Shown piece after piece: positions 1-64,000 of a stretch of 64,000 nt of DNA; position 1 is the first letter of the stretch, and each line of letters starts with the position of its first letter. The translations under genes were made by a program, and so were the position numbers. Origin of the DNA: Lysobacterales bacterium. Its GTDB lineage: Bacteria > Pseudomonadota > Gammaproteobacteria > Xanthomonadales > BPKI01. The notes below the pieces were generated by a model. That model had not been told where the DNA came from. It did not search any database and was given only the letters and a program-made list of their open reading frames with translations. The stretch is from NCBI GenBank assembly GCA_026005055.1, contig BPKI01000001.1, positions 2,371,608 to 2,435,607 of the forward strand. The letters are read 5' to 3'.

Positions 1-1297
<1,297 letters not shown>

Positions 1298-1488
1298 GTG
1301 GAAATCCCCCTGACGCGTGTGATCGTTTCGATTCCTATCCTATGCCCGCCGGGTGGAACAGGGAACGCGGCGCGGGGCCGCGATTCCCCCCTCGTCCAGT
1401 TCTCATTCAGCAACAGCTTACGCCCGGACCTTGTCTTCGCCCATATCGCTCATCGCCTCGCGGGCACCGACGGGCGCTTCTTGCCGCC

Positions 1489-2187
1489 TCAGCCGCCTCC
1501 CGCCGGCGGTGTACGCAGCAACGCGGTGATGCCCCGTGCCGTCTCCTCGATCCGGGCACGACCCACGGCCTCGTCTGCCGTGCTCGGTCCGGGAAGCCGC
1601 AGGAACCAGCCGGCGCCGATCTTCTCGCCGTCAGGAAAACGCCGCACATCGATGCGCAAGCTCGCGCTCGCAGCCGACCCTCGGGACGGCTCTGCGCTCA
1701 CCGCGAGCAACCAGTCGGCGGCGCTCTGGTGGCGCGCCAGGATCCGCGGCAAGTCGGCATCGCCATCCGCGCTGCCGAGCTCGATGACCGTCCATCCTTC
1801 CCTCGCCAAGGCCTCCGAAAGGATCCTGCACGCAGCCCCGGCGAGCTCGGCATCGCCGAAGCAAAGCAGGGCGATCCGCCCGCCGCCACCGGCCCCTCGC
1901 GCTTCCGTCCGGCTCGCATCGCGCGCTTGACTGTGCTCAGCCTCAGGCTTCGCCGTCGCATCCGCGCGCGGCGCGATCGGTCGCCCCTCCGACACCGCGG
2001 CGATGCGCTGCTGACGCTCCGCGCCAGCCGCACGCACCGTCCACTCCAAATGCTCGCGGTACGCCATCCAAAACAGGGGGATCGACAACAGGAAAGGCGA
2101 AAAACGCCAATCGCTAGCTGAACCAGGTCTCAGCATTCCCTGCCCAAATCCGTACGGTCCTTGATGGAACGAACGCTCCTCCTCCAT
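1489..2187 (-). CDS. Membrane-anchored protein with a TolB-N-like C-terminal domain (outer copy, called B1 here)
   Basis: 232-aa ORF with a short hydrophobic segment (FSPFLLSIPLFWMAY) and an acidic/Ala-rich linker. The C-terminal domain reads RIALLCFGD..GWTVIEL..DWLLAVS..LRIDVRRFPDGEKIGAGWF. It is clearly paralogous to the C-terminus of 2267-3160. The start is uncertain; an alternative Met lies at 2136. Confidence 0.6.
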   Translation of the reverse strand: MEEERSFHQGPYGFGQGMLRPGSASDWRFSPFLLSIPLFWMAYREHLEWTVRAAGAERQQRIAAVSEGRPIAPRADATAKPEAEHSQARDASRTEARGAGGGGRIALLCFGDAELAGAACRILSEALAREGWTVIELGSADGDADLPRILARHQSAADWLLAVSAEPSRGSAASASLRIDVRRFPDGEKIGAGWFLRLPGPSTADEAVGRARIEETARGITALLRTPPAGGG

Positions 2188-2266
2188 GAAGCCAAGGCAT
2201 CAGGGCGACTCGCCCGTTCTCCTGAGAAGCGCCGCCGCTCCGCGCCGACCATCACCTGGGAGCGCT

Positions 2267-3160
2267 TCAGCCTGAATTTCTTCCGAGCAGACCGAAAACC
2301 TGTGCAGCAATGTCGCGATATCGGGACACCGGAACCGCATTACCTTCCAGTCTCTGCTCATCAATCCGCATGAACCATCCGGCACCCATGCGTTCACCAC
2401 TCGGCATCCGTAGAACCTCGATCCGGAAATTTCCCTTGCGATTGCCTGGTAAACCCTCGCCTTGCGCTGTCAAGATCGCCAGGAAATCAACCTCGGACCG
2501 ATAACGCGCCGTCAGACGTCCAAAGTCAGGCGCATTCATTTGATCCTCGACCTCGAGTGCGATTACCGTCCAGCCCTGATCCCGTCCTGCTTGCTCCAAC
2601 GACTCCACTGCCGTTGCCGTCCAATCTCGCGCGCCGTACGCGAGGATGCCCAACTTGCGCCCTCCGCCCGTCCTCTTCGCTTGTTGATCCTTCTCCAACG
2701 CGGCAGCATGCGGCAAACGGCTCGCCTCGCCGGCACCCTGAGCCGGCCCCTTCTCCGCCATCGGAAACCTAACCACACTCGATCGCTCATATTCCCCACC
2801 TTTATTCTGTTGATGCCCGGCCACAGGCACCCCACCCTCCCCCTTTGCTGTTCCATGCCTCGGAGTCGTCACCCCACTACCCACGTTCCGAACTGGCACA
2901 CCAATCTCCGCCTTGTGACCAAACGAATCCCCCTCGACCGTCCTTTCACCACCGCCAGATTCGCTCACGGCGGCCGATGCTAAAGCTTTCTCCGCCGTAG
3001 CTTTCCGAATGGCTTGCACTTCGATCCAAAAGGTCACGAGCCAAACTAAACCCAAAAGGACTGGGGTTAAAGTGGTAATCGCAAAACCAATGGGCAAGAC
3101 TTTCGAATAATCCATTCCTACCGTGGCACCGCTCGCCTCTCTGTTCCCATCCGGAACCAT
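2267..3160 (-). CDS. Membrane-anchored protein with a TolB-N-like C-terminal domain (inner, low-GC copy, called B2 here)
   Basis: 297-aa ORF with TM VLPIGFAITTLTPVLLGLVWLVTFWI and a long Gly/Glu/Lys-rich linker. The C-terminal domain reads KLGILAYGA..GWTVIALE..DFLAILT..FRIEVLRMPSGERMGAGWF. The ATG at 3160 lies 3 nt after the upstream gene's TAG, with a GGAGAGGGGGG Shine-Dalgarno inside that gene's 3' end. Confidence 0.65.
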   Translation of the reverse strand: MVPDGNREASGATVGMDYSKVLPIGFAITTLTPVLLGLVWLVTFWIEVQAIRKATAEKALASAAVSESGGGERTVEGDSFGHKAEIGVPVRNVGSGVTTPRHGTAKGEGGVPVAGHQQNKGGEYERSSVVRFPMAEKGPAQGAGEASRLPHAAALEKDQQAKRTGGGRKLGILAYGARDWTATAVESLEQAGRDQGWTVIALEVEDQMNAPDFGRLTARYRSEVDFLAILTAQGEGLPGNRKGNFRIEVLRMPSGERMGAGWFMRIDEQRLEGNAVPVSRYRDIAAQVFGLLGRNSG

Positions 3161-3163
3161 CTT

Positions 3164-4459
3164 CTAGCCCCCCTCTCCGCGCATTGCCAACGCCAACTCC
3201 CGAATCAGCGCGAGATAGCGCTCACGGGGATACTGTGGATCGATCATGCGTATCCTAAGCAACATGTCGGGATGCGTCGAAAAAATACCGCGAGCAAAAT
3301 GAACTAACCTATACCATAGCCATTCAAACGCCCCGAACAAAGTGACCCTTAGACGACCCATCTTTGCCCAAAACCCCCTGCTGCGATAATGTCCTCGTTT
3401 CAAAACGATCCATTCTTTAGCACTGTAATACCTAGCAACCATATCCGACGCCGCAAGCGGATAGTCGATCATCAGCGCCGCGTAATTCGGATTTTCCGCT
3501 AGCGGGGTTGGCCGACGCGCAAGAACAATTTTTTCAAAAGCGCTGACCAATGCCTGTGGCTGACGGGTAAACTGTACCGCTGCCAGATCGGCGCGAAACT
3601 CCTGTCGCCGCGAATGCACAAAGTACAATATATGCGCGCCAACAACGCCCACAAAACCGATCATGCGCCACAATAGCGCCAGCAACCAAAAAGGCGCCAA
3701 TATAAGCATCAAGCCGAGGCTCACGCCCGCACGTGTCGACGGAACTTCAGTTCGACTAACGACAGTGCCATCCCGAACGTAGACCACTTCGTACGACGGT
3801 TTCGAAGCAATGATTGCAGCAAGGAAGAGGTATATCTTATTGAGAACCTTAGACAACCAGCGCCCGACAGAATACAGTGCGTGAAGGCCGGAAGAAACCG
3901 CTAAAAGATAAGACCCATCACGCGTGTCACCATAACGCAAATGTCCGAATTCATGCGCCATTACCGCTCGCAATTCGTCATCCGTCAAATGCTCCAGGGC
4001 CCCCGAGGTCGCGGCAACGGCTGATCCGTCCAGGTACACGCCACTGGCGAAAGCATTGATCGTTTGGTCGGGAATTATATATACGTCTGGCTTCGCGGGA
4101 AGATTGGCAGCCAAAGACACCTCTTCAACGATCCGTAGGAGCCGTTTTTGCTGCGGGTCATTCGTCCCAGGTTCTATCTTTTGACCGCCCAGCTCGACCG
4201 CCACTGCTCCGCCATCGGCGGCAATCTTGCTCATCGTCCAAAACGCGACGCCGCCAACGATGAGTCCAGCGATAATCATCGACAAGGGAGGAGCGATGAG
4301 AAAAATATCTGGGAACGCCAGCCCAATGATCGTCGAAATGAACGGCATGATGGCGAGAACGGTCAGATTGACGATGAACAAAAAGGCGATGACCGTGATC
4401 AGCGCCTGCCGGCTACGACGCCTCTGATCGGTGAAAAAGTCGACCGTCACTCGTTGCAT
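3164..4459 (-). CDS. M48-family (HtpX-like) integral-membrane zinc metallopeptidase (inner, low-GC copy, called A1 here)
   Basis: N-terminus MQRVTVDFFTDQRRRSRQ followed by 2 TM segments. HEFGHLRYGD provides the HExxH motif, two further TMs follow, and then RRQEFRADLAA (third-ligand Glu region). The start at 4459 was chosen over 4576 because of an AGGGGGGAG Shine-Dalgarno and the parallel with the paralogue. Confidence 0.8.
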   Translation of the reverse strand: MQRVTVDFFTDQRRRSRQALITVIAFLFIVNLTVLAIMPFISTIIGLAFPDIFLIAPPLSMIIAGLIVGGVAFWTMSKIAADGGAVAVELGGQKIEPGTNDPQQKRLLRIVEEVSLAANLPAKPDVYIIPDQTINAFASGVYLDGSAVAATSGALEHLTDDELRAVMAHEFGHLRYGDTRDGSYLLAVSSGLHALYSVGRWLSKVLNKIYLFLAAIIASKPSYEVVYVRDGTVVSRTEVPSTRAGVSLGLMLILAPFWLLALLWRMIGFVGVVGAHILYFVHSRRQEFRADLAAVQFTRQPQALVSAFEKIVLARRPTPLAENPNYAALMIDYPLAASDMVARYYSAKEWIVLKRGHYRSRGFWAKMGRLRVTLFGAFEWLWYRLVHFARGIFSTHPDMLLRIRMIDPQYPRERYLALIRELALAMRGEGG

Positions 4460-4922
4460 GGCTCCCCCCTTTGGTGCGCGACTTCCAATCGGACTTTCCC
4501 CTCCACTCGCTGAGCACGGCCTGCAGGCTGGCTCCAATGCGAGAGACGCTAACAGCATCAGACTAGAGAGCAGCATGACTCTCTGTCAACTATGCGAATG
4601 ACGAAGGGTCCTTCAAAACGTCGCCTCGGCGAAGTGTTTTTGCAATTTGTTGCATCGCAGCTGGGTCGTCGTCATTGTCGCGCTGGTACACGCTCCTTCA
4701 CGTCAGGAGCCGATGATTTTTCCCTGCGGCCGGTGTTCGGCCATCGCTCGCGGCGGAGCAAGGGTGCGAACGATCGCATCGCTTGCGATCGTCGATCAAC
4801 GTGAGGAATTTGGCAGAGTCCGAGGAAGGAGGCGTCCCTCTGGCGCTGGATGCATCGAGCCATCGGCGACTTGCCTTCGATGCGAGCCAACGGTCGAGCG
4901 CGAGATGCAGAGGGCCCCGTGG

Positions 4923-6089
4923 TCACCAGCGATTCCGCGTTGGCAACCCGCCGAAACCGCGGCCGCCCGCGTCCTCCCAGGCGAGCTTCAGCCATTCGAC
5001 CAGGGAGAAATAGCGCGCCATGGCCGTTTGCCCGAGCACCCCGGCGTCGATCAGGAAATGGGCATATTCCGATCTCGGCGCGGCGCGAGGAGGCAGGCGG
5101 TGGAAAACGATCTTCTCGAATAGCCCGACGATCGCCGCGGGGTTGCGCACCATCTGCAGCGCGTAGGCATCCGCCCGGTACTCCATGGTCCGGCGACCGG
5201 CCATCACGAGGAGTCTCGCCGCCACCGCGCCGATGCCCGCGAGCAGGCGCCAGGACCAGGCAAAAAGCCACGGAAAGATGAGCAACAAGGCGGCCGCGCC
5301 GGAGGAGGTGGGCTCCTCACCACGGGTTCTGATGGGCGCCTCCTCGGCCCGTGCGCGATGCCAAACCCAGTAGGCCGCGCTCCAATCGCTCGGTCGGATG
5401 GAACGCCGGACGCCGAAGTCGTCGGACTTCACGACCGAGAACCACAACCACCGCGTGACCGCACGCCCGACACGGTAGAGCGCGGATAGGCCGCGGGCGG
5501 CGGCGAAGAGATAGCTGCTGTCGCGGCAGTCACCGTAGCGAAGATGTCCGAACTCGTGCGCGACGAGCGCCGTGAGCTCCTCCCGCGAAAGCTGCTCGAG
5601 CGCACCCACGGTGACCCCGACCGCGAGGCGGTCGATGCGCACCCCCGCCGCCAAAGCATTGATCGACCCTGAGGGCAGCACATAGACGTCGGGAAGATAA
5701 GGCATCTGCGAGGCGATGGTGAGCTCCTCGACGACGTTCTGAAGCACCCGCGCCTGTCGCCCGTCCTCGTAGTCCTCGAGCGGAATCCCGCCGAGATCAC
5801 GGCAGACCGATCCACCGTCCCGCCTCAGCCGGTAAAAGGCCAGCAGCGTCGCGAAAGCCACCAGCGCGCCGACGATCAGCACGCTCAACGGCCAAACGTA
5901 GTTGATGAGGGGTATCGCCTTGCGATCGAAGTCGGCGAACAGCAGGACGAAAACCATGATGAAGACCGCGAGGACGAAGGTGATCGCCCACACCGTCACA
6001 TTCACCAGCACGAAGAAGAGGAGCGCAAGGAAAATCGCTTGCCGATTGCGCTGTCGCTGGATCGCGAAGAAATCCGCCGTCGCACGCAT
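4923..6089 (-). CDS. M48-family (HtpX-like) integral-membrane zinc metallopeptidase (outer copy, called A2 here)
   Basis: MRATADFFAIQRQRNRQ followed by 2 TM segments, HEFGHLRYGD, further TMs, and RRTMEYRADAYA. It is paralogous to 3164-4459 along its whole length. The start at 6089 is supported by a GGGGGGAG Shine-Dalgarno. Confidence 0.8.
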   Translation of the reverse strand: MRATADFFAIQRQRNRQAIFLALLFFVLVNVTVWAITFVLAVFIMVFVLLFADFDRKAIPLINYVWPLSVLIVGALVAFATLLAFYRLRRDGGSVCRDLGGIPLEDYEDGRQARVLQNVVEELTIASQMPYLPDVYVLPSGSINALAAGVRIDRLAVGVTVGALEQLSREELTALVAHEFGHLRYGDCRDSSYLFAAARGLSALYRVGRAVTRWLWFSVVKSDDFGVRRSIRPSDWSAAYWVWHRARAEEAPIRTRGEEPTSSGAAALLLIFPWLFAWSWRLLAGIGAVAARLLVMAGRRTMEYRADAYALQMVRNPAAIVGLFEKIVFHRLPPRAAPRSEYAHFLIDAGVLGQTAMARYFSLVEWLKLAWEDAGGRGFGGLPTRNRW

Positions 6090-6278
6090 GCTCCCCCCTT
6101 CGTCCTGGCAGCGAGCGCTCCCCGAGAGGCGCCGTTCCGCATGGCCTACCCGAGGAATCGTAGTCGCCGGTCCGCCTGCGATCAACGAGGCAGGACCGCA
6201 GGAATCGCCGCTCCTCGGCAGCCCCCCAAAAAAAGGGGCGCCCGGATGGGCGCCCCTCAGCCGATCGCTGGTGAGGAA

Positions 6279-7610
6279 TCAGCTCAGCCGCCGGTAGGCC
6301 ACGAAGCCGCCGACCAGCAGCGTGAGCAGGCCGAGCAGGTACCAGCCCCAGGCCGAGCCGGCCGGCACCGGCCGCGGCGGCGGCACCAGCGAGCCCGCGG
6401 GGCAGGTGACGTCATAAGTGAAGGTCTGCGGCGTGGCCTCACGATCATTGATCGTGCAGGTGACGGTGCCCGACTGCGGCGCCGCGGTCAGGGTGCAGCC
6501 CACCGTGAAGCCGGACGGGCTCGGCGTCGAGGTGCCCGGCGGCACGGTGATCGAGGCCGGGGTCACCGTGATCGGCGGGGTCGCCGTGCAGCTCGCCGTG
6601 GCGTTGGCGGCACCGGTCTCGCCCGGCGTCACCACCGTGAGCGGCAGCGTCGAGGTGACCGTGTTGCCCACGAAGCCGCCCGGCAGGGTGATCGGCCCGC
6701 TCGGCGGCAGGTTCAGATCCGCCGGCAGCGCGCCGGGGCAGGTGAGGTCATACCACTCGCTCCGAGGACCGCCCTGGTCGTTGACCCGGCACTCAAGCTG
6801 AGCACTGCGCGGGTTCGGACCGCGGTTGCATTGCACCGTGAAGGGCTCCGTGCGCGGGGTGCCGGCGGTGTAGGTGATCGGGAAGATCACCGCCGGGTTG
6901 AAGGAGAAATGCGCCGCATCGGGACCCAAGAAGGTGCAGTCGATGATCTGCCCGTTCGGGCCGCCGGGATCGCCCGGATTTCCGCCAGGCGCCGCCGAGG
7001 TGGCCGTGATGGTCGTGGTCGCGATGCCTGGCGAGGAGGGCGTCAGGGTGATCGGAAAGCCCGGCCCCGCCGGATTACCGTCCGGCGTGAAGCCGATCGT
7101 CGGCGCCTGCAGGGCGACGCGTTGATACTCCCACGGCACACCGGCTCGATTACAGGGCATGAAACCGAGCGGGTGCGCGCACTCGATGAACTCCTCGACG
7201 AAGGCATTCACGTCCGGACCACCCGGCGCGATGGTCAGCGCGAACTGACAGTACGCCGTCGGCGTTGACGTCAGAGGCGTTCCGCCTCCGCTCGGCGGGA
7301 TGATCCGCAGGCGCCGAGTGTTCGGTGCCGCGCAGGGCGCCGCGGAAACCTGATCGGCGCAGACCGAGCCCGGCACGAGGACGGTCGGCGTCACGCCGGT
7401 GATGATCGAGGGGTTGTAGCAGATGTCGAGCTGCGCATCCTCGGTCACACCGTCTCCGGCAAAGAGGTACTGCACGGTCACGGTTCCGCCGCTGGTCGAC
7501 GGCACGGTGATCGGATTGGTGTTCGTCGAGAACGTGCCCGCCTGCGCCCCACCCGCGAAGATCGCGAGCGACAGCGCGGCGGTGACGGCGAGTGAGAGCG
7601 GTCTGGTCAT
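6279..7610 (-). CDS. Secreted surface protein with an N-terminal cohesin-like module, Cys-bracketed Ig-like repeats and an IPTL-CTERM-like sorting tail
   Basis: Signal peptide MTRPLSLAVTAALSLAIFAGGAQA. The N-terminal module reads GDGVTEDAQLDICYNPS..RRLRIIPPSGGGTPL..YCQF..EEFIECAHP and is shared with 7681-8127. Pro/Thr/Gly-rich repeats contain paired Cys. The C-terminus is PVPAGSAWGWYLLGLLTLLVGGFVAYRRLS, i.e. motif, TM and basic tail. Confidence 0.7.
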   Translation of the reverse strand: MTRPLSLAVTAALSLAIFAGGAQAGTFSTNTNPITVPSTSGGTVTVQYLFAGDGVTEDAQLDICYNPSIITGVTPTVLVPGSVCADQVSAAPCAAPNTRRLRIIPPSGGGTPLTSTPTAYCQFALTIAPGGPDVNAFVEEFIECAHPLGFMPCNRAGVPWEYQRVALQAPTIGFTPDGNPAGPGFPITLTPSSPGIATTTITATSAAPGGNPGDPGGPNGQIIDCTFLGPDAAHFSFNPAVIFPITYTAGTPRTEPFTVQCNRGPNPRSAQLECRVNDQGGPRSEWYDLTCPGALPADLNLPPSGPITLPGGFVGNTVTSTLPLTVVTPGETGAANATASCTATPPITVTPASITVPPGTSTPSPSGFTVGCTLTAAPQSGTVTCTINDREATPQTFTYDVTCPAGSLVPPPRPVPAGSAWGWYLLGLLTLLVGGFVAYRRLS

Positions 7611-7680
7611 GATGAGCACTCCTTCCCTTCAGGGGCCAAAAAAAACGATACCGCAGCGAGGATTTTTTTGGAGCTGCGGT

Positions 7681-8127
7681 TCAACGCGACTCGGAGACGT
7701 CGAGGACGCGGTACTCACACGCGTGCATCCCGGTGGGCGAGGCACACTCGATGAACTCGTGGCGAAAGGCCGCGGAAGCATCCCCTTTGCTCAGATTCGC
7801 GCGGAAGAGGAACGAGCAGTACTCGACCGGCTTGACCGGGAGCGGCGTACCCCCGCCGGTGGGAGGGACGATGCGGATCGCCCGCTTGTTCTTCATCAGC
7901 ACGCAGACCGATCCATCGACGATCGTCTTGGCCGAGACGAACTCGAGCGACTCGTCGAAACCCAGATCGAGCTGGGCATCTTCGGTGACGCCGTCCCCCT
8001 GGAAAGTCACCAGGACGGTGACGCTACGACCTTTCTCGTGACCGGCCCAGACTTCGAACTGTCCCGCCGAAGCGCCCTGAGCCGATGCAACACCGATGAG
8101 CGCAGTGATCAATGGAAGATGACGCAT
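7681..8127 (-). CDS. Small secreted protein consisting of a single cohesin-like module
   Basis: Signal peptide MRHLPLITALIGVASAQGASA. The module reads VTVLVTFQGDGVTEDAQLDLGFDESLEFVSAKTIVDGSVC..IRIVPPTGGGTPL..YCSF..HEFIECASP. It is homologous to the N-terminal module of 6279-7610. The core resembles the cohesin signature (xQFDLxYDPxxLEFVSVxxG). Confidence 0.65.
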   Translation of the reverse strand: MRHLPLITALIGVASAQGASAGQFEVWAGHEKGRSVTVLVTFQGDGVTEDAQLDLGFDESLEFVSAKTIVDGSVCVLMKNKRAIRIVPPTGGGTPLPVKPVEYCSFLFRANLSKGDASAAFRHEFIECASPTGMHACEYRVLDVSESR

Positions 8128-8145
8128 GGAAGCAATCCTCGGAAA

Positions 8146-9009
8146 TCAGTTGCAGGTGGCGCTGGCGCTGAGCAGCGCGGTCACGCAGGAACGATCCGCG
8201 ACCGTGATCTGGCCGTCTTCGTTGCAGTCCGGCTGACCCGTCGCGGCATTGGACGGATTGTTGAGTTCTGCGGTGATCGCGCTCCGATCCGCGACGGTGA
8301 TGGTGTTGCTGCCGTTCGCATCGCCCCGGCACAGCCGCCCGATCGGGTTGCCCGCCGAGCGGGTGGACTCGTAGGCGTCGAAGCCGACGTTGGGCGAGCC
8401 CGAACCGCTGACGAAGCCCAGCCGCGCGAAGTCGATCGCCGCGCCGTTGGTGACGCTCAGGGTTTGGGTGTTCACCGTGTCACTGCCTCCGCCGCCGACC
8501 CGCACCCGCATCGTGTTCGCAGGGATGGGATCGGTGCCGGTGGTGGCCGTGGCGGTCGAGTTCATCGCCACCTCGACCGAATACCAGCGAGCCGCCGAGT
8601 TGATGGAGAAGTTGACCGGCGTGCCGCCGCGGTGGCGCACCTGGATCTCGTTGGTACCGCGGTTGACGATCACCTCGATCTCGTTGTTGTTGGTGTTGTT
8701 GCCGGCCTGATAAACGGTGGCGCTGCCCGAGGTGAGAGCGGTGAGGACGTAGAAGCGGGCGCGGAAGATCTGATCCGCGGCGGGGTCGTCGTTCTGGACG
8801 TAGTTGTTGGCAGCGCTCGCCCGCATCCCGCAGATGCCGCTGTAGCGGCGCACGGTGTTGTTGGTGTGGGCCGGACCGCCCGGCGTGGGCGAGCCGACGA
8901 TCGAGCCGTTCACGGTCCACGCGTTGAGCGTGCAGGCCTCGGCGCCGGACGCGAACAGCAACGCCGCGCCCACGGCGGCCGAGAGCAACGAAAATCTGGT
9001 CTTCGACAT
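8146..9009 (-). CDS. Secreted protein with a beta-rich N-terminal domain and a C-terminal dockerin-like double EF-hand repeat
   Basis: Signal peptide MSKTRFSLLSAAVGAALLFASGAEA. The C-terminus holds two 12-residue Ca-loop-like repeats, each followed by a helix: GDANGSNTITVADRSAITAEL and DCNEDGQITVADRSCVTALL. These fit a DxNxD/SGxxxxxD spacing. Confidence 0.7.
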   Translation of the reverse strand: MSKTRFSLLSAAVGAALLFASGAEACTLNAWTVNGSIVGSPTPGGPAHTNNTVRRYSGICGMRASAANNYVQNDDPAADQIFRARFYVLTALTSGSATVYQAGNNTNNNEIEVIVNRGTNEIQVRHRGGTPVNFSINSAARWYSVEVAMNSTATATTGTDPIPANTMRVRVGGGGSDTVNTQTLSVTNGAAIDFARLGFVSGSGSPNVGFDAYESTRSAGNPIGRLCRGDANGSNTITVADRSAITAELNNPSNAATGQPDCNEDGQITVADRSCVTALLSASATCN

Positions 9010-9168
9010 GGTGCGGAATCCCCGACGAGATGCGGATGGAGTGGTTTTGCGATCGAGCTCCCCGAGTCGCCCCGCCGCGACGGAACGGCTCTAGGTTACC
9101 CGATTAGACGTCGCCAGGCGAGCGAACCGGACAGTCGCCGACGAGCGGCGGCACCACCGCAGGCACCC

Positions 9169-10335
9169 TCAGCCGCGCCGGTCGAGCGGGACGAAGGGCC
9201 TCGGCGCCGGGCCGACGTAGTTGGCGCTCGGCCGGATGATCTTGCCGTCCTGCCGCTGCTCGATGACGTGCGCGCACCAGCCGCTGGTGCGCGCGATCAC
9301 GAACAGGGGGGTGAACATGGGGGTGGGCACACCCATCATGTGGTAGCTGGAGGCGCTGTACCAGTCGAGATTGGGGAACATGCGCTTCTCCTCCCACATC
9401 AGCTTCTCGATGCGCTCGGAAATGGCGAAGAGGCGCGGGTTGCCGCCCTCTTCGCAAAGCGCCCGCGAGATCTCCTTGATGATCGGGTTGCGCGGATCGC
9501 CGGTGGTATACACCGGATGCCCGAAGCCGATGATGATCTCCCGGCGCGCGAGGCGCTCGCGGATGTCGGCCTCGGCCTCCTCCGGGCTGCGGTAGCGGGC
9601 GATGATCTCCATCGCCACCTCGTTGGCGCCGCCGTGCTTGGGGCCGCGCAGCGCGCCAATGGCACCGGTGACGCAGGAATAGATGTCCGAGCCGGTGCCG
9701 GCGATCACCCGGGCGGTGAAGGTGGAGGCGTTGAACTCGTGCTCGGCGTAGAGGATGAGCGAGCGATCCAGCGCCCGCACCCAGCTGTCGCGCGGACGGC
9801 GGCCGTGGAGCAGGTGCAGGAAATGCCCGGCCACGGAGTCGTCCTCGGTCTCGACCTCGATGCGGTGGCCGCTCCTCGTGAAATGCCACCAATAGAGCAA
9901 CATCGAGCCGAAGCTCGCGATCAGGCGATCGGCGATGTCGCGCGCTCCATTCGGCTCGTGGCGCGGATCCTCGGGCAGGACGGTGCCGAGCAGGGAGCAG
10001 CCGGTGCGAAGCACGTCCATGGGATGGGCCGAGGCGGGCAAGAGTTCGAGGCCCTCCTGGACCAGGGCCGGCAGACCGCGCAAGTTCTTGAGCTTTTGCC
10101 GGTAGGCGCGAAGCTCGGCGCTGGTGGGAAGCTCGCCGTAGAGCAAGAGGTAGGCGACTTCCTCGAAACTCGCATGGTTGGCGAGATCGGCGATGTCGTA
10201 GCCGCGGTAATGAAGGTCGTTGCCGCTGCGGCCGACCGTGCACAGCGCGGTGTTGCCAGCCGCGGTGCCGGAGAGGGCGACGGATTTCTTGACGCGGGGC
10301 GCGGGGGTCTCGGCAGGGGTTTCGCTGGTCGTCAT
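9169..10335 (-). CDS. prpC: 2-methylcitrate synthase (citrate synthase family)
   Basis: Citrate-synthase family sequence ([12 protein letters not shown].., [35 protein letters not shown]) immediately downstream of prpB. The start is uncertain: ATG 10335 versus an upstream start at 10383 that overlaps prpB. Confidence 0.85.
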
Positions 10336-10351
10336 GGGCGGAAGATTCCGA

Positions 10352-11242
10352 TCAGGAGCGTCGAGAGCGGGCGAAGAGCTCATCGAGACGGCGCTCGTAG
10401 TCGTGGTAGCCGATCACCTCGTAAAGCTCCTCGCGGGTCTGCATCATCGGCAGCACGGTGCGCTGGTGGCCGTCGCGGCGGATGGCCTGATACACCGCCT
10501 CGGCGGCCTTGTTCATGGCGCGGAAGGCGGAAAGCGGGAAGAGCTGCATGGCCACGCCGGCTGCGGCCAACTCCTCGCGCGAAAAGAGGGGCGTCTTGCC
10601 GAACTCGGTGACGTTGGCCAAGACCGGCACCTTCACCGCTTCGCAGAAGCGGCGGTAGGTCTCGAGGTCGGTCGCCGCCTCGGCGAAGATGCCGTCCGCC
10701 CCGGCCTCGACGTAGGCGAGCGCCCGCTCGATCGCCGCCTCCACGCCCTCGCTCGCGATCGCATCGGTGCGCGCGATGAGGAAGAACGCGGAGTCGGTCT
10801 TGGCATCCGCCGCCGCCTTGACCCGATCCACCATCTCCTCGCGCGAGACCAGCTCCTTGCCCGGGCGGTGGCCGCAGCGTTTCGCCCCCACCTGATCCTC
10901 GATGTGGCAGGCGGCGGCCCCGTCGCGGATCAACGAGCGGATGGTGCGGGCGATGTTGAAGGCGCTCGGCCCGAAGCCGGTGTCGATGTCCACGAGGATC
11001 GGGAGATCGCACACGGCCGTAACCCGTCTGAGGTCGGTGAGCACGTCCTCGAGGGTGTTGATGCCAAGATCGGGCATCCCGAGCGAACCAGCCGCCACTC
11101 CCCCTCCCGAAAGATAAATCGCGCGGAAGCCCGCTCGCTTCGCGAGCAGGGCATGGTTGGCGCAGATCGTGCCGACGATCTGAAGCGGTTTCTCTTCGGC
11201 CAGGGCGGCGCGGAAGCGGGTACCAGGGGAGCTCGGATACAT
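10352..11242 (-). CDS. prpB: Methylisocitrate lyase
   Basis: [47 protein letters not shown].. and [12 protein letters not shown], typical of the PrpB/isocitrate-lyase superfamily. ATG 11242 is preferred to GTG 11260. Confidence 0.85.
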
Positions 11243-11514
11243 GAGCGATGTCGAGGGCACGGGAAAGCCGACATTGTAGCGGCCAAGCCCAAGGCGGGCG
11301 GCGCGCGCGCCCGCAGCGAGCCCTCGGCAGAAGGCCCGATGGCGAGCCCTGCCTCGGCGCGCAGGCAGCGCCCCCGCGAAGCCCCACGCCGCCTGCGGCG
11401 GCGAGAGGCGCGCCGGGAGATGCGCTCCGGGTCGATCGCGAAAGCCTTCGCGGGGCGAGGTAGCGGGGCGAGTGCCTCAGCCCAAAGCGCCCCGCACCCG
11501 CGGCGGAGAAGTTC

Positions 11515-12066
11515 TCACTGGGCCGCGGCGCCCAATCGGGCGGCGATCTGCTGCTCCAGATCCGGCGGCGCGACGCACAGCAATTTGACATCGAGCCGCA
11601 CACGGCTCAGGCCGCGGCGCGGAGCGTAAACCGTGCCGCCGGGGGTGGCATCCACCGTGAGCTTGAGCCAATCGCGGCTCTCGCCGCTGTCCACTCGGCG
11701 CAGGCTCTCCTCGCGCTCCGCCGCGAGCCGAAGGGCCGTGGGCCCCTCGCCGGCGGCGAACTTTCCGCTCACGCTGGCGAAAGCGCTTTCGATGCGCTCC
11801 CGATAACGACTGGCGTGATCGCCCGTGATCCGCGACACGTGGTGGGTCCCGTTGCTTTGGCTCAGCACCATGAGCCGATGATCCACGATCACCTCGCCCT
11901 CTCCCGGCCGGGCGATACAGGACTTCGGACAGGTGCTGCCATCGCGGCTGGCCACACAGCTCGCCTCGCAGCCTTCCGCCCAGCGCTCGGAACCCAGGGT
12001 GCAAGCCGTGCTCACCACCGGAAAGACGAGGCCGCACAACGCCTGAAATATCACCGTGTGTTTCAT
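11515..12066 (-). CDS. Hypothetical lipoprotein with a Cys-rich N-terminus
   Basis: MKHTVIFQALCGLVFPVVSTAC contains a lipobox-like VSTAC. No family was recognised. The start at 12066 was chosen for the signal peptide. Confidence 0.5.
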   Translation of the reverse strand: MKHTVIFQALCGLVFPVVSTACTLGSERWAEGCEASCVASRDGSTCPKSCIARPGEGEVIVDHRLMVLSQSNGTHHVSRITGDHASRYRERIESAFASVSGKFAAGEGPTALRLAAEREESLRRVDSGESRDWLKLTVDATPGGTVYAPRRGLSRVRLDVKLLCVAPPDLEQQIAARLGAAAQ

Positions 12067-12171
12067 CGGAAACCCCATAGACCGAATCCCAGGTCGAACG
12101 TGCTCACCCGGAACACGCCACAGCAATCTAGCGTTCGACGCAACTGTAAAACCGTGCAAGAGATCGCAATC

Positions 12172-12852
12172 TCACCTCGACCTCGCACGCGCCCTGAGCC
12201 AGCGCGCGACGCCCTCGGCGAGCGAGGCAGCGTTTGGTCCGAGAAGTGGGGAGAGGTGCCCGAGCTCCGGAAGCGACCAGGTCTCCGCGCCGATGTCCCG
12301 CGCGAAACGGTCCATGGCCGCAGGCGGGAGTTCCTCGTCAGCCTCGCTGATCAGCACGAGACGAGGCGCCTTGGGCGGAGGAAACACACGGCCGGACCAG
12401 GCGGCCGCAAGGACCGCACCGGACTCATCGCGCCAACGGGAGGCCGCGAAGGCCACGACCTCAGGCTCAGCATCCGGCATCGCGCGGCGCGTGCCCTCGA
12501 GGCTCGCCGTCCGGCTCCAGGGGATCACGGCCGGAAAGCGGCGCGGCGGCAGCAGCCGATGCCACGGCGCGGGCGGGACGGGGTTGATCAGCACCAAAGC
12601 GATGGGGTCGAGCCGAGCGGCGGCCTCGAGCGCGAGCAGCGCCCCCAGGCTTGCTCCGATCAGCACATGGTGGCCACGCGCGGCCCTCGACACCTGCGCG
12701 AGATAGTCCTCGTAGCGGGTGGCGGCGAGGCCCTCCGCCGCGGGTTCGAGCTCGATCGCCTCGGATTCGAGGCCGCCGGCGGCGAACGCAGGCTGCCAGC
12801 ATTGCCACTCCCAGGCCCCGCCGCCGGCGCCGTGGATCAGCAGCGCCTTCAC
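12172..12852 (-). CDS. Alpha/beta-fold hydrolase
   Basis: LLIHGAGGG near the N-terminus, nucleophile elbow GASLG, and C-terminal LGHLSPL. The GTG start overlaps the upstream gene's stop (GTGA at 12849-12852). Confidence 0.65.
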   Translation of the reverse strand: MKALLIHGAGGGAWEWQCWQPAFAAGGLESEAIELEPAAEGLAATRYEDYLAQVSRAARGHHVLIGASLGALLALEAAARLDPIALVLINPVPPAPWHRLLPPRRFPAVIPWSRTASLEGTRRAMPDAEPEVVAFAASRWRDESGAVLAAAWSGRVFPPPKAPRLVLISEADEELPPAAMDRFARDIGAETWSLPELGHLSPLLGPNAASLAEGVARWLRARARSR

Positions 12853-14468
12853 CCGGCAGGCGGATAGGCCACGGGCGCCCCGGGTCCGACCGGAAGGCCG
12901 AGCACGAAGACGAAGAGGTAAAAGAACAGCAGCCAGCCGATGAGGAAGACGATCGAGTAGGGGAGCATGGTGGCGATCAGGGTCCCGAGCCCGACGTCGC
13001 GCACGTAACGCGCGGCAAAGGCCAGGATCAGGCCGAAGTAGCTCATCATCGGGGTGATGATGTTGGTCACCGAATCGCCGATGCGATAGGCGGCTTGGGT
13101 GAGCTCGGGGCTATAGCCGAGCAGCATCAGCATCGGCACGAAGATCGGCGCAAGCACCGCCCATTTCGCCGAGGATGAGCCGATGAACAGGTTGAGGAAG
13201 GCGCAAAGAATGATGAAGGGCACGAAGAGAAGGGGCCCGGTCAGGCCGATCGCGGTGAGCGCCTTGGCGCCGGTCACGGCCAGGATCGGCCCGAGCTGGG
13301 TCCAACCGAAGAAGGCGACGAACTGGGCGGCGAAGAAGGTGAGCACGATGTAGAGCCCGAGCGTCTCCATGGTCTTGGCCATGGCATCGATCACCTCTTT
13401 CTCGCCCCTGAACACGCCCGTGCGGAAGCCATAGACCAGCCCCGGGATGCCGAAGAAGAGCACCACCAGCACCACGATGCCGTTGAAGAAGGGCCTCAGG
13501 CTCTCGATCAGGGAGGCGGCGCCCGGCTGCCTGAGCACGCCGTTTTCGGGCACCGTCATCCACAGCACCAGCGCGAGCACGGCCATCATCGCCAGGCCGG
13601 CATCGCGGAGCCCCTTGCGCTCCTCCGGCGCGAGCGGCTTGAGCTCGATGGCGGCACCGCCCGTCCCCTGCTCCGCGCGGTATTCCCCGAGCCGCGGCTC
13701 GACGATGCGCTCGGTCACCACGACCCCGAGAAAGGTGATGACGAAGGTGCTCGCCACCATGAAGTACCAGTTGACCGCGGCGTGGACCTCGTAAGTCGGG
13801 TCGATGAGGCGGGCCGCTTCCTGGGTGAGGCCGGCGAGCAAGGGGTCGATGGTCCCGAGCAGCAGATTGGCGCTGTAGCCGCCGGAGACGCCGGCGAAGG
13901 CCGCCGCCAGGCCAGCCAGCGGATGGCGGCCGAGGGCATGGAAGATGGCCGCGGCGAGCGGGATCAGCACCACGTAGCCCATCTCGGAAGCGGTGTTGGA
14001 AAGCACCCCGGCGAAGACCACGATTGCCGTCACCCAGCGGCGCGGCGATGCGAGCACCAGGGCGCGGGTGGCGGCGGCGAGCAGGCCCGAGCGCTCGGCG
14101 ATCCCCACTCCGAGCATCGCCACCAGCACCACGCCGAGCGGCACGAAACCGGTGAAGTTGGTGACCAGATTCGCGAAGATGCGGCGAATCCCTTCCCCAT
14201 CGAGCAGGCTCACCGCCCGGATCATGCCATCGGCGGCGCGCCCCGGCGCTCCTGGGGGTCTCGGGTCTTCCACGGCCAGCCCGAGGTTGCCGAACAGCCC
14301 GCTCAGCAGCACTACGAGCACGGCCAGCAGGGCAAAAAGCGTCACCGGGTTGGGCAGGAGGTTCCCCGCCCACTCCACGCCGTCGAGGAAACGCTGAAAA
14401 GCGCCTCGGCGAGTCGCCTTGCCCTCGGCTTCGCCCGCGCCTGTCCGATCGCCATCCGCCTTGCTCAT
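12849..14468 (-). CDS. AbgT-family transporter (p-aminobenzoyl-glutamate transporter family)
   Basis: 539 aa and polytopic. The N-terminus FQRFLDGVEWAGNLLPNPVTLFALLAVLV is typical of AbgT/MtrF. A GGGAGG Shine-Dalgarno and a TACAAT-like -10 lie upstream. Confidence 0.85.
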   Translation of the reverse strand: MSKADGDRTGAGEAEGKATRRGAFQRFLDGVEWAGNLLPNPVTLFALLAVLVVLLSGLFGNLGLAVEDPRPPGAPGRAADGMIRAVSLLDGEGIRRIFANLVTNFTGFVPLGVVLVAMLGVGIAERSGLLAAATRALVLASPRRWVTAIVVFAGVLSNTASEMGYVVLIPLAAAIFHALGRHPLAGLAAAFAGVSGGYSANLLLGTIDPLLAGLTQEAARLIDPTYEVHAAVNWYFMVASTFVITFLGVVVTERIVEPRLGEYRAEQGTGGAAIELKPLAPEERKGLRDAGLAMMAVLALVLWMTVPENGVLRQPGAASLIESLRPFFNGIVVLVVLFFGIPGLVYGFRTGVFRGEKEVIDAMAKTMETLGLYIVLTFFAAQFVAFFGWTQLGPILAVTGAKALTAIGLTGPLLFVPFIILCAFLNLFIGSSSAKWAVLAPIFVPMLMLLGYSPELTQAAYRIGDSVTNIITPMMSYFGLILAFAARYVRDVGLGTLIATMLPYSIVFLIGWLLFFYLFVFVLGLPVGPGAPVAYPPAG

Positions 14469-14956
14469 GGTGCCCGACCTCCCGCAAAAAAGCGGATTGT
14501 AGCGGCGCGCGATCGGGGCCTCTCGCCTCGACCGGCCGGTCGGTGAACGGACGCCACCGCTTCACGCTGCGCTCGGCCGGAAGCAGCGAGACCTTCGCGG
14601 CGAAGCCAGTCGGATCGGGGTCATCGGAGCTCGCTCGCCGCAGGGCGGGCAGGAAAAGCCCCGTGACACGGCGATTGGTACGAACGGCATCGGCCAGAGG
14701 GCGCGCGGCGGGCAGGAGTCTCCCACGCTCGGCTGAAGCGGCCCCCCTCCGCCCTTCTGAGTCGGTGTGAAGGCCATGGCCCCCAGGATCGAGGCACCTC
14801 GCAAGGGCGATGGTGGCCCAAGCCTCCCTGGGCAGGGGGAGCGAGCGCATCGGCCAGCGAAGCCGCGTCGGGCGCCGGAAGCGAACGAGGTGGAACCTCG
14901 AGCGAGGCTCAAGCCCGGGTGGGTTATGATTTGACCTTTCCTCGCGCCTGGACTCG

Positions 14957-15760
14957 ATGCGCATCCCGATCAAGAGCTTCGCTCTCATCCTGCTCGCCCT
15001 CCTCCTCGGCGCTTGCGCCGGCCGGGACAAGGATCGGGCCGACACCATGCCGGTCGAGGAAATCTATGACCTCGCCAAGCGCGCCCTCGACCGCGGCAAC
15101 TACGCTCGCGCCGAACAGGAATACAAGCGCCTGATCGCGCGCTTCCCCTTCGGTCCCTACAGCGAGCAGGCGCAGCTCGAGCTGGCCTATGCGCAGTACA
15201 AGATGGCCAAGTCCGACGAGGCGCTCTCGACCATCGAGCGCTTCATCCGCACTTACCCGCGGCACGAAAAGGTGGCCTACGCCTACTACCTCCGGGCGCT
15301 GATCAGTTTCGACCGCGAGTTCTCTTTCCTCGATCGCTGGCTCGGTCGCCCGGCTTGGACGCGCGATCTCGAGCATCTCAGGCGCGCCTTCAGCGATTTC
15401 GGGGAGCTCATCCAGCGCTTCCCCGACACCGAGTACGCCTTGGATGCACGGCAGAGGATGATCTATCTGCGGAATGTCCTCGCCCAGTCCGAAATCGAGG
15501 TCGCGAATTTCTACCTGCGCCGGGCCGCATGGGTCGCAGCCGCCAATCGCGCCCGCTACGTCATCGAGAACTACCCGCAGGCCCCGCAGAATGCCGACGC
15601 GCTCGCCATTCTCGCCTATTGCTATGAGCGTCTCGGCGAGAAGCAGCTCGCCGAGGACACGCGCCGGGTGCTCGAGGGCAATTTCCCGAATCATCCTTTC
15701 CTCTCCGGCGGCTGGCCGCGCGAAAAGAGCCTCTGGCAGCGCTTGATCCCCTTCGGCTGA
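14957..15760 (+). CDS. bamD: Outer membrane protein assembly factor BamD
   Basis: Lipoprotein signal LLALLLGAC. TPR-like sequence EEIYDLAKRALDRGNYARAEQEYKRLIARFPFGPYSEQAQLELAYAQYK is typical of BamD/YfiO. Confidence 0.9.
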   Translation: MRIPIKSFALILLALLLGACAGRDKDRADTMPVEEIYDLAKRALDRGNYARAEQEYKRLIARFPFGPYSEQAQLELAYAQYKMAKSDEALSTIERFIRTYPRHEKVAYAYYLRALISFDREFSFLDRWLGRPAWTRDLEHLRRAFSDFGELIQRFPDTEYALDARQRMIYLRNVLAQSEIEVANFYLRRAAWVAAANRARYVIENYPQAPQNADALAILAYCYERLGEKQLAEDTRRVLEGNFPNHPFLSGGWPREKSLWQRLIPFG

Positions 15761-15769
15761 GGCGCCGCT

Positions 15770-16390
15770 TCAGCCGCGCGCGAGACGACGATAAAGCCGG
15801 TCGAGCTCGGCCACCCTCAACGCGAGCGCCTCGCAGCCTCCGCCGTTGTCGATCACATCGTCGGCCAGGGCAAGCCGCTCGGCCCGGCGGGCCTGAGCGG
15901 CGATCATCGCCTCGGCGAGCGTGGCGTCGATCCGGTCCCGCGCGAGCAAGCGCTGCCGCTGCACCTCTTCGGGCACATCCACCACCAACACCCGATCGAT
16001 CCAGGGATACCGTCCGACCTCGGCCAGAAGCGGGATCACCACCAGCACGTAGGGCGGATTCGAGCGAGCGGCGGCGGCCAGCGCCTCGTGCAAGTGCCGT
16101 TCGATGCGGGGGTGGAGGATCGCCTCGAGCCGGCGCCGCGCCTCCGGGTCGGAAAACACCCGCTGCCTGAGCGCCGCTCGATCGAGTTCGCCTGCGGGCG
16201 TGAGCACGGCTCGACCAAAGGCTTCGGCCACCGCCGCCAGACCCTCGCTTCCCGGGACGACCACCGCGCGCGCCGCCTCGTCGGCATCGAGTACGGGTAC
16301 GCCGCGCTCGGCGAAGAGGCGCGCCACCGTGCTCTTGCCGGAAGCGATCCCGCCCGTGAGGGCGACCACCAGAGGTCGAGGCCCAGTCAC
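15770..16390 (-). CDS. coaE: Dephospho-CoA kinase
   Basis: [34 protein letters not shown].., 206 aa. This is the 3' part of the track's 620-aa ORF 15770-17632. The GTG start at 16390 overlaps the cysNC stop (GTGA). Confidence 0.85.
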
Positions 16391-18264
16391 GACGCAAGAC
16401 CTTCGAGGAGATATTGCACGATGCGCTCGGCGAGCTCCTCTGGCGCTTCGAACGAGGCCGGCAGATGGATCTCGGGCGCCTCGGGCGGCTCGTAGGGGGC
16501 ATTGATTCCGGTGAAGTTCGGGATCAGCCCGGCGCGTGCCTTGGCGTAGAGCCCCTTCGGATCGCGCGCTTCCGCGAGCGCAAGCGGCACATCGACGAAG
16601 ACCTCGATGAACTCGCCCGGCGGGAAGAGGGAACGGGCCATCGCCCGATCGGCGCGATAAGGCGAGATCAGGGCGACCAGCACGATCAAGCCGGCATCGC
16701 ACATGAGCTTGGCGACCTCGGCCACGCGCCGGATGTTCTCCACCCGATCCTCGGGGGTGAAGCCGAGGTCGCGATTGAGGCCATGGCGGAGATTGTCGCC
16801 ATCGAGCAGCATCGTGTGATAGCCGAGCGCATGAAGCCTCTGCTCGAGCCGATCGGCGATCGTGGATTTGCCCGAAGCGGGAAGACCGGTGAACCACAGG
16901 CAACGGGGCTTTTGCCCTTTGAGCCGAGCGCGGGCCTCGCGGCCGACCGCCAGCGGCTGCCAGTGGATGTTGCTCGCCCGCCGCAAGGCATGCGCGATCA
17001 CGCCTGCACCGACCGTATCGCCGCGCATCCGATCGATCAGGATGAAAGCACCGAAATGCCGCTCCTCGGCGAAAGGCGCGAAAGGCAACGGGCGCTCGCA
17101 AGCGAGATGCACGTGCGCGAGCTCGTTGAGCTCGAGCCGGCGCGCGGCAAGCGATTTGCCGGTTTCGACATCCACCCGATAGCGGATTTCGGTGATCTGC
17201 GCCTCCACCTCCGCACTCGCCAAGCGCAGGCGATAGCGCCGCCCCGGGATCAGAGGCTCCTCGCCCACCCACAGCAGCTCGGCCGCGAACTGATCGGCCA
17301 CCGCCAGCGGATCGCGCGCCGCGGCGATGACATCCCCGCGACCGAGGTCGCGTTCGTCGCCAAGCCGCACCAGCACCGCCTCGCCGGGGAAGGCGCGTTG
17401 TCTCGGCTCGAATCCGCAGCGAATCTCGGCGATCGCACTGCGCTGGCCCGAGGGCAGCAGGACCACGGGATCGCCGACGGCGAGCACGCCGCCAGAGAGC
17501 GTGCCGGCGTAGCCGCGAAAATCCCCCTCCGCGCGCAGGACCAGGCTCACCGGCAGGCGCGCCCCCCGCGGCGGCGGAGGCTCGGGTTTGAACTGGAGGA
17601 GGAAGGAGAGCAGGCTCGGCCCCTCGTACCAAGGCATCTTGCCGCTTGCGCTCGCAACGTTCTCGCCTGCGCGGGCGGCGAGCGGGATCGCCACCAGCCG
17701 AAGCTTCAGCGCCTCGGCCAGCGCCGCGATCGGCGCCACGAGCTCGCGGAAGCGCGCTTCGTCATAGTCCACGCGGTCCATCTTGTTGACCGCCAGCACC
17801 ACCTCCCGCACCCCGAAGAGCGCGGCGATGCGCAGGTGGCGAAGGGTCTGCCGCGTCGCCCCCCGGCTGGCATCGAGCAGAAGCACGGCGAGCTCAGAGC
17901 GCGAAAGACCGCTCGCCATGTTGCGGGTGTACTGCTCATGGCCCGGGCAGTCGGCGATGATGAACATCCGCTCGCCCAAGCGGAGGTAACGCCAGGCGAC
18001 GTCGATGGTGATGCCCTGCTCGCGCTCGGCCTCGAGTCCGTCACAAAGCCAAGCCCACTCGACCTCGCCTTCCGGCATCCCGCGCCGCCGGCATTCGGCG
18101 AGAAGCGACTGCCACTGATCCTCCGGTACCGCCCCGGCCTCCCACAGCAGGCGCCCGAGCAGCGTGCTCTTGCCATCATCCACCGAGCCGACCAGCGCGA
18201 GGCGAAGCGATCGCCGAACGGCTATGGATCTCGCGGCCGGGCTGTGCACGGGCAGCGCGCTCAC
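16387..18264 (-). CDS. cysNC: Bifunctional sulfate adenylyltransferase subunit 1 / adenylylsulfate (APS) kinase
   Basis: GTPase domain [15 protein letters not shown] and DCPGHEQY. C-terminal APS kinase [37 protein letters not shown] start at 18264. Confidence 0.9.
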
Positions 18265-18908
18265 GGTCTACGGCCCCCTGGCGGATGACCCCTACAACCC
18301 TTTCGGTTGGCACAGCGCTTTCGCAGCTCGTCGAAGAAGCGCTTCGCCCAGGGGGAGGCGGCCGCGACCTTGGCCGGGTTGAGCTTTTGAAGGAGCGAAA
18401 ACCCATCTCCGGTCTTGTCATAGCCCCGTTGCCCTGCCGCGCCATCGAGGGCCTCGAGGACGTTCGCTTTGGGAATCTGTTCGATTGCCGTCGCGCTTCC
18501 CGGCGGTTGTTGTCCACAGCGAAAGTGGCGTTGGACGACGCCCCAGTCCGCCACGAACCAGTTTTCCATGCATTCGACCATCAGGTGACAATCCGGATTG
18601 CTGCGATGAGGCGGAACCTTCATCCCAAGCGAGCTCAGAAAGCCCCAAGGATCGAAAGCACCCGCTGCGCTGCCGCAATACTGCGGAGGAACGGACTGTT
18701 CCGAATCGACCAAGACCAAGGCTTCATCCCCGTCCTTCTTGGCTCGGCCATAGTCATCAATCGTGTTTTGACGATTTCCGCTGGCCACGACGCGGGGCAT
18801 ACAGCCTGCCAATCCCGCGTTTCGCAGCAGCTCGGACATCGCGCGTCGCAGTTGCATGTTTTGGCGACGACCGTGGCCGCCGCCTTCCACGAATAGCTTG
18901 GTTACCAT
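18261..18908 (-). CDS. DUF4276-like protein with Toprim-like signatures
   Basis: [13 protein letters not shown].. supplies a strand followed by Glu. ALVLVDSE is DxD-like. [13 protein letters not shown] follows. ATG 18908 lies 1 nt after the ATPase TAA, so it is preferred to the track start at 18968. Its TGA overlaps the cysNC GTG. The family name is from memory and has not been searched. Confidence 0.6.
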
Positions 18909-20146
18909 CGATTCCCTCCAATATCGCCTCGGCTCCAGAGCTCCCCGAGGGAATAACGATCGAGCCACCCCGAGAGGGCTTGCGCGTCGAGGCGGCGTAC
19001 CGAGGTTCCCTCATCCTCGCGCTCCACCACCAGGATTCGCTCGGGGTCCTCGCCGAGGGCATCGACCAGGGCTTCGGAATGGGTGGTGATGATGAGCTGC
19101 GTGCGCGTCGAAGCCTCGACCAGCATTTCGGCCAGTTCCCCGACGAGATCGGGGTGCAGGCCCAGTTCCGGTTCCTCGATACAGAGCAACGATCCTGGAT
19201 CAGGATGACACAGGATCGCCACCAGGCTGAGGAAGCGCAGGGTGCCGTCGGAGAGCCGACTCGCGGGGATCGCCCGACCGTGCTCGATGAGCACGAGTTG
19301 CACCGACCCCGAAACCAATCGGACCTCGAAGTCGTCGAGGCCCGGGTAAAGCTGACGCACGCGCTCGAGAACCTTTGCACGAGCCTCGGAACTTCGCAGG
19401 TTGCTGAGCACATGCGCGAGGTTGCTGCCATCGGGCAGCAAGCGGTCGCCCGGAAGATCGGCTTTGTGCTCGAGTCGCTGCGGCGTCATCCGGCCGAAGT
19501 GCCATTCGCGATAGATGCGCACGCGTTCAAGCTGGCTGGCGACGAAGGCGAGCTCGGGATAATGGTCGGGGTCCCGGCGCTGGGCGAGGATCGATTGGGT
19601 AGGGTCGATGTCCTCCGGGCGCAACTTGCGCAAGCGCCCCGGGCGTTCTTCTCCGCGTTCGCCGACACCACCGCCCTCCTCGGCAAAGCCTCGGACGTTG
19701 AGCAAGGCGTGCCGACCATCGAAGGTGTAGAAGCGGTAGGGTTCGGGGAAGCCGGAGTAGGCCTGCTTGTTCTCGAGCCGCTCCTCGAAGATGCGGAAGC
19801 GGCCGTCCTCGTCGCGGCCGAAGCGCAGGCGATGGCGCATCGGCATCTGCGTTCGGCTGCGCGGATTGACGAATATCGCCTCGATCGTCGCCTCTGGTGG
19901 CCCCAGACGGTCGCCTTCCCCGAAGTCGCTGCGTCCTCCTTTCCACAGCCAATCGGAAAGATTGCCGCCGGCGCGCAAGGGCTCAACCAGATTCCGCGGC
20001 GCATTCGCCAGAAGCTCGATGACGTCGATGAGATTGGACTTGCCGGCACCGTTCGGACCGATCAAGACATTAAGCGGTCGCAAATTGAGTTCGAGGCCCT
20101 TCGGAGGAAAACTGAGCAGGCCGGCGATACGCAATGACTCAAGCAT
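18902..20146 (-). CDS. ABC-type (AAA_15/AAA_21-like, SMC/OLD-related) ATPase
   Basis: Walker A LIGPNGAGKSNLIDVIELL, then LSDGTLRFLSLVAIL, Walker B LLCIEEPELGLHPD, and LIITTHS (H-loop). ATG 20146 with a GAGGG Shine-Dalgarno is preferred to the TTG at 20152. Confidence 0.8.
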   Translation of the reverse strand: MLESLRIAGLLSFPPKGLELNLRPLNVLIGPNGAGKSNLIDVIELLANAPRNLVEPLRAGGNLSDWLWKGGRSDFGEGDRLGPPEATIEAIFVNPRSRTQMPMRHRLRFGRDEDGRFRIFEERLENKQAYSGFPEPYRFYTFDGRHALLNVRGFAEEGGGVGERGEERPGRLRKLRPEDIDPTQSILAQRRDPDHYPELAFVASQLERVRIYREWHFGRMTPQRLEHKADLPGDRLLPDGSNLAHVLSNLRSSEARAKVLERVRQLYPGLDDFEVRLVSGSVQLVLIEHGRAIPASRLSDGTLRFLSLVAILCHPDPGSLLCIEEPELGLHPDLVGELAEMLVEASTRTQLIITTHSEALVDALGEDPERILVVEREDEGTSVRRLDAQALSGWLDRYSLGELWSRGDIGGNRW

Positions 20147-20168
20147 CGTCAAAGCCCTCGTAATGCCT

Positions 20169-21068
20169 TCAAAAATACCCCTCCCGCTTCTTCCGCTCCA
20201 TGCTCGCCGCCTCGTCGTGGTCGATGAGTCGGCCCTGCCGCTCGGAATGGCGAGTGGCGAATTGTTCGGCGATGAGCTGATCGAGGTCCTCGGCCGCGGA
20301 GGGGATGGCGCCGGAAAGCGGCCAGCAGCCGAGGCTCCGGAAACGCACCTTGATCATCTTCGCCGGCGGGAAGCGATCGGCATAGCGTTCATCATCGAGC
20401 ACGATGAGCGCGCCCTGGTGCTCCACCACCGGTCTTTCGCGCGCGAAGTAAAGCGGCACCACTTCGATCCCCTCGCGTTGGATGTAAAGCCAGACATCGA
20501 GCTCAGTCCAGTCCGAGAGCGGAAAGACGCGCATGGTCTCCTCAGGGCCCAGGCGGCCGTTCAAGAGCTCCCAGAACTCCGGGCGCTGGCGGCGCGGATC
20601 CCAGCGCTGGCCAGCATGGCGCAGCGAAAAGATGCGCTCCTTCGCCCGCGAGCGCTCTTCATCCCGGCGTGCGCCCCCGATGGCGGCATCGAAACCATGC
20701 TGAGCCAGCGCGAGCTTGAGCGCCTCCGTCTTCATGACTTCGGTGTGAAGAGCGGCGCCATGATCGAGAGGATTGATGCCGCGCCGGATGCCCTCTTCGT
20801 TGCGGAAGACGATGAGCCTGAGCCCGAAGCGCGCCGCCATCGCGTCGCGGAAGGCGTACATCTCGCGGAACTTCCAGCCGGTGTCGATATGGAGCAGGGG
20901 GAAAGGGATGGGCGCCGGATGGAAGGCCTTGCGCGCGAGATGAAGCAGCACCGAGGAGTCCTTGCCGATCGAATAGAGCAGCACCGGCCGGCGGAACTGC
21001 GCCGCTGCCTCGCGCAGGATGTGAATCGCCTCCGCCTCGAGACGATCGAGATGATGCAGTTCACTCAT
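20169..21068 (-). CDS. cysD: Sulfate adenylyltransferase subunit 2
   Basis: [62 protein letters not shown] shows the PAPS-reductase-like ATP-PPase fold typical of CysD. ATG 21068 is preferred to GTG 21077. Confidence 0.9.
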
Positions 21069-21129
21069 CGCCGCCACTCCGGGAGGGGCGATTCTACGGC
21101 CGGGCAGGCCGCCTGCCGGTCACGAATCC

Positions 21130-22176
21130 TCATGCCGCCATGCCGGCGCGCCAGTCGAGATACCACTGCGCGAAGCGGCGCACCCCCTCCTCGACCGGCG
21201 TTTCCGGGCGAAAGCCGATCAGCGCCGCGAGCGCCGAAGCATCGGCCTCGGTCTCCTCCACGTCCCCAGGCTGGGCGGGAAGAAGCTCCCGCTGCGCCTT
21301 CCGACCCAAAGCCGCCTCGAGCAGCTCCAGGTAGCGGGTGAGTTCCACCGCCCGCGCGTTGCCGAGGTTGAGCAGGCGGTAGGGAGCCACACCGCTGCTT
21401 TTGGGATCGGGCCTGCGCGGATCCCAATCCGGATCGGGACGAGGGCTCAGTGGCGCCAAGGCGAGCAAGGCCGCGATCACATCATCCACGTAGGTGAAGC
21501 TCCGCCGGTGGCGGCCGTGGTTGTAGAGCGGCACGGGCCGACCATCGAGGATCGCTTCGGCGAAGCGGAAGAGCGCCATGTCCGGACGGCCCCAGGGACC
21601 GTAGACGGTAAAGAAGCGGAGCACGGTCACGGGAATCCCGAAAAGATGGGCGTAGGCATGCGCCATCGCCTCGCAGCCTTTTTTGCTCGCGGCGTAGAGC
21701 GTGAGCGGATGGTCCGTGCCCTGATCCTCGCGAAACGGCAGGCAGCGGTTCGCGCCATAGACGCTGCTCGTGCTCGCCAACAGCAAATGCCGCACCGGAT
21801 GGCGGCGGCAGCCCTCGAGCACATGCAAGCTGCCCACCACGTTGCTTTGCACGTAGGCTTCCGGATTCTCGGCGGCATAGCGCACCCCGGCCTGCGCGGC
21901 GAGGTGAAAGACGATCTCCGGTCGGTGCTCGGCGAAGGCCGCCGCCACGGCCTCGCGATCGGTGAGATCGGCCTGAAGGTGCGTGAACGCGCCGGCTTCG
22001 GCGATCCAGCGCAAGCGCGCGCGCTTGAGCTTGGGGTCGTAGTAAGGGTTGAGATTGTCGAAGCCGATCAGCTCGGCGCCAAGCTCGAGCAAGCGCCGGG
22101 AGAGATGCGCACCGATGAAGCCGGCATGGCCGGTGACCAGCACCCGGCGCCCGCGCCAAAACTCAGAGCCGGCCAT
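21130..22176 (-). CDS. NAD-dependent nucleotide-sugar epimerase (UDP-glucuronate/UDP-GlcNAcA 4-epimerase-like)
   Basis: VLVTGHAGFIGAHLSRRLLELGAELIGFDNLNPYYDPKLK and YAASK, an SDR extended-family pattern. It overlaps the upstream dehydrogenase by 14 nt. Confidence 0.85.
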   Translation of the reverse strand: MAGSEFWRGRRVLVTGHAGFIGAHLSRRLLELGAELIGFDNLNPYYDPKLKRARLRWIAEAGAFTHLQADLTDREAVAAAFAEHRPEIVFHLAAQAGVRYAAENPEAYVQSNVVGSLHVLEGCRRHPVRHLLLASTSSVYGANRCLPFREDQGTDHPLTLYAASKKGCEAMAHAYAHLFGIPVTVLRFFTVYGPWGRPDMALFRFAEAILDGRPVPLYNHGRHRRSFTYVDDVIAALLALAPLSPRPDPDWDPRRPDPKSSGVAPYRLLNLGNARAVELTRYLELLEAALGRKAQRELLPAQPGDVEETEADASALAALIGFRPETPVEEGVRRFAQWYLDWRAGMAA

Positions 22177-23449
22177 CGACCGCCTCGCGCGGGAGGACGC
22201 CCTTCACGTCGAAGAGCACGGCGCCTGGCTTGCCGAAGGCGCGGATCCGCTCGGGGGGGCACTCGCGGTACTGGCGATGCGCCACCGCCAGCACCACCGC
22301 ATCGAAGGCGCCCTCCGGCGGCTCGGCGAGAAGCTCGAGCCCATACTCCCGCCGCGCCTCCTCGGGATCGGCCAAGGGGTCGTGCACCGCGACTTCGATG
22401 CGATAACCCCGCAACGCCTCCACCATGTCTGGAATACGGCTGTTGCGAATGTCGCGCACGTTCTCTTTGAAGGCGAGACCGAGGATCAGCGCCCTCGCCC
22501 CCACCGGATGGATGCCGCGGGCGAGCATGAGTCTCAGCACGCGCTCGGCCACGTAAGCGCCCATGCCATCGTTGATCCGCCGCCCGGCCAGGATGAGCTG
22601 GGGATGATGGCCGATTTCCTGGGCCTTGTAGGTGAGGTAATAGGGGTCCACGCCGATGCAATGCCCGCCGACCAAACCCGGCCGAAACGGCAGGAAGTTC
22701 CACTTGGTGCCCGCCGCCTCCAGAACCTCGAGCGTATCGAGCCCGAGCTTGTGAAAAAGGATGGCAAGCTCATTGACGAGCGCGATGTTGAGGTCGCGCT
22801 GAGTGTTTTCGATCACTTTCGCCGCCTCCGCGACGCGGATGCTCGAGCAGCGGTGAAGCCCTGCCCGCACCACCTCGCCGTAGAGCGCCTCCATGCGCGA
22901 GAGCGCCGCCCCGCTCGATGCCGCGATGAGCTTGACCACGTTGTCGAGGCGGTGCTCGGGGTCGCCGGGGTTGATCCGCTCGGGGCTGTAGCCCACGGCA
23001 AAGCTCGGTCCCTGGCCCGCACACCCTTCGTAGCGAAGGCCCGAGAGCTGTTCGAGGACGGGCACGCAGACCTCTTCGGTGCAACCGGGATAGACCGTGC
23101 TCTCGTAGATCACGAGGCTGTCGGGGGTGAGCGCCCGCCCGACGGTTTCGCTGGCGCGAAGCAGGGCAGTGAGATCGGGTCTTTTCGCCCGATCGACCGG
23201 AGTTGGAACCGCGATCACGAACAGGGAATGGCCCCTCAGCGCCTCAGGATCGCTGCTCAAGCGAAGCTGCTTCGCCTCGGCGAGAGCCTCCGGCGCACAC
23301 TCGCCGCTTCGATCGATGCCTCGGCGAAGCTCCGCGATCCGCGTGGCATCGAGGTCGAACCCGAGCGTCGGCCGCTGTCGCCCGAAGGCCAGGGCCAAAG
23401 GCAGGCCGACGTAGCCAAGCCCGATGACCGCGACCGCTTCCTTCTCCAT
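22163..23449 (-). CDS. Nucleotide-sugar 6-dehydrogenase (UDP-glucose/GDP-mannose dehydrogenase family, TviB/WbpO-like)
   Basis: VAVIGLGYVGLPLALAFG Rossmann motif, GGHCIGVDPYYL catalytic Cys region, 428 aa. Confidence 0.85.
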   Translation of the reverse strand: MEKEAVAVIGLGYVGLPLALAFGRQRPTLGFDLDATRIAELRRGIDRSGECAPEALAEAKQLRLSSDPEALRGHSLFVIAVPTPVDRAKRPDLTALLRASETVGRALTPDSLVIYESTVYPGCTEEVCVPVLEQLSGLRYEGCAGQGPSFAVGYSPERINPGDPEHRLDNVVKLIAASSGAALSRMEALYGEVVRAGLHRCSSIRVAEAAKVIENTQRDLNIALVNELAILFHKLGLDTLEVLEAAGTKWNFLPFRPGLVGGHCIGVDPYYLTYKAQEIGHHPQLILAGRRINDGMGAYVAERVLRLMLARGIHPVGARALILGLAFKENVRDIRNSRIPDMVEALRGYRIEVAVHDPLADPEEARREYGLELLAEPPEGAFDAVVLAVAHRQYRECPPERIRAFGKPGAVLFDVKGVLPREAVDGRL

Positions 23450-23527
23450 CACCCGCCACCCGAAGCCGTGAGCACTTTAGTGTCGCCGATTTCCCACCGG
23501 CCTGGCCCGGCGTACACTGCCCGCCCC

Positions 23528-24532
23528 ATGTCCGCCCCCAACGCCCGCGAAGCCGAGCGCCACGCCTTTCTCGCTCGCTACCTCAGAGGGCCCTTTCGCC
23601 TCGCGCCCGCCTCGGAGGATGCGAGCTTTCGGCGCTACTTCCGCGTGCATCGCGACGGTTGCAGCCTGATCCTGATGGATGCCCCGCCGGAACGGGAGGA
23701 CGTGCGGCCGTGGCTCGATGTTGCCGAGCGGCTTCGCGCCGCAGGCTTGCACGCGCCCGCCGTGGAGGCTGACGACCCCGAGGCCGGGTTCGTGCTGATG
23801 GAGGACCTCGGGAGCACGCTCTATCTCGCCCGCCTCGCCCCGACCACGGCCGATGCGCTCTATGGCGAGGCGATGGCGGCGCTGCGTCGGCTTCAGCTTT
23901 ACGCCGATGGCTCTGGCCTGCCGCCTTATGACGAGATGCGGCTCCAGGCCGAGCTCGATCTGCTGCCTGAGTGGTTCCTCGCTCGGCATCTCGGTCATGC
24001 CGTGGGGGTCGAGGAACAGGAGCTGCTCGCCGAGGCCTTTCGCCAACTCATCGCCTCGGCGCGCGCCGAGCCCCAGGTCTTTGTCCATCGCGACTACCAC
24101 AGCCGCAACCTGCTCATCGTGCCGGCGAACGGTCCTGGCATCGTCGATTTCCAGGACGCGGTGATCGGCCCTTTGAGTTACGACCTCGTCTCACTGCTTC
24201 GCGATTGCTACATCGCCTGGGCGCCTCAAGCCGTGCGCCGCTGGGCGGAGCAGCATCGGCTGCGCCTTGCTGCGGAAGGTTTTCCGGTGCCGGACCGCGC
24301 CGACTTCGAACGTGCCTTCGATTGGATGGGGCTTCAGCGCCACCTCAAAGTGCTCGGCATCTTCTGCCGCCTGTGGTACCGCGACGGCAAGCCCGGTTAT
24401 CTCGGCGACTTGCCGCGGGTTTTCGCCTATGTCGAACAGGTGGCGAGCCGCTATCGCGAATTCGCCCCGCTGCTCGCTTTGCTCCGGCGCGCCATCGACG
24501 AACGCGACCTCACCCGTCCATGCGCGCCCTGA
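23528..24532 (+). CDS. amgK: Aminoglycoside-phosphotransferase-fold kinase, probably anomeric MurNAc/GlcNAc kinase
   Basis: ASFRRYFRV..LILMDAPPE..HRDYHSRNLL..IVDFQDA, a kinase-fold Brenner/DFQ-like motif. It overlaps murU by 13 nt. It is the 3' part of the track ORF 22049-24532. Confidence 0.7.
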   Translation: MSAPNAREAERHAFLARYLRGPFRLAPASEDASFRRYFRVHRDGCSLILMDAPPEREDVRPWLDVAERLRAAGLHAPAVEADDPEAGFVLMEDLGSTLYLARLAPTTADALYGEAMAALRRLQLYADGSGLPPYDEMRLQAELDLLPEWFLARHLGHAVGVEEQELLAEAFRQLIASARAEPQVFVHRDYHSRNLLIVPANGPGIVDFQDAVIGPLSYDLVSLLRDCYIAWAPQAVRRWAEQHRLRLAAEGFPVPDRADFERAFDWMGLQRHLKVLGIFCRLWYRDGKPGYLGDLPRVFAYVEQVASRYREFAPLLALLRRAIDERDLTRPCAP

Positions 24533-25263
24533 TCTTCGCCGCTGGCCACGGCAAGCGCATGGGCGCCCTCTCGCGCCATTGCCCGAAGCCCTTGCTCCAG
24601 GTGGCGGGCAAAAGCCTCATCGAGTGGCAGATCGAGCGCCTCAAGGCCGCCGGCATCGAGGAGCTCGTGATCAACCTCGCCAGGCACGGCGAGCGCATCC
24701 GCAATCGCCTGGGCGACGGTGCAAGCTTCGGCGTGCGCATCGCGTACAGCGAGGAGGGCGAGGCGCCGCTCGAAACCGGCGGCGGGATGCTCAAGGCCCT
24801 GCCCTTGCTCGGAGACGCTCCATTTCTCGCGCTCAACGCCGATGTCTGGTGCGAAGCCGATCTGCGAGCCTTCCGCACGCGCCCGCTTCGCGGTCTCGCC
24901 CATCTCATGCTCGTTCCCAACCCCCCGCATCACCCCACAGGCGATTTCGCCTTGAGCATGGATGGATTGCTTCGTGCGACCGGCCTGCCGCGCCACACCT
25001 TCGCCGGTATCGGCCTTTATCGCCCCGAAATCCTCGAGGGCTGGCCGCAACTCTTTCCGGAACCCCCGCGCAGCGCACGCGGCGATCCCATTTTTCCTCT
25101 CGGCCCCCTTCTTCGCCGCGCCGCCGAGGCGGGGCTCCTCACGGGCGAGCTTTTCGAGGGCTTCTGGCTCGACGTCGGCACCCCGAAACGCCTGGCGGCC
25201 TTGCGCGAGCGGCTCGAGACGAGCGCCGGATGGGTGCAGCAGCCACCGCCCTCAGGACTCTGA
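24520..25263 (+). CDS. murU: Nucleotidyltransferase, probably N-acetylmuramate alpha-1-phosphate uridylyltransferase
   Basis: MRALIFAAGHGKRMGALSRHCPKPLLQVAGKSLIEW, an NTP-transferase G-x-G-x-R motif. It is paired with the amgK-like gene, as in Pseudomonas. Confidence 0.75.
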   Translation: MRALIFAAGHGKRMGALSRHCPKPLLQVAGKSLIEWQIERLKAAGIEELVINLARHGERIRNRLGDGASFGVRIAYSEEGEAPLETGGGMLKALPLLGDAPFLALNADVWCEADLRAFRTRPLRGLAHLMLVPNPPHHPTGDFALSMDGLLRATGLPRHTFAGIGLYRPEILEGWPQLFPEPPRSARGDPIFPLGPLLRRAAEAGLLTGELFEGFWLDVGTPKRLAALRERLETSAGWVQQPPPSGL

Positions 25264-25971
25264 CCCGAGCAGCTCGCGGATGAGGGCGATGGTCGCGGGA
25301 CGCTGGCGGGCGAGGCTTTCCTGCTCGAGCCTTTCCAAGAAGGCCATCAGGCGCTTGAGATCCCGCGGATAACGCCGGAAAAGGTATTCGAGCGCGGCAT
25401 CCTCGATGCGCAACCCGACCTCGGCTGTCCGCGCGCGAAAGAGGGCGCGCCGTTCCTCTTCCGGAAGCGGCTGAAGCCGAAACCGCAGTCCTGCAAGCAA
25501 ACGCGAACGCAAGTCGGGCAGTAGGTCGCTCAGCGCCTCGGGGTGCTCGCGGCTTGCGACCAACACGCCCCCGCCACGGTCGCGCACGGCATTGAACAAG
25601 GCGAAGACGGCTTCCTCGAGCGCACGACGCCCGGCGAGGTCCTCCAGCCCATCGAGGGCCAAAAGCGAAGCATCGGCAAAGCTCAGCAGTGCCTCTGTCC
25701 GATCCTCCGCCCAAGATGCCGGTGCAACATATCGGCTTGCGCCCCCCGCCGCTGCGTGGGCCTGGCAGGACGCGACGAGAAGATGGGTTTTGCCGGTGCC
25801 GCTGGCCCCGAGCAAAAGAACGACGCCCTCCGGTCGTTGGGCAAAAGCGGCTACCGCGGCCACCGCCGCCGCGTTATCACCCACCCGGAAGCTCGAAAAA
25901 TCGCGCGCCCGGGGAAAGGCGATGGCCAGCGGCAACTGGGCGCGAGGCACGCCATCACTCCTCTGCCGCAT
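25252..25971 (-). CDS. hda: DnaA regulatory inactivator Hda
   Basis: LLLGASGTGKTHLL Walker A, with DnaA domain-III-like length (239 aa). It sits in the hda/perM/purMN neighbourhood. Confidence 0.8.
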   Translation of the reverse strand: MRQRSDGVPRAQLPLAIAFPRARDFSSFRVGDNAAAVAAVAAFAQRPEGVVLLLGASGTGKTHLLVASCQAHAAAGGASRYVAPASWAEDRTEALLSFADASLLALDGLEDLAGRRALEEAVFALFNAVRDRGGGVLVASREHPEALSDLLPDLRSRLLAGLRFRLQPLPEEERRALFRARTAEVGLRIEDAALEYLFRRYPRDLKRLMAFLERLEQESLARQRPATIALIRELLGSES

Positions 25972-27010
25972 AGAGCCGGCTCGAGCGATAGGCCCGAAGC
26001 GCTCGCCGCAGGAAGACGGCCAGGACGGCCGCTGCCGGTAGCGCGAGCAGCACGCCGAAAAAGCCGAGAAGCTGCCCGCCCGCGAGCAGCGCGAAGATCA
26101 CTGCTAGCGGATGCAGCCCGAGCTTTTCGCCGATGAGCCGTGGCGTCAGCCAGAAGCTCTCGAACGCCTGGATCGCCGCGAAAGCCGCGATCACGGCGAG
26201 AAGCGCCCACAGCGACCCGATCTCGATCCAGGCGGCGATCAAGGCAGCGCAGAGGCCGAGGATCAGGCCGAGGTAGGGCACGAAGCTCAAAAGCCCGGCC
26301 AAGAGCCCGATGAGCACGCCCGAGCGCAGTCCAATCAGCGCGAGCGCCGTGGAATAGAGCACGGCCAAGGTGAGCATGACCAAAAGTTGACCGCGGAGAA
26401 AGGCGGAAAGCGCCTCGTCCGCCTCACGCGCCATCGCTCTCACCTCGGGTGCATAACGGCGCGGAATCAGGCTGTCCAGGGCAATCAGCACCCGCGGCCA
26501 GTCGACCAGCAGATAGACCATGACCACCGGCGTGAGCACGAAAGTGCCAAGCAGAGCGAGCAGGGCCGCACCGGAGCGAGCCGCCTGCCCGAGCAGCGCC
26601 GCAAGCCAGCCGCCAGCCGAGGACCAATGCTCGCGCAGCAGCGCAAGCGCCTGAGCCGGCTCGAACGCGGGGATCTCGAGGCCGAATCGCTCCTTCAGCC
26701 ACGGCAGGACCCGCTCTTGAAGCCACGCGATGTAGCCGGGGAAGGCTTCGGCCGCCCGCACGATCTGCGCCTCGATGAAAGGCACGGCCAAAAGCACGAG
26801 GAGCACGGCGAGAAGCACGAACACGACCAGGACCAGCGCCACCGCGAGCGATCGTGCAAGCCCATGCCGCTCCAGGCGCACCACGATGGGGTTCAGCAAG
26901 TAGGCGAAGATGGCGCCGGCCAGGAAGGGGCTCAGGACCGGCGCCAGCCGCCAGAGCAGCCAGGCGCCGAGAACGACAAGGACCAGCACCCAGACGAGGC
27001 GAGCGTTCAC
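25955..27010 (-). CDS. AI-2E family transporter (PerM-like permease)
   Basis: A polytopic 351-aa protein taken from the 3' part of the track ORF 25955-27715. The GTG at 27010 overlaps the upstream stop (GTGA), and the resulting length is typical for the family. Confidence 0.8.
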   Translation of the reverse strand: MNARLVWVLVLVVLGAWLLWRLAPVLSPFLAGAIFAYLLNPIVVRLERHGLARSLAVALVLVVFVLLAVLLVLLAVPFIEAQIVRAAEAFPGYIAWLQERVLPWLKERFGLEIPAFEPAQALALLREHWSSAGGWLAALLGQAARSGAALLALLGTFVLTPVVMVYLLVDWPRVLIALDSLIPRRYAPEVRAMAREADEALSAFLRGQLLVMLTLAVLYSTALALIGLRSGVLIGLLAGLLSFVPYLGLILGLCAALIAAWIEIGSLWALLAVIAAFAAIQAFESFWLTPRLIGEKLGLHPLAVIFALLAGGQLLGFFGVLLALPAAAVLAVFLRRALRAYRSSRLYAAEE

Positions 27011-27576
27011 GCTGGCCTCGCCCGACGGGAAGCGCAGGCGCGGCCGGACCAGATCCAGACGTAGTGCAGGCCGCTCAAAAAGGTCAGAAGGGCGACGAGG
27101 ATCATCATCAGCCGGGTCCCCGCCTCGGGCAGAGGCCATAAGGATGCGCTCAGCAGAAGCCACACCAGGAGCGAGAGCTGGGCGAAGGTGGTGATCTTGC
27201 CGCTCTTCGTCGGCTCTGGCTCGAATGGCCCGATCAGCAGGCGGTAGGCGATCGCGCCGAGCACGATGATCAGATCGCGGCCGACGACGAGCATGAGGAG
27301 CCACGCGGGAAGCAGGCCCGCACCGTGAAGCCCGACGAAGGCCGCGAGCACCAGCAGCTTGTCGGCGATCGGATCGAGCATGCCGCCGAGGCGGGTGACC
27401 CAGCCGTATCGCTTCGCCAGCCAGCCGTCGAGCACGTCGCTCAGCCCGGCCACGGCCGCGATCACCGCCGCCCGCGCGAAGTGCCCGGCATCCAGCGCCT
27501 GGTAGAGCGGCCAGGCGAGCAGCAGCCGGATCAGCGTGATCGCGTTCGGGATCCAGATCAGCCTGAGAGAGCTCAT
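27007..27576 (-). CDS. CDP-alcohol phosphatidyltransferase family protein
   Basis: IPNAITLIRL.. and the DVLDGWLAKRYGWVTRLGGMLDPIADK motif (DGx2ARx8Gx3Dx3D). ATG 27576 overlaps the upstream stop (ATGA). Confidence 0.8.
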   Translation of the reverse strand: MSSLRLIWIPNAITLIRLLLAWPLYQALDAGHFARAAVIAAVAGLSDVLDGWLAKRYGWVTRLGGMLDPIADKLLVLAAFVGLHGAGLLPAWLLMLVVGRDLIIVLGAIAYRLLIGPFEPEPTKSGKITTFAQLSLLVWLLLSASLWPLPEAGTRLMMILVALLTFLSGLHYVWIWSGRACASRRARPA

Positions 27577-28601
27577 GGAAGCCACACGAACTGCGAATCG
27601 GCAGGCGAATCGGGCAGCGGTCGGGGATCGGGCTCGAGGCGCGGATCGAGCCTGAGCAGATCGAGCGCGCGCACGCGATGGATGCGCGACTCGACCGTGA
27701 GCAGCAAGCGATCATCCTCGGCGAGTTCGGGGCGAATCGAGCGGAACACGGGTTCGCTGCGCAGCTTTCGGATCAGGGAGAGGTAGTCTTCCGCCGATCG
27801 GATTCCGGCGACCGACAGGGCAAAGGTCTGGGGGATGCGCTCGGTGGCCGGCACGGCATACCGCGCCGCCAGCCAGCGATGGAGCGTCGCCATCGCCGCG
27901 GAAGCGACATTCTCGCTCGTCACGGTTTCTCGGTGCCTGGCCGCTCGGTCGGCCTGCCACAGCAGCCATTCCGCCTGCCCCGGCTGGAGATCCCAACGCA
28001 CGCGGCCGGCGAGCACCACCCGCAGCGCGTATTGTTTGGCCAATGCGGCGAATCCCTGCGCGCGAGCGATCGCCTCGCTGATCATCCGATCCTCGATCGG
28101 ATCGGAGCGCGGGAATACCAGAGGATAGCCCAGGGCCGAAGCCGCGCTCCGGAAGAGCGGCACGAGGGGATGATCGTCGCGGATCAGCGCGGTCGAGCCA
28201 TCTTCCCTATGCTCCTCGATCAGCAGCAGCACCGGCGTGCGGTGCCCGAACCAGATCGGCGCACGGGCCTCCTCGAGCAAGGCGATGACCTGCTCCGGAT
28301 CGAAGCTCACCCGCAGCGACAAATCCGGCGGAGTGTTCGTGACTTCACCGGGTACGGCATCGAGGTAAACGAAGCTTCTCAGGAATCGCGTGGGATCGCC
28401 GAATGCGGCGCGGACCGCGGGATCGGCCTCGAGGCCGGTCGTCCCGCTCAAGCGGAAAAGCAACTGAGCGAATGCTTGGCGGATAGCGAGGACGCGAGTC
28501 GGCTCGCCACGGTCGGCCACGTCCACCACCACGTCGTAGAGACCCACCTGAGCCCCCGCCGGAAACGAAAGGAGCAGCGCGAGAAGGAGCGGCAGACGCA
28601 T
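27573..28601 (-). CDS. Periplasmic protein, DUF2066-like
   Basis: Signal peptide [18 protein letters not shown]. It lies divergent from purM, as does the DUF2066 gene in pseudomonads. The family name is from memory. Confidence 0.55.
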
Positions 28602-28671
28602 GGATCGAACTCTGCTCAAATCGGGGACGTCCGTCTATCATCCCCGTTTCCGCCGCGAGAGGCACGGCCCG

Positions 28672-29712
28672 ATGCCCAAGGAGCGATCCAGCCTGAGTTA
28701 CCGCGAGGCCGGTGTCGATATCGACGCCGGCCACGCCTTGGTCGAGCGCATCAAGCCCGCCGCGCGAAGCACCTTCCGGCCTGGGGTGCTCGCTGGCCTC
28801 GGCGGTTTCGGGGCGCTGTTCGCCCTGCCGGTCGGGCGGCACCGCGAGCCGGTGCTGGTTTCGGGGACCGACGGGGTGGGCACCAAGCTCAAGCTCCTCA
28901 CCCGCTTCGGGCTGCACGAAACGGCGGGGATCGACCTCGTGGCGATGAACGTCAACGATGTCCTGGTCCAGGGTGCCGAGCCGCTGTTTTTCCTCGACTA
29001 TTTCGCCACCGGCAAGCTCGAGGTCGAGACCGCTGCGCGGGTCGTGGAGGGGATTGCCGCGGGCTGCCGGGAAGCCGGCTGCGCGCTGATCGGCGGGGAG
29101 ACCGCGGAGATGCCCGATTTCTACGCGCCCGGAGAGTACGATCTCGCCGGCTTTTGCGTGGGCGTGGTGGAGCGGGAGCGGCTGCTCGACGGCCGCCGAG
29201 TGCAAGCCGGCGACGTCCTGCTCGGGATCGCCTCGAGCGGGCCGCACGCCAATGGCTTTTCGTTGATTCGCAAGATCCTCGCGCGCTCGGGCGAGCCCCT
29301 CGAGCTCGATCTCGGGGGGATACGCCTGCACGATGCCCTCCTCGCCCCGACCCGCATCTACGTCAAGCCGGTGCTCGCCCTGCTTCAGGCCCTCGAGGTT
29401 CATGCGCTCGCTCACATCACGGGCGGCGGCCTGAGCGAGAACATCATCCGCGTGGTGCCCGAAGGGCTCGGTCTCGAGATCGAAAGCTCCGCCTGGCCGC
29501 TGCCGCCGGTCTTCCGATGGCTCCATGAGGCCGGTCCGGTGGAATGGCCGGAGATGTGGCGCACTTTCAATTGCGGCATCGGCTTCGTGATCATCCTGCC
29601 CGAGAGCGCCGCCGCGGAGGCGCTTCGTCGGCTTGAGGACGCCGGGCTCAGCGCCTGGGAGATCGGCGCCGTCCGCGCCCATGGCGATGGGCCGCGAGTG
29701 CGCATCGGATGA
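28672..29712 (+). CDS. purM: Phosphoribosylformylglycinamidine cyclo-ligase (AIR synthetase)
   Basis: [43 protein letters not shown] 28672 is preferred to the upstream ATG 28600 of the track ORF. Confidence 0.9.
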
Positions 29713-30377
29713 GCGCGACGCTCAGCCTCGCGGTTCTGGTATCCGGACGCGGCAGCAATTTGCAGGCGATCATCGATGCCTGCCGTTCGGGGCGACTTCG
29801 GGCGAAGATTCTCGCCGTGCTCTCCGATCGGATCGAGGCCGAAGGCCTGCGCCGCGCCGAAGCCGCGGGGATTCCCACGATCGCACTCGCCCCTCGCGGC
29901 TACCCGAGCCGAAGGGCCTACGACGAGGCGCTGTTCGCGCGGATTTCGAGCTTCGCGCCGGAGCTCGTGGTCCTCGCCGGATTCATGCGCGTCCTGAGCG
30001 CGCCCGTGGTCGAAGCTTGGGCGGGCCGGATGATCAACATCCACCCCTCGCTGCTGCCCAAGTATCCGGGCCTCCAGACCCACCGCCGCGCGATCGAGGC
30101 CGGCGATCGAGAACACGGCGCCTCGGTCCATTTCGTGAGCGCCGAGGTGGACGCGGGGCCCGTGATCGCGCGGGTTCGGGTCCCGATCCTTCCGGGCGAT
30201 GATCCTGAGACCCTCGCGGCGCGGCTGCTGCCGCGCGAACACGCCCTCCTGACCGCCACCTTGGCCTTGTTCGCCGAGCGGCGGCTGGAATGGAGGCCAG
30301 CGGGCATTCATCTGGATGGCTGCATCCTCGATCGACCGCTCGAGCTCGGAGCCGACGACCGATGGTTGCCAGCCTGA
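29709..30377 (+). CDS. purN: Phosphoribosylglycinamide formyltransferase
   Basis: [39 protein letters not shown]. The start overlaps the purM stop (ATGA). Confidence 0.9.
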
Positions 30378-31057
30378 TCCTCGCCGCGACGATGCTCCTG
30401 CCCGAGGAGGCGACGCTGCCACCGTTCGCGGGTCAATACACCCTGTTCCGAAACGGGCGCGAGGTCGGAATCGCGCGCATCGAATACGGACCCGACTCCG
30501 ATGGAGGCTTCAGGATCCGTAGCCGCCTCGAAGCGAGCGTGCTCGCGGGAGCCTTGCGCTTCACCGCCCATGAGGAATCGCGGCTGGGGTTCACCGCCGG
30601 CGAGCCGCGCAGCGAATCGTTCAGCGGCCGCCGCGAGCAACCCCTTCGGCGACGCGAGCAGCGGCTCGATTTCGACTGGCGGCGGGGCGAGGTCCGGGTC
30701 CGGGATTCCCGCCATGGCGAAAGCCGCCATCCTCTGCCCGGCCCCGCTCTCGATCCGCTCGCGGCCCTCATCCGCGCCGCGCTCGCGGCCCAGCGAGGCG
30801 AGACGGAATTCCGCTTCCTCGAGGTCAACCGCGGAGCGCCCAAGCTGCGCCGTGGCCGGGTGGTCGGCACGCGAAGCGAGAGCGTCGGCGGGCGCGAGAT
30901 CACCTGCGTCCTGGTGGAGCGGCTGAGCGAGGATCCCGAGCGCAGGAGCGCAAGCTGTCATGCTCCCTCGCTCGGCTATGCGCCGGTTTTCATCCTCCAC
31001 GCCGACGATGGCGAGGAGCTGATCCTGCGTTTGCGCGCAGGCTCCGCTTCCGGCTGA
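30362..31057 (+). CDS. Hypothetical exported protein, DUF3108-like
   Basis: It lies immediately downstream of purN, as in Pseudomonas. N-terminus is [14 protein letters not shown]. The family name is from memory and no motif was verified. Confidence 0.5.
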   Translation: MVASLILAATMLLPEEATLPPFAGQYTLFRNGREVGIARIEYGPDSDGGFRIRSRLEASVLAGALRFTAHEESRLGFTAGEPRSESFSGRREQPLRRREQRLDFDWRRGEVRVRDSRHGESRHPLPGPALDPLAALIRAALAAQRGETEFRFLEVNRGAPKLRRGRVVGTRSESVGGREITCVLVERLSEDPERRSASCHAPSLGYAPVFILHADDGEELILRLRAGSASG

Positions 31058-31197
31058 GGAGCGCGGTTCGAGGCCCCGCCACGCCCCTCGCGGCGGAAGC
31101 GCCACCCGATCCGGTTCGGGCTCGAGGAGCGAGCGCTACACGCTCTCCCGCGCGCGGGAAGGGCGACCGTCACGGGAAGGCGTCGGTCGAGCCTGGA

Positions 31198-32716
<1,519 letters not shown>

Positions 32717-32838
32717 CGCTTGGAGCGTTCCCGGAGCCGGCAAGCCCGAGGCACGCGGAGGGAGTACAATGGAGGACGGTCCATGTTACGCCAAGCCATG
32801 CGGCATGGGCCATCCGCTCCGCCCCGCGATACCGCCCG

Positions 32839-33864
32839 ATGAACGCCAGTCTGCGCGCCAGCCGTGAGCGATCCCCGGCACTTCCGGCGGTCGATGGGGA
32901 ACACGTGCGCGAAAGCGCCCGTCGCGTGATCGACATCGAGATCGGTGCCCTCGACGCGCTGCGAGCACGCATCGACGAGAGCTTCGTGGCGGCCTGCACG
33001 ATGATGCTGTCCTGCACCGGGCGGGTGGTGGTGACCGGAATGGGCAAGTCCGGTCACGTCGCTCGCAAGATCGCGGCGACGCTGGCCAGCACTGGCACCC
33101 CGGCCTTCTTCGTCCATCCGGGGGAGGCAAGCCACGGCGATCTCGGCATGATCACCGATCAGGACCTGGTGCTTGCCATCTCCAACTCGGGCGAGACCGA
33201 GGAAATCCTCACCATCGTCCCCTTCCTCCGCCGCCAGGGCAATCCGCTGATTGCGATGACCGGCAAGCCGCAATCGACCCTGGCCCGGCTCGCCGACCTC
33301 CACCTCGACACCAGCGTCCCCGCCGAGGCCTGCCCGCTCGGCCTCGCGCCCACCGCAAGCACCACCGCTGCGCTGGTGATGGGCGATGCGCTCGCCATCG
33401 CCCTGCTCGAGGCGCGCGGTTTCACCGCCGAGGACTTCGCGCGCTCGCACCCGGCCGGGAGCCTCGGGCGCAGGCTGCTGCTGCGCATCGCCGACATCAT
33501 GCACACCGGCGAGGGGATCCCGCGCGTGGGCCCGGAGGCGAGCATTTCCGACGCCCTGGTCGAGATGACCCGAAAGGGTCTCGGAATGACGGCGATCGTC
33601 GATGGCGATGGTCGTCTGCTCGGCGTCTTCACCGATGGCGACCTGCGCCGCACGCTCGACGACGAGCAGATCGATCTCCGATCGACGCCGGTGACGAGGG
33701 TGATGACCTCCCACCCGCGCACGATCGGGCCGGAGCGGCTGGCGGTCGAAGCGGCTCGGATGATGGAAGCGCACAAGATCAATGCGCTGCTGGTCGTGGA
33801 CGGATCGGGCGTCCTCCTCGGTGCGCTCAACATCCACGACCTGCTTCGGGCGAGGGTCGTCTGA
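32839..33864 (+). CDS. kdsD: Arabinose-5-phosphate isomerase (KpsF/GutQ family)
   Basis: SIS domain VVVTGMGKSGHVARKIAATLASTGTPAFFVHPGEASHGDLG, followed by tandem CBS domains. Confidence 0.9.
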   Translation: MNASLRASRERSPALPAVDGEHVRESARRVIDIEIGALDALRARIDESFVAACTMMLSCTGRVVVTGMGKSGHVARKIAATLASTGTPAFFVHPGEASHGDLGMITDQDLVLAISNSGETEEILTIVPFLRRQGNPLIAMTGKPQSTLARLADLHLDTSVPAEACPLGLAPTASTTAALVMGDALAIALLEARGFTAEDFARSHPAGSLGRRLLLRIADIMHTGEGIPRVGPEASISDALVEMTRKGLGMTAIVDGDGRLLGVFTDGDLRRTLDDEQIDLRSTPVTRVMTSHPRTIGPERLAVEAARMMEAHKINALLVVDGSGVLLGALNIHDLLRARVV

Positions 33865-33886
33865 AATCGGCCGCGGCGGCTCCCAG

Positions 33887-34477
33887 GTGGCGACCGAATC
33901 CGCGAACATCCCGCCGTCCGGCCGCGCCTCCTCCCGGGACCGTCGGCGAGGGTGGCGGCGCTTCCCCGCGCGCCTCGCCGAGCGCGCGCGAGGTATTGCA
34001 CTGATGGCCTTCGACGTGGACGGCGTGCTCACCGACGGGCGTCTTTGGTTCGGCGAGGACGGCCGCGAGCTCAAGGTCTTTCACGTCCACGACGGCTTGG
34101 GTCTGAAACGGCTCAAGGCCGCCGGTGTGGAGGTGGCGGTGATCAGCGCGCGCTCGAGCCCGGTGGTGGCGATGCGCCTCGCCGAGCTCGGCATCGTCCA
34201 GGTCCACCAAGGCCAAGAAGACAAGGCCGCGTGTTTCCGCCGCCTGCTCGCCGCCTGCGCATGCCCGCCCGAAGCAGCCGGTTTCATGGGCGATGACCTG
34301 CCCGATCTGCCGGCGCTTCGCCTCGCTGGTCTCGCGGTGGCACCCGCCAATGCGGTCGCAGAGGTGATTGCCGCGGCCCATTGGGTGACCCATCGTCTTG
34401 GCGGCGACGGGGCGGTGCGCGAGCTGTGCGAGGCGATCCTCGCCGCCCGCAGCGAAGGCGCCGGAGCCGAGCCTTGA
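33887..34477 (+). CDS. kdsC: 3-deoxy-D-manno-octulosonate 8-phosphate phosphatase
   Basis: LMAFDVDGVLTDGRLWFGEDGRELKVFHVHDGLGLKRL, HAD motif I. The start is uncertain; GTG 33887 was chosen. Confidence 0.8.
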   Translation: MATESANIPPSGRASSRDRRRGWRRFPARLAERARGIALMAFDVDGVLTDGRLWFGEDGRELKVFHVHDGLGLKRLKAAGVEVAVISARSSPVVAMRLAELGIVQVHQGQEDKAACFRRLLAACACPPEAAGFMGDDLPDLPALRLAGLAVAPANAVAEVIAAAHWVTHRLGGDGAVRELCEAILAARSEGAGAEP

Positions 34478-35061
34478 GTCCTCTCGCCGAACGCGCGCTG
34501 CTGCTCATCCTCACCGCCCTGGTCGGCGCCACGTCCTGGTGGCTCTGGCAGCTCAGGGAACGCGTCCTCGGCAAGGCGCCGCCACAGCCTCCTGAGCTCG
34601 ACTACGTCCTCGAGGACTTCGAGCTGGTGGCCTACGACGAGCGCGGAGCGAGTAGCTTCCGGCTCCAGGCTCCCCGGCTCGAGCACGTCGCCAGCACCGG
34701 TCAACTCCGTGTCCAGGCGCCCCGAATCGCGATGCGCGACGGCCGCGGCCAAAACTGGCGCGGCCAAGCTGCTTCCGCGATCGTGGCTCCGAAGGGCGAG
34801 GAGCTCCTACTCTCGGGCGAGGTGGCGCTCGAGCGCGGAGAGGGACTCGAGCGCGGAGAGGGACAGGCCGAAGCCCTGCGCTTGACCAGCGAGACCCTGA
34901 CCCTGTTCCCCGAGTCGCGGCGAATGGAGACCGCCTCGTGGGTGACCATCGAACAGCCCGGTTCTATACTCCGCGGACGCGGTTTGATCGCCGAGCTCGA
35001 CGCCGACCGCATCCAGCTCCTCGCCGACGTCCATGCCACTTTCCAGCCTGCTGCTCGCTAG
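34474..35061 (+). CDS. lptC: LPS export system protein LptC
   Basis: N-terminal TM ALLLILTALVGATSWWLW, about 195 aa, located between kdsC and lptA. The putative TTG start at 34474 overlaps the kdsC TGA. Confidence 0.65.
   Translation: MSPLAERALLLILTALVGATSWWLWQLRERVLGKAPPQPPELDYVLEDFELVAYDERGASSFRLQAPRLEHVASTGQLRVQAPRIAMRDGRGQNWRGQAASAIVAPKGEELLLSGEVALERGEGLERGEGQAEALRLTSETLTLFPESRRMETASWVTIEQPGSILRGRGLIAELDADRIQLLADVHATFQPAAR
34828..34863 (+). repeat. Perfect 18-bp tandem duplication inside lptC
   Basis: ctcgagcgcggagaggga occurs at 34828-34845 and again at 34846-34863. It is in frame and encodes LERGEG-LERGEG. Confidence 0.95.
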
Positions 35062-35533
35062 TCTCGCGCTCGCCGCCCCTCCGGCCGAAGCTCTGCGCGA
35101 CCGCGATCAGCCCATCGAGATCGAGGCGCAGCGGACGGAGGGCAATCTCCGCGACACGGGCGTGACCGTGCTAAGCGGGGAGGTGCGCATTCGCCAGGGC
35201 AGTCTCTCGATCCTGGCCGATCGCGCGGAGATCCACCGCGAGGGAACCCAGGTCGGTCAAGTGAGGCTACAAGGTTCGCCGGTCCGACTCGAGCAGGCCC
35301 TGCCCGACCGCTCGGGGACGCTGATCGCCGAGGCGCGGAGCATCGATTACGATCCCGAACGTCGGCGGATGATCCTCGAGGGGAACGTGCGGATCGTCGA
35401 ACCTCGCGGCGAGCTGAAAGGCAGCCGTGTCGAATACGACACCGAAACGGGCCGCGTTCGCGCCGACGGTGGGCGCGACGCGCCGGTCCGCATCCGGATC
35501 GACCCGCCCGCCGTCCCGCCCGCGGCGGCCTGA
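35033..35533 (+). CDS. lptA: LPS export periplasmic protein LptA
   Basis: Signal peptide, then DRDQPIEIEAQRTEGNLRDTGVTVLSGEVRIRQGSLSILADRAEI, an OstA-like fold pattern. Confidence 0.8.
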   Translation: MPLSSLLLASLALAAPPAEALRDRDQPIEIEAQRTEGNLRDTGVTVLSGEVRIRQGSLSILADRAEIHREGTQVGQVRLQGSPVRLEQALPDRSGTLIAEARSIDYDPERRRMILEGNVRIVEPRGELKGSRVEYDTETGRVRADGGRDAPVRIRIDPPAVPPAAA

Positions 35534-35539
35534 TCGCGG

Positions 35540-36259
35540 ATGCTCAGCGCTCACGGACTCCGCAAGCGCTTTCGATCGCGCGAAGTGGTGCGCGGCTTTT
35601 CCTTCGAGCTGGCCGAAGGCGAGGTGGTCGGCTTGCTCGGTCCTAACGGCGCGGGGAAGACGACCTGCTTCTACCTCATCCTCGGGCTCGTCGCCGCCGA
35701 CGCCGGTACCATCCGCATCGACGACCGGGACATCACCCACCTGCCGATGCATCAGCGAGCCCGGTTGGGGCTCGGCTACCTTCCGCAGGAACCCTCGATT
35801 TTCCGCCGCTTGACCGTGGCGGAAAACGTCCTCGCCATCCTCGAGCTCCGGCGGGATCTCGACGCCAACGGCCGGCGCGCCGAGCTCAGCCGCCTGCTCG
35901 AGGAACTTCAGATCGCGCACCTCGCCTCTCAGCTCGGCGTCTCGCTCTCGGGCGGCGAGCGCCGACGCTGCGAGATCGCGCGCGCCCTGGCGGCGAAACC
36001 CCGTTACATGCTGCTCGACGAGCCCTTCGCTGGCGTCGATCCGATCTCGGTCGGCGACATCCAGCGGATCGTCCGCCAACTCAAGGCTCGCGGCATCGGC
36101 ATCCTCATCACCGATCACAACGTGCGCGAGACGCTGGGCATCTGCGATCGGGCCTACATCCTCAACGCCGGCGCATTGCTCACCAGCGGAGCACCCGAGG
36201 AGCTGCTCGCCGATGAGCGCGTGCGCGAGGTCTATCTGGGACGGGAGTTCCGGCTTTAG
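35540..36259 (+). CDS. lptB: LPS export ABC transporter ATP-binding protein LptB
   Basis: [27 protein letters not shown] and [13 protein letters not shown]. Confidence 0.9.
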
Positions 36260-36326
36260 TCACGGGCGCCTGAGCGCTAGGATGGTCGCGGGGTGAACGA
36301 CTGCCGTCAGGCTGCCTCCTCGGAGC

Positions 36327-37742
36327 ATGGGCAAGACCGAGCTCAGCACGGTACAGACCCAGCGCCAGACGCTGTCGCTACGGATGCGGCAGGCGGTGCG
36401 GCTTCTCGCGATGTCCTCGGTCGAACTCGAAGCGGAGCTGCGTGAGGCAGCGCTGTCCAACCCTCTGCTGCGGCTCGAGGACGATCCGGAGGCGGAGGAG
36501 GCGCCGGAGGATCGCGACCCAAGCGGCGCCGAGGAAGCGGCCGAATGGGCCGAGGACGCCCCGATCGAGCCAGGGGCCTTCGCCGTGGCTTGGCCCGAGC
36601 CGCCGACGATGGACCCGGAGGAAGAATCCCAGGCCAGGGAAATCGCCGACCCATCCGGTCAAGGGCTCAAGGCCCATCTGCTTTGGCAGCTTTCCCTAAG
36701 TCGGCTCGGGGCCGAGGAGCGACGAATCGCCGAGTTCCTCATCGATGCGATCGGCCCGGACGGGTACTTGACGCTCTCCACCGCGGAGATCGAGGCGTCG
36801 CTCGCCGCCGAGCTGCCGATTCGCAACGGAGCGGTAGAGGCCGTGCGTCAGGTCATCCTCCAGTTCGATCCGCCGGGTTGCGGCGCGCAGGGTCTGGCCG
36901 AGTGCCTCGACGCGCAGCTGCTCGCACTGCCGACGGACACGCCCGGACGCTCCCTCGCCCGCCGCCTGGTCCGCGAACATCTTCAGTCCCTCGCCGAGGG
37001 GGATCAGCGCCGGCTCATGCGCCGCCTGGGCGTGGATGCCGAAGCGCTCGCGCAGGCCGTCGCGCTGATTCGGCAACTGGATCCCCGCCCGGGCGCCCGT
37101 TTCGGCGCCGAGGCGGCACCTTACGTCGAACCCGACGTGCTGGTCGTCCGTCAGGGCAGGGATTGGCGAGTGATGCTCAATCCCGAGCTCACGCTCAGGC
37201 TCGCCCTCGATCCCCATTACACCCGGCTCGCGGCCCATGCGCGTCGCGACGAGCGGATCTATCTGCGCGAGCAAATGCGCGAGGCGCGCTGGCTCATTCG
37301 CTGCGTCAACAGCCGCCACGAGACGATCCTGCGGGTGGCGCAGGCGATCTTCGAGCGGCAGCGCGGTTTCCTCGAATACGGCCCGATGGCGATGACGCCT
37401 CTGGTCATGCGCGAGATCGCCGCTTCCTTGGGGATGCACGAGTCCACCGTCTCCCGTGCGACCTCGCGCAAATACGCGCTGACGCCGCGAGGCACCTATG
37501 AACTCAAGTACTTCTTCAGCCAGGGTTTGGACACGGTCGAGGGCGGTTCGGCCTCCGCCACTGCCGTGCAGGAGATGATCCGGGCGATGATCGCCGAGGA
37601 GGATCCGCGCCGACCGCTGTCCGATCTCGCCCTCGCCAAGGCCCTCGGCCGGCGAGGGATCACCGTCGCCCGACGCACCGTGGCAAAATATCGGGAAGCG
37701 ATGAACATTCCTTCTTCCCACGAACGACATCGTCCGACCTGA
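36327..37742 (+). CDS. rpoN: RNA polymerase sigma-54 factor
   Basis: The N-terminal Gln/Leu region QTLSLRMRQAVRLLAMSSVELEAEL..NPLL and the C-terminal RpoN box ARRTVAKYREAM. Confidence 0.9.
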   Translation: MGKTELSTVQTQRQTLSLRMRQAVRLLAMSSVELEAELREAALSNPLLRLEDDPEAEEAPEDRDPSGAEEAAEWAEDAPIEPGAFAVAWPEPPTMDPEEESQAREIADPSGQGLKAHLLWQLSLSRLGAEERRIAEFLIDAIGPDGYLTLSTAEIEASLAAELPIRNGAVEAVRQVILQFDPPGCGAQGLAECLDAQLLALPTDTPGRSLARRLVREHLQSLAEGDQRRLMRRLGVDAEALAQAVALIRQLDPRPGARFGAEAAPYVEPDVLVVRQGRDWRVMLNPELTLRLALDPHYTRLAAHARRDERIYLREQMREARWLIRCVNSRHETILRVAQAIFERQRGFLEYGPMAMTPLVMREIAASLGMHESTVSRATSRKYALTPRGTYELKYFFSQGLDTVEGGSASATAVQEMIRAMIAEEDPRRPLSDLALAKALGRRGITVARRTVAKYREAMNIPSSHERHRPT

Positions 37743-37864
37743 GCGGCCGCGCCCGTGCACGGCGGCGCTGAGCGTCGCGCACCGACCTCAAACGGCCGCA
37801 GGGCGCGAAGGCTCGATCCCGCTTCGTTCGGCATCCCATCCCGTTCCGCGGAGTCTCTCGGTCC

Positions 37865-38158
37865 ATGCAGATTCAAATCACCGGCCATCAGATGGAAATC
37901 ACGCCCGCACTGCGCGACTACGTGGAGAGCAAGATGGGGCGGATCCTGCGCCACTTCGATCACCTCACGGACGCGCACTTCATCCTCTCGGTCGACAAGC
38001 TCGCACACCGCGCCGAGGGGGTGCTGAACGCTGCCGGCAAGCGGCTTTTCGCCGATGCGGTGGCCGAGGACATGTATGCCGCCATCGACGCCCTGTCCGA
38101 CAAGCTCGACCGTCAGGTGCGCCGACACAAGGAAAAGCTCACCAACCACCGCGGCTAG
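37865..38158 (+). CDS. hpf: Ribosome hibernation promoting factor (short form)
   Basis: MQIQITGHQMEITPALRDYVESK.., 97 aa, directly after rpoN. Confidence 0.85.
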   Translation: MQIQITGHQMEITPALRDYVESKMGRILRHFDHLTDAHFILSVDKLAHRAEGVLNAAGKRLFADAVAEDMYAAIDALSDKLDRQVRRHKEKLTNHRG

Positions 38159-38173
38159 CGCTGGGCTCCTCAG

Positions 38174-38656
38174 ATGGACTTCGTCGATCTCCTCACCCTC
38201 GACCGCATCGCCCTCGACGAGCGAGTGAGCAGCAAGAAGCGGCTGCTCGAGCGTCTCGCGCAGCTCCTCACCGAGGACGGTTCGCCCGAGCGGGAACGGG
38301 CCATTTTCGACAGCCTCTGCGCGCGTGAGCGTCTGGGCTCGACTGCGCTGGGCCACGGGGTGGCGATCCCTCATGGCCGCTCGGCGGCGGTCAGCACGGC
38401 CGTCGGTGCTTTCATCCGGCTCGCCCAGCCGATCGACTTCCAAGCCCCCGACCAGAAGCCGGTCGATCTGGTCTTTGGCCTGATCGCGCCGGAACACTTC
38501 ACCGACCAGCATCTCATGCTCCTCTCCCAGCTCGCCGAGATGCTGAGCGAGCCGGGTTTCTGCGACCGGCTCCGGCGCGCCCCGGACCGGTCGGCGGCGA
38601 TGGCGCTGATGGTGGAACGCCCCGCACCGCCTCGTAAAGCGGTCGCCGCCGGCTGA
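38174..38656 (+). CDS. ptsN: PTS-Ntr enzyme IIA (PtsN)
   Basis: RERLGSTALGHGVAIPHGR, the phosphorylatable His region, in conserved rpoN-hpf-ptsN order. Confidence 0.85.
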   Translation: MDFVDLLTLDRIALDERVSSKKRLLERLAQLLTEDGSPERERAIFDSLCARERLGSTALGHGVAIPHGRSAAVSTAVGAFIRLAQPIDFQAPDQKPVDLVFGLIAPEHFTDQHLMLLSQLAEMLSEPGFCDRLRRAPDRSAAMALMVERPAPPRKAVAAG

Positions 38657-39628
38657 GTGCGCAAAGGCGCCGTGGATCGAAGCATCTCCGCGCGCCAACT
38701 GTTCGAGGACCTGAGCGAGCGCCTTGGGCTGCGTTGGCTCGCGGGCGAAGACGGCGGGCAGCGCATCCTCTCTTCCGACCCCGGCCAGCGCCGTCGGCCT
38801 TCGCTCGCCGGCTACCTCAACATCATCTACCCCAACCGGGTGCAGATCGTCGGCCAGGAGGAGCTCGCCTATCTCGACGCGCTCGAATCCCGCCAGCGCT
38901 GGGAGACGATCGCCAAGGTCATCGACCAGCGCCCACTGGCTCTGGTGGTGACCCGCAACCAGCCCGTGCCTTCCGACCTCGTGCAAGCCTGCCGGGAGTC
39001 CTCCACCCCGCTCTGGCATGCCGCTCGCCCCGGCCACGAGGTGCTCGCCTACATGCAGTATCACCTCACGCGCACGCTCGCGCCGCGCACCACGCTGCAC
39101 GGCGTATTCATGGAGATCCACTCGATCGGCGTGCTGATCACCGGCGAGGCCGGCGTGGGCAAGAGCGAGCTCGCCTTGGAGCTCATCACCCGAGGCCACC
39201 GTCTGATCGCAGACGACGCGCCCGAATTCACCCAAATCGCCCCCGACATCCTCGATGGCACTTGTCCGGAGATGCTCCAGGACCTCCTCGAGGTCCGCGG
39301 GCTCGGCTTGCTCAACGTGCGCGAGATGTTCGGGGATACGGCGGTCAAACGGAACAAGTACCTGCGTCTGATCGTCCATCTCGTGGGCCTCGATCCGCGG
39401 AGTGGGGACGCCGCCGGACTCTCCCGCCTTTTCGGTGACACGGGTTCGCGCGAAGTGCTCGGTGTGGCCATTCCCCAGATCAGCCTGCCCGTCGCGCCGG
39501 GACGCAACCTCGCCGTGCTGGTCGAGGCGGCGGTGCGAAGCTTCCTCCTCAAGAGCAAGGGCATCGATCCGGCCAAGACCTTCGTCGACCGTCAGGCCCA
39601 CCAGCTCCGCCGGCAGCGGCCATGGTGA
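38657..39628 (+). CDS. hprK: HPr kinase/phosphorylase
   Basis: [30 protein letters not shown]. The GTG start is immediately after the ptsN TGA. Confidence 0.85.
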
Positions 39629-40491
39629 GCCTCGAAAGCTCGATGCCGACCCGGTTGATCGTGATCTCCGGGCTCTCGGGCGCCGGTAAGTCGGTGGCGC
39701 TGCGCACGCTCGAGGACCTCGATTTCTATTGCGTGGACAACCTCCCCGCCGACCTGCTGCCGCAGCTCGTAGACAGCCTCGGCGGCTTGCATCCGCGTCT
39801 GGGGGTGGGCATCGATGCCCGCAACCGACCGGCGGCCCTGATGCAATTGCCGCAGGCGCTCGCCGAAATCGGCCGCCGCGGGGTGCGATACGAGGTCGTC
39901 TATCTCGAGACGCGCGATGAGGTGCTGCTCAAGCGCTACGGCGAGACCCGGCGTCGGCATCCGCTCTCCGGCGAGGGTCTGCCGCTGATCGACGCCATCA
40001 CCCTCGAGCGCAAGCTGCTGCGGCCGCTCGCGGGGATCGCCGACCGCCACTTCGACACCAGCGAGCTCAACGTCCACCAGCTGCGCCGCCTCATCGCCAC
40101 CGAAATCGCCGGCGGCCAGGGCGCCTTGAGCCTGCTCTTCGAGTCCTTCGCGTATCGCCGCGGGCTGCCGCCGGATGCCGACTTCGTCTTCGACGCGCGC
40201 GCCCTGCCCAATCCGCACTGGGATCCGGCACTCAGGCCCCTCTCCGGCCGCGATCCGCCGGTGCGCGCCTTCCTCGACGGCCAGCCCATCGTCCAGGACT
40301 TCCTCGCTCAGGTTCGGGATTTCCTCGAGTCCTGGCTGCCGCGCATCGAGCAAGAGAACCGGCGTTATCTCACCGTGGCCATCGGCTGCACCGGCGGCCG
40401 CCATCGCTCGGTCTATCTCTGTGAACGGCTGGCCGAGCACTTTCGAGCGAGCCGCGAGGCGGTGCTCACCTTCCACCGGGAGCTCGAATGA
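39622..40491 (+). CDS. rapZ: RNase adapter protein RapZ (YhbJ)
   Basis: [31 protein letters not shown] and the C-terminal CTGGRHRSV. An alternative start lies at 39643. Confidence 0.85.
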
Positions 40492-40886
40492 GCCAAGTGG
40501 CGGTCTTGCTCATCACCCATGAAGGGGTCGGCGCCGCCCTTCGTCAGGTAGCCGAGCGTCTGATCGGGCGGCTTCCGGTCTCGGTCGAGCTCCTCGAGGT
40601 GCCCTTCGAGCAGACGCCGGATGATCTCTGCGCCATCGCCGAGGCGCGCCTGCGCGAGCTGGACCGGGGTGCCGGCGTGCTCATCCTCTGCGATCTCTAC
40701 GGCGCGAGCCCGGAGCGGCTGGCAGGACGCCTGTGCACGGGGCCGGAATGCCGAGTGCGCAAGGTCTGCGGGCTCAATCTGCCGATGCTGCTGCGCGTGC
40801 TCAACTACGCCGACCGCCCGCTCGACGAACTGGCCGAAATCGCCGCCGGAGGCGCTCATGGCGGAATCGTCGTGGATGAGCCTTGA
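40488..40886 (+). CDS. PTS enzyme IIA, mannose/fructose family
   Basis: VAVLLITHEGVGAAL (phospho-His region), 132 aa. The start overlaps the rapZ stop (ATGA). Confidence 0.75.
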   Translation: MSQVAVLLITHEGVGAALRQVAERLIGRLPVSVELLEVPFEQTPDDLCAIAEARLRELDRGAGVLILCDLYGASPERLAGRLCTGPECRVRKVCGLNLPMLLRVLNYADRPLDELAEIAAGGAHGGIVVDEP

Positions 40887-41142
40887 GCTGGTCGTGCCGA
40901 ACCGGCTCGGCTTGCATGCCCGGGCGGCGTCCAAGCTGGTGCAAACCCTCGCACCCTTCGCCGCCCAGGTGCTGATGAGCGCCAATGGCCGCGAGGTCAA
41001 CGCCAAGAGCATCTTAGGCGTCATGCTCCTCGCTGCCGCCCAGGGCACGCCCGTGCGCTTTCGCGCCGAGGGCGAGGACGCCGAAGCGGCCCTGGCCGCC
41101 GTGCAGGCTCTCTTCGAGCGCCGCTTCGACGAGGAGGGCTGA
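40876..41142 (+). CDS. ptsH: HPr-family phosphocarrier protein
   Basis: LVVPNRLGLHARAASKLV (His-15 region) and NAKSILGVMLLAA (Ser-46 region). 88 aa, taken from the 3' part of the track ORF 40621-41142. Confidence 0.8.
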   Translation: MSLELVVPNRLGLHARAASKLVQTLAPFAAQVLMSANGREVNAKSILGVMLLAAAQGTPVRFRAEGEDAEAALAAVQALFERRFDEEG

Positions 41143-41148
41143 GGGCCC

Positions 41149-43341
41149 TCAGAAGTCGTATTGAAGCCCGAGCTGGACGTGGCGGGGCATTCCGGTCTGG
41201 ATGCCGCGCGTCCGATCGACGATGTACACCTTGTCGAAGACGTTCTTCGCGGCGAGGAAAGCCCTGACCGAACTGCCGAGGTCGTACTGGAAGGTGCTGT
41301 TCCAGACCGTGGCGCTCTTGATGATTCCGCGCTGACCGTCGGCGGTGGGGGCGCGGGTGTTGGCGAAGTCGGCGAATTGCCGACCCACGTACTGCGCCTC
41401 GAGCGACCACTCGATCGGGCCGAAGCGCTTATAGCCGCCCAGCGTCGCGCTCAGGCGCGGTGCGTAGGGCTGGCGCAGCCCCGCTCGGCTGCCGCCCACC
41501 GGCTGCCGCGTCGCCACGCTGACGAAAGGCGTCTCCTGGCGAGCGGTGGGCAGCCAAGTGGCCGACAGACTCAGGCCGGCCTCATGCTCGGGCAGCAGCC
41601 ACGCGAGGGCGAGTTCGAGGCCTGAGAACAGCGCCTCGCCCTGGGACAGCGGCGTGCCGCCCCCTGCGATCGAGCCCACCGCGATCAGGTTGGCGAAATC
41701 ATGGCGGAACCAGGCGAGTTCGTAGCGCAGCCGCTGCGCGAGAGCGCCACGGAGGCCGAGCTCGAGATTCCGCGAGTCCTCCGCATCGACCTCGGTCACC
41801 GTGCCGTTGCCTCCGATCAGATCCTCGACCCGAGGCGGAGCGAAGCCGCGATGCCAGCTCGCGAAGAGCTCCGCGCGCTCGCCGAGCTTCTGCCGGAATC
41901 CGAGCCCGAAGAGCGTGCGCTTCACCTCGGTCTCCCCCTCGCGAGCCGTGAGCCGGTCACGCCGGAAGGCCTCGATCTGCTCCCGGCGCAAGACCGGGAG
42001 CACGCTCCGCTCGCCGAAATCGAAGCGGTGTGCGAGGAAAGCGGAAAATGCCTGCGTCTTGCGCAGATTGTCCTCGACGGTGGTCCCGGTGCGCGCGAGG
42101 GCGCTCGTGCCGTTGATCTGGAGCCGGTTCTGCTCCTCGCGGTGCCAGCGCACGCCCGCCTGCCACTCGCCGAGCGCGCTCGGCAGATGCAGCCGCGGCT
42201 CGATCCCCCAAGTGTCGTAGCTGCGAAGCCGCCCTTGGGTGCAGGGAAACTGAGTGGTCGGATCGACCCGGCGGCCGGCCAGGCGGTGCTGTGTGAAGGT
42301 GGCGCTCACGCCGTCGATGATGAGGCTCTGATTGCAGCCCGCGTGCTGACCATCCTGGCTGTTGCTCGACTGCCGCCACCAGTCGCGTTCGAATCGGGCG
42401 TAATAGAGGCTGGTGAGGAGCTCTCCCTCGGCCAGGGCGAGACGGTGGCCGAGCGAGACGCCTTGGCGTCGGACGTCGAAGGTGTCGTTGCGGAAGGGGT
42501 TGTAGCGCGGCCCGAGGCGCTCGAACTCGGCCTGGGTGAGCCCGGAGTAGGTGACCCGCGAATCCTCGCGGTGCTGGCTCGCGCGGAGCACCAGCGAATG
42601 CCCCTCGGCGATTTCGGCGAGGTACTTGAGGCTGAGGTCCTGCACCTCGTGCTCGAGGTTTTCCCGCGCGCCCTCGCCGCGCTTGAAGAAGGCATCGAGC
42701 CCGAGTCCGGCCCCGCCGAGGCGGGCCTGCGCCTCGCGGAAAGAACGGCTTCCGCCGGCTGCCAGCGCCCGGCCGCCGAAGACTTCGCGAGGATCCGAAG
42801 TGACGTAGTTGACGATGCCGCCGATGGTCTGCGGGCCGAAAAGCAGCGTCTCCACGCCCTTGAGCACCTCGATGCGCCGGTAGCGCTCGATCTGGGGATG
42901 GAAATAGCTCGCGTTGTCGCCATAGGGCGCATACGCCAGGGGCAAGCCGTCCTCGAGCAGCGTGGTTTTGGTCGAGCGCGTGGGATTGAGCCCGCGGATG
43001 GCGATGTTGGGTCGCAGGCCGAAGCCCTCCTCGTCGCGCACGCTCAGCCCCGGAACGCGCCGCAACAGCTCGTTGACGGTCAAGGGGCGAAGACGCTCGA
43101 TCTCGCTTTCGTCGATCACGGCCACCGCGCCGAAATGTTCGCGCATGGGGTCCGCGGGGCGCACCACCTCGATTCGCGGCAGCGCAGCCGCCAGAGCCGG
43201 CCCCGGGGCGGAAGAGGCTGCGGGTTCGCCGACCGCCGATGGGGGCCGCGCTTCGCCCGAGATCTGAGCCGCGGGCTCGCCCTCGACCCCGGCAAGCGAG
43301 GAGGCGAGGAGAAACGGGAGACCGAGGAGTGAATCGAGCAT
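41149..43341 (-). CDS. TonB-dependent outer-membrane receptor
   Basis: Plug domain LTVNELLRRVPGLSVRDEEGFGLRPNIAIRGLNPTRSTKTTLLEDGLP and C-terminal beta-barrel ending ..VQLGLQYDF. The start at 43341 gives the signal peptide MLDSLLGLPFLLASSLAG. Confidence 0.85.
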   Translation of the reverse strand: MLDSLLGLPFLLASSLAGVEGEPAAQISGEARPPSAVGEPAASSAPGPALAAALPRIEVVRPADPMREHFGAVAVIDESEIERLRPLTVNELLRRVPGLSVRDEEGFGLRPNIAIRGLNPTRSTKTTLLEDGLPLAYAPYGDNASYFHPQIERYRRIEVLKGVETLLFGPQTIGGIVNYVTSDPREVFGGRALAAGGSRSFREAQARLGGAGLGLDAFFKRGEGARENLEHEVQDLSLKYLAEIAEGHSLVLRASQHREDSRVTYSGLTQAEFERLGPRYNPFRNDTFDVRRQGVSLGHRLALAEGELLTSLYYARFERDWWRQSSNSQDGQHAGCNQSLIIDGVSATFTQHRLAGRRVDPTTQFPCTQGRLRSYDTWGIEPRLHLPSALGEWQAGVRWHREEQNRLQINGTSALARTGTTVEDNLRKTQAFSAFLAHRFDFGERSVLPVLRREQIEAFRRDRLTAREGETEVKRTLFGLGFRQKLGERAELFASWHRGFAPPRVEDLIGGNGTVTEVDAEDSRNLELGLRGALAQRLRYELAWFRHDFANLIAVGSIAGGGTPLSQGEALFSGLELALAWLLPEHEAGLSLSATWLPTARQETPFVSVATRQPVGGSRAGLRQPYAPRLSATLGGYKRFGPIEWSLEAQYVGRQFADFANTRAPTADGQRGIIKSATVWNSTFQYDLGSSVRAFLAAKNVFDKVYIVDRTRGIQTGMPRHVQLGLQYDF

Positions 43342-43393
43342 GGCGATGAGGTCGCAGAAGAAGAGGCGGCGAAGCCTAGCAAGCGAGAAAAGC

Positions 43394-43414
43394 GAATGCA
43401 AGTGTTTCTCATTT
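43394..43414 (-). promoter_or_regulatory. AT-rich patch upstream of the TonB-dependent receptor gene, a weak Fur-box-like candidate
   Basis: On the minus strand, AAATGAGAAACACTTGCATTC lies about 55-75 nt upstream of ATG 43341. By my hand alignment it matches about 11 of 19 positions of GATAATGATAATCATTATC. It is the only AT-rich patch in the 55-nt kinase-receptor gap and adjoining leader. Confidence 0.25.
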
Positions 43415-43456
43415 AGGTCGCGCAGCGCGCCCGGTTGCGCGTCGGAGCACCCTCGT

Positions 43457-46400
43457 TCAGGGCGCGATCCGCGGCAGCATCAGCTCGAATCGGCAGCCGC
43501 CTCCGGCTTCGGTATGGAGTTCGACCCCTCCACCGAGGACGCCGGTCACCAGGTTGTAAACCAGGTGCAAGCCGAGCCCCGTCCCACCCTGCTCTCGCCG
43601 AGTGGTGAAGAAGGGCTCGAAGGCGCGCGCGGCGACCTCGGGGCTCATGCCGACCCCATCGTCCACGACTTCAAGCCGCACGACCTCCGCTTCGGCGTGG
43701 GCGCAGATCCTGACCGTCCCCGTCCGCCCGTCGGGAAAGGCATGGCGCTCGGCGTTTTCCACGAGGTTCGAAAGCACTTGAAAAAGCGCGCCTGGAAAAC
43801 TGTCGAGCTCGATGCTCGGATCGCAATCGATGAGGAGGCGCAGCGGGCTCCGCTTGAGTCTCGGTGTGAAGGTGATGCGCAGCTCCTCCAAAAGCTCGGC
43901 CAGCGGGAAGCGACGGCGCTGCTCCGCCGTCTGATCCACCGATACCCGCTTCAGGCTTTGCACCAGACGTGCCGCGCGTTCGAGGCTGCTGCGGAGCAAG
44001 CGTCCGCCTTCCTCGCTGTCGGCCCGCCATTCCTCGAGATCGCCCCGCCGCAGACGCCCCTCGCTCAGACTCTGGAATCGGTCGCGATGGACCTCCTCGA
44101 GACGGGTCACGGCGGTCAGCGCCACCCCGAGCGGCGTGTTGATCTCATGCGCCAGCCCGGCGACCATGCGCCCGAGGGAAGCCATCTTCTCCGCCTGCAC
44201 CAGATGAGCTTGCGTCCGGCGCAGCTCCGCCAAGGCGTGTTCGGCATGGTCCTTCGCGGCGCGAAGCTCGGCAGTGCGCTCCGAGACTCGGCGTTCGAGT
44301 TCGGCCGCCCGCAGCCGAAGCGCTCGCGTGCGCAAGCGCCAAGCGCCAAGCACGGCGAGCGCGAGGAGCGCGGCTGCGGCAACCCAAGCGACCGTGCGCT
44401 CCCACCACTGCGGGATGACCTCGACTTCGATGCGCAGGAGCTCGCCCCACTCGCCCCGATCGCCCGCCGCCACCGCGAACAGGTAGCGACCGGGTGGGAG
44501 CGAGCGGTACGAGGCCAGCCGCTGGCGGGCATCGACGAGATTCCACTCCTCCTCGAGGCCATCCAGACGATAGCGGTAGAGCAAGCGCTCGGCGCGGCGC
44601 ACGTCCGGGCTCGCGAAGCGGATGCTCAGGCTGCGCGCCCTGGGCTCCAGTCTCAGCGTCTTTGCCGAAGGATGATCGCGCCCGCCCACCTGGACTTGGG
44701 TCGCCAAGGGCGGCGGCAATGACGGTGGCTCGCCGTACCGCGAGGGATCCAACACGAGCAACCCGCGGCTGCCCCCGAACAAGAAAAGCCCATCCGCCCG
44801 CCTCGCGTAGGACCGGAACCATCCGGTGCCGAAATCGAGTTCGAGGTTCACCGGCAGCGGATCGGCGCGGCCCGAGGCGGGATCGAGGACGAAGCGGTGC
44901 GTCCACAAGCGCCCCCTTTGGTCCATGAGCAGATTCGCACCGAAAGCGCCGCCCACGGGCACTCCGGGTATCTGCAACCGCGCGAAGCCTCCTCCCTCAT
45001 CCTCGCGGAATAAGCCCTCGTTGGTATCCACCCAGAGCCGCCCGCGTTCATCGAGGAGCAGGCCGACCACCACAGGATAGCCGCCGCCGACCGACACCCG
45101 CATGAAGGGGCCCGAAGGCGCTCCGCGGAACAGCCCCGCCGCTCCCCCGATCCAGAGCGTGCCGTCCGGCTCCTCGGCGAAGGCGTTCACTTCTCCGCCG
45201 AGAACGCCGCCGGGCAGCACCGACACCCGCTTGATGCGAAGCCCCTCTTTGGTCTCTTGCATCCGAAAGGCACCGTTGCCGGTACCGATCCAAATATCCC
45301 CATCGCGCGCCGTGAACAGCCGACGGACGTAGCGGGTCATCGCCGCCTCCCCTTCCGCGGCGAGCGCGCGGGGCGTGCCCGTTCCGACCGCATCCCAGAC
45401 GAACAGACCATCGCGCGTTCCGATGAGGACGCGACCATCGGCTCGCTGAGTGAGCGCCGTCACCCAATGCCAGGGTCGAAGCGCTCCCCCTTCCCGACCG
45501 TCGAGATGCAGCAGGACCTTGAGCCGTTCATCGCTCAGGAGCAGTCCCGCACCCCGGAGCCCGAAGAGCATCCTGCCGTCGGCGAGCTCGAGGATGGCAC
45601 CGAGGTTGGGGTCGTCCACCCGCACCCCTCTGCCCTCGAGACGATCGCTCACCGTGAGCCAGTCCGCCTCATAAGGATCGTGCCACTGGATGCCGCTCCC
45701 GAAGCCCCCGACCCAGACCAGCCCTTGTGCGTCGAGTGCGAGCGCGCGCAGATCCGGCGCCCGAAGCCCCGCCGCCCGACCGGCATCGGGCTCGATCCGC
45801 CGCAACAGGCGGCCGTCGGCCAGCGCCCGGACCTCGAGCCCCGTGGCGCGCGCAAGCCAAAGCTCCGCGCGCTCGGGCAAGGGCAGTATGTCGTAGATCG
45901 TATCGCGCAGACCCAGCCGCTCGGGTTCGGGCTCATCGACCACGCGGAGCACGCCCTCCTCGATCAGCGCCAGTCGTCCGGCGAGTGTCCCGATCCAGAG
46001 CCGCGAGCCCTCGGCGCGCAGTTTGTAGACCGGGTCCGGGCGGCCACCATCGAGGGCGCGCCACACCAACGCCGGTTCGCCCGATGGCTCGAGCCGCGAC
46101 AGCCCCGCATCGCTACCGAGCCAGATCCGACCGGCCGCATCGACCGCCACGGTGTGAACCAGATCCTCGGGCGTAGGGGCCAGACCCGGGACATGACTGC
46201 CCTTGCGCTCCACTCGCCCGCTCTCAGGCTCGATGATCGCCAGTCCCGCTCCACGCATCGCGGCGTAAACCCTGCCCGAAGCATCGCGTGCCAGACCCAT
46301 CACCGAGGCCCCCGCGAAACGCGGATCCTCGAGCGGCCCGAGACGGAAGCTCTGGAAGCGCTCGCTCCGCGGGTCGAGGACGTTGACGAGCGCACGGTCG

Positions 46401-46711
46401 AATCCGATCCAGAGACGCCCCTCCCCGTCCATCAACAGGGACCGGATCAGGCTGCCGCTCGGGCCCCGACCCTCTTCCGCCTCTTGGACGTAATGCCGGA
46501 ACTCATAGCCATCGAAGCGCACCAGCGCCTGCGTGGTCCCGATCCAGAGGAACCCGCGCGGATCGGCGGCGAGCGCCGTGACCACCCCGTCAGGGACGGC
46601 GCGATGATCGCCCACGGGGACGAAGCGCGGTACGAAATCCGGGCGGGAAACCACCGAGCCCGCGAGCAACAACGACACGAGCGGCAGCGCGACGAAAACG
46701 CCCATGGGCAT
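43457..46711 (-). CDS. Sensor histidine kinase with a periplasmic two-component-regulator propeller (Reg_prop) array and Y_Y_Y domain
   Basis: There are many xxLWIGTxxGLxxx repeats, e.g. GFLWIGTTQALVRFD and GTLWIGGAAGLFRG. Y_Y_Y is LLYRYRLDGLEEEWN..YRSLPPGRYLF. A TM follows, then the H-box VAGLAHEINTPLG and an HATPase tail (GGTGLGLHLV). Confidence 0.85.
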   Translation of the reverse strand: MPMGVFVALPLVSLLLAGSVVSRPDFVPRFVPVGDHRAVPDGVVTALAADPRGFLWIGTTQALVRFDGYEFRHYVQEAEEGRGPSGSLIRSLLMDGEGRLWIGFDRALVNVLDPRSERFQSFRLGPLEDPRFAGASVMGLARDASGRVYAAMRGAGLAIIEPESGRVERKGSHVPGLAPTPEDLVHTVAVDAAGRIWLGSDAGLSRLEPSGEPALVWRALDGGRPDPVYKLRAEGSRLWIGTLAGRLALIEEGVLRVVDEPEPERLGLRDTIYDILPLPERAELWLARATGLEVRALADGRLLRRIEPDAGRAAGLRAPDLRALALDAQGLVWVGGFGSGIQWHDPYEADWLTVSDRLEGRGVRVDDPNLGAILELADGRMLFGLRGAGLLLSDERLKVLLHLDGREGGALRPWHWVTALTQRADGRVLIGTRDGLFVWDAVGTGTPRALAAEGEAAMTRYVRRLFTARDGDIWIGTGNGAFRMQETKEGLRIKRVSVLPGGVLGGEVNAFAEEPDGTLWIGGAAGLFRGAPSGPFMRVSVGGGYPVVVGLLLDERGRLWVDTNEGLFREDEGGGFARLQIPGVPVGGAFGANLLMDQRGRLWTHRFVLDPASGRADPLPVNLELDFGTGWFRSYARRADGLFLFGGSRGLLVLDPSRYGEPPSLPPPLATQVQVGGRDHPSAKTLRLEPRARSLSIRFASPDVRRAERLLYRYRLDGLEEEWNLVDARQRLASYRSLPPGRYLFAVAAGDRGEWGELLRIEVEVIPQWWERTVAWVAAAALLALAVLGAWRLRTRALRLRAAELERRVSERTAELRAAKDHAEHALAELRRTQAHLVQAEKMASLGRMVAGLAHEINTPLGVALTAVTRLEEVHRDRFQSLSEGRLRRGDLEEWRADSEEGGRLLRSSLERAARLVQSLKRVSVDQTAEQRRRFPLAELLEELRITFTPRLKRSPLRLLIDCDPSIELDSFPGALFQVLSNLVENAERHAFPDGRTGTVRICAHAEAEVVRLEVVDDGVGMSPEVAARAFEPFFTTRREQGGTGLGLHLVYNLVTGVLGGGVELHTEAGGGCRFELMLPRIAP

Positions 46712-48895
46712 TCAGCGGCGAAGCGAAGCCAAGAGCTCCGTGAGCGGCACCGGCCGGCCGTAGAAGAAACCCTGAACCTCGTCGCAACCGAGCTCGCGCA
46801 GGAGCGCATCCTGGGTGGCGCGCTCCACGCCCTCGGCCACGACCCGCAGCCCGAGGGCGTGGCCGAGTTTCACCACCAGTTCGCAGATCACGCGCGCCTC
46901 TCGGCGCAGGTCGAGCTCGACCACGAAGGCGCGATCGATCTTGAGGCGGTCCGCCGGTAGCTCGCGCAACCTCGCCAACGAGGAGTGTCCGGTGCCGAAA
47001 TCGTCCACCGCGACCCGCACCCCGCGGCGACGAAGCTCTCGGATGAGGTCCATGGGCCCTTCGCCGCCGATGAGCATGGACTCGGTCACCTCGAGCTCCA
47101 GGCGCTCGGGGGGCAGACCGGTTTTCCTGAGAGCTTCCTCCACCATTCGGAGGAAGCCCGGGTCTTGGAGCTGCCGCACCGAGAGATTCACGCTCACCGG
47201 CACGTCGAATCCGGCCTGGGCGAGCACGCGCTGCTCGGCGCAGGCCCGCTCCAGAACGAAGGCCCCGACGGGGATGATCTGCCCGCTGTCCTCCGCCGCC
47301 GTGATGAACTCGGCCGCCGAGACCCAATCGCCGGGGGACCGCTGCCAGCGGAGCAGCGCCTCCACGCCGACCAATACCCCGTCGGCCAGGCGCCATTGCG
47401 GCTGATAGACGAGGGTGAAGCGTTCCTCGGCGAGCGCCGAGCGCAGTTCCCCGACCAGGCTGAGCCGCCTCTCGAGCTCGTCCTCGTAGCGCCGGTCGAA
47501 GCGCTGATGGGAGCCGCGGAAACCGCGTTTGGCCTGCTTGAGCGCGATCCCGGCATGACGAAGGATCGTGGCCGCATCCCCTCCATCCTCGGGATGACAC
47601 GCGCTGCCGAAGCTCATGCCGATCGGCACGCGGTGACCCATCACTTCGAGGTTCCCGCGCAGGCGGGCGTTCAGCCGCGACAGCCCGGCGTCGGTGGCCG
47701 CCGCGCTCGGCAAGACCAGCGCGAAGGTGTCCGCGGAAAGACGCGCGATCACGAGCGCCTCGGGAAAACTCTGCTTAAGGACGGCGACGATCGCGCGCAG
47801 GGTGTGATCGCCCGCCTCGTAGCCGAGCCCGTCGTTGACGGCCTGAAAATTGTCGATGTCAGCGAAGAGGAGCTCGAAGGGCTCGCCCCGCGCGATGCGC
47901 TCGCGCAAGGCTCGCTCGAGGGCGAGGCGAGTGGCGAGCCCGGTGAGGGGATCCACGTAGGCCGACTGCTCGAGCTCCTCGAAGAGCTGGGCGTTGTCCA
48001 AGCCCACCATCACGTTGATCGCATAGAGCGAGAGCAGCCGCTGAGTGAGACCGCTCACCCGCATCGGCACCGGGATGTCGGCCACGAACTGGGGTAAACG
48101 CGGCGTCTCGAGGTAAAGGCAGACGTGATCCTCGCCGAACTCATCGCGCTTGGCTTCGAGCGCCGCGCGCATACGGGCGCTGCGCGCGGGATTGAGCACC
48201 TCCTCGGGCGGGCGTGCGGCATCCGGGCCCAACGCGGCGAGCACCTCGAGCGCCTCCTCGCCGCTGCGCCGCACGCACAGCAGTCCGCAAGGCGGGACCT
48301 CGAGGATCGAACAGAGCTGGATGAGCACGCGCTCGGCCAGCGCCTCGATGCCTTGGATCCTGAGCAGCTCCGCGGAGGCGCTCAGCACCCGCTCCAAGCG
48401 GCGCCGATGCTCCTCCATCTGGCAGATCTGCTGATAGCTCCGAAGCGCCGCCGTGAGCGAGGTGACCAGCCGCTCGGTGGTGAGCTCGGACTTCGAACGA
48501 TAATCGTTGATGTCGTAGTTCTGGATGACCTGCAACTCGGGCGCGAGTCCGGGCTGACCCGTTCTCAGCACGATCCGAACCGCCGGATCATCGAAGCGCT
48601 CGCGGATCTCCCCGACCAGCTTGAGGCCCGCATCCTCGGTCTCCATCACCACATCGAGCAGGATCAGGCTGTAGCGCCGCTCGGCCAGACGCATGCGCGC
48701 CTCTTCCGCGGAGTAGGCGCTGTCGAACTCGATGCGTCGCCCGAGGATCCGCTGCCCGCGCAGCGCATAGCGGGTCACGAGGTGCACCTGCTCGTCGTCG
48801 TCGACGATCAGGACGCGCCAAGGAGGGGGCTCGGACTGCGGCGTGATGGGCCGCGACTCGTCGTCGCCGAGCCTGAGGTACTCCTGCGCCGACAT
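46712..48895 (-). CDS. Response regulator with REC, a degenerate GGDEF domain and an intact EAL domain (probable c-di-GMP phosphodiesterase)
   Basis: REC is VLIVDDDEQV..LILLDVVME. The GGDEF domain has SADTF in place of GGDEF (ALVIARLSADTFALVL). The EAL domain shows EALLRW, DDFGTGHSSL, LKIDRAF and AEGVE. Its stop directly abuts the kinase ATG (TGAATG). Confidence 0.85.
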   Translation of the reverse strand: MSAQEYLRLGDDESRPITPQSEPPPWRVLIVDDDEQVHLVTRYALRGQRILGRRIEFDSAYSAEEARMRLAERRYSLILLDVVMETEDAGLKLVGEIRERFDDPAVRIVLRTGQPGLAPELQVIQNYDINDYRSKSELTTERLVTSLTAALRSYQQICQMEEHRRRLERVLSASAELLRIQGIEALAERVLIQLCSILEVPPCGLLCVRRSGEEALEVLAALGPDAARPPEEVLNPARSARMRAALEAKRDEFGEDHVCLYLETPRLPQFVADIPVPMRVSGLTQRLLSLYAINVMVGLDNAQLFEELEQSAYVDPLTGLATRLALERALRERIARGEPFELLFADIDNFQAVNDGLGYEAGDHTLRAIVAVLKQSFPEALVIARLSADTFALVLPSAAATDAGLSRLNARLRGNLEVMGHRVPIGMSFGSACHPEDGGDAATILRHAGIALKQAKRGFRGSHQRFDRRYEDELERRLSLVGELRSALAEERFTLVYQPQWRLADGVLVGVEALLRWQRSPGDWVSAAEFITAAEDSGQIIPVGAFVLERACAEQRVLAQAGFDVPVSVNLSVRQLQDPGFLRMVEEALRKTGLPPERLELEVTESMLIGGEGPMDLIRELRRRGVRVAVDDFGTGHSSLARLRELPADRLKIDRAFVVELDLRREARVICELVVKLGHALGLRVVAEGVERATQDALLRELGCDEVQGFFYGRPVPLTELLASLRR

Positions 48896-48984
48896 CACGA
48901 CCCCCCCTTGCCTGACTTCACCGATGATAGCGAAATGCCGAGCCGCTCCGCCGCTCTCCCGGTCGAATCCGCATAATCGGCGCC

Positions 48985-50703
48985 GTGAAACGCGAAGTGC
49001 TCACCGGCGTTCCCGTCTCGCCCGGCCTGGCGCGCGGACGAGCCAGGCTGATCGGGCTGCCGCGCCTGCCCGGCGCACCCGAAACCATCGCCGAAACCGA
49101 GGTAGAGACGGAGCTCCTTCGCCTCGAGGAAGCCCTGGCCACCGCCCGCGGGGAGCTCGCCGATCTGCGCCGCCGACTGAGCGGCGCGCTCGCGCACGAG
49201 CTCGGGGATTTCTTCGATGCCCATGCCCTGCTCCTCGAGGACCCGGAACTCGTCCAAGGCCTCTTCGATCTGGTTCGCAAGGCTCGAATGAGCGCCCGCG
49301 CCGCCCTCAAGGTCCAGCGCGACCGGCTCGCCGAGATCTTCGCCGGGATCGAGGATCCCTATCTGCGAAGCCGCTTCGAGGACGTGGAGCACGTGATCGC
49401 CCGCGTGCTGGCCTGGCTGCACCGAGCGGAACTCGGCGAGGAGGCGAGTCCTCGCGCCGGCGAGGGCGAAGTGGTTGTCGCCGAGACCCTCCCGCCCGCG
49501 GAACTCGCCCACTTCGCCGAGCAGGGCGTGCGGGCGGTCATCACCGAACAGGGCAGCCCCTTGTCCCATGCCGCGATCCTCGCCCGCAGCCTGCGTTTGC
49601 CGATGGTCGTCCAAGCGCGCGGCGCGCTCGCCGCGATCGGCGAGGGCGACTTGCTGCTCGTGGATGCCGCGGCGGGCCAGATCGTCGTCAACCCCGAAGC
49701 CGCGGACCTCTCCGCGTTCGAGCGCGCGCTTCGCCGGAACCAGCGCGAGGAGCGCCGCCTGCTGCGCCTGCGCGATGCGCCCTGCCGCACCCGCGACGGG
49801 ATCGCCATCGAACTGCTCGCCAACGCCGAATCGCTTGCCGAGGTCGAAGCCGCCTTGGCGCATGGCGCCGCCGGGATCGGTCTCTACCGCACCGAGTTCC
49901 TGTTCCTGCGCGAGGATCGCTTGCCCGATGAGGAGGAGCAGTTCGAGGCGTACCGGGCCGTGCTTCGCGCGGCCTGCGGTCGGCCGGTGACCTTCCGCAC
50001 CCTCGATCTCGGCGCCGACAAAGCCGAAGGGAGCGTGCTCGCCCTGCCGAGCGAGGAAAATCCCGCCCTCGGCCTACGCGGGCTCCGCCGCTCTTTAAGC
50101 GAGCCCGAGCAGTTCGCGGCTCAGCTGCGAGCAGTCATACGCGCGGCCGAACTCGGGCCCGCGCGCGTGTTGCTCCCGATGGTGACGACCGCCGGTGAAT
50201 TCGCCGCCGCCCGCCGCCTCCATCAGCAGCTGCTCGCCAAGCTGAGCGTGCCTGCGGAAAAGCCGGTGCCGCTCGGCGCCATGATCGAAGTACCCGCTGC
50301 CGCCATCGCCCCCGAAGCGATCCTCGCCCTCGCCGACTTCGCCGCCATCGGCAGCAATGACCTCATGCAGTACCTGCTCGCCGCCGACCGCGGCCACGAC
50401 CGCCTCGCCGGGCTGTTCGAGCCCACCGAGCCGGCGGTGGTGCGCACCCTCGCCCGGCTCATCGCCGCCTGCGCCCGCCGCCGCCGCCCCGTGACCCTCT
50501 GCGGCGAGCTCGCCGCCGATACCCGTTTCACCGCCTTGCTCATCGCCCTCGGCCTGCGCGCCTTAAGCGCCCACCCGCGGGCGCTACCCGCGATCAAGGA
50601 GCGTATCCGCGAGCTCGATACCCGAAAGCTTCAGAAGCTCCGCCCGCGTTTGCTTCGCGCCGCGCACAGGGAGAGCGTGGAAAAGCTGCTTGCGGCGCTT
50701 TAG
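48985..50703 (+). CDS. ptsI: Phosphoenolpyruvate-protein phosphotransferase (PTS enzyme I), without an N-terminal GAF domain
   Basis: LTGVPVSPGLARGRARL.., SHAAILARSLRLP (His region), FLFL, and the PEP-utiliser C-terminus GSNDLMQYLLAADR. GTG start at 48985. Confidence 0.85.
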   Translation: MKREVLTGVPVSPGLARGRARLIGLPRLPGAPETIAETEVETELLRLEEALATARGELADLRRRLSGALAHELGDFFDAHALLLEDPELVQGLFDLVRKARMSARAALKVQRDRLAEIFAGIEDPYLRSRFEDVEHVIARVLAWLHRAELGEEASPRAGEGEVVVAETLPPAELAHFAEQGVRAVITEQGSPLSHAAILARSLRLPMVVQARGALAAIGEGDLLLVDAAAGQIVVNPEAADLSAFERALRRNQREERRLLRLRDAPCRTRDGIAIELLANAESLAEVEAALAHGAAGIGLYRTEFLFLREDRLPDEEEQFEAYRAVLRAACGRPVTFRTLDLGADKAEGSVLALPSEENPALGLRGLRRSLSEPEQFAAQLRAVIRAAELGPARVLLPMVTTAGEFAAARRLHQQLLAKLSVPAEKPVPLGAMIEVPAAAIAPEAILALADFAAIGSNDLMQYLLAADRGHDRLAGLFEPTEPAVVRTLARLIAACARRRRPVTLCGELAADTRFTALLIALGLRALSAHPRALPAIKERIRELDTRKLQKLRPRLLRAAHRESVEKLLAAL

Positions 50704-51086
50704 CCCTTGCCTTCATCCGAGCAAGGCTCATCCGGCTCGAGCGCGCGGGCGCTCAGCCCTTCTCCCCGGCAAGGCCCGCCGAGGCATGCGCCATCATCCA
50801 TCCGGAACGAGGCCCCATGAGCCGGACAGACAAGAATGCCCTCGCGGATGAGAAACCGACCCGGCGCGAAATCCAAGCGCCGGCCGGCATGAGGACAGCG
50901 GTTGGCATAGGCGATCACTTTCCCCCCGGATCGCCAGAGGATATAGCCATAGGGCTCTTCGCCTTCCGGGTCGGGCACCCACACGGGGGTCTCTTCGGGG
51001 AGCTCTTCGGGTCGAGCAAACGGCTTCACGGGGCGCACTCTCTTCCTCGAAGCAACATAGCGCGCACCCCGCTGGCCGAAAAGCAT
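50700..51086 (-). CDS. Rieske [2Fe-2S] domain protein
   Basis: CPHAGRRLDF..(x)..CPAHGASF gives the two Rieske Cys-His boxes. It converges on ptsI with a 4-nt overlap. Confidence 0.75.
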   Translation of the reverse strand: MLFGQRGARYVASRKRVRPVKPFARPEELPEETPVWVPDPEGEEPYGYILWRSGGKVIAYANRCPHAGRRLDFAPGRFLIREGILVCPAHGASFRMDDGACLGGPCRGEGLSARALEPDEPCSDEGKG

Positions 51087-51112
51087 CCTTCGCCTGCGCT
51101 ATCCTTGCGCCG

Positions 51113-51304
51113 ATGGTCCGATTGATCCTCCTCGCGCTGGTTCTATTGCTAATCTACGGGGTCGCCGTGGTCCTCCGCAGGCTTCTGAGCAGCACGACGC
51201 CTGCGCGAGGCAGGGTGATCGAAGGGCGCTTCCGCGTGGTGCGCGAGTCCGCGGCCAGGGTGCGCACGGGCGAGCCTGCGCGCCCGCCCTCTGAAGCCAG
51301 CTGA
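51113..51304 (+). CDS. Possible small membrane protein (63 aa)
   Basis: ATG start and N-terminal TM MVRLILLALVLLLIYGVAVVL followed by a basic tail. No homology was recognised. It could instead be non-coding. Confidence 0.35.
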   Translation: MVRLILLALVLLLIYGVAVVLRRLLSSTTPARGRVIEGRFRVVRESAARVRTGEPARPPSEAS

Positions 51305-51315
51305 ATGCCTCCGCC

Positions 51316-52035
51316 ATGATCCACTCGACGGTGATCCCGGAACCCCCGTCGGCGCTCGTGCCCGTGCTCGGGGAGGAGGCTTTTTTCCCGGTGCGGCGCA
51401 TTTTTTGCGTCGGCCGCAATTTCGCCGAACATGCCCGAGAAATGGGCATGACCGTCGAGCGAGGGCGACCGGTGTTTTTCATGAAACCGAGGGAGGCGCT
51501 TCAGCCGGGAGGCGGGCCGATTCCCTATCCGCCGGGCACCTCGGAGCTCCATCACGAAGTCGAACTGGTCGCCGCACTCGGCGCCGGTGGGGCGGCGCTC
51601 GAGGAGGAGGCCGCCCTTGGCTTGGTCTTCGGCTACGCGGTGGGGCTCGACCTCACCCGCCGCGACTTGCAAGCCGAGCTCAAGGCCAAGGGTCTGCCCT
51701 GGGAGCTCGCCAAGAGCTTCGAGCATTCCGCCCCCATCTCGCCGATCCGCCGCTGGCAAGGCCCGCCACCCCGCGGCGAAATCCGTCTTCGGGTCAACGG
51801 CGAGCTTCGCCAGCGGGCCTTTCTCAGTGAGATGATCTTCGACGTCGGACAGGTGCTCGTTTGGCTTTCCCGCTACTTCGAGCTCATGCCCGGGGACCTC
51901 GTCTTCCTCGGCACGCCCGCCGGCGTCGGCCCTTTGCGCCCCGGCGATCGCTTCGAGGCTGCGGTGGAGGAGGTGGGCACCCTCGAGGGCGCCATCGCTC
52001 CAGCCCGAAGCGGAAGCACTCTTTCAGCCGCTTGA
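51316..52035 (+). CDS. Fumarylacetoacetate hydrolase family protein
   Basis: [41 protein letters not shown], the FAH-fold metal-binding pattern. Confidence 0.8.
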
Positions 52036-52061
52036 TCCATCATGCCGACCACGGGAGGACC

Positions 52062-52475
52062 ATGAAAGGCTTTTTCGCGGAGTTCAAAGCTTTCGCCCTG
52101 CGCGGCAACGTGCTCGATCTCGCCATCGGCATCGTCATCGGAGCCGCCTTCGGCAAGATCGTGAGCGCCTTCGTCGATCATCTGCTCATGCCGCCGATCG
52201 GCCTGCTGCTGAGCGGCGTCGATTTTTCCGAATGGGCGATCACCCTGCGCGCGGCGAGCGAGGGAGCACCGGCGGTGACGCTGGGGATCGGTCAGTTTCT
52301 GAACGCCTTGGTCCAGTTTTTGATCATCGCCTTCGCCGTCTTCCTCGTGATCAAGGCGGTCAATCGCCTGCGCCGCGAGCAGGAGGCCACACCCCCACCG
52401 CCACCGCCCGCGCCGAGCCGCGAGGCGGAACTCCTCGCCGAGATCCGCGACCTCCTGCGGGCGCAGAAGCCATGA
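52062..52475 (+). CDS. mscL: Large-conductance mechanosensitive channel
   Basis: [45 protein letters not shown] Shine-Dalgarno precedes ATG 52062. Confidence 0.9.
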
Positions 52476-53899
52476 GGGTCCTCCTCGCCCTCGCTCTGGC
52501 AGCCGCACTCGCAAGCGAAACCCAGATCCCCGAGCGCGATCTCGCCATCGCCGCCGCCCTGCGCGATCAGGCCCTCGCCGGCTCTTCGGCCTATGCTTTG
52601 GCCGAGTCGCTGGTGCGCGAGGTGGGCCATCGTCTGGCCGGAAGCGACAACGATGCGCGCGGGGTCGAGTGGGCGCTGCGCACGATGGAAAGGCTTGGCT
52701 TCGACCGGGTATGGACCGAGCCGGTGGAATACCCGGTGTGGAGCCGCGAGCGGGAGGAGGCCGAAGTGCTCGCTCCAGAGCCCCTGCCGCTTGCCATCGC
52801 CGCTTTGGGCGGCAGCGTGCCGACCCCGCCCGAAGGGCTGATCGGCGAGATCGTCGCCTTCGCCGACTTCGCCGAGCTTCGCGCCGCCGCTCAGGGCAGC
52901 CTTAAGGGCAAGATCGCCTTCGTCACGCGCCGGATGGAACGCGCCCGCGATGGCTCGGGCTACGGCCCGGTGGTGGCCGCGCGCGTGGCCGGCGCCTCGG
53001 TCGCCGCGGAAAAGGGTGCGATCGCCTTTCTCATGCGCTCGGCGGGCACCCGCGACTCGGACCGGCCGCACACCGGAAATCTCCGCTACGGCGAAAGCAT
53101 CACCCGCATTCCGGCGGCGGCGCTGGCCAACGCTCACGCCGACCGCCTCCAAGCCCTGCTCGCCGAGGGTCCGGTCACGGTGAGGCTTCGCATCGCCGCG
53201 CGCGAGCGCGGGCTCTACCAGGGCGCCAACGTCATCGGCGAGCTCAGCGGCCGGATGCAGCCTGAGGAGGTGGTAGCCCTCGGCGCCCACCTCGATTCCT
53301 GGGATCTCGGGGAAGGAGCGATTGATGATGCCGCGGGCGTGGGCATCGTGCTCGCGGCGGCGGAGCTCATCGCCAAGCAGCCGGAACGGCCGCGGCGCAG
53401 CATCCGGGTCGTGCTCTTCGCCGCCGAGGAGATCGGGCTTTATGGCGCCCGCGCCTACGCAGAGCGGCATCGTGAGGCGGTCGCTCGCCACGTCCTCGTC
53501 GGCGAAAGCGACTTCGGCGGCGGACGCATCTACCAGCTCGATGCCGCGGTCAAGCCCGAAGCGCGGGCTGCCATCGCCCAGATGCATAAAGTGCTCGAAC
53601 CCTTAGGGATTGCGCTCGGCCGCGAGGACGCGGGCGGAGGCCCCGACTTCGGACCCCTGCGCCGGCTCGGAGCGGCGGCCGTGGATCTACGCCAGGACGG
53701 CACCTATTACTTCGACTATCACCACACGGTGGACGACACGCTCGACAAGCTCGTGCCCGGCGACCTCGATCAAAACGTCGCCGCCTGGGCGGCGCTCGCC
53801 TGGCTGGCGGCCAATGCCGAGGGCGACTTCGGCTCGGGCAGCCTGCCAGAGCGCGCGGGGCCGCCGATGATCCAAGAGGCGCGCCCGGCTCCGCCTTGA
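52472..53899 (+). CDS. M28-family peptidase with a PA domain
   Basis: Signal peptide [14 protein letters not shown]. Also [20 protein letters not shown] and [12 protein letters not shown], which are zinc ligand regions. The start overlaps the mscL stop (ATGA). Confidence 0.8.
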
Positions 53900-53983
53900 A
53901 CGCCCTCAGGCACCGTGCCCGGCGCTCCTCGCCCGGGCCTGGCCGCGGCGACGACGATTCTGCCCGTGCAAGCAGCGCGCGCG

Positions 53984-56900
53984 TCAGCGACGCGGTACTT
54001 CGCTCGCCTCGAGCCGGCGGCCACGTTCGTCCGCCTCGCGCGTCGACTGCCAACGCAACACCACCGCCCGGTCGCGGCCCGCCGCCTTGGCGCGATAGAG
54101 GGCTTCGTCGGCCGCCTGGATGCTCGCTTCCAGGTCGAAGCGCTCGGGATGGGCCGGATCGAGCGGAAAATGCGCGAGTCCCATCGAAGCAGTGACCGCA
54201 ATCGCACCGGCGGCGGTGACGAAGGGTTCCTCGCCGATCGCGCAGAGCCAGCGCAGCGCCAGCTCCTGCTCGGTTACCGGCTGCTCGAGCGCCACGAGAC
54301 AGAGAAATTCCTCGCCGCCCCAGCGCAGGACCCAGTCATCCTCTCGCGCGCTCGCCCGCAACCGCCGCGCCGCCTGGCACAGCACCTCATCCCCGACGCT
54401 ATGACCGTAGCGGTCGTTGATGCTCTTGAAGTGGTCGAGGTCGACCAGAGCGACCAGCCACCCGTGACGCGGTCTGACGACCGTGCCGTCGGGCCGCCGG
54501 AGCTTCCCCGTGCGATGCTCTTCGATGCTCAGCAGCCGACGGTTCCACAGACCCGTGAGGGGGTCGGTGAAGGCGGCCTGCTCGAGCCGATGGTTGGCCT
54601 CCGCGAGGGCCGCGGTGCGCTCGGCGATGAGCCGCTCAAGCCGCTCCGCACGCTGACGAGCGGCGCGCGCGCCGAGGCGCGCGGCCTGGCGCAACAGCAC
54701 CAGCGCCACGAGCAGATAGCCGAGGTAGGCCCAGTAGGTGAGGAACCAGGGGGGCGACACGGCGAAGGCATAACTCAGCACTGGACTGATCTGCCCCTCG
54801 TGATCGCGCGCCCTGAGCTCGAAGCGGTAGTGGCCGGCAGGCAGGGTGTCGTACGCGCGCGCCGGCTGCTCGAGGAACTCGCTCCATCCATCGTGCAGCC
54901 CGACGAGCCGATAGCTGAAGGCGATGCGGTCGAAGGGCGCCGAGCCCGGCGCGCTGAAGCGGAAACTGAGATCGGCGAGCGACGCCGGAAGCAGCGGCAT
55001 GTGTGCATCCGGCCCTGGGCCCTCGCTCAGGCCGCCGTGGCGAGCGAGCGGGACGGTCAGCCACGCTGCGATCAGCACCCCGTCGGCACGGCGGACCTCG
55101 CGCAAGAGGACGCGCGGCGGGCTCGCCGCCGGCGGTTCGCGACCAGGGTCGAAACTGTAAAGCGCGGCCGAACCAGCGAACCAGACGAGTTGACGATGAG
55201 GATCGTAGAACACGCGGCTGAACTCGCGCTGGTCGCTCCCAGGCAGCTCGCGCACACGGCGGATTCCGCCCGCGCCTTCCGCTCGCAGTTCCTCGGCCCA
55301 GATGCGTCCGGGCCGATCGAGGAGCGCGAACCAGCGCCCCTCACCCGCCGCGGCGAGCTCGGCGATGCGCTCGCCCTCATCGCGAAGCGCTGCGCTCCAG
55401 CGGGAATCCTCATGCAGCGGCCCCTCGGCGGCGAGGACCAACAGCGCGCCCGGAAGCGAAAGCCGCCACTCTTTGCCATCGTGGACGAGGGTCGCCATGC
55501 TGGCATCGCGAACCCCCTCTCGCTCGCCGAGACGCTCGCCGGGAAGGAAGGCGCCATCCGCTCCGCGCCGGAAGCGCCAGACCGCAACGCCGGTCTCGAC
55601 CACGATGAGCGAGCCATCCTCGAGCTCGGCCATGTCCCGCACATGACCGGCCGGACCGACGAGGGCCTGGCGCTCGCGCCAGCCTTCCGGTCCACGCTCG
55701 GCCTCCAGTACACCAAGGGAATGCCCGAGGAAGATTCGATCCCGGCGCGAGCGCGAGGGCAAGATCGAGGCCACGCGTCCCCTGCCGAGCACCGGCTCGA
55801 GCTTGCCGATGTCCTCGATCCGATAAAGCCCTTCGGCGTTGGCGGCGAGGATCTCGTGCTGGCCGGCCGCGAGCTCGATCTCCGCGAGCGCGAGGGTTTG
55901 CATCGCCAGCGGCTCGATCCGGCGCCATCCCGAAGCATCGAGCCGCATCAGGCCCTGGGTCGTGCCGACCAACAGTCCATCCGGCATGGCGAGCAGGGAC
56001 AGGGGACGCCCCCCGAGATCGCCGGAGGTCGGCCATTCGCGGAACGACGAGCGCAGATCGATGCGCGAGAGCCCACCGTCTTGGGTCAGCCAAAGGCGCC
56101 CCCGGGAATCGAGCATCCCATCCGTGACGAGCGGGCTCGCCAGACCCGAGCGCAGCCCGACGTGGAGTTCGACTCGGCCAGCCGCATCGAGCAGGTAGGC
56201 GCCGCGATCATAGGTGGTGAGCAGGAGCCGCCCTCCGGGAAGAGCGCGCAACCGATTCAGCCGACCGCGGACCTGCTCGCCCCAGGGCTCGATCCGCTCG
56301 AGGGCAACGCCCTCGGCGTCCAAAGTGAAGTGGATCAGGCGGTCGTCCTCCTGCCTCGCCACCAGCCGGCGACCATCGAGCGCGGCGATCGCGCGGATCC
56401 CGCGCGGCTGTGCCGCCCCGGTGAAGTTCTCCGGCCAAACGATCGAGCGCGTCTCGCCGTCGGGCAGCAAGCGGACGAGCACCGCTGTCCCGGTCAGCGC
56501 GAACAGCCGCCCTTCCGCAGCCGTGATCGCATGAAACCCCCCACTCGCCGCGTATTCGTGGAAGCGGCCGCCCGCGCGGCATAGGACTCGCGGACCGGCG
56601 CGGAAGCACACCGCCTCGCCGGCGGTCACCGCTTCCGTCACCGTGGCAAGCCCTGTCTCGGGATGCGGTAGCTCGGGCAGCAACGAAACGAGCTGGGGTC
56701 CCTCTCCGCCGCTCTCGAGGGCGAGCACGGCAAGCTCCCCCACGCCGCCCACATAGAGCCTGCCCTCCGCATCCAGAGCGAAACTGCGTGCCGCGTGCTG
56801 ATTGGCGAGCGCAACCGTCAGCCAGGTGTGGCCATCGTAGAGCAGTAGCCCATCGGGAGTGCCCACGGCGATCACCCCGTTGCGCAGTTCGCTCACCGCC

Positions 56901-57058
56901 CACAGCTGCGGGCTCACACCGATCTGCCCCGTCTTCACCGTCCAGATCGGGTAATCGCCAGCGAGGTCGGCCCGGCAGGGCGAGACGATGGCGAGCCACG
57001 TCCCCAGGAGCAGCGCTTGGAGCACTTCGCGTCCAGAACCGGCGCATCCCCCTTCCAT
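53984..57058 (-). CDS. Diguanylate cyclase with a periplasmic Reg_prop propeller array and Y_Y_Y domain
   Basis: Propeller repeats and Y_Y_Y (IAFSYRLVGLHDGWSEF..YDTLPAGHYRFELRA). A TM follows, then a GGDEF domain with an intact GGEEF and an RxxD I-site five residues upstream (REDDWVLRWGGEEF). ATG 57058 was chosen because the longer track ORF (to 57343) would overlap cysH. Confidence 0.85.
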   Translation of the reverse strand: MEGGCAGSGREVLQALLLGTWLAIVSPCRADLAGDYPIWTVKTGQIGVSPQLWAVSELRNGVIAVGTPDGLLLYDGHTWLTVALANQHAARSFALDAEGRLYVGGVGELAVLALESGGEGPQLVSLLPELPHPETGLATVTEAVTAGEAVCFRAGPRVLCRAGGRFHEYAASGGFHAITAAEGRLFALTGTAVLVRLLPDGETRSIVWPENFTGAAQPRGIRAIAALDGRRLVARQEDDRLIHFTLDAEGVALERIEPWGEQVRGRLNRLRALPGGRLLLTTYDRGAYLLDAAGRVELHVGLRSGLASPLVTDGMLDSRGRLWLTQDGGLSRIDLRSSFREWPTSGDLGGRPLSLLAMPDGLLVGTTQGLMRLDASGWRRIEPLAMQTLALAEIELAAGQHEILAANAEGLYRIEDIGKLEPVLGRGRVASILPSRSRRDRIFLGHSLGVLEAERGPEGWRERQALVGPAGHVRDMAELEDGSLIVVETGVAVWRFRRGADGAFLPGERLGEREGVRDASMATLVHDGKEWRLSLPGALLVLAAEGPLHEDSRWSAALRDEGERIAELAAAGEGRWFALLDRPGRIWAEELRAEGAGGIRRVRELPGSDQREFSRVFYDPHRQLVWFAGSAALYSFDPGREPPAASPPRVLLREVRRADGVLIAAWLTVPLARHGGLSEGPGPDAHMPLLPASLADLSFRFSAPGSAPFDRIAFSYRLVGLHDGWSEFLEQPARAYDTLPAGHYRFELRARDHEGQISPVLSYAFAVSPPWFLTYWAYLGYLLVALVLLRQAARLGARAARQRAERLERLIAERTAALAEANHRLEQAAFTDPLTGLWNRRLLSIEEHRTGKLRRPDGTVVRPRHGWLVALVDLDHFKSINDRYGHSVGDEVLCQAARRLRASAREDDWVLRWGGEEFLCLVALEQPVTEQELALRWLCAIGEEPFVTAAGAIAVTASMGLAHFPLDPAHPERFDLEASIQAADEALYRAKAAGRDRAVVLRWQSTREADERGRRLEASEVPRR

Positions 57059-57188
57059 CGCCAGATCGCAGTGGGACGTTTTGGCTCGTCCCGATTCAAA
57101 CACAGCGACCGGGCCCCAGCAAGCCACCACTGAGGAGCTCGGTCTCAGGCGCTCCTCGCGATCGGGCCCAAGGCGCTTCGCCGCGGCC

Positions 57189-57953
57189 CTACGCCGAAGC
57201 CGGATCGGCCCCGCGGGCCACCTCTCCGCCGCCGAGCTCGAGGTGAATGCCGCACTCGCGCTTGAGCCCGAAGAAGCGCGTGTCCTCCGGTCGCTGGCCG
57301 GGCGCCAGCGGGACGCTGGTCTGGCGATCGCCGACCGAAACATAACCCCGGGCGCGCAAAGGATGCTCGGGCAAGTCGTGCTCGATGAAATAGTCTTCGA
57401 CCTGTTCGTCGCTCCAATCGGCGAGCGGGTGAACCTTGAAACGCCCGTCTTGCACCGCGAGGATGGTCACGCCTCGGCGGGACTGCGACTGCGCCCGACG
57501 CAGTCCGGCGAACCAAGTGCCCACGCTCAGTTCGCTGAGGGTGCGCCTGAGCGGCTCGATCTTCATCAGCCGGTGGTAGGCATCGAGCCCGCTCACCCCT
57601 TTTTCCCAGAGTCGCCCGTACCGGGCCTCGAACCAAGCGGGGCTCAGGTTGGGGCGGGCCACCACCAGGTTCAGGCGCAGCCGCTCGGTGAGCAGATCGG
57701 CGTAACGGTAGGTCTCGGGAAATAGATAGCCGGTATCGACCAACACCACGGGGATCTCCGGCGCGATCCGGTTGACGAGGTGGAGCAGGACCGCCGCCTG
57801 GATGCCGAAACTCGAGGTCAGGACATGGCGTCCGGGCAAGTGCGCCAGCGCCCATTCGATGCGCGTGACCGCATCCACCGAGGCCAGCCACGCCTCGAGC
57901 TCGGCCCGCGCGGCGGGATCTTCCAGCAGGTGGCGGGAACGGAGCGGGCTCAT
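57189..57953 (-). CDS. cysH: Phosphoadenosine phosphosulfate (PAPS) reductase
   Basis: LTSSFGIQAAVLLHLV.. and the C-terminal GYVSVGDRQTS..TRFFGLKRECGIH (ECGLH-type motif). There are no extra Cys pairs of the Fe-S APS-reductase type. Confidence 0.9.
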   Translation of the reverse strand: MSPLRSRHLLEDPAARAELEAWLASVDAVTRIEWALAHLPGRHVLTSSFGIQAAVLLHLVNRIAPEIPVVLVDTGYLFPETYRYADLLTERLRLNLVVARPNLSPAWFEARYGRLWEKGVSGLDAYHRLMKIEPLRRTLSELSVGTWFAGLRRAQSQSRRGVTILAVQDGRFKVHPLADWSDEQVEDYFIEHDLPEHPLRARGYVSVGDRQTSVPLAPGQRPEDTRFFGLKRECGIHLELGGGEVARGADPASA

Positions 57954-59635
57954 CGCGGAGCACCCTGCAACGAATCGTTCGCAGCGGCGAGGATGCCGGT
58001 GCGCCAGAGGAAGTCGCCGAACGGCTCGTCTGGCTGGCGCTCTTGCGCAAAGCGGGCGAACAACCGGTCGAGGCGCTCGAAGATCGCCTCGAGCTCGAGG
58101 TTTTCCGCCGCGAGCACATTGAGCCGCTCGCCGCGGCGATCCCCGCCGAGGCGCAGGTCGTATCGCCCTGGCGCCCGGCCGATCAGGGCGATCTCGGCGA
58201 GGTAGGGGCGCGAGCAGCCGTTCGGGCAGCCGGATACGCGAAAACCGATCGCCTCATCGGCAAGTCCGTGCGCTTCCAGCAGGCGCTCGATCCGAACCGA
58301 GAGCGCAGGCAGGGCGCGCTCGGCCTCGGCCATGGCGAGCGGACAACTCGGCAAGGCCACGCAGGCCAAGGCATCGCGCAGCACCGGTCGCAGGCGCGCG
58401 TGAACATCCAAACCGAACGCGACCACCCGCCGCTCGACCGCGACCCGCTCCTGATCGTTCAAGCCGACGATGCGAAGGTTCTGATTGGGCGTGATCCGGA
58501 AATGGCCGACGCCGAGCTCGGCGATGGCGCGAAGGCCGCTGCGCCAGGCCGTGCCGTCGCGGTCGGCGACACGCCCGGCAGGAACCCACAAGCCCAGCGA
58601 GAAGCGTCCCTCCTCGCGCGCCCAACCGAAGGCGTCGCCGCTGGTCGTGAAGCGCCAGGGGCGCACCGGCTCGAGGGCGAAGCCGGCCCGCGCCTCGATC
58701 TCGGCGCGGAAGCGCTCCATGCCCATCGTCTCGAGGGTGTACTTCAGGCGCGCGCGTTTGCGCTCGCCGCGCTCACCGAAGTCGCGCTGCACGGTGAGCA
58801 CCGCCACGGCGAGCGGTAAAACCTGATCCGGTCGCACGAAGCCGAGGGGACGGGCGAGCAGCGGATAGGTGCGCGGGTCGCCGGCGGTCATGCCCATCCC
58901 GCCGCCGACGGTCACGGTGAAGCCTGCGAGCGCGTCCCGTTCGGCGCAAGCGATGAAGCCGAGATCCTGAGCCAGCACCTCCACGTCGTTGCGCGGCGGC
59001 ACGGCGAAGGCGATCTTGAACTTGCGCGGGAGATAGGTTTCGCCGTAGATCGGCTCCTCCTCGCTGCCGCTATCCGGCAACCGCTCACCGTCGAGCCAGA
59101 TCTCGAAGTAGGCGCGGGTGCGCGGCAAGAGCGCCTCCGAGAGGCGCGCGGCGAGGGCATGGGTTTCTCGGTGCAGGGCGGAGGCTTCCGGACCGGCCGA
59201 GACCGAGATCGTGCGGTTGACGTCGCCACAGGCGGCGATGGTGTCGATTTTGGCCTCGCGCACGAGCGCTTGGATCGCCGGCTTGAGCTCGCCCTTCAGC
59301 ACGCCGTGGAACTGCACCGCCTGCCGGGTGGTGAGCCTGAGCGTGCCATTGCCATGCCGCTCGGCGATGCGGTCCAGGGCCAGCCACTGGCTGGGGGAGA
59401 GCACCCCACCCGGGGTGCGGGTGCGGATCATGAACTGCCAGGCGGGTTCGAGGAACGCCGCCTGTCGCGCCGCACGCAAGTCGCGGTCGTCCTGCTGGTA
59501 GCTGCCGTGGAACTTGAGGATCACCGTGTCGGTCTCGGCCAATCCGCCGCTTGCCGGGTCGGCCAGGCTCTCCGGCAGGGTGCCCCGCAGCCTTCGGCTG
59601 TCCTTCTTGATCCGCTCGACCTCCTCGCCCGTCAT
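57950..59635 (-). CDS. cysI: Sulfite reductase hemoprotein beta component
   Basis: LKFHGSYQQDDRD..RLTTRQAVQFHGV.. and the siroheme/4Fe-4S Cys cluster (ACVALPSCPLAMAE.., SGCPNGCSRP). ATG 59635 is preferred to the longer ORF. The stop overlaps the cysH ATG. Confidence 0.9.
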   Translation of the reverse strand: MTGEEVERIKKDSRRLRGTLPESLADPASGGLAETDTVILKFHGSYQQDDRDLRAARQAAFLEPAWQFMIRTRTPGGVLSPSQWLALDRIAERHGNGTLRLTTRQAVQFHGVLKGELKPAIQALVREAKIDTIAACGDVNRTISVSAGPEASALHRETHALAARLSEALLPRTRAYFEIWLDGERLPDSGSEEEPIYGETYLPRKFKIAFAVPPRNDVEVLAQDLGFIACAERDALAGFTVTVGGGMGMTAGDPRTYPLLARPLGFVRPDQVLPLAVAVLTVQRDFGERGERKRARLKYTLETMGMERFRAEIEARAGFALEPVRPWRFTTSGDAFGWAREEGRFSLGLWVPAGRVADRDGTAWRSGLRAIAELGVGHFRITPNQNLRIVGLNDQERVAVERRVVAFGLDVHARLRPVLRDALACVALPSCPLAMAEAERALPALSVRIERLLEAHGLADEAIGFRVSGCPNGCSRPYLAEIALIGRAPGRYDLRLGGDRRGERLNVLAAENLELEAIFERLDRLFARFAQERQPDEPFGDFLWRTGILAAANDSLQGAPR

Positions 59636-59649
59636 GCCCGTCTCCTCGC

Positions 59650-61419
59650 TCAGTAGAGATCGCGGCGGTAACGGCCTTCGGCGGACAGCGCGAGCAGCCG
59701 CTCGCGGGCCTCCTCGGGCGAGCAGCGACCCTCGCTTTCGAGGATCCGAAGCAACGCTGCCTCCACCCCCTGCCCCATGGCCGTACCGCCGCAGACATAG
59801 ATCGCCGCGCCTTCGCTCAGCCAGCGCAACAGTTCGCTGCCCTCTTCCCGGAGCCGATCCTGGACGTAGGCGCGGCGTTGCGGCTCGCGGGAGAAGGCGA
59901 GGCTCAGACGATGCAGGGCGCCGCGCTTTCGCCAACGCAGCCAGTCGAGCTGGTAAAGGAAATCCTCGCGCAGGCGCCGCGCCCCATAGATCAGCCAATG
60001 CCGCCCGCGCGACCCGCGGGCGATCCGCTCCTGAAGGAAGGCACGGAAGGGAGCGATGCCGGTGCCGGCAGCGATCATCACCAGATCGCGGTCGTCCTCG
60101 GGCAAGCGGAAGCGCGGATTCGGCTCCCAGAAGACTTCGAGGCGCTGCCCCTCGCGCAACCCGGCGAGGAAGCCCGAGCAGGCACCCGTGCGCGGCCCCG
60201 CCGGCGTCTCGGTCCGCAGCACCCCGACGGTGAGCACCGCCACCTCGCCCTCCTCGCTCCGGCTGCCGGCGAGCGAATAAAGCCGTGGCGAGAGCGGCGT
60301 GAGCGCCGCAGACAACTCGCTCGCCGTCCAGGGCCGCGGCCAGCGCGCGAGCGCCTCGGCGACCTGGAAGCGTGCGACGAGCGCCTGCCAGGCCGATGCA
60401 TCCTCGAGGGCGAGGCGAAGCTCGTGGTCTTGGTGGACGGCCGCGAGCGCTTCCACCAGCCGTCGCGACAGCCGCGTGAGCTCGGCCCGCTCGGCCAGCC
60501 AGCGGGCGATCGGCCAGTTTTGGCCCTGCACCTCCACCCGCTCCTCGCCGCGAAGCCCCGCTGCCGCCAGCACCCGCTCGACCCGCGCATCATCGTGTGC
60601 GAAGACCACCCCGAGGGCGTCGCCCGGCTCGAAGGGCGGCGCATCACCATCGAAACCGAGCACCAGGTGGCGGACATCGCGCGCGTCCGCTCCGAAGGTG
60701 ATCCGGCGCTGATCGAGCAGCTCGGCCTTCAGCGGGTGCTCGCGGCCGTGGGGGACCGCACGCGGCAACGGCAGGATCGCAGCCACCGGGCGCGGGTCTT
60801 GCGAGAGCGACGCGACCTTGGCGAGCACCTCGTCCTGCCAGGGCGCCGCCACCCGCTCGATGTCGAGATCGGCTTCGGCGAGCGGCAGGAGCCGTTCGGC
60901 GCCGAGCTCGACGAGGCGCTGATCGAGCCAGCGGCCGGCGGCGCAAAACCGCGGATAGCTGGAATCGCCGAGCGCGAGAACCGCAAAGCCGAGCCGCGCG
61001 AGGCTTCCTCGCTTGGCCTTGGCGAGCTCGGCGAAGAGGGCGCGCGCGGCGTCGGGCGGGTCGCCGTCGCCGTGGGTGCTCACTGCGAAGAAGACTCTCC
61101 CGAGGCCGGCCAGGGTGCGCACATTGAGCTCGGCGGCGTCGAGCAGGCGCAGCGCGTTTCCGCGTTCCTCCAAGGCACGGGCGAGCCGTTCCGCCACCCT
61201 CCGCGCCTGGCCGGTCTGGGACGCATAGACCACTGCCAGCGATGCCTCCGTTGCCGACGCGGACGAAACCGAGCGCGCCTTTCCGCCTCCGCGGGCGAGG
61301 GCGAGCGCGTAGCCGGAGACCCAGAGCAGCGCCTCGGCATCGAGGCCGGAGAGGCGGGCGAGCAGTCCCTCCTCGATGCCCCGCGGCCAGGGCTCGCGCG
61401 GGCGAAGCAGCCCGCTCAC
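59650..61419 (-). CDS. cysJ: Sulfite reductase flavoprotein alpha component
   Basis: Flavodoxin-like segment (VVYASQTGQARRVAE), FAD/NADPH segment (RLYSLAGS, MIAAGTGIAPFRAF) and C-terminal RYRRDLY. The GTG start is uncertain. Confidence 0.85.
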   Translation of the reverse strand: MSGLLRPREPWPRGIEEGLLARLSGLDAEALLWVSGYALALARGGGKARSVSSASATEASLAVVYASQTGQARRVAERLARALEERGNALRLLDAAELNVRTLAGLGRVFFAVSTHGDGDPPDAARALFAELAKAKRGSLARLGFAVLALGDSSYPRFCAAGRWLDQRLVELGAERLLPLAEADLDIERVAAPWQDEVLAKVASLSQDPRPVAAILPLPRAVPHGREHPLKAELLDQRRITFGADARDVRHLVLGFDGDAPPFEPGDALGVVFAHDDARVERVLAAAGLRGEERVEVQGQNWPIARWLAERAELTRLSRRLVEALAAVHQDHELRLALEDASAWQALVARFQVAEALARWPRPWTASELSAALTPLSPRLYSLAGSRSEEGEVAVLTVGVLRTETPAGPRTGACSGFLAGLREGQRLEVFWEPNPRFRLPEDDRDLVMIAAGTGIAPFRAFLQERIARGSRGRHWLIYGARRLREDFLYQLDWLRWRKRGALHRLSLAFSREPQRRAYVQDRLREEGSELLRWLSEGAAIYVCGGTAMGQGVEAALLRILESEGRCSPEEARERLLALSAEGRYRRDLY

Positions 61420-61531
61420 CGGATTCGGTCGTATGGCGTGAACATGCCCTTGATGCTAGGAACCTGTCGGCAGCTCCGACAAAGGATCCCCTGGCATGGC
61501 GGCATGACCTTGCCCGAGCCTCGCCGCCGCC

Positions 61532-62149
61532 GTGAAGATGTCGCTCATGCCCCGCCCGCTTCCTCCCGCTGATCCCGACCGTCTGATCGCCCCCGGCACC
61601 GTTCCCCGCCGCGGTGTCGCTGGCGATGCCAATGCGCTTTGGCGCTACGAGCGGCACCGCCGCCGTGCACTCCTCGCTCCACCGGGTCCGCATCCGGTGG
61701 TTTTGGTCCTCGATCGGCTGCGCCCGGACTACAATGTCGCCAAGATTTACCGCTCCGCGCATGCTTTTGGCGTACGGGAGGTCCACCAAATCGCCATCGG
61801 CCCCTTCGACCCGGCGCCGGCGAAAGGCGGCTTCAAGCATGTGCCGAGCCGCTATTGGGAGGATTTCGCCTCCTGCCATGCGGCGCTCGCGGCCGAGGGA
61901 TTCCAATTGTTTCTTCTCGATTCCGCCGGCGAAACGCCCTTGCCTGCCGCGAGGCTGCCCGAGCGGACCGCCTTCGTGCTCGGCCACGAGCTGAAAGGCT
62001 TGAGCGAAGAGGCGCGCGCGAGTGGCCTCATGCGCCTTCGCATCCCGCAGTTCGGACCGCTCGACAGCATCAACGTCACGGTGGCCGCCTCGATCGCGCT
62101 TTACGAATGGCTGCGCCAGCACCGTTTCGCGGGCGTCAACGGGCCTTGA
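61532..62149 (+). CDS. SpoU/TrmH-family RNA 2'-O-methyltransferase
   Basis: YNVAKIYRSAHAFGV.., FVLGHELKGLSEE, and IPQFGPLDSINVTVAASIALYEW, which are SPOUT motifs. The start is GTG 61532 or ATG 61538. Confidence 0.75.
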   Translation: MKMSLMPRPLPPADPDRLIAPGTVPRRGVAGDANALWRYERHRRRALLAPPGPHPVVLVLDRLRPDYNVAKIYRSAHAFGVREVHQIAIGPFDPAPAKGGFKHVPSRYWEDFASCHAALAAEGFQLFLLDSAGETPLPAARLPERTAFVLGHELKGLSEEARASGLMRLRIPQFGPLDSINVTVAASIALYEWLRQHRFAGVNGP

Positions 62150-62240
62150 CCCGCAGGTCACAGGGCATTCACCAGCGCGCTTTCACAATGACGGGGCTTG
62201 CTCCGAGCGAGCGTCCCTCCACCCACGAAAGGAGACGTCC

Positions 62241-62864
62241 ATGCGAATCCATGCCCTGAGTCTTTCGATTCTCACAGCGCTCGCCGGCGCTTCGCTCGCC
62301 ACGCCAGCGGAGGCCCGCGAGGGTAGCTTCGCCGTCCGCGCCGGCTTCCACAACGTCGATCCCAAGTCCAACACGGGCACGATCGCGAACGGCACCATCC
62401 GCACGTCCATCGACAGCGATGCGGCTTTCGACCTCGGCTTCGGTTATTTCTTCACCGACAACCTGGCGGTGGATCTCTCGATCGCCGGCCAGCGCTACAA
62501 GCACACCGTGAGCGCCAATGGCACGGACGCGCTCGACATCCGGCACCGCCCGGTGATCCTCACCGGCCAGTGGCACTTCGGCACCGAGGGCTTTTCGCCC
62601 TTCATCGCAGCCGGCTATCACTGGACTTCGGTGGGCAAGGAGCGTCCCTTCGGACCGCTTGCGAATGCTCGAGTCAACGTCGGCAACGGCGATGGCTTCG
62701 TCATCGGCGGCGGCTTCGACGTGGAGCTCAACGAAACCTTGTTTGCCCGCATCGATGCCCACTATCTCGATTGGAAGAGCAACGTCTCGGTCAACGGCGC
62801 GGGTGTGGGCCGCGTGAAGGTGAACCCCTGGATGCTCGGTGTGAGCATCGGCGCGAAGTTCTGA
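62241..62864 (+). CDS. ompW: OmpW-family outer membrane protein
   Basis: Signal peptide MRIHALSLSILTALAGASLATPAEA, FAVRAGFHNVDPKSN.., and a C-terminus ending VSIGAKF. An AGGAG Shine-Dalgarno precedes ATG 62241. Confidence 0.85.
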   Translation: MRIHALSLSILTALAGASLATPAEAREGSFAVRAGFHNVDPKSNTGTIANGTIRTSIDSDAAFDLGFGYFFTDNLAVDLSIAGQRYKHTVSANGTDALDIRHRPVILTGQWHFGTEGFSPFIAAGYHWTSVGKERPFGPLANARVNVGNGDGFVIGGGFDVELNETLFARIDAHYLDWKSNVSVNGAGVGRVKVNPWMLGVSIGAKF

Positions 62865-62885
62865 TCGCGTGGTCTTGAGGACGTG

Positions 62886-62910
62886 AAAGGGCCGCCGCGC
62901 GCGGCCCTTT
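62886..62910. terminator. GC-rich hairpin between the convergent genes ompW and 63092-64000, possibly a bidirectional intrinsic terminator
   Basis: aaagggccgc (62886-62895) pairs perfectly with gcggcccttt (62901-62910) across the 5-nt loop cgcgc. The A-run and T-run flanks form part of the stem. Confidence 0.55.
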
Positions 62911-63091
62911 CTCTCCCGGAGCGAGCTCTCCCCCAAGGCACAGGGCAGACGACCGACCCACCCTGAAACCCCTCGCCATCACCACCCACGCGGCAACGGC
63001 CAAGTCACACGACGATCAGCCGACCGAGGCCCCCAAAAGCCCAACCACCCCTCGGCCGCCGCAACGCTCGCGCAGAAAACCCCGCCGCTCC

Positions 63092-64000
63092 TCAGACCGA
63101 CGCCAGCCCCCGCCGCATCCCCCACCGGCCCAGACCCACCAAGCCCGCCAGCAACACCAACAAACCGAAGGGACCCAGCATCGGAATCGAACGCGGCGGC
63201 GGCAATAGCCCCGTCACCACCAACTGCGCCGTATCGCACGCCTCGCTCACGCACACCCGATAGACCACCACGCAGGTCGCCAACGCCGGCACATTGAAGG
63301 TCGCCACCCCGCTCGTCGCACCGATGCTCGCCCCGCTACAGGTCGTCCCTGTCTGCAGGCTGTACGTCGCCCCCGCAGGCGGCGAGGACGCGCCCAACTG
63401 ATCGTTCGCCCCCACATCGAAGGTCGCACCGATGATGCCCCCCGGCAAACTCACCGCATCGTCCAAGGCATCCACCAGCGGCACCGTGGCGCTCGTGAGC
63501 GTGTTGTTGTTCGTGTTCGGATCGCTGGTGACCGAGCCGGCCGTGAAAGTGAAGACAGCACCTGTCTGCGGCGTATCCGAGCCCCCAGCAGTACCCGGCG
63601 CGGTGTACGTGAACATGCAGTCGATGATCCCCCCCGCCGGCCTGGGGCTCGTCGTCGGCACCGACGGCGTACACGAGACACCACTCACGCTCCCCGCCGA
63701 CACTGATACCCCGCAGGTGGCCTGGCTCGCTGGGTCCGGTCCGAGGTTCACGCAGCGGAACAACAGGCTGTAGCTCCCCCCGGGTTCCAGGACGGCAGGC
63801 ACCATGCCGCCGAGAGCCCTCATGTCGGCCAGAAGACCCAGCGCCTCGAAAGACCCGATGTCGCACACCGGCACCCCGTTGCCGTCCCCGTCCTGGGGCC
63901 GAGGGATCCCGTTCTGGGATTGGTTGCTCACCGGCGCGGCCTGGCAGGTCGTCGGATCGCCCGCATCCCGCGCCGGGCTTCCCAGCTGCAGCGGGTAGTA
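63092..64000 (-). CDS. Surface protein fragment with an IPTL-CTERM-like sorting tail. The 5' end runs off the right edge of the window.
   Basis: The frame stays open from 63931 to 64000 (..YYPLQLGSPARDAGDPTTCQAAPVSNQ..) and there is no signal peptide at the track start. The C-terminus is RSIPMLGPFGLLVLLAGLVGLGRWGMRRG. It shares a GGIIDCMF / GQIIDCTF module with 6279-7610. Confidence 0.65.
   Translation of the reverse strand, partial: YYPLQLGSPARDAGDPTTCQAAPVSNQSQNGIPRPQDGDGNGVPVCDIGSFEALGLLADMRALGGMVPAVLEPGGSYSLLFRCVNLGPDPASQATCGVSVSAGSVSGVSCTPSVPTTSPRPAGGIIDCMFTYTAPGTAGGSDTPQTGAVFTFTAGSVTSDPNTNNNTLTSATVPLVDALDDAVSLPGGIIGATFDVGANDQLGASSPPAGATYSLQTGTTCSGASIGATSGVATFNVPALATCVVVYRVCVSEACDTAQLVVTGLLPPPRSIPMLGPFGLLVLLAGLVGLGRWGMRRGLASV

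Follow-up and report, generated by a model that had tools for sequence, protein, structure and literature searches.

A horizontally acquired gene pair, for an HtpX-like protease and its small probable partner, lies inside a resident operon paralogous to it

The window, meaning the whole 64,000-nucleotide stretch analysed here, carries a run of minus-strand genes in the order A2, A1, B2, B1, followed by a Hanks-type kinase. The first-pass annotation had listed these as five co-directional genes forming two nested pairs, each composed of a metalloprotease (A) and a membrane-tethered protein (B), and the open reading frames do lie where it placed them, the kinase running from 1297 past the window edge. 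Is the nested arrangement real? Three independent Logan assemblies match the window over the full length of the arrangement at 99.98-100% identity, which rules out an assembly artefact. The features are as follows.

1..1297, minus strand: Hanks-type Ser/Thr kinase, partial (translation, NCBIfam, hydropathy)
1489..2187, minus strand: B1, the resident B gene disrupted at its 5' end and probably a remnant (L010 homology, hydropathy, no Shine-Dalgarno before the ATG at 2187)
2113..4879, minus strand: inserted A1-B2 cassette of 2,767 bp, comprising left flank, A1, B2, and right flank (junctions versus L010, L011, and L001; GC)
2267..3160, minus strand: B2, intact partner protein (ORF, hydropathy, AF2, Foldseek, dN/dS)
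3164..4459, minus strand: A1, intact HtpX-like M48 metalloprotease, 431 aa (Pfam, alignment, AF2, Foldseek)
4560..4591, minus strand: putative promoter-like element in the cassette upstream flank (read by eye; a consensus scan did not call it)
4880..4944, minus strand: patch of 65 nt at the 3' end of A2, alignable to neither L010 nor L011
4923..6089, minus strand: A2, 3'-truncated resident M48 gene, 388 aa (alignment with A1 and the L010 ortholog)
6233..6258, minus strand: intrinsic-terminator-like hairpin (11-bp stem, 9 G-C pairs, T-run)

The hairpin separates A2 from an upstream secreted-protein gene and delimits the A-B transcription unit on that side. The surrounding genes are metabolic or encode secreted proteins, with no defence island, and in L006 CsgG-like and LpoB-family genes lie a few kilobases away.

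What kind of proteins are A1 and A2? They had been read as paralogous M48 peptidases, and both points are borne out: Peptidase_M48 (PF01435, gathering cutoff 20.3) scores 91.9 bits in A1 (E 5.7e-26) and 57.9 bits in A2 (E 1.6e-15), and the two are 39% identical (E 5e-76). Also as first described, they share the N-terminal segment DFFxxQRxRxRQ and the zinc site AHEFGHLRYGD (HEFGH at nt 3941-3955 in A1 and 5544-5558 in A2), and the same Shine-Dalgarno sequence, GGGGGGAG, lies 5-6 nt 5' of both start codons. The downstream glutamate ligand expected of M48 enzymes stands in an E-x-x-A-D motif in both, and H169, E170, H173, E287, and D291 are invariant in a 24-sequence alignment that includes A1 and A2. 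The C-terminal THP(P/D)...R motif is T395 H396 P397 R402 in A1, where it is accompanied by the tail YPRER; it is also found in the ortholog of A2 on the related metagenome contig L010, while A2 of the window ends before that point. By sequence criteria A is an M48 protease, with zinc-dependent proteolysis predicted. Its topology would be that of HtpX: the N terminus would lie inside, followed by TM1 and TM2, the catalytic domain (HExxH...E...THP) on the cytoplasmic side, and then TM3 and TM4.

The resemblance to HtpX has limits. The AF2 model of A1 (pLDDT 83) matches HtpX, Ste24, and BlaR1 in Foldseek searches, and the HtpX fragment 3cqb is the best solved-structure match, at 36% identity and a TM-score of 0.80 on the target. 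Like A, HtpX falls in Pfam M48 and has four TM helices, of which TM2 and TM3 flank the catalytic domain. However, HtpX is shorter by about 140 aa and lacks a partner gene dedicated to it in an operon, and A1 (109.8 bits) and A2 (84.5 bits) miss the NCBIfam equivalog cutoffs of 245-422 (355 for the best-scoring family). True HtpX orthology was rejected for both on this ground.

The closest sequence relatives of A are M48 proteases of about 600-700 aa that are mostly coupled to LemA, a group absent from the first-pass annotation. They are 27-33% identical to A (E to 1e-32), share the N-terminal (D/N)FFxxQ...R motif (alignment; N termini of 30 loci), and have the same order of TM1-TM2, HExxH, TM3-TM4, E..AD, and THP. 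LemA lies directly upstream in 28 of the 30 long-form relatives from GTDB genomes and in all four of the metagenome loci that extend far enough upstream to show it; these pairs, found in Pseudomonadota and Planctomycetota, are uncharacterised as far as the searches show. In both systems the protease is paired with a gene for a small, N-terminally anchored, single-pass partner. The differences are 4-fold. (i) A terminator and an unrelated gene, not LemA, lie upstream of A2, and a LemA HMM found no match in six-frame translations of the window and L006. (ii) The partner of A, namely B, is encoded downstream and is unrelated to LemA. (iii) A1, A2, and P0005 lack the C-terminal domain of about 250-300 aa with its TerB-like end. 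(iv) A, at about 440 aa, has insertions of its own, a beta-hairpin loop between TM3 and TM4 and a hydrophobic helix before THP. A is a short, divergent offshoot of the mostly LemA-coupled proteases of about 640 aa. A weak TerB match was seen in P0013.

B1 and B2 are likewise paralogs, as had been proposed (32% identity over 123 aa, E 5e-15). B2 has an N-terminal TM helix at about residues 22-46 (hydropathy), a low-complexity linker at about residues 60-165, and a C-terminal alpha/beta domain at residues 166-297 (nt 2270-2665); the corresponding domain of B1 lies at about nt 1492-1890. The helix and domain of B2 are under purifying selection, with dN/dS values of 0.07 and 0.15 (from a comparison with dS of 0.9-1.1) and 0.67 for the linker. 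The single-pass membrane tether ascribed to both proteins holds for B2 and not for B1 as encoded here, since the first 25-28 or so residues of window B1 are non-native and no Kyte-Doolittle segment rises above threshold in it; such a segment is present in B2 and in the ortholog P0004.

What does the B domain look like? The AF2 model of the B2 domain (pLDDT 82.3, pTM 0.79), built on a shallow alignment of 4 sequences, retrieves PelC (9h80_A, E 3.7e-6), the TolB N-domain (8.5e-5), and GNA1162 (1e-3), with the CadC periplasmic domain also among the top Foldseek matches; TM-scores to this group are moderate, at 0.46-0.55. The order beta-alpha-beta-alpha-beta-beta-beta-alpha is shared, as is a flexible linker to a membrane anchor. 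Identity is only 5-15%, however, and the anchor of B is a TM helix without a lipobox. The earlier assignment to a TolB-N/FlgO/CsgG-like module is thus upheld, as TolB-N/PelC-like, at the level of the modelled fold but not of sequence membership, Pfam giving no match at E <= 1, and no TolB_N, LpoB, FlgO, CsgG, or PelC-like match to B appearing in Pfam, NCBIfam, PADLOC, or PHROG at E <= 0.1-1. No Pel or Tol genes lie near B. A TolB-N-like alpha/beta fold also occurs in the anticodon-binding domains of class II aminoacyl-tRNA synthetases. On which side of the membrane does the domain lie? Judged by the positive-inside rule, the lysine and arginine counts flanking the TM helix point clearly neither way (2 versus 3 in B2, 4 versus 4 in P0004); the fold relatives and the TM-linker-domain layout somewhat favour the periplasm. 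Word-index, exhaustive-profile, and DNA-level searches found no B outside one hot-spring bacterial lineage, and B is an orphan family confined to it.

How did one pair come to lie within the other? On L010, A2 and B1 form an uninterrupted operon in which the intact A2 tail directly overlaps the intact B1 start (ATGA). The cassette that separates them in the window (2113-4879) has a GC content of 0.56 and is the sole 1-kb stretch below 0.60 within the 64 kb. GC3 is 0.586 in A1 and 0.577 in B2, versus 0.825 in A2, 0.76-0.80 in B1, 0.83 in the kinase, and 0.88-0.90 in the neighbours. At the left junction, L011 is the same as L010 through ...CTCCGCGGGG and then enters the cassette flank; at the right, homology to the L010 ortholog resumes at window position 2112. 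The resident locus lost 216 bp (L010 350-565), and the cassette carries 420 bp upstream of A1 that are unrelated to resident sequence. A1-B2 is a horizontally acquired unit inserted into its own resident paralogous operon. Within the cassette flank, the promoter-like element would consist of TTGACA (4589-4584), an 18-nt spacer, and TAGTCT (4565-4560); the 17-nt island that holds it is conserved between the window and L011, the rest of the flank being 62-71% identical.

The first-pass annotation had proposed a foreign A-B cassette between the two genes of a resident one. L010 and GC3 bear out the foreign insertion; the junctions, however, are in coding sequence and not intergenic, with the 3' end of A2 and the 5' end of B1 removed, which leaves one intact pair and two remnants. 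The ancestral operon, which survives in the close relative L010, encodes an HtpX-like M48 inner-membrane zinc protease of about 440 aa and, downstream, a bitopic B in which a single N-terminal TM helix is joined by a disordered linker to an alpha/beta domain of about 130 aa. A1-B2 is a divergent second copy, acquired horizontally with its own upstream region and integrated at the resident A/B junction. No terminal repeats or target-site duplication were found at the cassette boundaries, no integrase or recombinase was identified for it, and its flanks hold no coding remnants; the 64 kb contain no tRNA, and Rfam gave no match. With boundary repeats, a recombinase, and a tRNA or attachment site all lacking, the cassette shows none of the marks of an integrative island, a transposon, or an integron cassette, and no mechanism of insertion was found.

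The damage to the resident genes is extensive. A2 of the window ends in ...GRGFGGLPTRNRW, some 47 codons short of the full gene; the missing codons encode the extra helix and the THPD...RIR.IDP.YPRER part kept in A1 and in the L010 ortholog; its premature stop codon falls inside the unalignable patch at 4880-4944. It retains HEFGH and the EYRAD glutamate, and it has lost the THP that is near-invariant over the 24 M48 sequences. Native B1 sequence is confined to 1489-2112, about 27 codons at its beginning are gone together with the native start codon, the ribosome-binding site, and half of the TM helix, and no Shine-Dalgarno lies 5' of the ATG at 2187. In L001, a stop interrupts the B1 frame 8 codons upstream of the junction. 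The idea of two equivalent nested pairs therefore fails, A1-B2 is the only intact copy, and A2 and B1, judged by what they have lost, are probably inactive remnants. Against L010, dN/dS is about 0.35 for B1, short of full neutrality, and 0.07 for the A2 tail, which may mean that A2 was constrained until recently or that the truncated protein is still expressed.

Do A and B work together? That they constitute a self-contained unit, as had been argued from the window, is supported by the ATGA overlap on L010, by the 3-nt spacer between A1 and B2 (the B2 Shine-Dalgarno, GAGAGGGGGG, does lie inside the A1 3' end as reported), and by co-transfer with an upstream region of their own. Adjacency and translational coupling are retained in two independent pairs, from one lineage, that are 39% (A) and 32% (B) identical, and the two families always co-occur, in this lineage only. 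The purifying selection on the B2 helix and domain and a recombination block that covers the A1 tail together with B2 also favour a unit. A and B would form one membrane module, with B held beside A through its TM helix as a dedicated partner, either a regulator/sensor or an adaptor/substrate. B would stand in for the LemA, and possibly also the long C-terminal domain, of the nearest relatives of A. The overall reading, that the horizontal A1-B2 insertion broke resident A2-B1 and that A and B make one membrane module with B as dedicated partner, is in our judgment probably correct.

If the B domain is periplasmic and the active site of A cytoplasmic, coupling must cross via the membrane helices, and the pair would act like a split sensor-protease of the BlaR1 type. 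BlaR1/MecR1 (M56) belongs to the same metalloprotease clan as A, and 8ext_A is 8th in the Foldseek list of the A1 model (E 0.069, probability 0.89, TM-score about 0.26). The analogy would extend to the logic, in which a sensor outside the cytoplasm is coupled across the membrane to a zinc protease within it. BlaR1, however, holds both in one polypeptide and senses through a penicillin-binding domain, whereas A-B would be two proteins, for which no repressor substrate was identified. In its fullest form, this scheme has the TolB-N-like B domain gate A through helix-helix contacts, in a two-polypeptide counterpart of BlaR1 derived from LemA-M48 by partner replacement, with paralogous modules incompatible and the incoming cassette fixed only upon inactivating the resident module. 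In this form it is improbable.

Could A and B instead be independent, B resembling TolB-N, PelC, or LpoB as an envelope protein of the periplasm with a role of its own, and merely sharing an operon with a housekeeping HtpX-like quality-control protease? The fold relatives of B serve envelope assembly or export and need no protease for it, the PelC ring (PMC12141448) being an example; the active site of A is predicted to be cytoplasmic and the B domain may be periplasmic; and the CsgG-like and LpoB-family genes of L006 are only a few kilobases off. Such a separation is nonetheless unlikely given the translational coupling kept in pairs only 32-39% identical, the co-transfer of A and B, the equally narrow distribution of both families, and the distance of A from true HtpX (110 bits versus a cutoff of 355). 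A module for conflict or competition, in which A might be an effector protease and B its cognate tethered inhibitor or immunity protein, and whose incoming cassette was favoured by knocking out a cross-reacting resident, would fit the horizontal transfer and lineage restriction, the allelic mosaicism with its divergent A-tail and B block, and an insertion exactly at the paralogous locus. Yet PADLOC and PHROG give A and B nothing beyond generic M48 similarity, the neighbours are metabolic or secreted rather than a defence island, the divergence of B reflects high dS and purifying, not positive, selection, and targeting is not demonstrable from one insertion event. We hold this, too, to be improbable.

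Two further accounts concern the arrangement itself. Both pairs might be intact and functional, cleanly nested between genes and possibly regulated by the adjacent kinase: all four frames are open and have their paralogs, HExxH and the glutamate ligand survive in A2, dN/dS against L010 is 0.07 for the A2 tail and about 0.35 for B1, and the kinase follows 191 nt downstream in the same direction, no terminator being predicted in the gap. The comparison with L010 nevertheless puts the junctions inside coding sequence and largely refutes this account; THP and the C-terminal tail are gone from A2, the start, Shine-Dalgarno, and usable TM helix from B1, and the kinase has a Shine-Dalgarno of its own. 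It is accordingly a highly doubtful one. Least credible is an origin in situ, with A and B each duplicated in tandem within the locus, one after the other, and no foreign cassette. The order A-A-B-B is what such a pair of single-gene duplications would produce, and the A/A and B/B divergences (39% and 32% identity) are similar; against this stand the foreign GC3 of about 0.58 in A1 and B2 versus 0.76-0.83 in A2 and B1, the un-inserted allele with intact gene ends, and the 420 bp of unrelated upstream sequence. The A tail of L010 is no chimera of A1, which makes it implausible that L010 arose by a secondary precise deletion.

With insertion into the resident operon, the two alleles give a before-and-after view in which the genes for a protease and its small partner are moved, retained, and replaced jointly, as a single unit. 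The family being confined to a single lineage, this allele pair is the strongest comparative evidence available for functional coupling of A and B. A-B also presents a case in which the partner in the widespread LemA-M48 module appears exchangeable for an unrelated fold, which likely narrows the role of the partner to one needing only a membrane anchor beside the protease. If the partner model is true, A1-B2 would be a compact system in which to study the regulation of HtpX-like proteases. For annotation the locus carries a warning: despite open frames and good family matches, A2 and B1, half of the four annotated genes, are probably remnants.

In the kinase gene, which runs off the window, the kinase domain is followed by a linker, a single TM helix at about residues 342-375, and the low-complexity beginning of an extracytoplasmic part. 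It matches an NCBIfam PknB-like model at E 4.9e-95, under the family cutoff, and the same kinase lies downstream of the resident operon in both alleles, L010 and the window.

The locus lies on the minus strand of window positions 1-6300, from a hot-spring metagenome-assembled genome, Lysobacterales bacterium KatS3mg125. Two paralogous M48 proteases (A1, A2) and two paralogous small partner proteins (B1, B2) stand next to a kinase gene, in the following order.

6279-7619, 7681-8127 and 8146-9009, minus strand: three secreted-protein genes upstream of the operon
6233-6258, minus strand: strong intrinsic-terminator-like hairpin (11-bp stem with 9 G-C pairs, T-run), just ahead of the A2 promoter region
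4923-6089, minus strand: A2 ORF
3164-4459, minus strand: A1 ORF
2267-3160, minus strand: B2 ORF
1489-2187, minus strand: B1 ORF
1297 to past the window edge, minus strand: Hanks-type kinase

The arrangement of the five genes from A2 to the kinase is real, since three independent Logan assemblies match it at 99.98-100% identity over the full span. On reading the sequence, GGGGGGAG sits 5-6 nt ahead of the start codons of A1 and A2, and the spacer between A1 and B2 is 3 nt; GAGAGGGGGG falls within the 3' end of A1. As for the secreted proteins upstream, those of 446 and 148 aa have in common an N-terminal domain of ~135 aa (42% identity; E 1e-27) that found no match in Pfam or NCBIfam. The C terminus of the 446-aa protein, a hydrophobic helix with RR after it, resembles an anchor, and the third protein (287 aa) matches dockerin type I (E 3.7e-5).

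How did the order A2-A1-B2-B1 arise? The first-pass annotation proposed that a foreign A-B cassette had inserted between the two genes of a resident one. On a related metagenome contig of 1,367 nt, L010, an intact B1 ortholog (P0004) follows the 3'-terminal part of an A2 ortholog; the two genes overlap at ATGA, and P0004 has the Shine-Dalgarno sequence GAGGAGG. Its A2 is 97.9% identical to that of the window as far as ...GRGFGG and from there reads FLIRLLLLTAGPLLWLLLRGAHLMRELFATHPDTLKRIRAIDPTYPRERF...*, with the helix, THPD, and YPRER tail found in A1. Because of this A1-like tail and the overlap with P0004, L010 represents the uninterrupted A2-B1 operon. A second related contig, L011, is identical to L010 through ...CTCCTCCGCGGGG and thereafter has the sequence upstream of A1. 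At the right junction, homology between the window and L010 restarts at window 2112, within the region encoding the B1 transmembrane (TM) segment. The A1-B2 block (2113-4879; 2,767 bp) took the place of 216 bp of the resident operon, so that A2 lost its final 47 codons and B1 its first ~27. The un-inserted operon, the mapped junctions, and base composition bear out the nested insertion, with the amendment that the block cut into both resident genes. Composition agrees with insertion of this block: GC3 is 0.586 in A1 and 0.577 in B2, as against 0.825 in A2, 0.76-0.80 in B1, 0.83 in the kinase, and 0.88-0.90 in neighboring genes, and the cassette is the sole 1-kb stretch below 60% GC in 64 kb. 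In-situ duplication as the origin of the gene order is excluded by the L010 allele and the foreign GC3 of A1 and B2. The insertion of a cassette into its paralog, with both alleles preserved, is a well-supported evolutionary observation rather than a major surprise. The cassette flanks were searched for mobile-element signatures and coding remnants, and none were found. At the 3' end of A2, a 65-nt patch (4880-4944) aligns to neither L010 nor L011; its flanks are ~98% identical on one side and clearly cassette homologous on the other, and the premature A2 stop codon is located within it.

What became of the interrupted genes? The A2 of the window ends in ...GRGFGGLPTRNRW* and lacks the THP motif, a feature almost invariant among 24 aligned M48 proteins. 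Window B1 has no Shine-Dalgarno sequence, its first ~25-28 residues are non-native, and by hydropathy it has no hydrophobic segment over threshold, where P0004 and B2 show clear TM helices. A homopolymer at the right junction is T5 in the window (~2096-2100) and T6 in L001 (~1607-1612), another related contig; this difference determines whether the B1 remnant reads in frame from an upstream ATG. The T6 run of L001 brings a stop codon 8 codons upstream into the B1 frame, so the long B1 ORF of the window is probably fortuitous. Going by these sequences, A2 and B1 are probably remnants. Against this reading stand dN/dS values of 0.07 in the A2 tail, with very few changes, and ~0.35 in B1. A "MxEER...PxGF" likeness between the new B1 N terminus and native B N termini was nonsignificant by tblastn and is taken as chance.

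The A1-B2 pair, in contrast to these presumed remnants, is intact, and its identity to related alleles varies by segment.

Identity of cassette segments to related alleles
Left flank: 62-71%
A1 codons 1-350: 94-99%
A1 tail plus B2: 65-88%
B2 3' end plus right flank: 97-98%

Values of dS against L011/L001 follow identity along the cassette (0.02-0.03 in A1 codons 1-240; 0.4-1.1 in the A1 tail and B2), and this mosaic points to recombination among divergent cassette alleles in the population. The pattern indicates that the A tail and B are exchanged together. Against related alleles, dN/dS is 0.07-0.15 in the B2 TM helix and domain (dS 0.9-1.1) and 0.67 in the linker. Accelerated or positive selection on B2 was rejected on the values for its structured parts (dN/dS 0.07-0.15; dS 0.5-1.1); high divergence with high dS and low dN/dS argues for allelic recombination, not adaptive protein change. 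Within the upstream flank of the cassette, which is otherwise 62-71% identical, a 17-nt island, AGTTGACAGAGnGTCAT, is kept in the window (4575-4591) and in L011 (~323-339). The island contains a perfect TTGACA; 18 nt further downstream stands TAGTCT in the window and TAAATT in L011. It is a candidate promoter or operator of the cassette.

A1 and A2 match Pfam Peptidase_M48 and are 39% identical (E 5e-76), with an identical AHEFGHLRYGD and a common N-terminal DFFxxQRxRxRQ segment. An AF2 model of A1 (pLDDT 83) has the following elements.

Residues 8-48: TM1
Residues 56-79: TM2
Residues 160-175: HExxH helix in the catalytic subdomain
Residues 178-218: TM3
Residues 224-238: beta-hairpin loop, family specific
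Residues 243-298: TM4, bearing E287
Residues 363-392: long hydrophobic helix, family specific
After residue 392: THP motif, then two C-terminal helices

Foldseek matches this model to HtpX (3cqb), Ste24/ZMPSTE24, and BlaR1. The catalytic domain of HtpX is cytoplasmic, and a K/R-rich N terminus in the hydropathy analysis places that of A in the cytoplasm as well, by prediction. With a score of 110 bits, where the cutoff is 355, A is not an HtpX ortholog. The proteins closest to it are M48 members of 600-700 aa that have its N-terminal motif. LemA is encoded immediately upstream of these long forms at all four metagenome loci with a visible upstream side and at 28 of 30 GTDB species-representative loci; in the remaining two, LemA is 1.8 kb off in one and missing from the other. 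Unlike the long form, A has no nearby LemA and no long C-terminal domain, and no short A-type form occurs in these LemA-M48 loci. A adds a new, short branch to an already known family of proteases. LemA-M48 itself (L014-L046, from GTDB genomes) is a widespread module of very tightly linked genes; its hosts include Aquabacterium, other Burkholderiales, and gut Thermoguttaceae. Literature searches on partners of LemA-M48 or HtpX turned up nothing relevant and no functional study of the module.

B1 and B2 are 32% identical across their last 123 residues (E 5e-15), and neither matches a family in Pfam, NCBIfam, PADLOC, or PHROG. Word-index searches returned only self plus one ortholog each (72% or 83% identity). 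When 1.84 billion representatives were searched exhaustively with an HMMER profile, only the two self clusters and a spurious repeat protein, P0094, came up. At the DNA level, scans of JGI metagenomes and of 185,579 species genomes (a set that does not contain the source genome) found nothing. By these searches, B is an orphan family. At the LemA-M48 loci, the B profile had no significant match, the sole hit being an 822-aa ORF in one locus, L053 (E 0.005; 12.9 bits), and B as a LemA homologue was rejected. An AF2 model of the B2 domain, built from a four-sequence alignment (pLDDT 82.3; pTM 0.79), runs beta-alpha-beta-alpha-beta-beta-beta-alpha. Its Foldseek matches form a coherent set (TM ~0.5; 5-15% identity), made up of PelC (E 3.7e-6), the TolB N-domain, GNA1162, the CadC periplasmic domain, and class II aaRS anticodon-binding domains. 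The TolB-N-like assignment made at first reading is thus supported at the level of fold, though not as a sequence family; going by the model, B is new as a family but not in its fold. As these relatives are mostly periplasmic and B is laid out as anchor, linker, and domain, we lean towards a periplasmic domain.

What might the pair do? A and B are inherited together, coupled in translation, and transferred as a pair; both are restricted to a single lineage, and one copy displaced the other. We infer that B is a dedicated membrane partner of A that would stand in for LemA, for the lost C-terminal domain, or for both. The B TM helix could touch the family-specific elements of A, either the 363-392 helix or the 224-238 loop, and with the B domain in the periplasm, the logic would resemble that of a split BlaR1. 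Alternatively, A and B could be functionally independent, or together form a conflict module. Kinase control of the pair is another alternative, yet the only tie between the kinase and A-B is that the resident operon is situated upstream of the kinase gene in each allele. The pairing, undescribed in the literature searched, is a variant of the M48-plus-small-partner theme, in a system that occurs only in a handful of closely related genomes from hot springs.

Beyond window position 1, the locus continues on contig L006, an error-prone assembly whose many frameshifts, from the kinase onward, leave the kinase ectodomain unreadable; in its six-frame translation, so frameshifted, the B profile had no match. 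Positions 14299-15948 of L006 encode a CsgG-like 418-aa ORF and a gene matching Pfam LpoB (PF13036), both convergent with the kinase. The two belong, like the modeled B domain, to the broad TolB-N-like fold class of envelope lipoproteins.

Follow-up and report, generated by a model that had tools for sequence, protein, structure and literature searches.

The closest described relatives of the gene pair analyzed here belong to HEC-01 (Hma-embedded candidate 01), a family listed in PADLOC-DB v2 (Payne et al., bioRxiv 10.1101/2024.01.29.577857). HEC-01 has been described as an ABC ATPase/TOPRIM protein pair embedded in Hma/BREX systems, and its representative gave no protection against the phages tried in E. 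coli, which is the sole published assay (bioRxiv 10.1101/2024.01.29.577857). Embedding in a defence operon is the way in which the family was found and is not a rule for its detection. DUF4276 has been reported as a member of the Toprim group, with Mad4 of the MADS system as a homologue. In PARIS, an ATPase scaffold holds a nuclease, a trigger frees this nuclease, and tRNA is cut. To our knowledge, no stand-alone defence phenotype exists for any member of the HEC-01 family.

In this study, we analyzed a window of 64,000 nt from a Lysobacterales bacterium (contig BPKI01000001.1), in which such a pair lies between cysD and cysNC. All positions given below are those of this window.

Gene organization at the cysD/cysNC junction

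The four genes are arranged on the minus strand in the order cysD, ABC ATPase (414 aa), DUF4276 protein (215 aa), and cysNC. The upstream host gene cysD (20169-21077, TGA at 20171-20169) encodes the small subunit of sulfate adenylyltransferase, and its product scores above the cut-off of NCBIfam NF009214 (463.6 vs 413 bits). The downstream host gene cysNC (16387-18264), which encodes the large subunit fused to APS kinase, likewise exceeds the cut-off of NF004035 (786.5 vs 715 bits), and its GTG start and the ATG in the closest, syntenic relative (L001) are homologous, the N-terminus VSALP aligning with MSAVP. Between the two genes lie a leader of 22 nt (20147-20168) with a Shine-Dalgarno-like GAGGG at 20158-20154, 8 nt 5' of the ATPase ATG, then the ATPase gene HEC-01A (18902-20146, ATG at 20146, TAA at 18904-18902), and the DUF4276 gene HEC-01B (18261-18908, ATG at 18908, TGA at 18263-18261). 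An earlier sequence-only reading had placed the pair exactly at this junction and had noted the 22-nt gap with its GAGGG, both of which were confirmed. It was mistaken in setting the ATPase TAA 1 nt from the second ATG, as the ATPase and DUF4276 genes share 7 nt (ATGGTAA). The TGA of the DUF4276 gene in turn shares 4 nt (GTGA) with the GTG of cysNC (18264-18262).

Upstream of cysD, on the same strand, are an NAD-dependent epimerase gene (21130-22176) and a UDP-glucose/GDP-mannose dehydrogenase family gene (udg-like, 22163-23452), both named from Pfam labels, with gaps of 52 nt between epimerase and cysD and -14 nt between udg-like and epimerase. The co-directional run thus comprises udg-like, epimerase, cysD, A, B, cysNC, and coaE, and we could find no support for the 'essential assimilatory operon' proposed previously. 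The udg-like and epimerase genes probably share the transcription unit that drives the cassette, to judge from this layout. The cassette is flanked directly by cysD and cysNC, and within 8 kb of it no defence gene was found.

Features of the two proteins

The ATPase matches the PADLOC HEC-01A model PDLC04177 (2e-147; residues 1-414 on positions 4-393 of 393) and Pfam AAA_21 (3.2e-36), a domain described by Pfam as 'putative AbiEii toxin, type IV TA system'. It keeps all 74 columns that are invariant across 43 aligned sequences, including the Walker A motif (G30-x-N-G-x-G35-K-S37), the ABC signature (L298-S-D-G-T302), the Walker B/D-loop (E324-E-P-E-L-G-x-H-P-D333), and the H-loop (T355-H-S357). 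A Foldseek search with its AF2 model (pLDDT 80.5, pTM 0.83) returned an SMC head (4i99, 1.2e-13, TM 0.56/0.70), PtuA (9nnb) and OLD (6p74) at approximately 1e-13, and Rad50. In sequence, the protein resembles solved OLD, PtuA, and AriA, the best PDB match being Thermus OLD 6p74 (5.6e-07), and in PHROGs it matched unnamed ATPase families only. Two lineage-specific low-complexity insertions (residues 74-82 and 155-166) have low pLDDT. By sequence and predicted structure, HEC-01A is an ABC ATPase of the SMC/Rad50/OLD/PtuA type and a putative sensor or motor, in agreement with the SMC/OLD-like assignment made from the sequence alone. All ATPase and Toprim-like motifs quoted in that reading are present.

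The second protein matches the PADLOC HEC-01B model PDLC04201 (1.7e-43; residues 3-199 on positions 4-200 of 202) and Pfam DUF4276 (PF14103; 9.7e-13, 49.2 bits vs a gathering cut-off of 30.2, positions 2-191 of 192). The profile searches that the sequence-only reading had suggested therefore identified both members of the pair. HEC-01B keeps the invariant E8-GGG, D68-S-E70, C107-HLM, and M114-E-x-W. In its AF2 model (pLDDT 93.1), E8, invariant in 44 aligned sequences, directly follows strand 4-7 like the acidic residue of Toprim beta1, and the invariant D68-S-E70, a DxE variant of DxD, directly follows strand 63-68 at the Toprim beta3 position. Similarity searches for the Toprim fold did not reach significance. 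The best Foldseek hit in PDB was GajA (E 0.15, prob 0.60, not significant), and viral structures gave no Toprim support. A profile search of PDB sequences found nothing, with the best matches being MS2 coat proteins (E 0.3, noise). Comparison with the Toprim region of P2 Old by hhalign recovered the correct register at a non-significant E of 0.37, and a search for homologues from which to build an Old-Toprim profile yielded only five near-identical fragments. PHROGs gave no match. The earlier assignment to DUF4276 stands; the Toprim fold, which the motifs and topology fit, is without statistical support, and HEC-01B is best regarded as a putative Toprim-like nuclease effector. Its C-terminal tail of 16 residues (18264-18311, minus strand), encoded by spacer DNA up to and including the GTGA shared with cysNC, is missing from the other 43 aligned sequences.

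Comparison with known systems

The cassette belongs to the catalogued candidate defence family HEC-01; its location is unusual, and its system type is not new. It shares with HEC-01 the same two families in the same order with the same overlap, full-length HMM matches for both proteins, and a promoter-less, co-oriented position inside another operon. In contrast to the described cases, this operon is one of sulfate activation and not an Hma, BREX, DISARM, or RM operon, and here A carries its two insertions and B an extended tail. The view that no function has been defined for the ATPase-DUF4276 pairing remains reasonable in light of the negative published assay, but the pair is less novel than previously thought: as HEC-01 it already has a name and can be searched for, and Mad4 of MADS is a reported homologue of DUF4276.

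By analogy, PARIS is the best mechanistic template for the cassette, as a split system of an ABC ATPase (AriA) and a Toprim-type effector (AriB, DUF4435). HEC-01A matches AriA both as a PADLOC model (1.6e-36) and as the solved sequence (1.5e-05), but it is outscored by far by the HEC-01A models, and HEC-01B has no detectable similarity to AriB/DUF4435, its sole PADLOC matches at E <= 1 being HEC-01B models and its sole Pfam match DUF4276. OLD and Gabija GajA have a related ABC ATPase, OLD 6p74 being the best PDB sequence match and a top structural match, and the one defence protein to appear high among the weak fold matches of B is GajA. Unlike here, their ATPase and Toprim domains reside in one chain; the similarity of those Toprim domains to B is without statistical support, and neither the UvrD-like partner of Gabija nor any helicase is found nearby. 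With regard to MADS, HEC-01A matches PADLOC mad3 (4.3e-25) and NCBIfam MAD3 (4.3e-26), and Mad4 is the reported DUF4276 homologue; with 92 bits, however, HEC-01A falls below the cut-off of 420 set for NCBIfam MAD3, and no methylase or other mad gene occurs within 8 kb. Septu and retron PtuA-PtuB also pair an ATPase with a separate nuclease, and PtuA ranks with the nearest solved proteins to A in structure and in sequence, whereas the effector PtuB is an HNH nuclease and not a DUF4276 protein. Membership in PARIS, OLD/Gabija, or MADS was ruled out, as the defining features of these systems are lacking.

The nearest other members of the cassette family are 45-53% identical. The closest relatives, at 45-50% identity, sit inside BREX-like operons, where pglXI and brxHI of type 3 BREX flank them. 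In a census of metagenomes, 16 of 45 upstream neighbours were of the BrxC/PglY type, and methylases, helicases, and Fic/SLFN proteins were common downstream; a cys gene was found in 0/45 upstream and 0/55 downstream positions. The A/B overlap is -7 or -4 nt in 66 of the 71 related loci. A few loci have the cassette in a non-defence operon, for instance between an epimerase and a nucleotidyl transferase gene in L144 and L147, and in L117, L118, and L120 it lies between transposase genes.

Insertion into an ancestral cysD-cysN site

We compared the cysD-cysN junction in related genomes, as the sequence-only reading had recommended, and all 79 loci, including the syntenic relative, were found to be empty, with cysD directly followed by cysN. 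In L001, only 2 nt ('AC') separate the cysD stop from the cysN start (junction sequence TTCTGAacATGAGCGCC), compared with 1904 nt here (18265-20168, minus strand; leader, ATPase gene, DUF4276 gene, and tail), and blastn synteny with L001 breaks at position 20168 and restarts at 18209. Because 79/79 related genomes have the empty site, the cassette is, on sequence comparison, an insertion, and an ancestral role of the pair in sulfate activation was ruled out.

The junction-spanning sequence is identical in JGI 3300038964, NCBI GCA_017880035.1, and at least six Logan runs. Since at least seven independent assemblies from different samples have identical junctions, the arrangement is not an assembly artefact. 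Contigs of the window's own lineage are 100% identical except for one SNP (N116H in B), and variation within this lineage is therefore of no use for selection tests. In the window copy of the insert, a search for traces of the insertion mechanism turned up neither terminal inverted repeats nor a target-site duplication or tandem repeat; no integrase or transposase lay within 8 kb of it, and no tRNA or Rfam family was found.

Inheritance and selection

A sister lineage, 6-9% diverged, bears the same insertion. Its leader is also 22 nt long, with seven substitutions and GAGGA instead of GAGGG. Between the two lineages, dS is 0.245 for A and 0.233 for cysD (Fisher P = 0.83). Because the 22-nt junction is shared by the sister lineage and A equals cysD in dS, the cassette is, as far as these sequences tell, the product of one old insertion followed by vertical descent. 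The hosts are two hot-spring Lysobacterales lineages, and the insertion would have taken place in their common ancestor.

Purifying selection acts on both cassette genes. For A, omega is 0.18 (P = 1e-15), compared with 0.075 for cysD; for B, it is 0.38-0.46 (about 0.4), and there the sequence evidence is only modestly significant (P = 0.026) and confounded by a recombined block of low divergence. Every residue invariant in the A and B family alignments is kept, there are no stop codons, and both frames are intact in the two lineages. The end of B differs: in the sister lineage, an extra 16-nt tandem unit shifts its frame to give the tail VNCKGRRV and a stop approximately 40 nt upstream of the cysNC GTG. 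The previously described GTGA overlap with cysNC is thus present in the window but lineage-specific.

Base composition and expression signals

The module has a G+C content of 62.8%, compared with 67.8% for the window, and falls in the lowest 5% of 1.9-kb windows. The dip reported earlier does exist, but it is mild and had been overstated: only 13% of the 60-nt lines of the module lie at 53-58% G+C, and 81% are at 60% or above. GC3 is 0.76 in A and 0.66 in B, compared with 0.81-0.89 in neighbouring genes, and both GC3 and codon usage of the cassette are atypical for the host.

A scan restricted to the sigma-70 consensus found no sigma-70-like promoter between 15700 and 23700, and terminator-like sites occurred at chance rate. 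Because of this lack of promoter-like sites and of terminators above chance, the cassette would depend on host transcription and be co-transcribed with cysD and cysNC. The suggestion that sulfur starvation controls the module found no support, as there is neither evidence of cys regulation nor a recognizable promoter.

Discussion

The core proposal of the sequence-only reading, that a conflict-type pair, in which an ABC ATPase is combined with a Toprim-like DUF4276 protein, was horizontally acquired at the cysD/cysNC junction, is upheld by the PADLOC and Pfam matches and by the uniformly empty related sites. The analysis establishes which families the two proteins belong to, that the cassette was inserted and inherited, and that it is under purifying selection. 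The explanation that we favour, with a probability of roughly 0.62, is that a HEC-01-type two-gene cassette without a promoter was acquired horizontally, would have integrated in a single event, precisely between the stop of cysD and the start of cysNC, in the ancestor of the two lineages, and would be transcribed within the host udg-like/epimerase/cysD/cysNC/coaE run, with selection keeping both proteins intact. In the mechanism that forms part of this explanation, inferred with PARIS, OLD/Gabija, and Septu as analogues, the ATPase, translationally coupled to a DUF4276 protein resembling a Toprim nuclease, would form a complex with it and act as a nucleotide-dependent sensor or scaffold that restrains its nuclease activity. 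On a cue from phage or other foreign DNA, the ATPase would then release or activate the nuclease, and the freed nuclease would cleave nucleic acid, resulting in abortive-infection-type defence.

Alternatively, the cassette could be a selfish hitchhiker or addiction module whose proteins stay intact for the benefit of the element and not for host defence. It would then persist either because it is wedged between co-needed genes, where most deletions harm cysD or cysNC, or because the ATPase/nuclease pair acts like a toxin-antitoxin system. We judge this unlikely. It would fit the lack of an own promoter, the tight junctions on both sides, the failure of HEC-01 to give defence in the published assay, the toxin annotation of AAA_21 by Pfam, and the related cassettes in non-defence operons (L144, L147) or between transposase genes (L117, L118, L120). 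However, the insert lacks mobility genes, terminal repeats, and target duplications, an omega of 0.18 for A over a dS of about 0.24 exceeds what positional protection alone would give, and about one-third of the relatives lie inside BREX-like systems, which points to a defence-linked role. We also consider, as a decidedly doubtful reading, that HEC-01-type pairs are promoter-less modules able to colonize the junction of any two co-transcribed genes, with embedding being a property of the cassette and not of defence operons. Such modules may insert in a way that leaves behind neither a recombinase nor repeats nor a target duplication and may live on host operon transcription. If so, the cysD/cysNC, L144, and L147 cases would be the visible non-defence tail of this behaviour, and 'guilt by embedding' would partly reflect insertion preference instead of function.

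Recruitment to a host role in sulfate activation or with the sugar-nucleotide genes, for example in regulation or quality control of CysD-CysNC, would agree with the co-orientation and tight spacing of the cassette with cysD and cysNC and its retention through lineage divergence. It is nevertheless highly improbable, as the cassette is absent from all 79 other cysD-cysN loci, its homologues occur mainly in BREX-like contexts with no cys gene among their neighbours in the census, and an SMC-like ATPase with a Toprim-like protein gives no hint of sulfur chemistry. Equally hard to credit, and already largely refuted, is the idea that a past insertion has left a functionless, decaying remnant or that the arrangement is a chimera of assembly or binning. 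The only partly ameliorated GC3, the low-complexity insertions in A, and the altered tail of B might suggest decay, but two lineages have uninterrupted reading frames, omega values lie below 1, and no catalytic-type residue has been lost; the identical junctions across independent samples ruled out an assembly chimera.

This locus represents a clean natural experiment outside any defence island: the insertion is single and dated, a syntenic relative retains the empty site, two lineages descend from the event, and purifying selection can be measured. Together, these features argue that the pair serves a useful, or at least self-preserving, end by itself, without a BREX or Hma partner. It also provides experimenters with a compact, naturally stand-alone variant of HEC-01, a family whose only tested member gave no phenotype, and it indicates that HEC-01-type cassettes can embed in housekeeping operons.

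Gene organization of the cassette

The cysD-cysNC junction contains two minus-strand genes encoding a 414-aa ABC ATPase (HEC-01A) and a 215-aa DUF4276 protein (HEC-01B). The succession of cysD, ATPase, DUF4276 and cysNC genes proposed in the sequence-only reading was borne out by the ORF list and the sequence, and all protein motifs quoted there were found. Both cysD (21077..20169, TGA at 20171-20169) and cysNC (fused CysN/CysC, GTG start at 18264), also on the minus strand, score above the curated NCBIfam cut-offs. The cysD gene is followed by the claimed 22-nt spacer, with GAGGG 8 nt before the ATG (20146) of HEC-01A, whose 414 codons end with TAA at 18904-18902. The 215 codons of HEC-01B run from ATG at 18908 to TGA at 18263-18261. 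The two genes, described as separated by 1 nt, actually overlap by 7 nt (ATGGTAA). This overlap is a family trait, as 52 of 71 loci have a 7-nt overlap and 14 have a 4-nt one.

The reported G+C dip is real (62.8% for the module vs 67.8% for the window, within the lowest 5% of 1.9-kb windows) but weaker than described, with values of 53-58% in just 13% of the module's 60-nt lines. The GC3 values of HEC-01A and HEC-01B are 0.76 and 0.66, respectively (0.81-0.89 in neighbouring genes), and the cassette has the worst codon-usage fit to host genes among nine genes tested. At 2000-5000, the window has a further, distinct island of low G+C (down to 52% vs 68%) that codes for a 470-aa M48 peptidase (minus strand, 4576..3164) and for a 297-aa ORF that matched neither Pfam nor PADLOC; a second M48-family ORF (6185..4923) adjoins it. 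This island is probably another acquired segment.

Insertion and descent

We scanned GTDB with CysD, taking a single genome for each species, and obtained 80 cysD loci, 79 of which also contained cysN. In all 79, cysN directly follows cysD, and no HEC-01A or HEC-01B homologues were detected within 8 kb. The nearest genome, a cassette-free Lysobacterales MAG (L001; CysD and CysNC 88% and 76% identical, respectively), is syntenic on both flanks with ~77% nucleotide identity. Its junction reads TTC TGA ac ATG AGC GCC, so that 1904 nt in the window (20168..18265) correspond to 2 nt in L001. The cysNC start codon is GTG in the window and ATG in L001, and the N-termini align (VSALP vs MSAVP). The comparison of empty and occupied junctions shows that the cassette is an insertion, as had been proposed, and not an ancestral operon member. 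The insert is accompanied by neither a mobility gene nor a tRNA, and it shows no terminal repeat or target duplication. Two Halopseudomonas/Pseudomonas loci have an apparent cysD-cysN spacing of ~565-575 nt (up to ~270 nt in other loci), which is too small to hold the cassette.

The window's proteins are those of a hot-spring MAG, 'Lysobacterales bacterium KatS3mg125'. The arrangement is real: junction-spanning DNA is identical in a JGI metagenome, an NCBI assembly and at least six Logan assemblies of different runs. In the NCBI assembly, which is of the same strain (GCA_017880035.1, contig JAEDZT010002081.1), cysD, cysNC and an AbgT transporter gene are fragmented, whereas they are intact in the Logan/JGI assemblies; these are probably frameshift errors of assembly rather than pseudogenes. 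Inside cysNC, ~260 nt past its start, a 9-nt span (17999-18007) contains the ends of five independent Logan contigs from the window's lineage, hinting at polymorphism or at a repeat common to another genome in the samples.

The same layout of cysD, 22-nt gap, HEC-01A and HEC-01B recurs in a sister lineage that has diverged by 6-9% (L095-L098 and L103, from Logan runs SRR277300xx). Between the lineages, an excess of synonymous changes was observed for cysD (dS 0.233, omega 0.075, P 1.4e-16), HEC-01A (dS 0.245, omega 0.18, P ~1e-15) and HEC-01B (dS 0.08-0.11, omega 0.38-0.46, P 0.026). The synonymous divergence of HEC-01A does not differ from that of cysD (Fisher P = 0.83), so a single insertion preceded the split of the lineages and was followed by vertical descent. 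The dS of HEC-01B is only a third of that of HEC-01A because of a ~500-nt block (window 18950-18451; the 3' end of HEC-01A plus HEC-01B codons 1-150, including the catalytic core) that is 96-100% identical between the lineages, against 82-92% identity in its flanks. Among sister-lineage contigs, the position of the left breakpoint varies (bin 18950-18851: 100% in L096, 90% in L095 and L097). Most simply, this block would reflect recent homologous exchange, or else a sweep of the HEC-01B allele.

The claimed translational chaining to cysNC holds for the window, where the GTGA overlap is present, but not for the sister lineage. A G-rich 16-nt unit, TGTAAGGGGCGTAGGG, occurs in the spacer between the conserved end of HEC-01B and the start of cysNC (window 18270-18311; L103 1860-1930), as two tandem copies in the sister lineage and one diverged copy in the window. 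The extra unit shifts the frame, giving a 207-aa HEC-01B whose TAA precedes the cysNC GTG by ~40 nt, and the last 16 residues of the window's HEC-01B are missing from all 43 other sequences in the alignment. The overlap is therefore a lineage-specific by-product of spacer indels, and the chaining is not a conserved design. The remaining four sister-lineage Logan contigs all end at this spacer (18306-18335), suggesting copy-number heterogeneity of the 16-nt unit.

Identity of the two proteins

The proposed ABC ATPase and DUF4276 assignments were supported by profile searches; the Toprim similarity of HEC-01B never reached significance. HEC-01A matches AAA_21 (3.2e-36), AAA_15 and SMC_N in Pfam, and retains every column that is invariant in an alignment of 43 sequences, with the Walker A, ABC signature, Walker B/D-loop and H-loop motifs among them. 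Its AlphaFold model (pTM 0.83) resembles SMC heads, PtuA, Thermus OLD and Rad50 at ~1e-13; by sequence, OLD, PtuA and AriA are the nearest solved proteins. Two Gly/Glu/Arg-rich insertions (residues 74-82 and 155-166; gene 18902-20146), modelled with low confidence (pLDDT below 50), are also present in the sister lineage and missing in at least 80% of 41 more distant aligned homologues.

HEC-01B scores 49.2 bits against DUF4276 (cut-off 30.2). Its structure model (pLDDT 93.1) comprises beta1 (4-7) followed by E8, a helix, beta2 (39-42) followed by G44, a helix, beta3 (63-68) followed by D68-S-E70, a helix and beta4 (107-110), a predicted order that matches the Toprim pattern. E8, G44 and D68/S69/E70 are invariant among 44 aligned sequences. 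The best relevant Foldseek match in PDB was GajA (E 0.15), and hhalign placed the VEG and G motifs in register with P2 Old (E = 0.37), both below significance; neither Foldseek against a viral library nor a profile search of PDB sequences gave a match. Over 16.6 kb, another contig of the window's strain (L100) differs solely by a nonsynonymous SNP, N116H in HEC-01B (L100 8001-8648), adjoining invariant E115 of the ME-x-W motif.

The suggested PADLOC search assigned the pair end to end to HEC-01A (PDLC04177, 2e-147) and HEC-01B (PDLC04201, 1.7e-43), and the cassette is a divergent new member of this already catalogued candidate family. HEC-01 ('Hma-embedded candidate 01') pairs an ABC ATPase with a TOPRIM-like protein and is nested within operons of the Hma, BREX, DISARM and RM types. 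Of nine candidates tested, it was one of the two that failed to protect against any phage used (Payne et al., bioRxiv 10.1101/2024.01.29.577857). DUF4276 is placed among Toprim members in a 2025 NAR paper on Menshen, which also mentions its homologue Mad4 in the MADS system.

Genomic contexts, expression and possible function

Type 3 BREX clusters house the closest HEC-01B relatives (44-45% identity), which are flanked by pglXI and brxHI at distances of 5-33 nt. In a neighbour census of 80 metagenomic loci, 16 of the 45 upstream neighbours are DUF6079 (BrxC/PglY-type); the downstream set is enriched for DNA methylases, Fic/SLFN proteins and helicases, and the remaining neighbours are heterogeneous. 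Non-defence embedding is not limited to the window. In two marine metagenomes (L144, 3768-6929, and L147), the pair lies on the same strand 44 nt after an NAD-dependent epimerase gene, and a nucleotidyl-transferase gene begins 17 nt beyond it, which adds a second case of a cassette inside a sugar-nucleotide operon unrelated to defence; another pair (P0013) adjoins cobalamin and tryptophan operons. At three loci (L117, L118 and L120), the pair lies between an upstream DUF772 transposase gene and a downstream YhgA-like transposase gene, potentially a mobile setting for it.

In the window, a dehydrogenase gene, an epimerase gene, cysD, HEC-01A, HEC-01B, cysNC and coaE form a co-directional run (gaps of -14, 52, 22, -7 and -4 nt through cysNC, then a short gap before coaE). 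No sigma-70-like promoter matches were found in this run and terminator-like sites did not exceed the chance rate; co-transcription of the cassette with the run is a reasonable inference. The suggested tie to sulfur-starvation control gained no support, and neither did CysB-type regulation. The cysDNC genes near sugar-nucleotide genes may serve assimilation, PAPS-dependent sulfation or both; raxP/raxQ of Xanthomonas are such cysD/cysNC homologues.

By analogy with the working logic of PARIS, OLD and Septu, the cassette is most likely (probability about 0.6) a defence module in which HEC-01A would act as ATPase sensor and HEC-01B as nuclease effector, now expressed via a housekeeping operon. 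The main rival, a selfish or addictive hitch-hiker shielded by its position, is possible but clearly less probable. A domesticated sulfur-related role is very unlikely; among the related loci compared, no cys genes lie beside an HEC-01 pair beyond the window. Judging from substitution patterns, the cassette is old enough to have diverged and is under selection, and a dead relic is just as improbable as a sulfur-related role. Overall, the original observation was correct and its interpretation essentially so. What is new here is the address of the cassette, together with evolutionary evidence of its upkeep there without a partner defence system.
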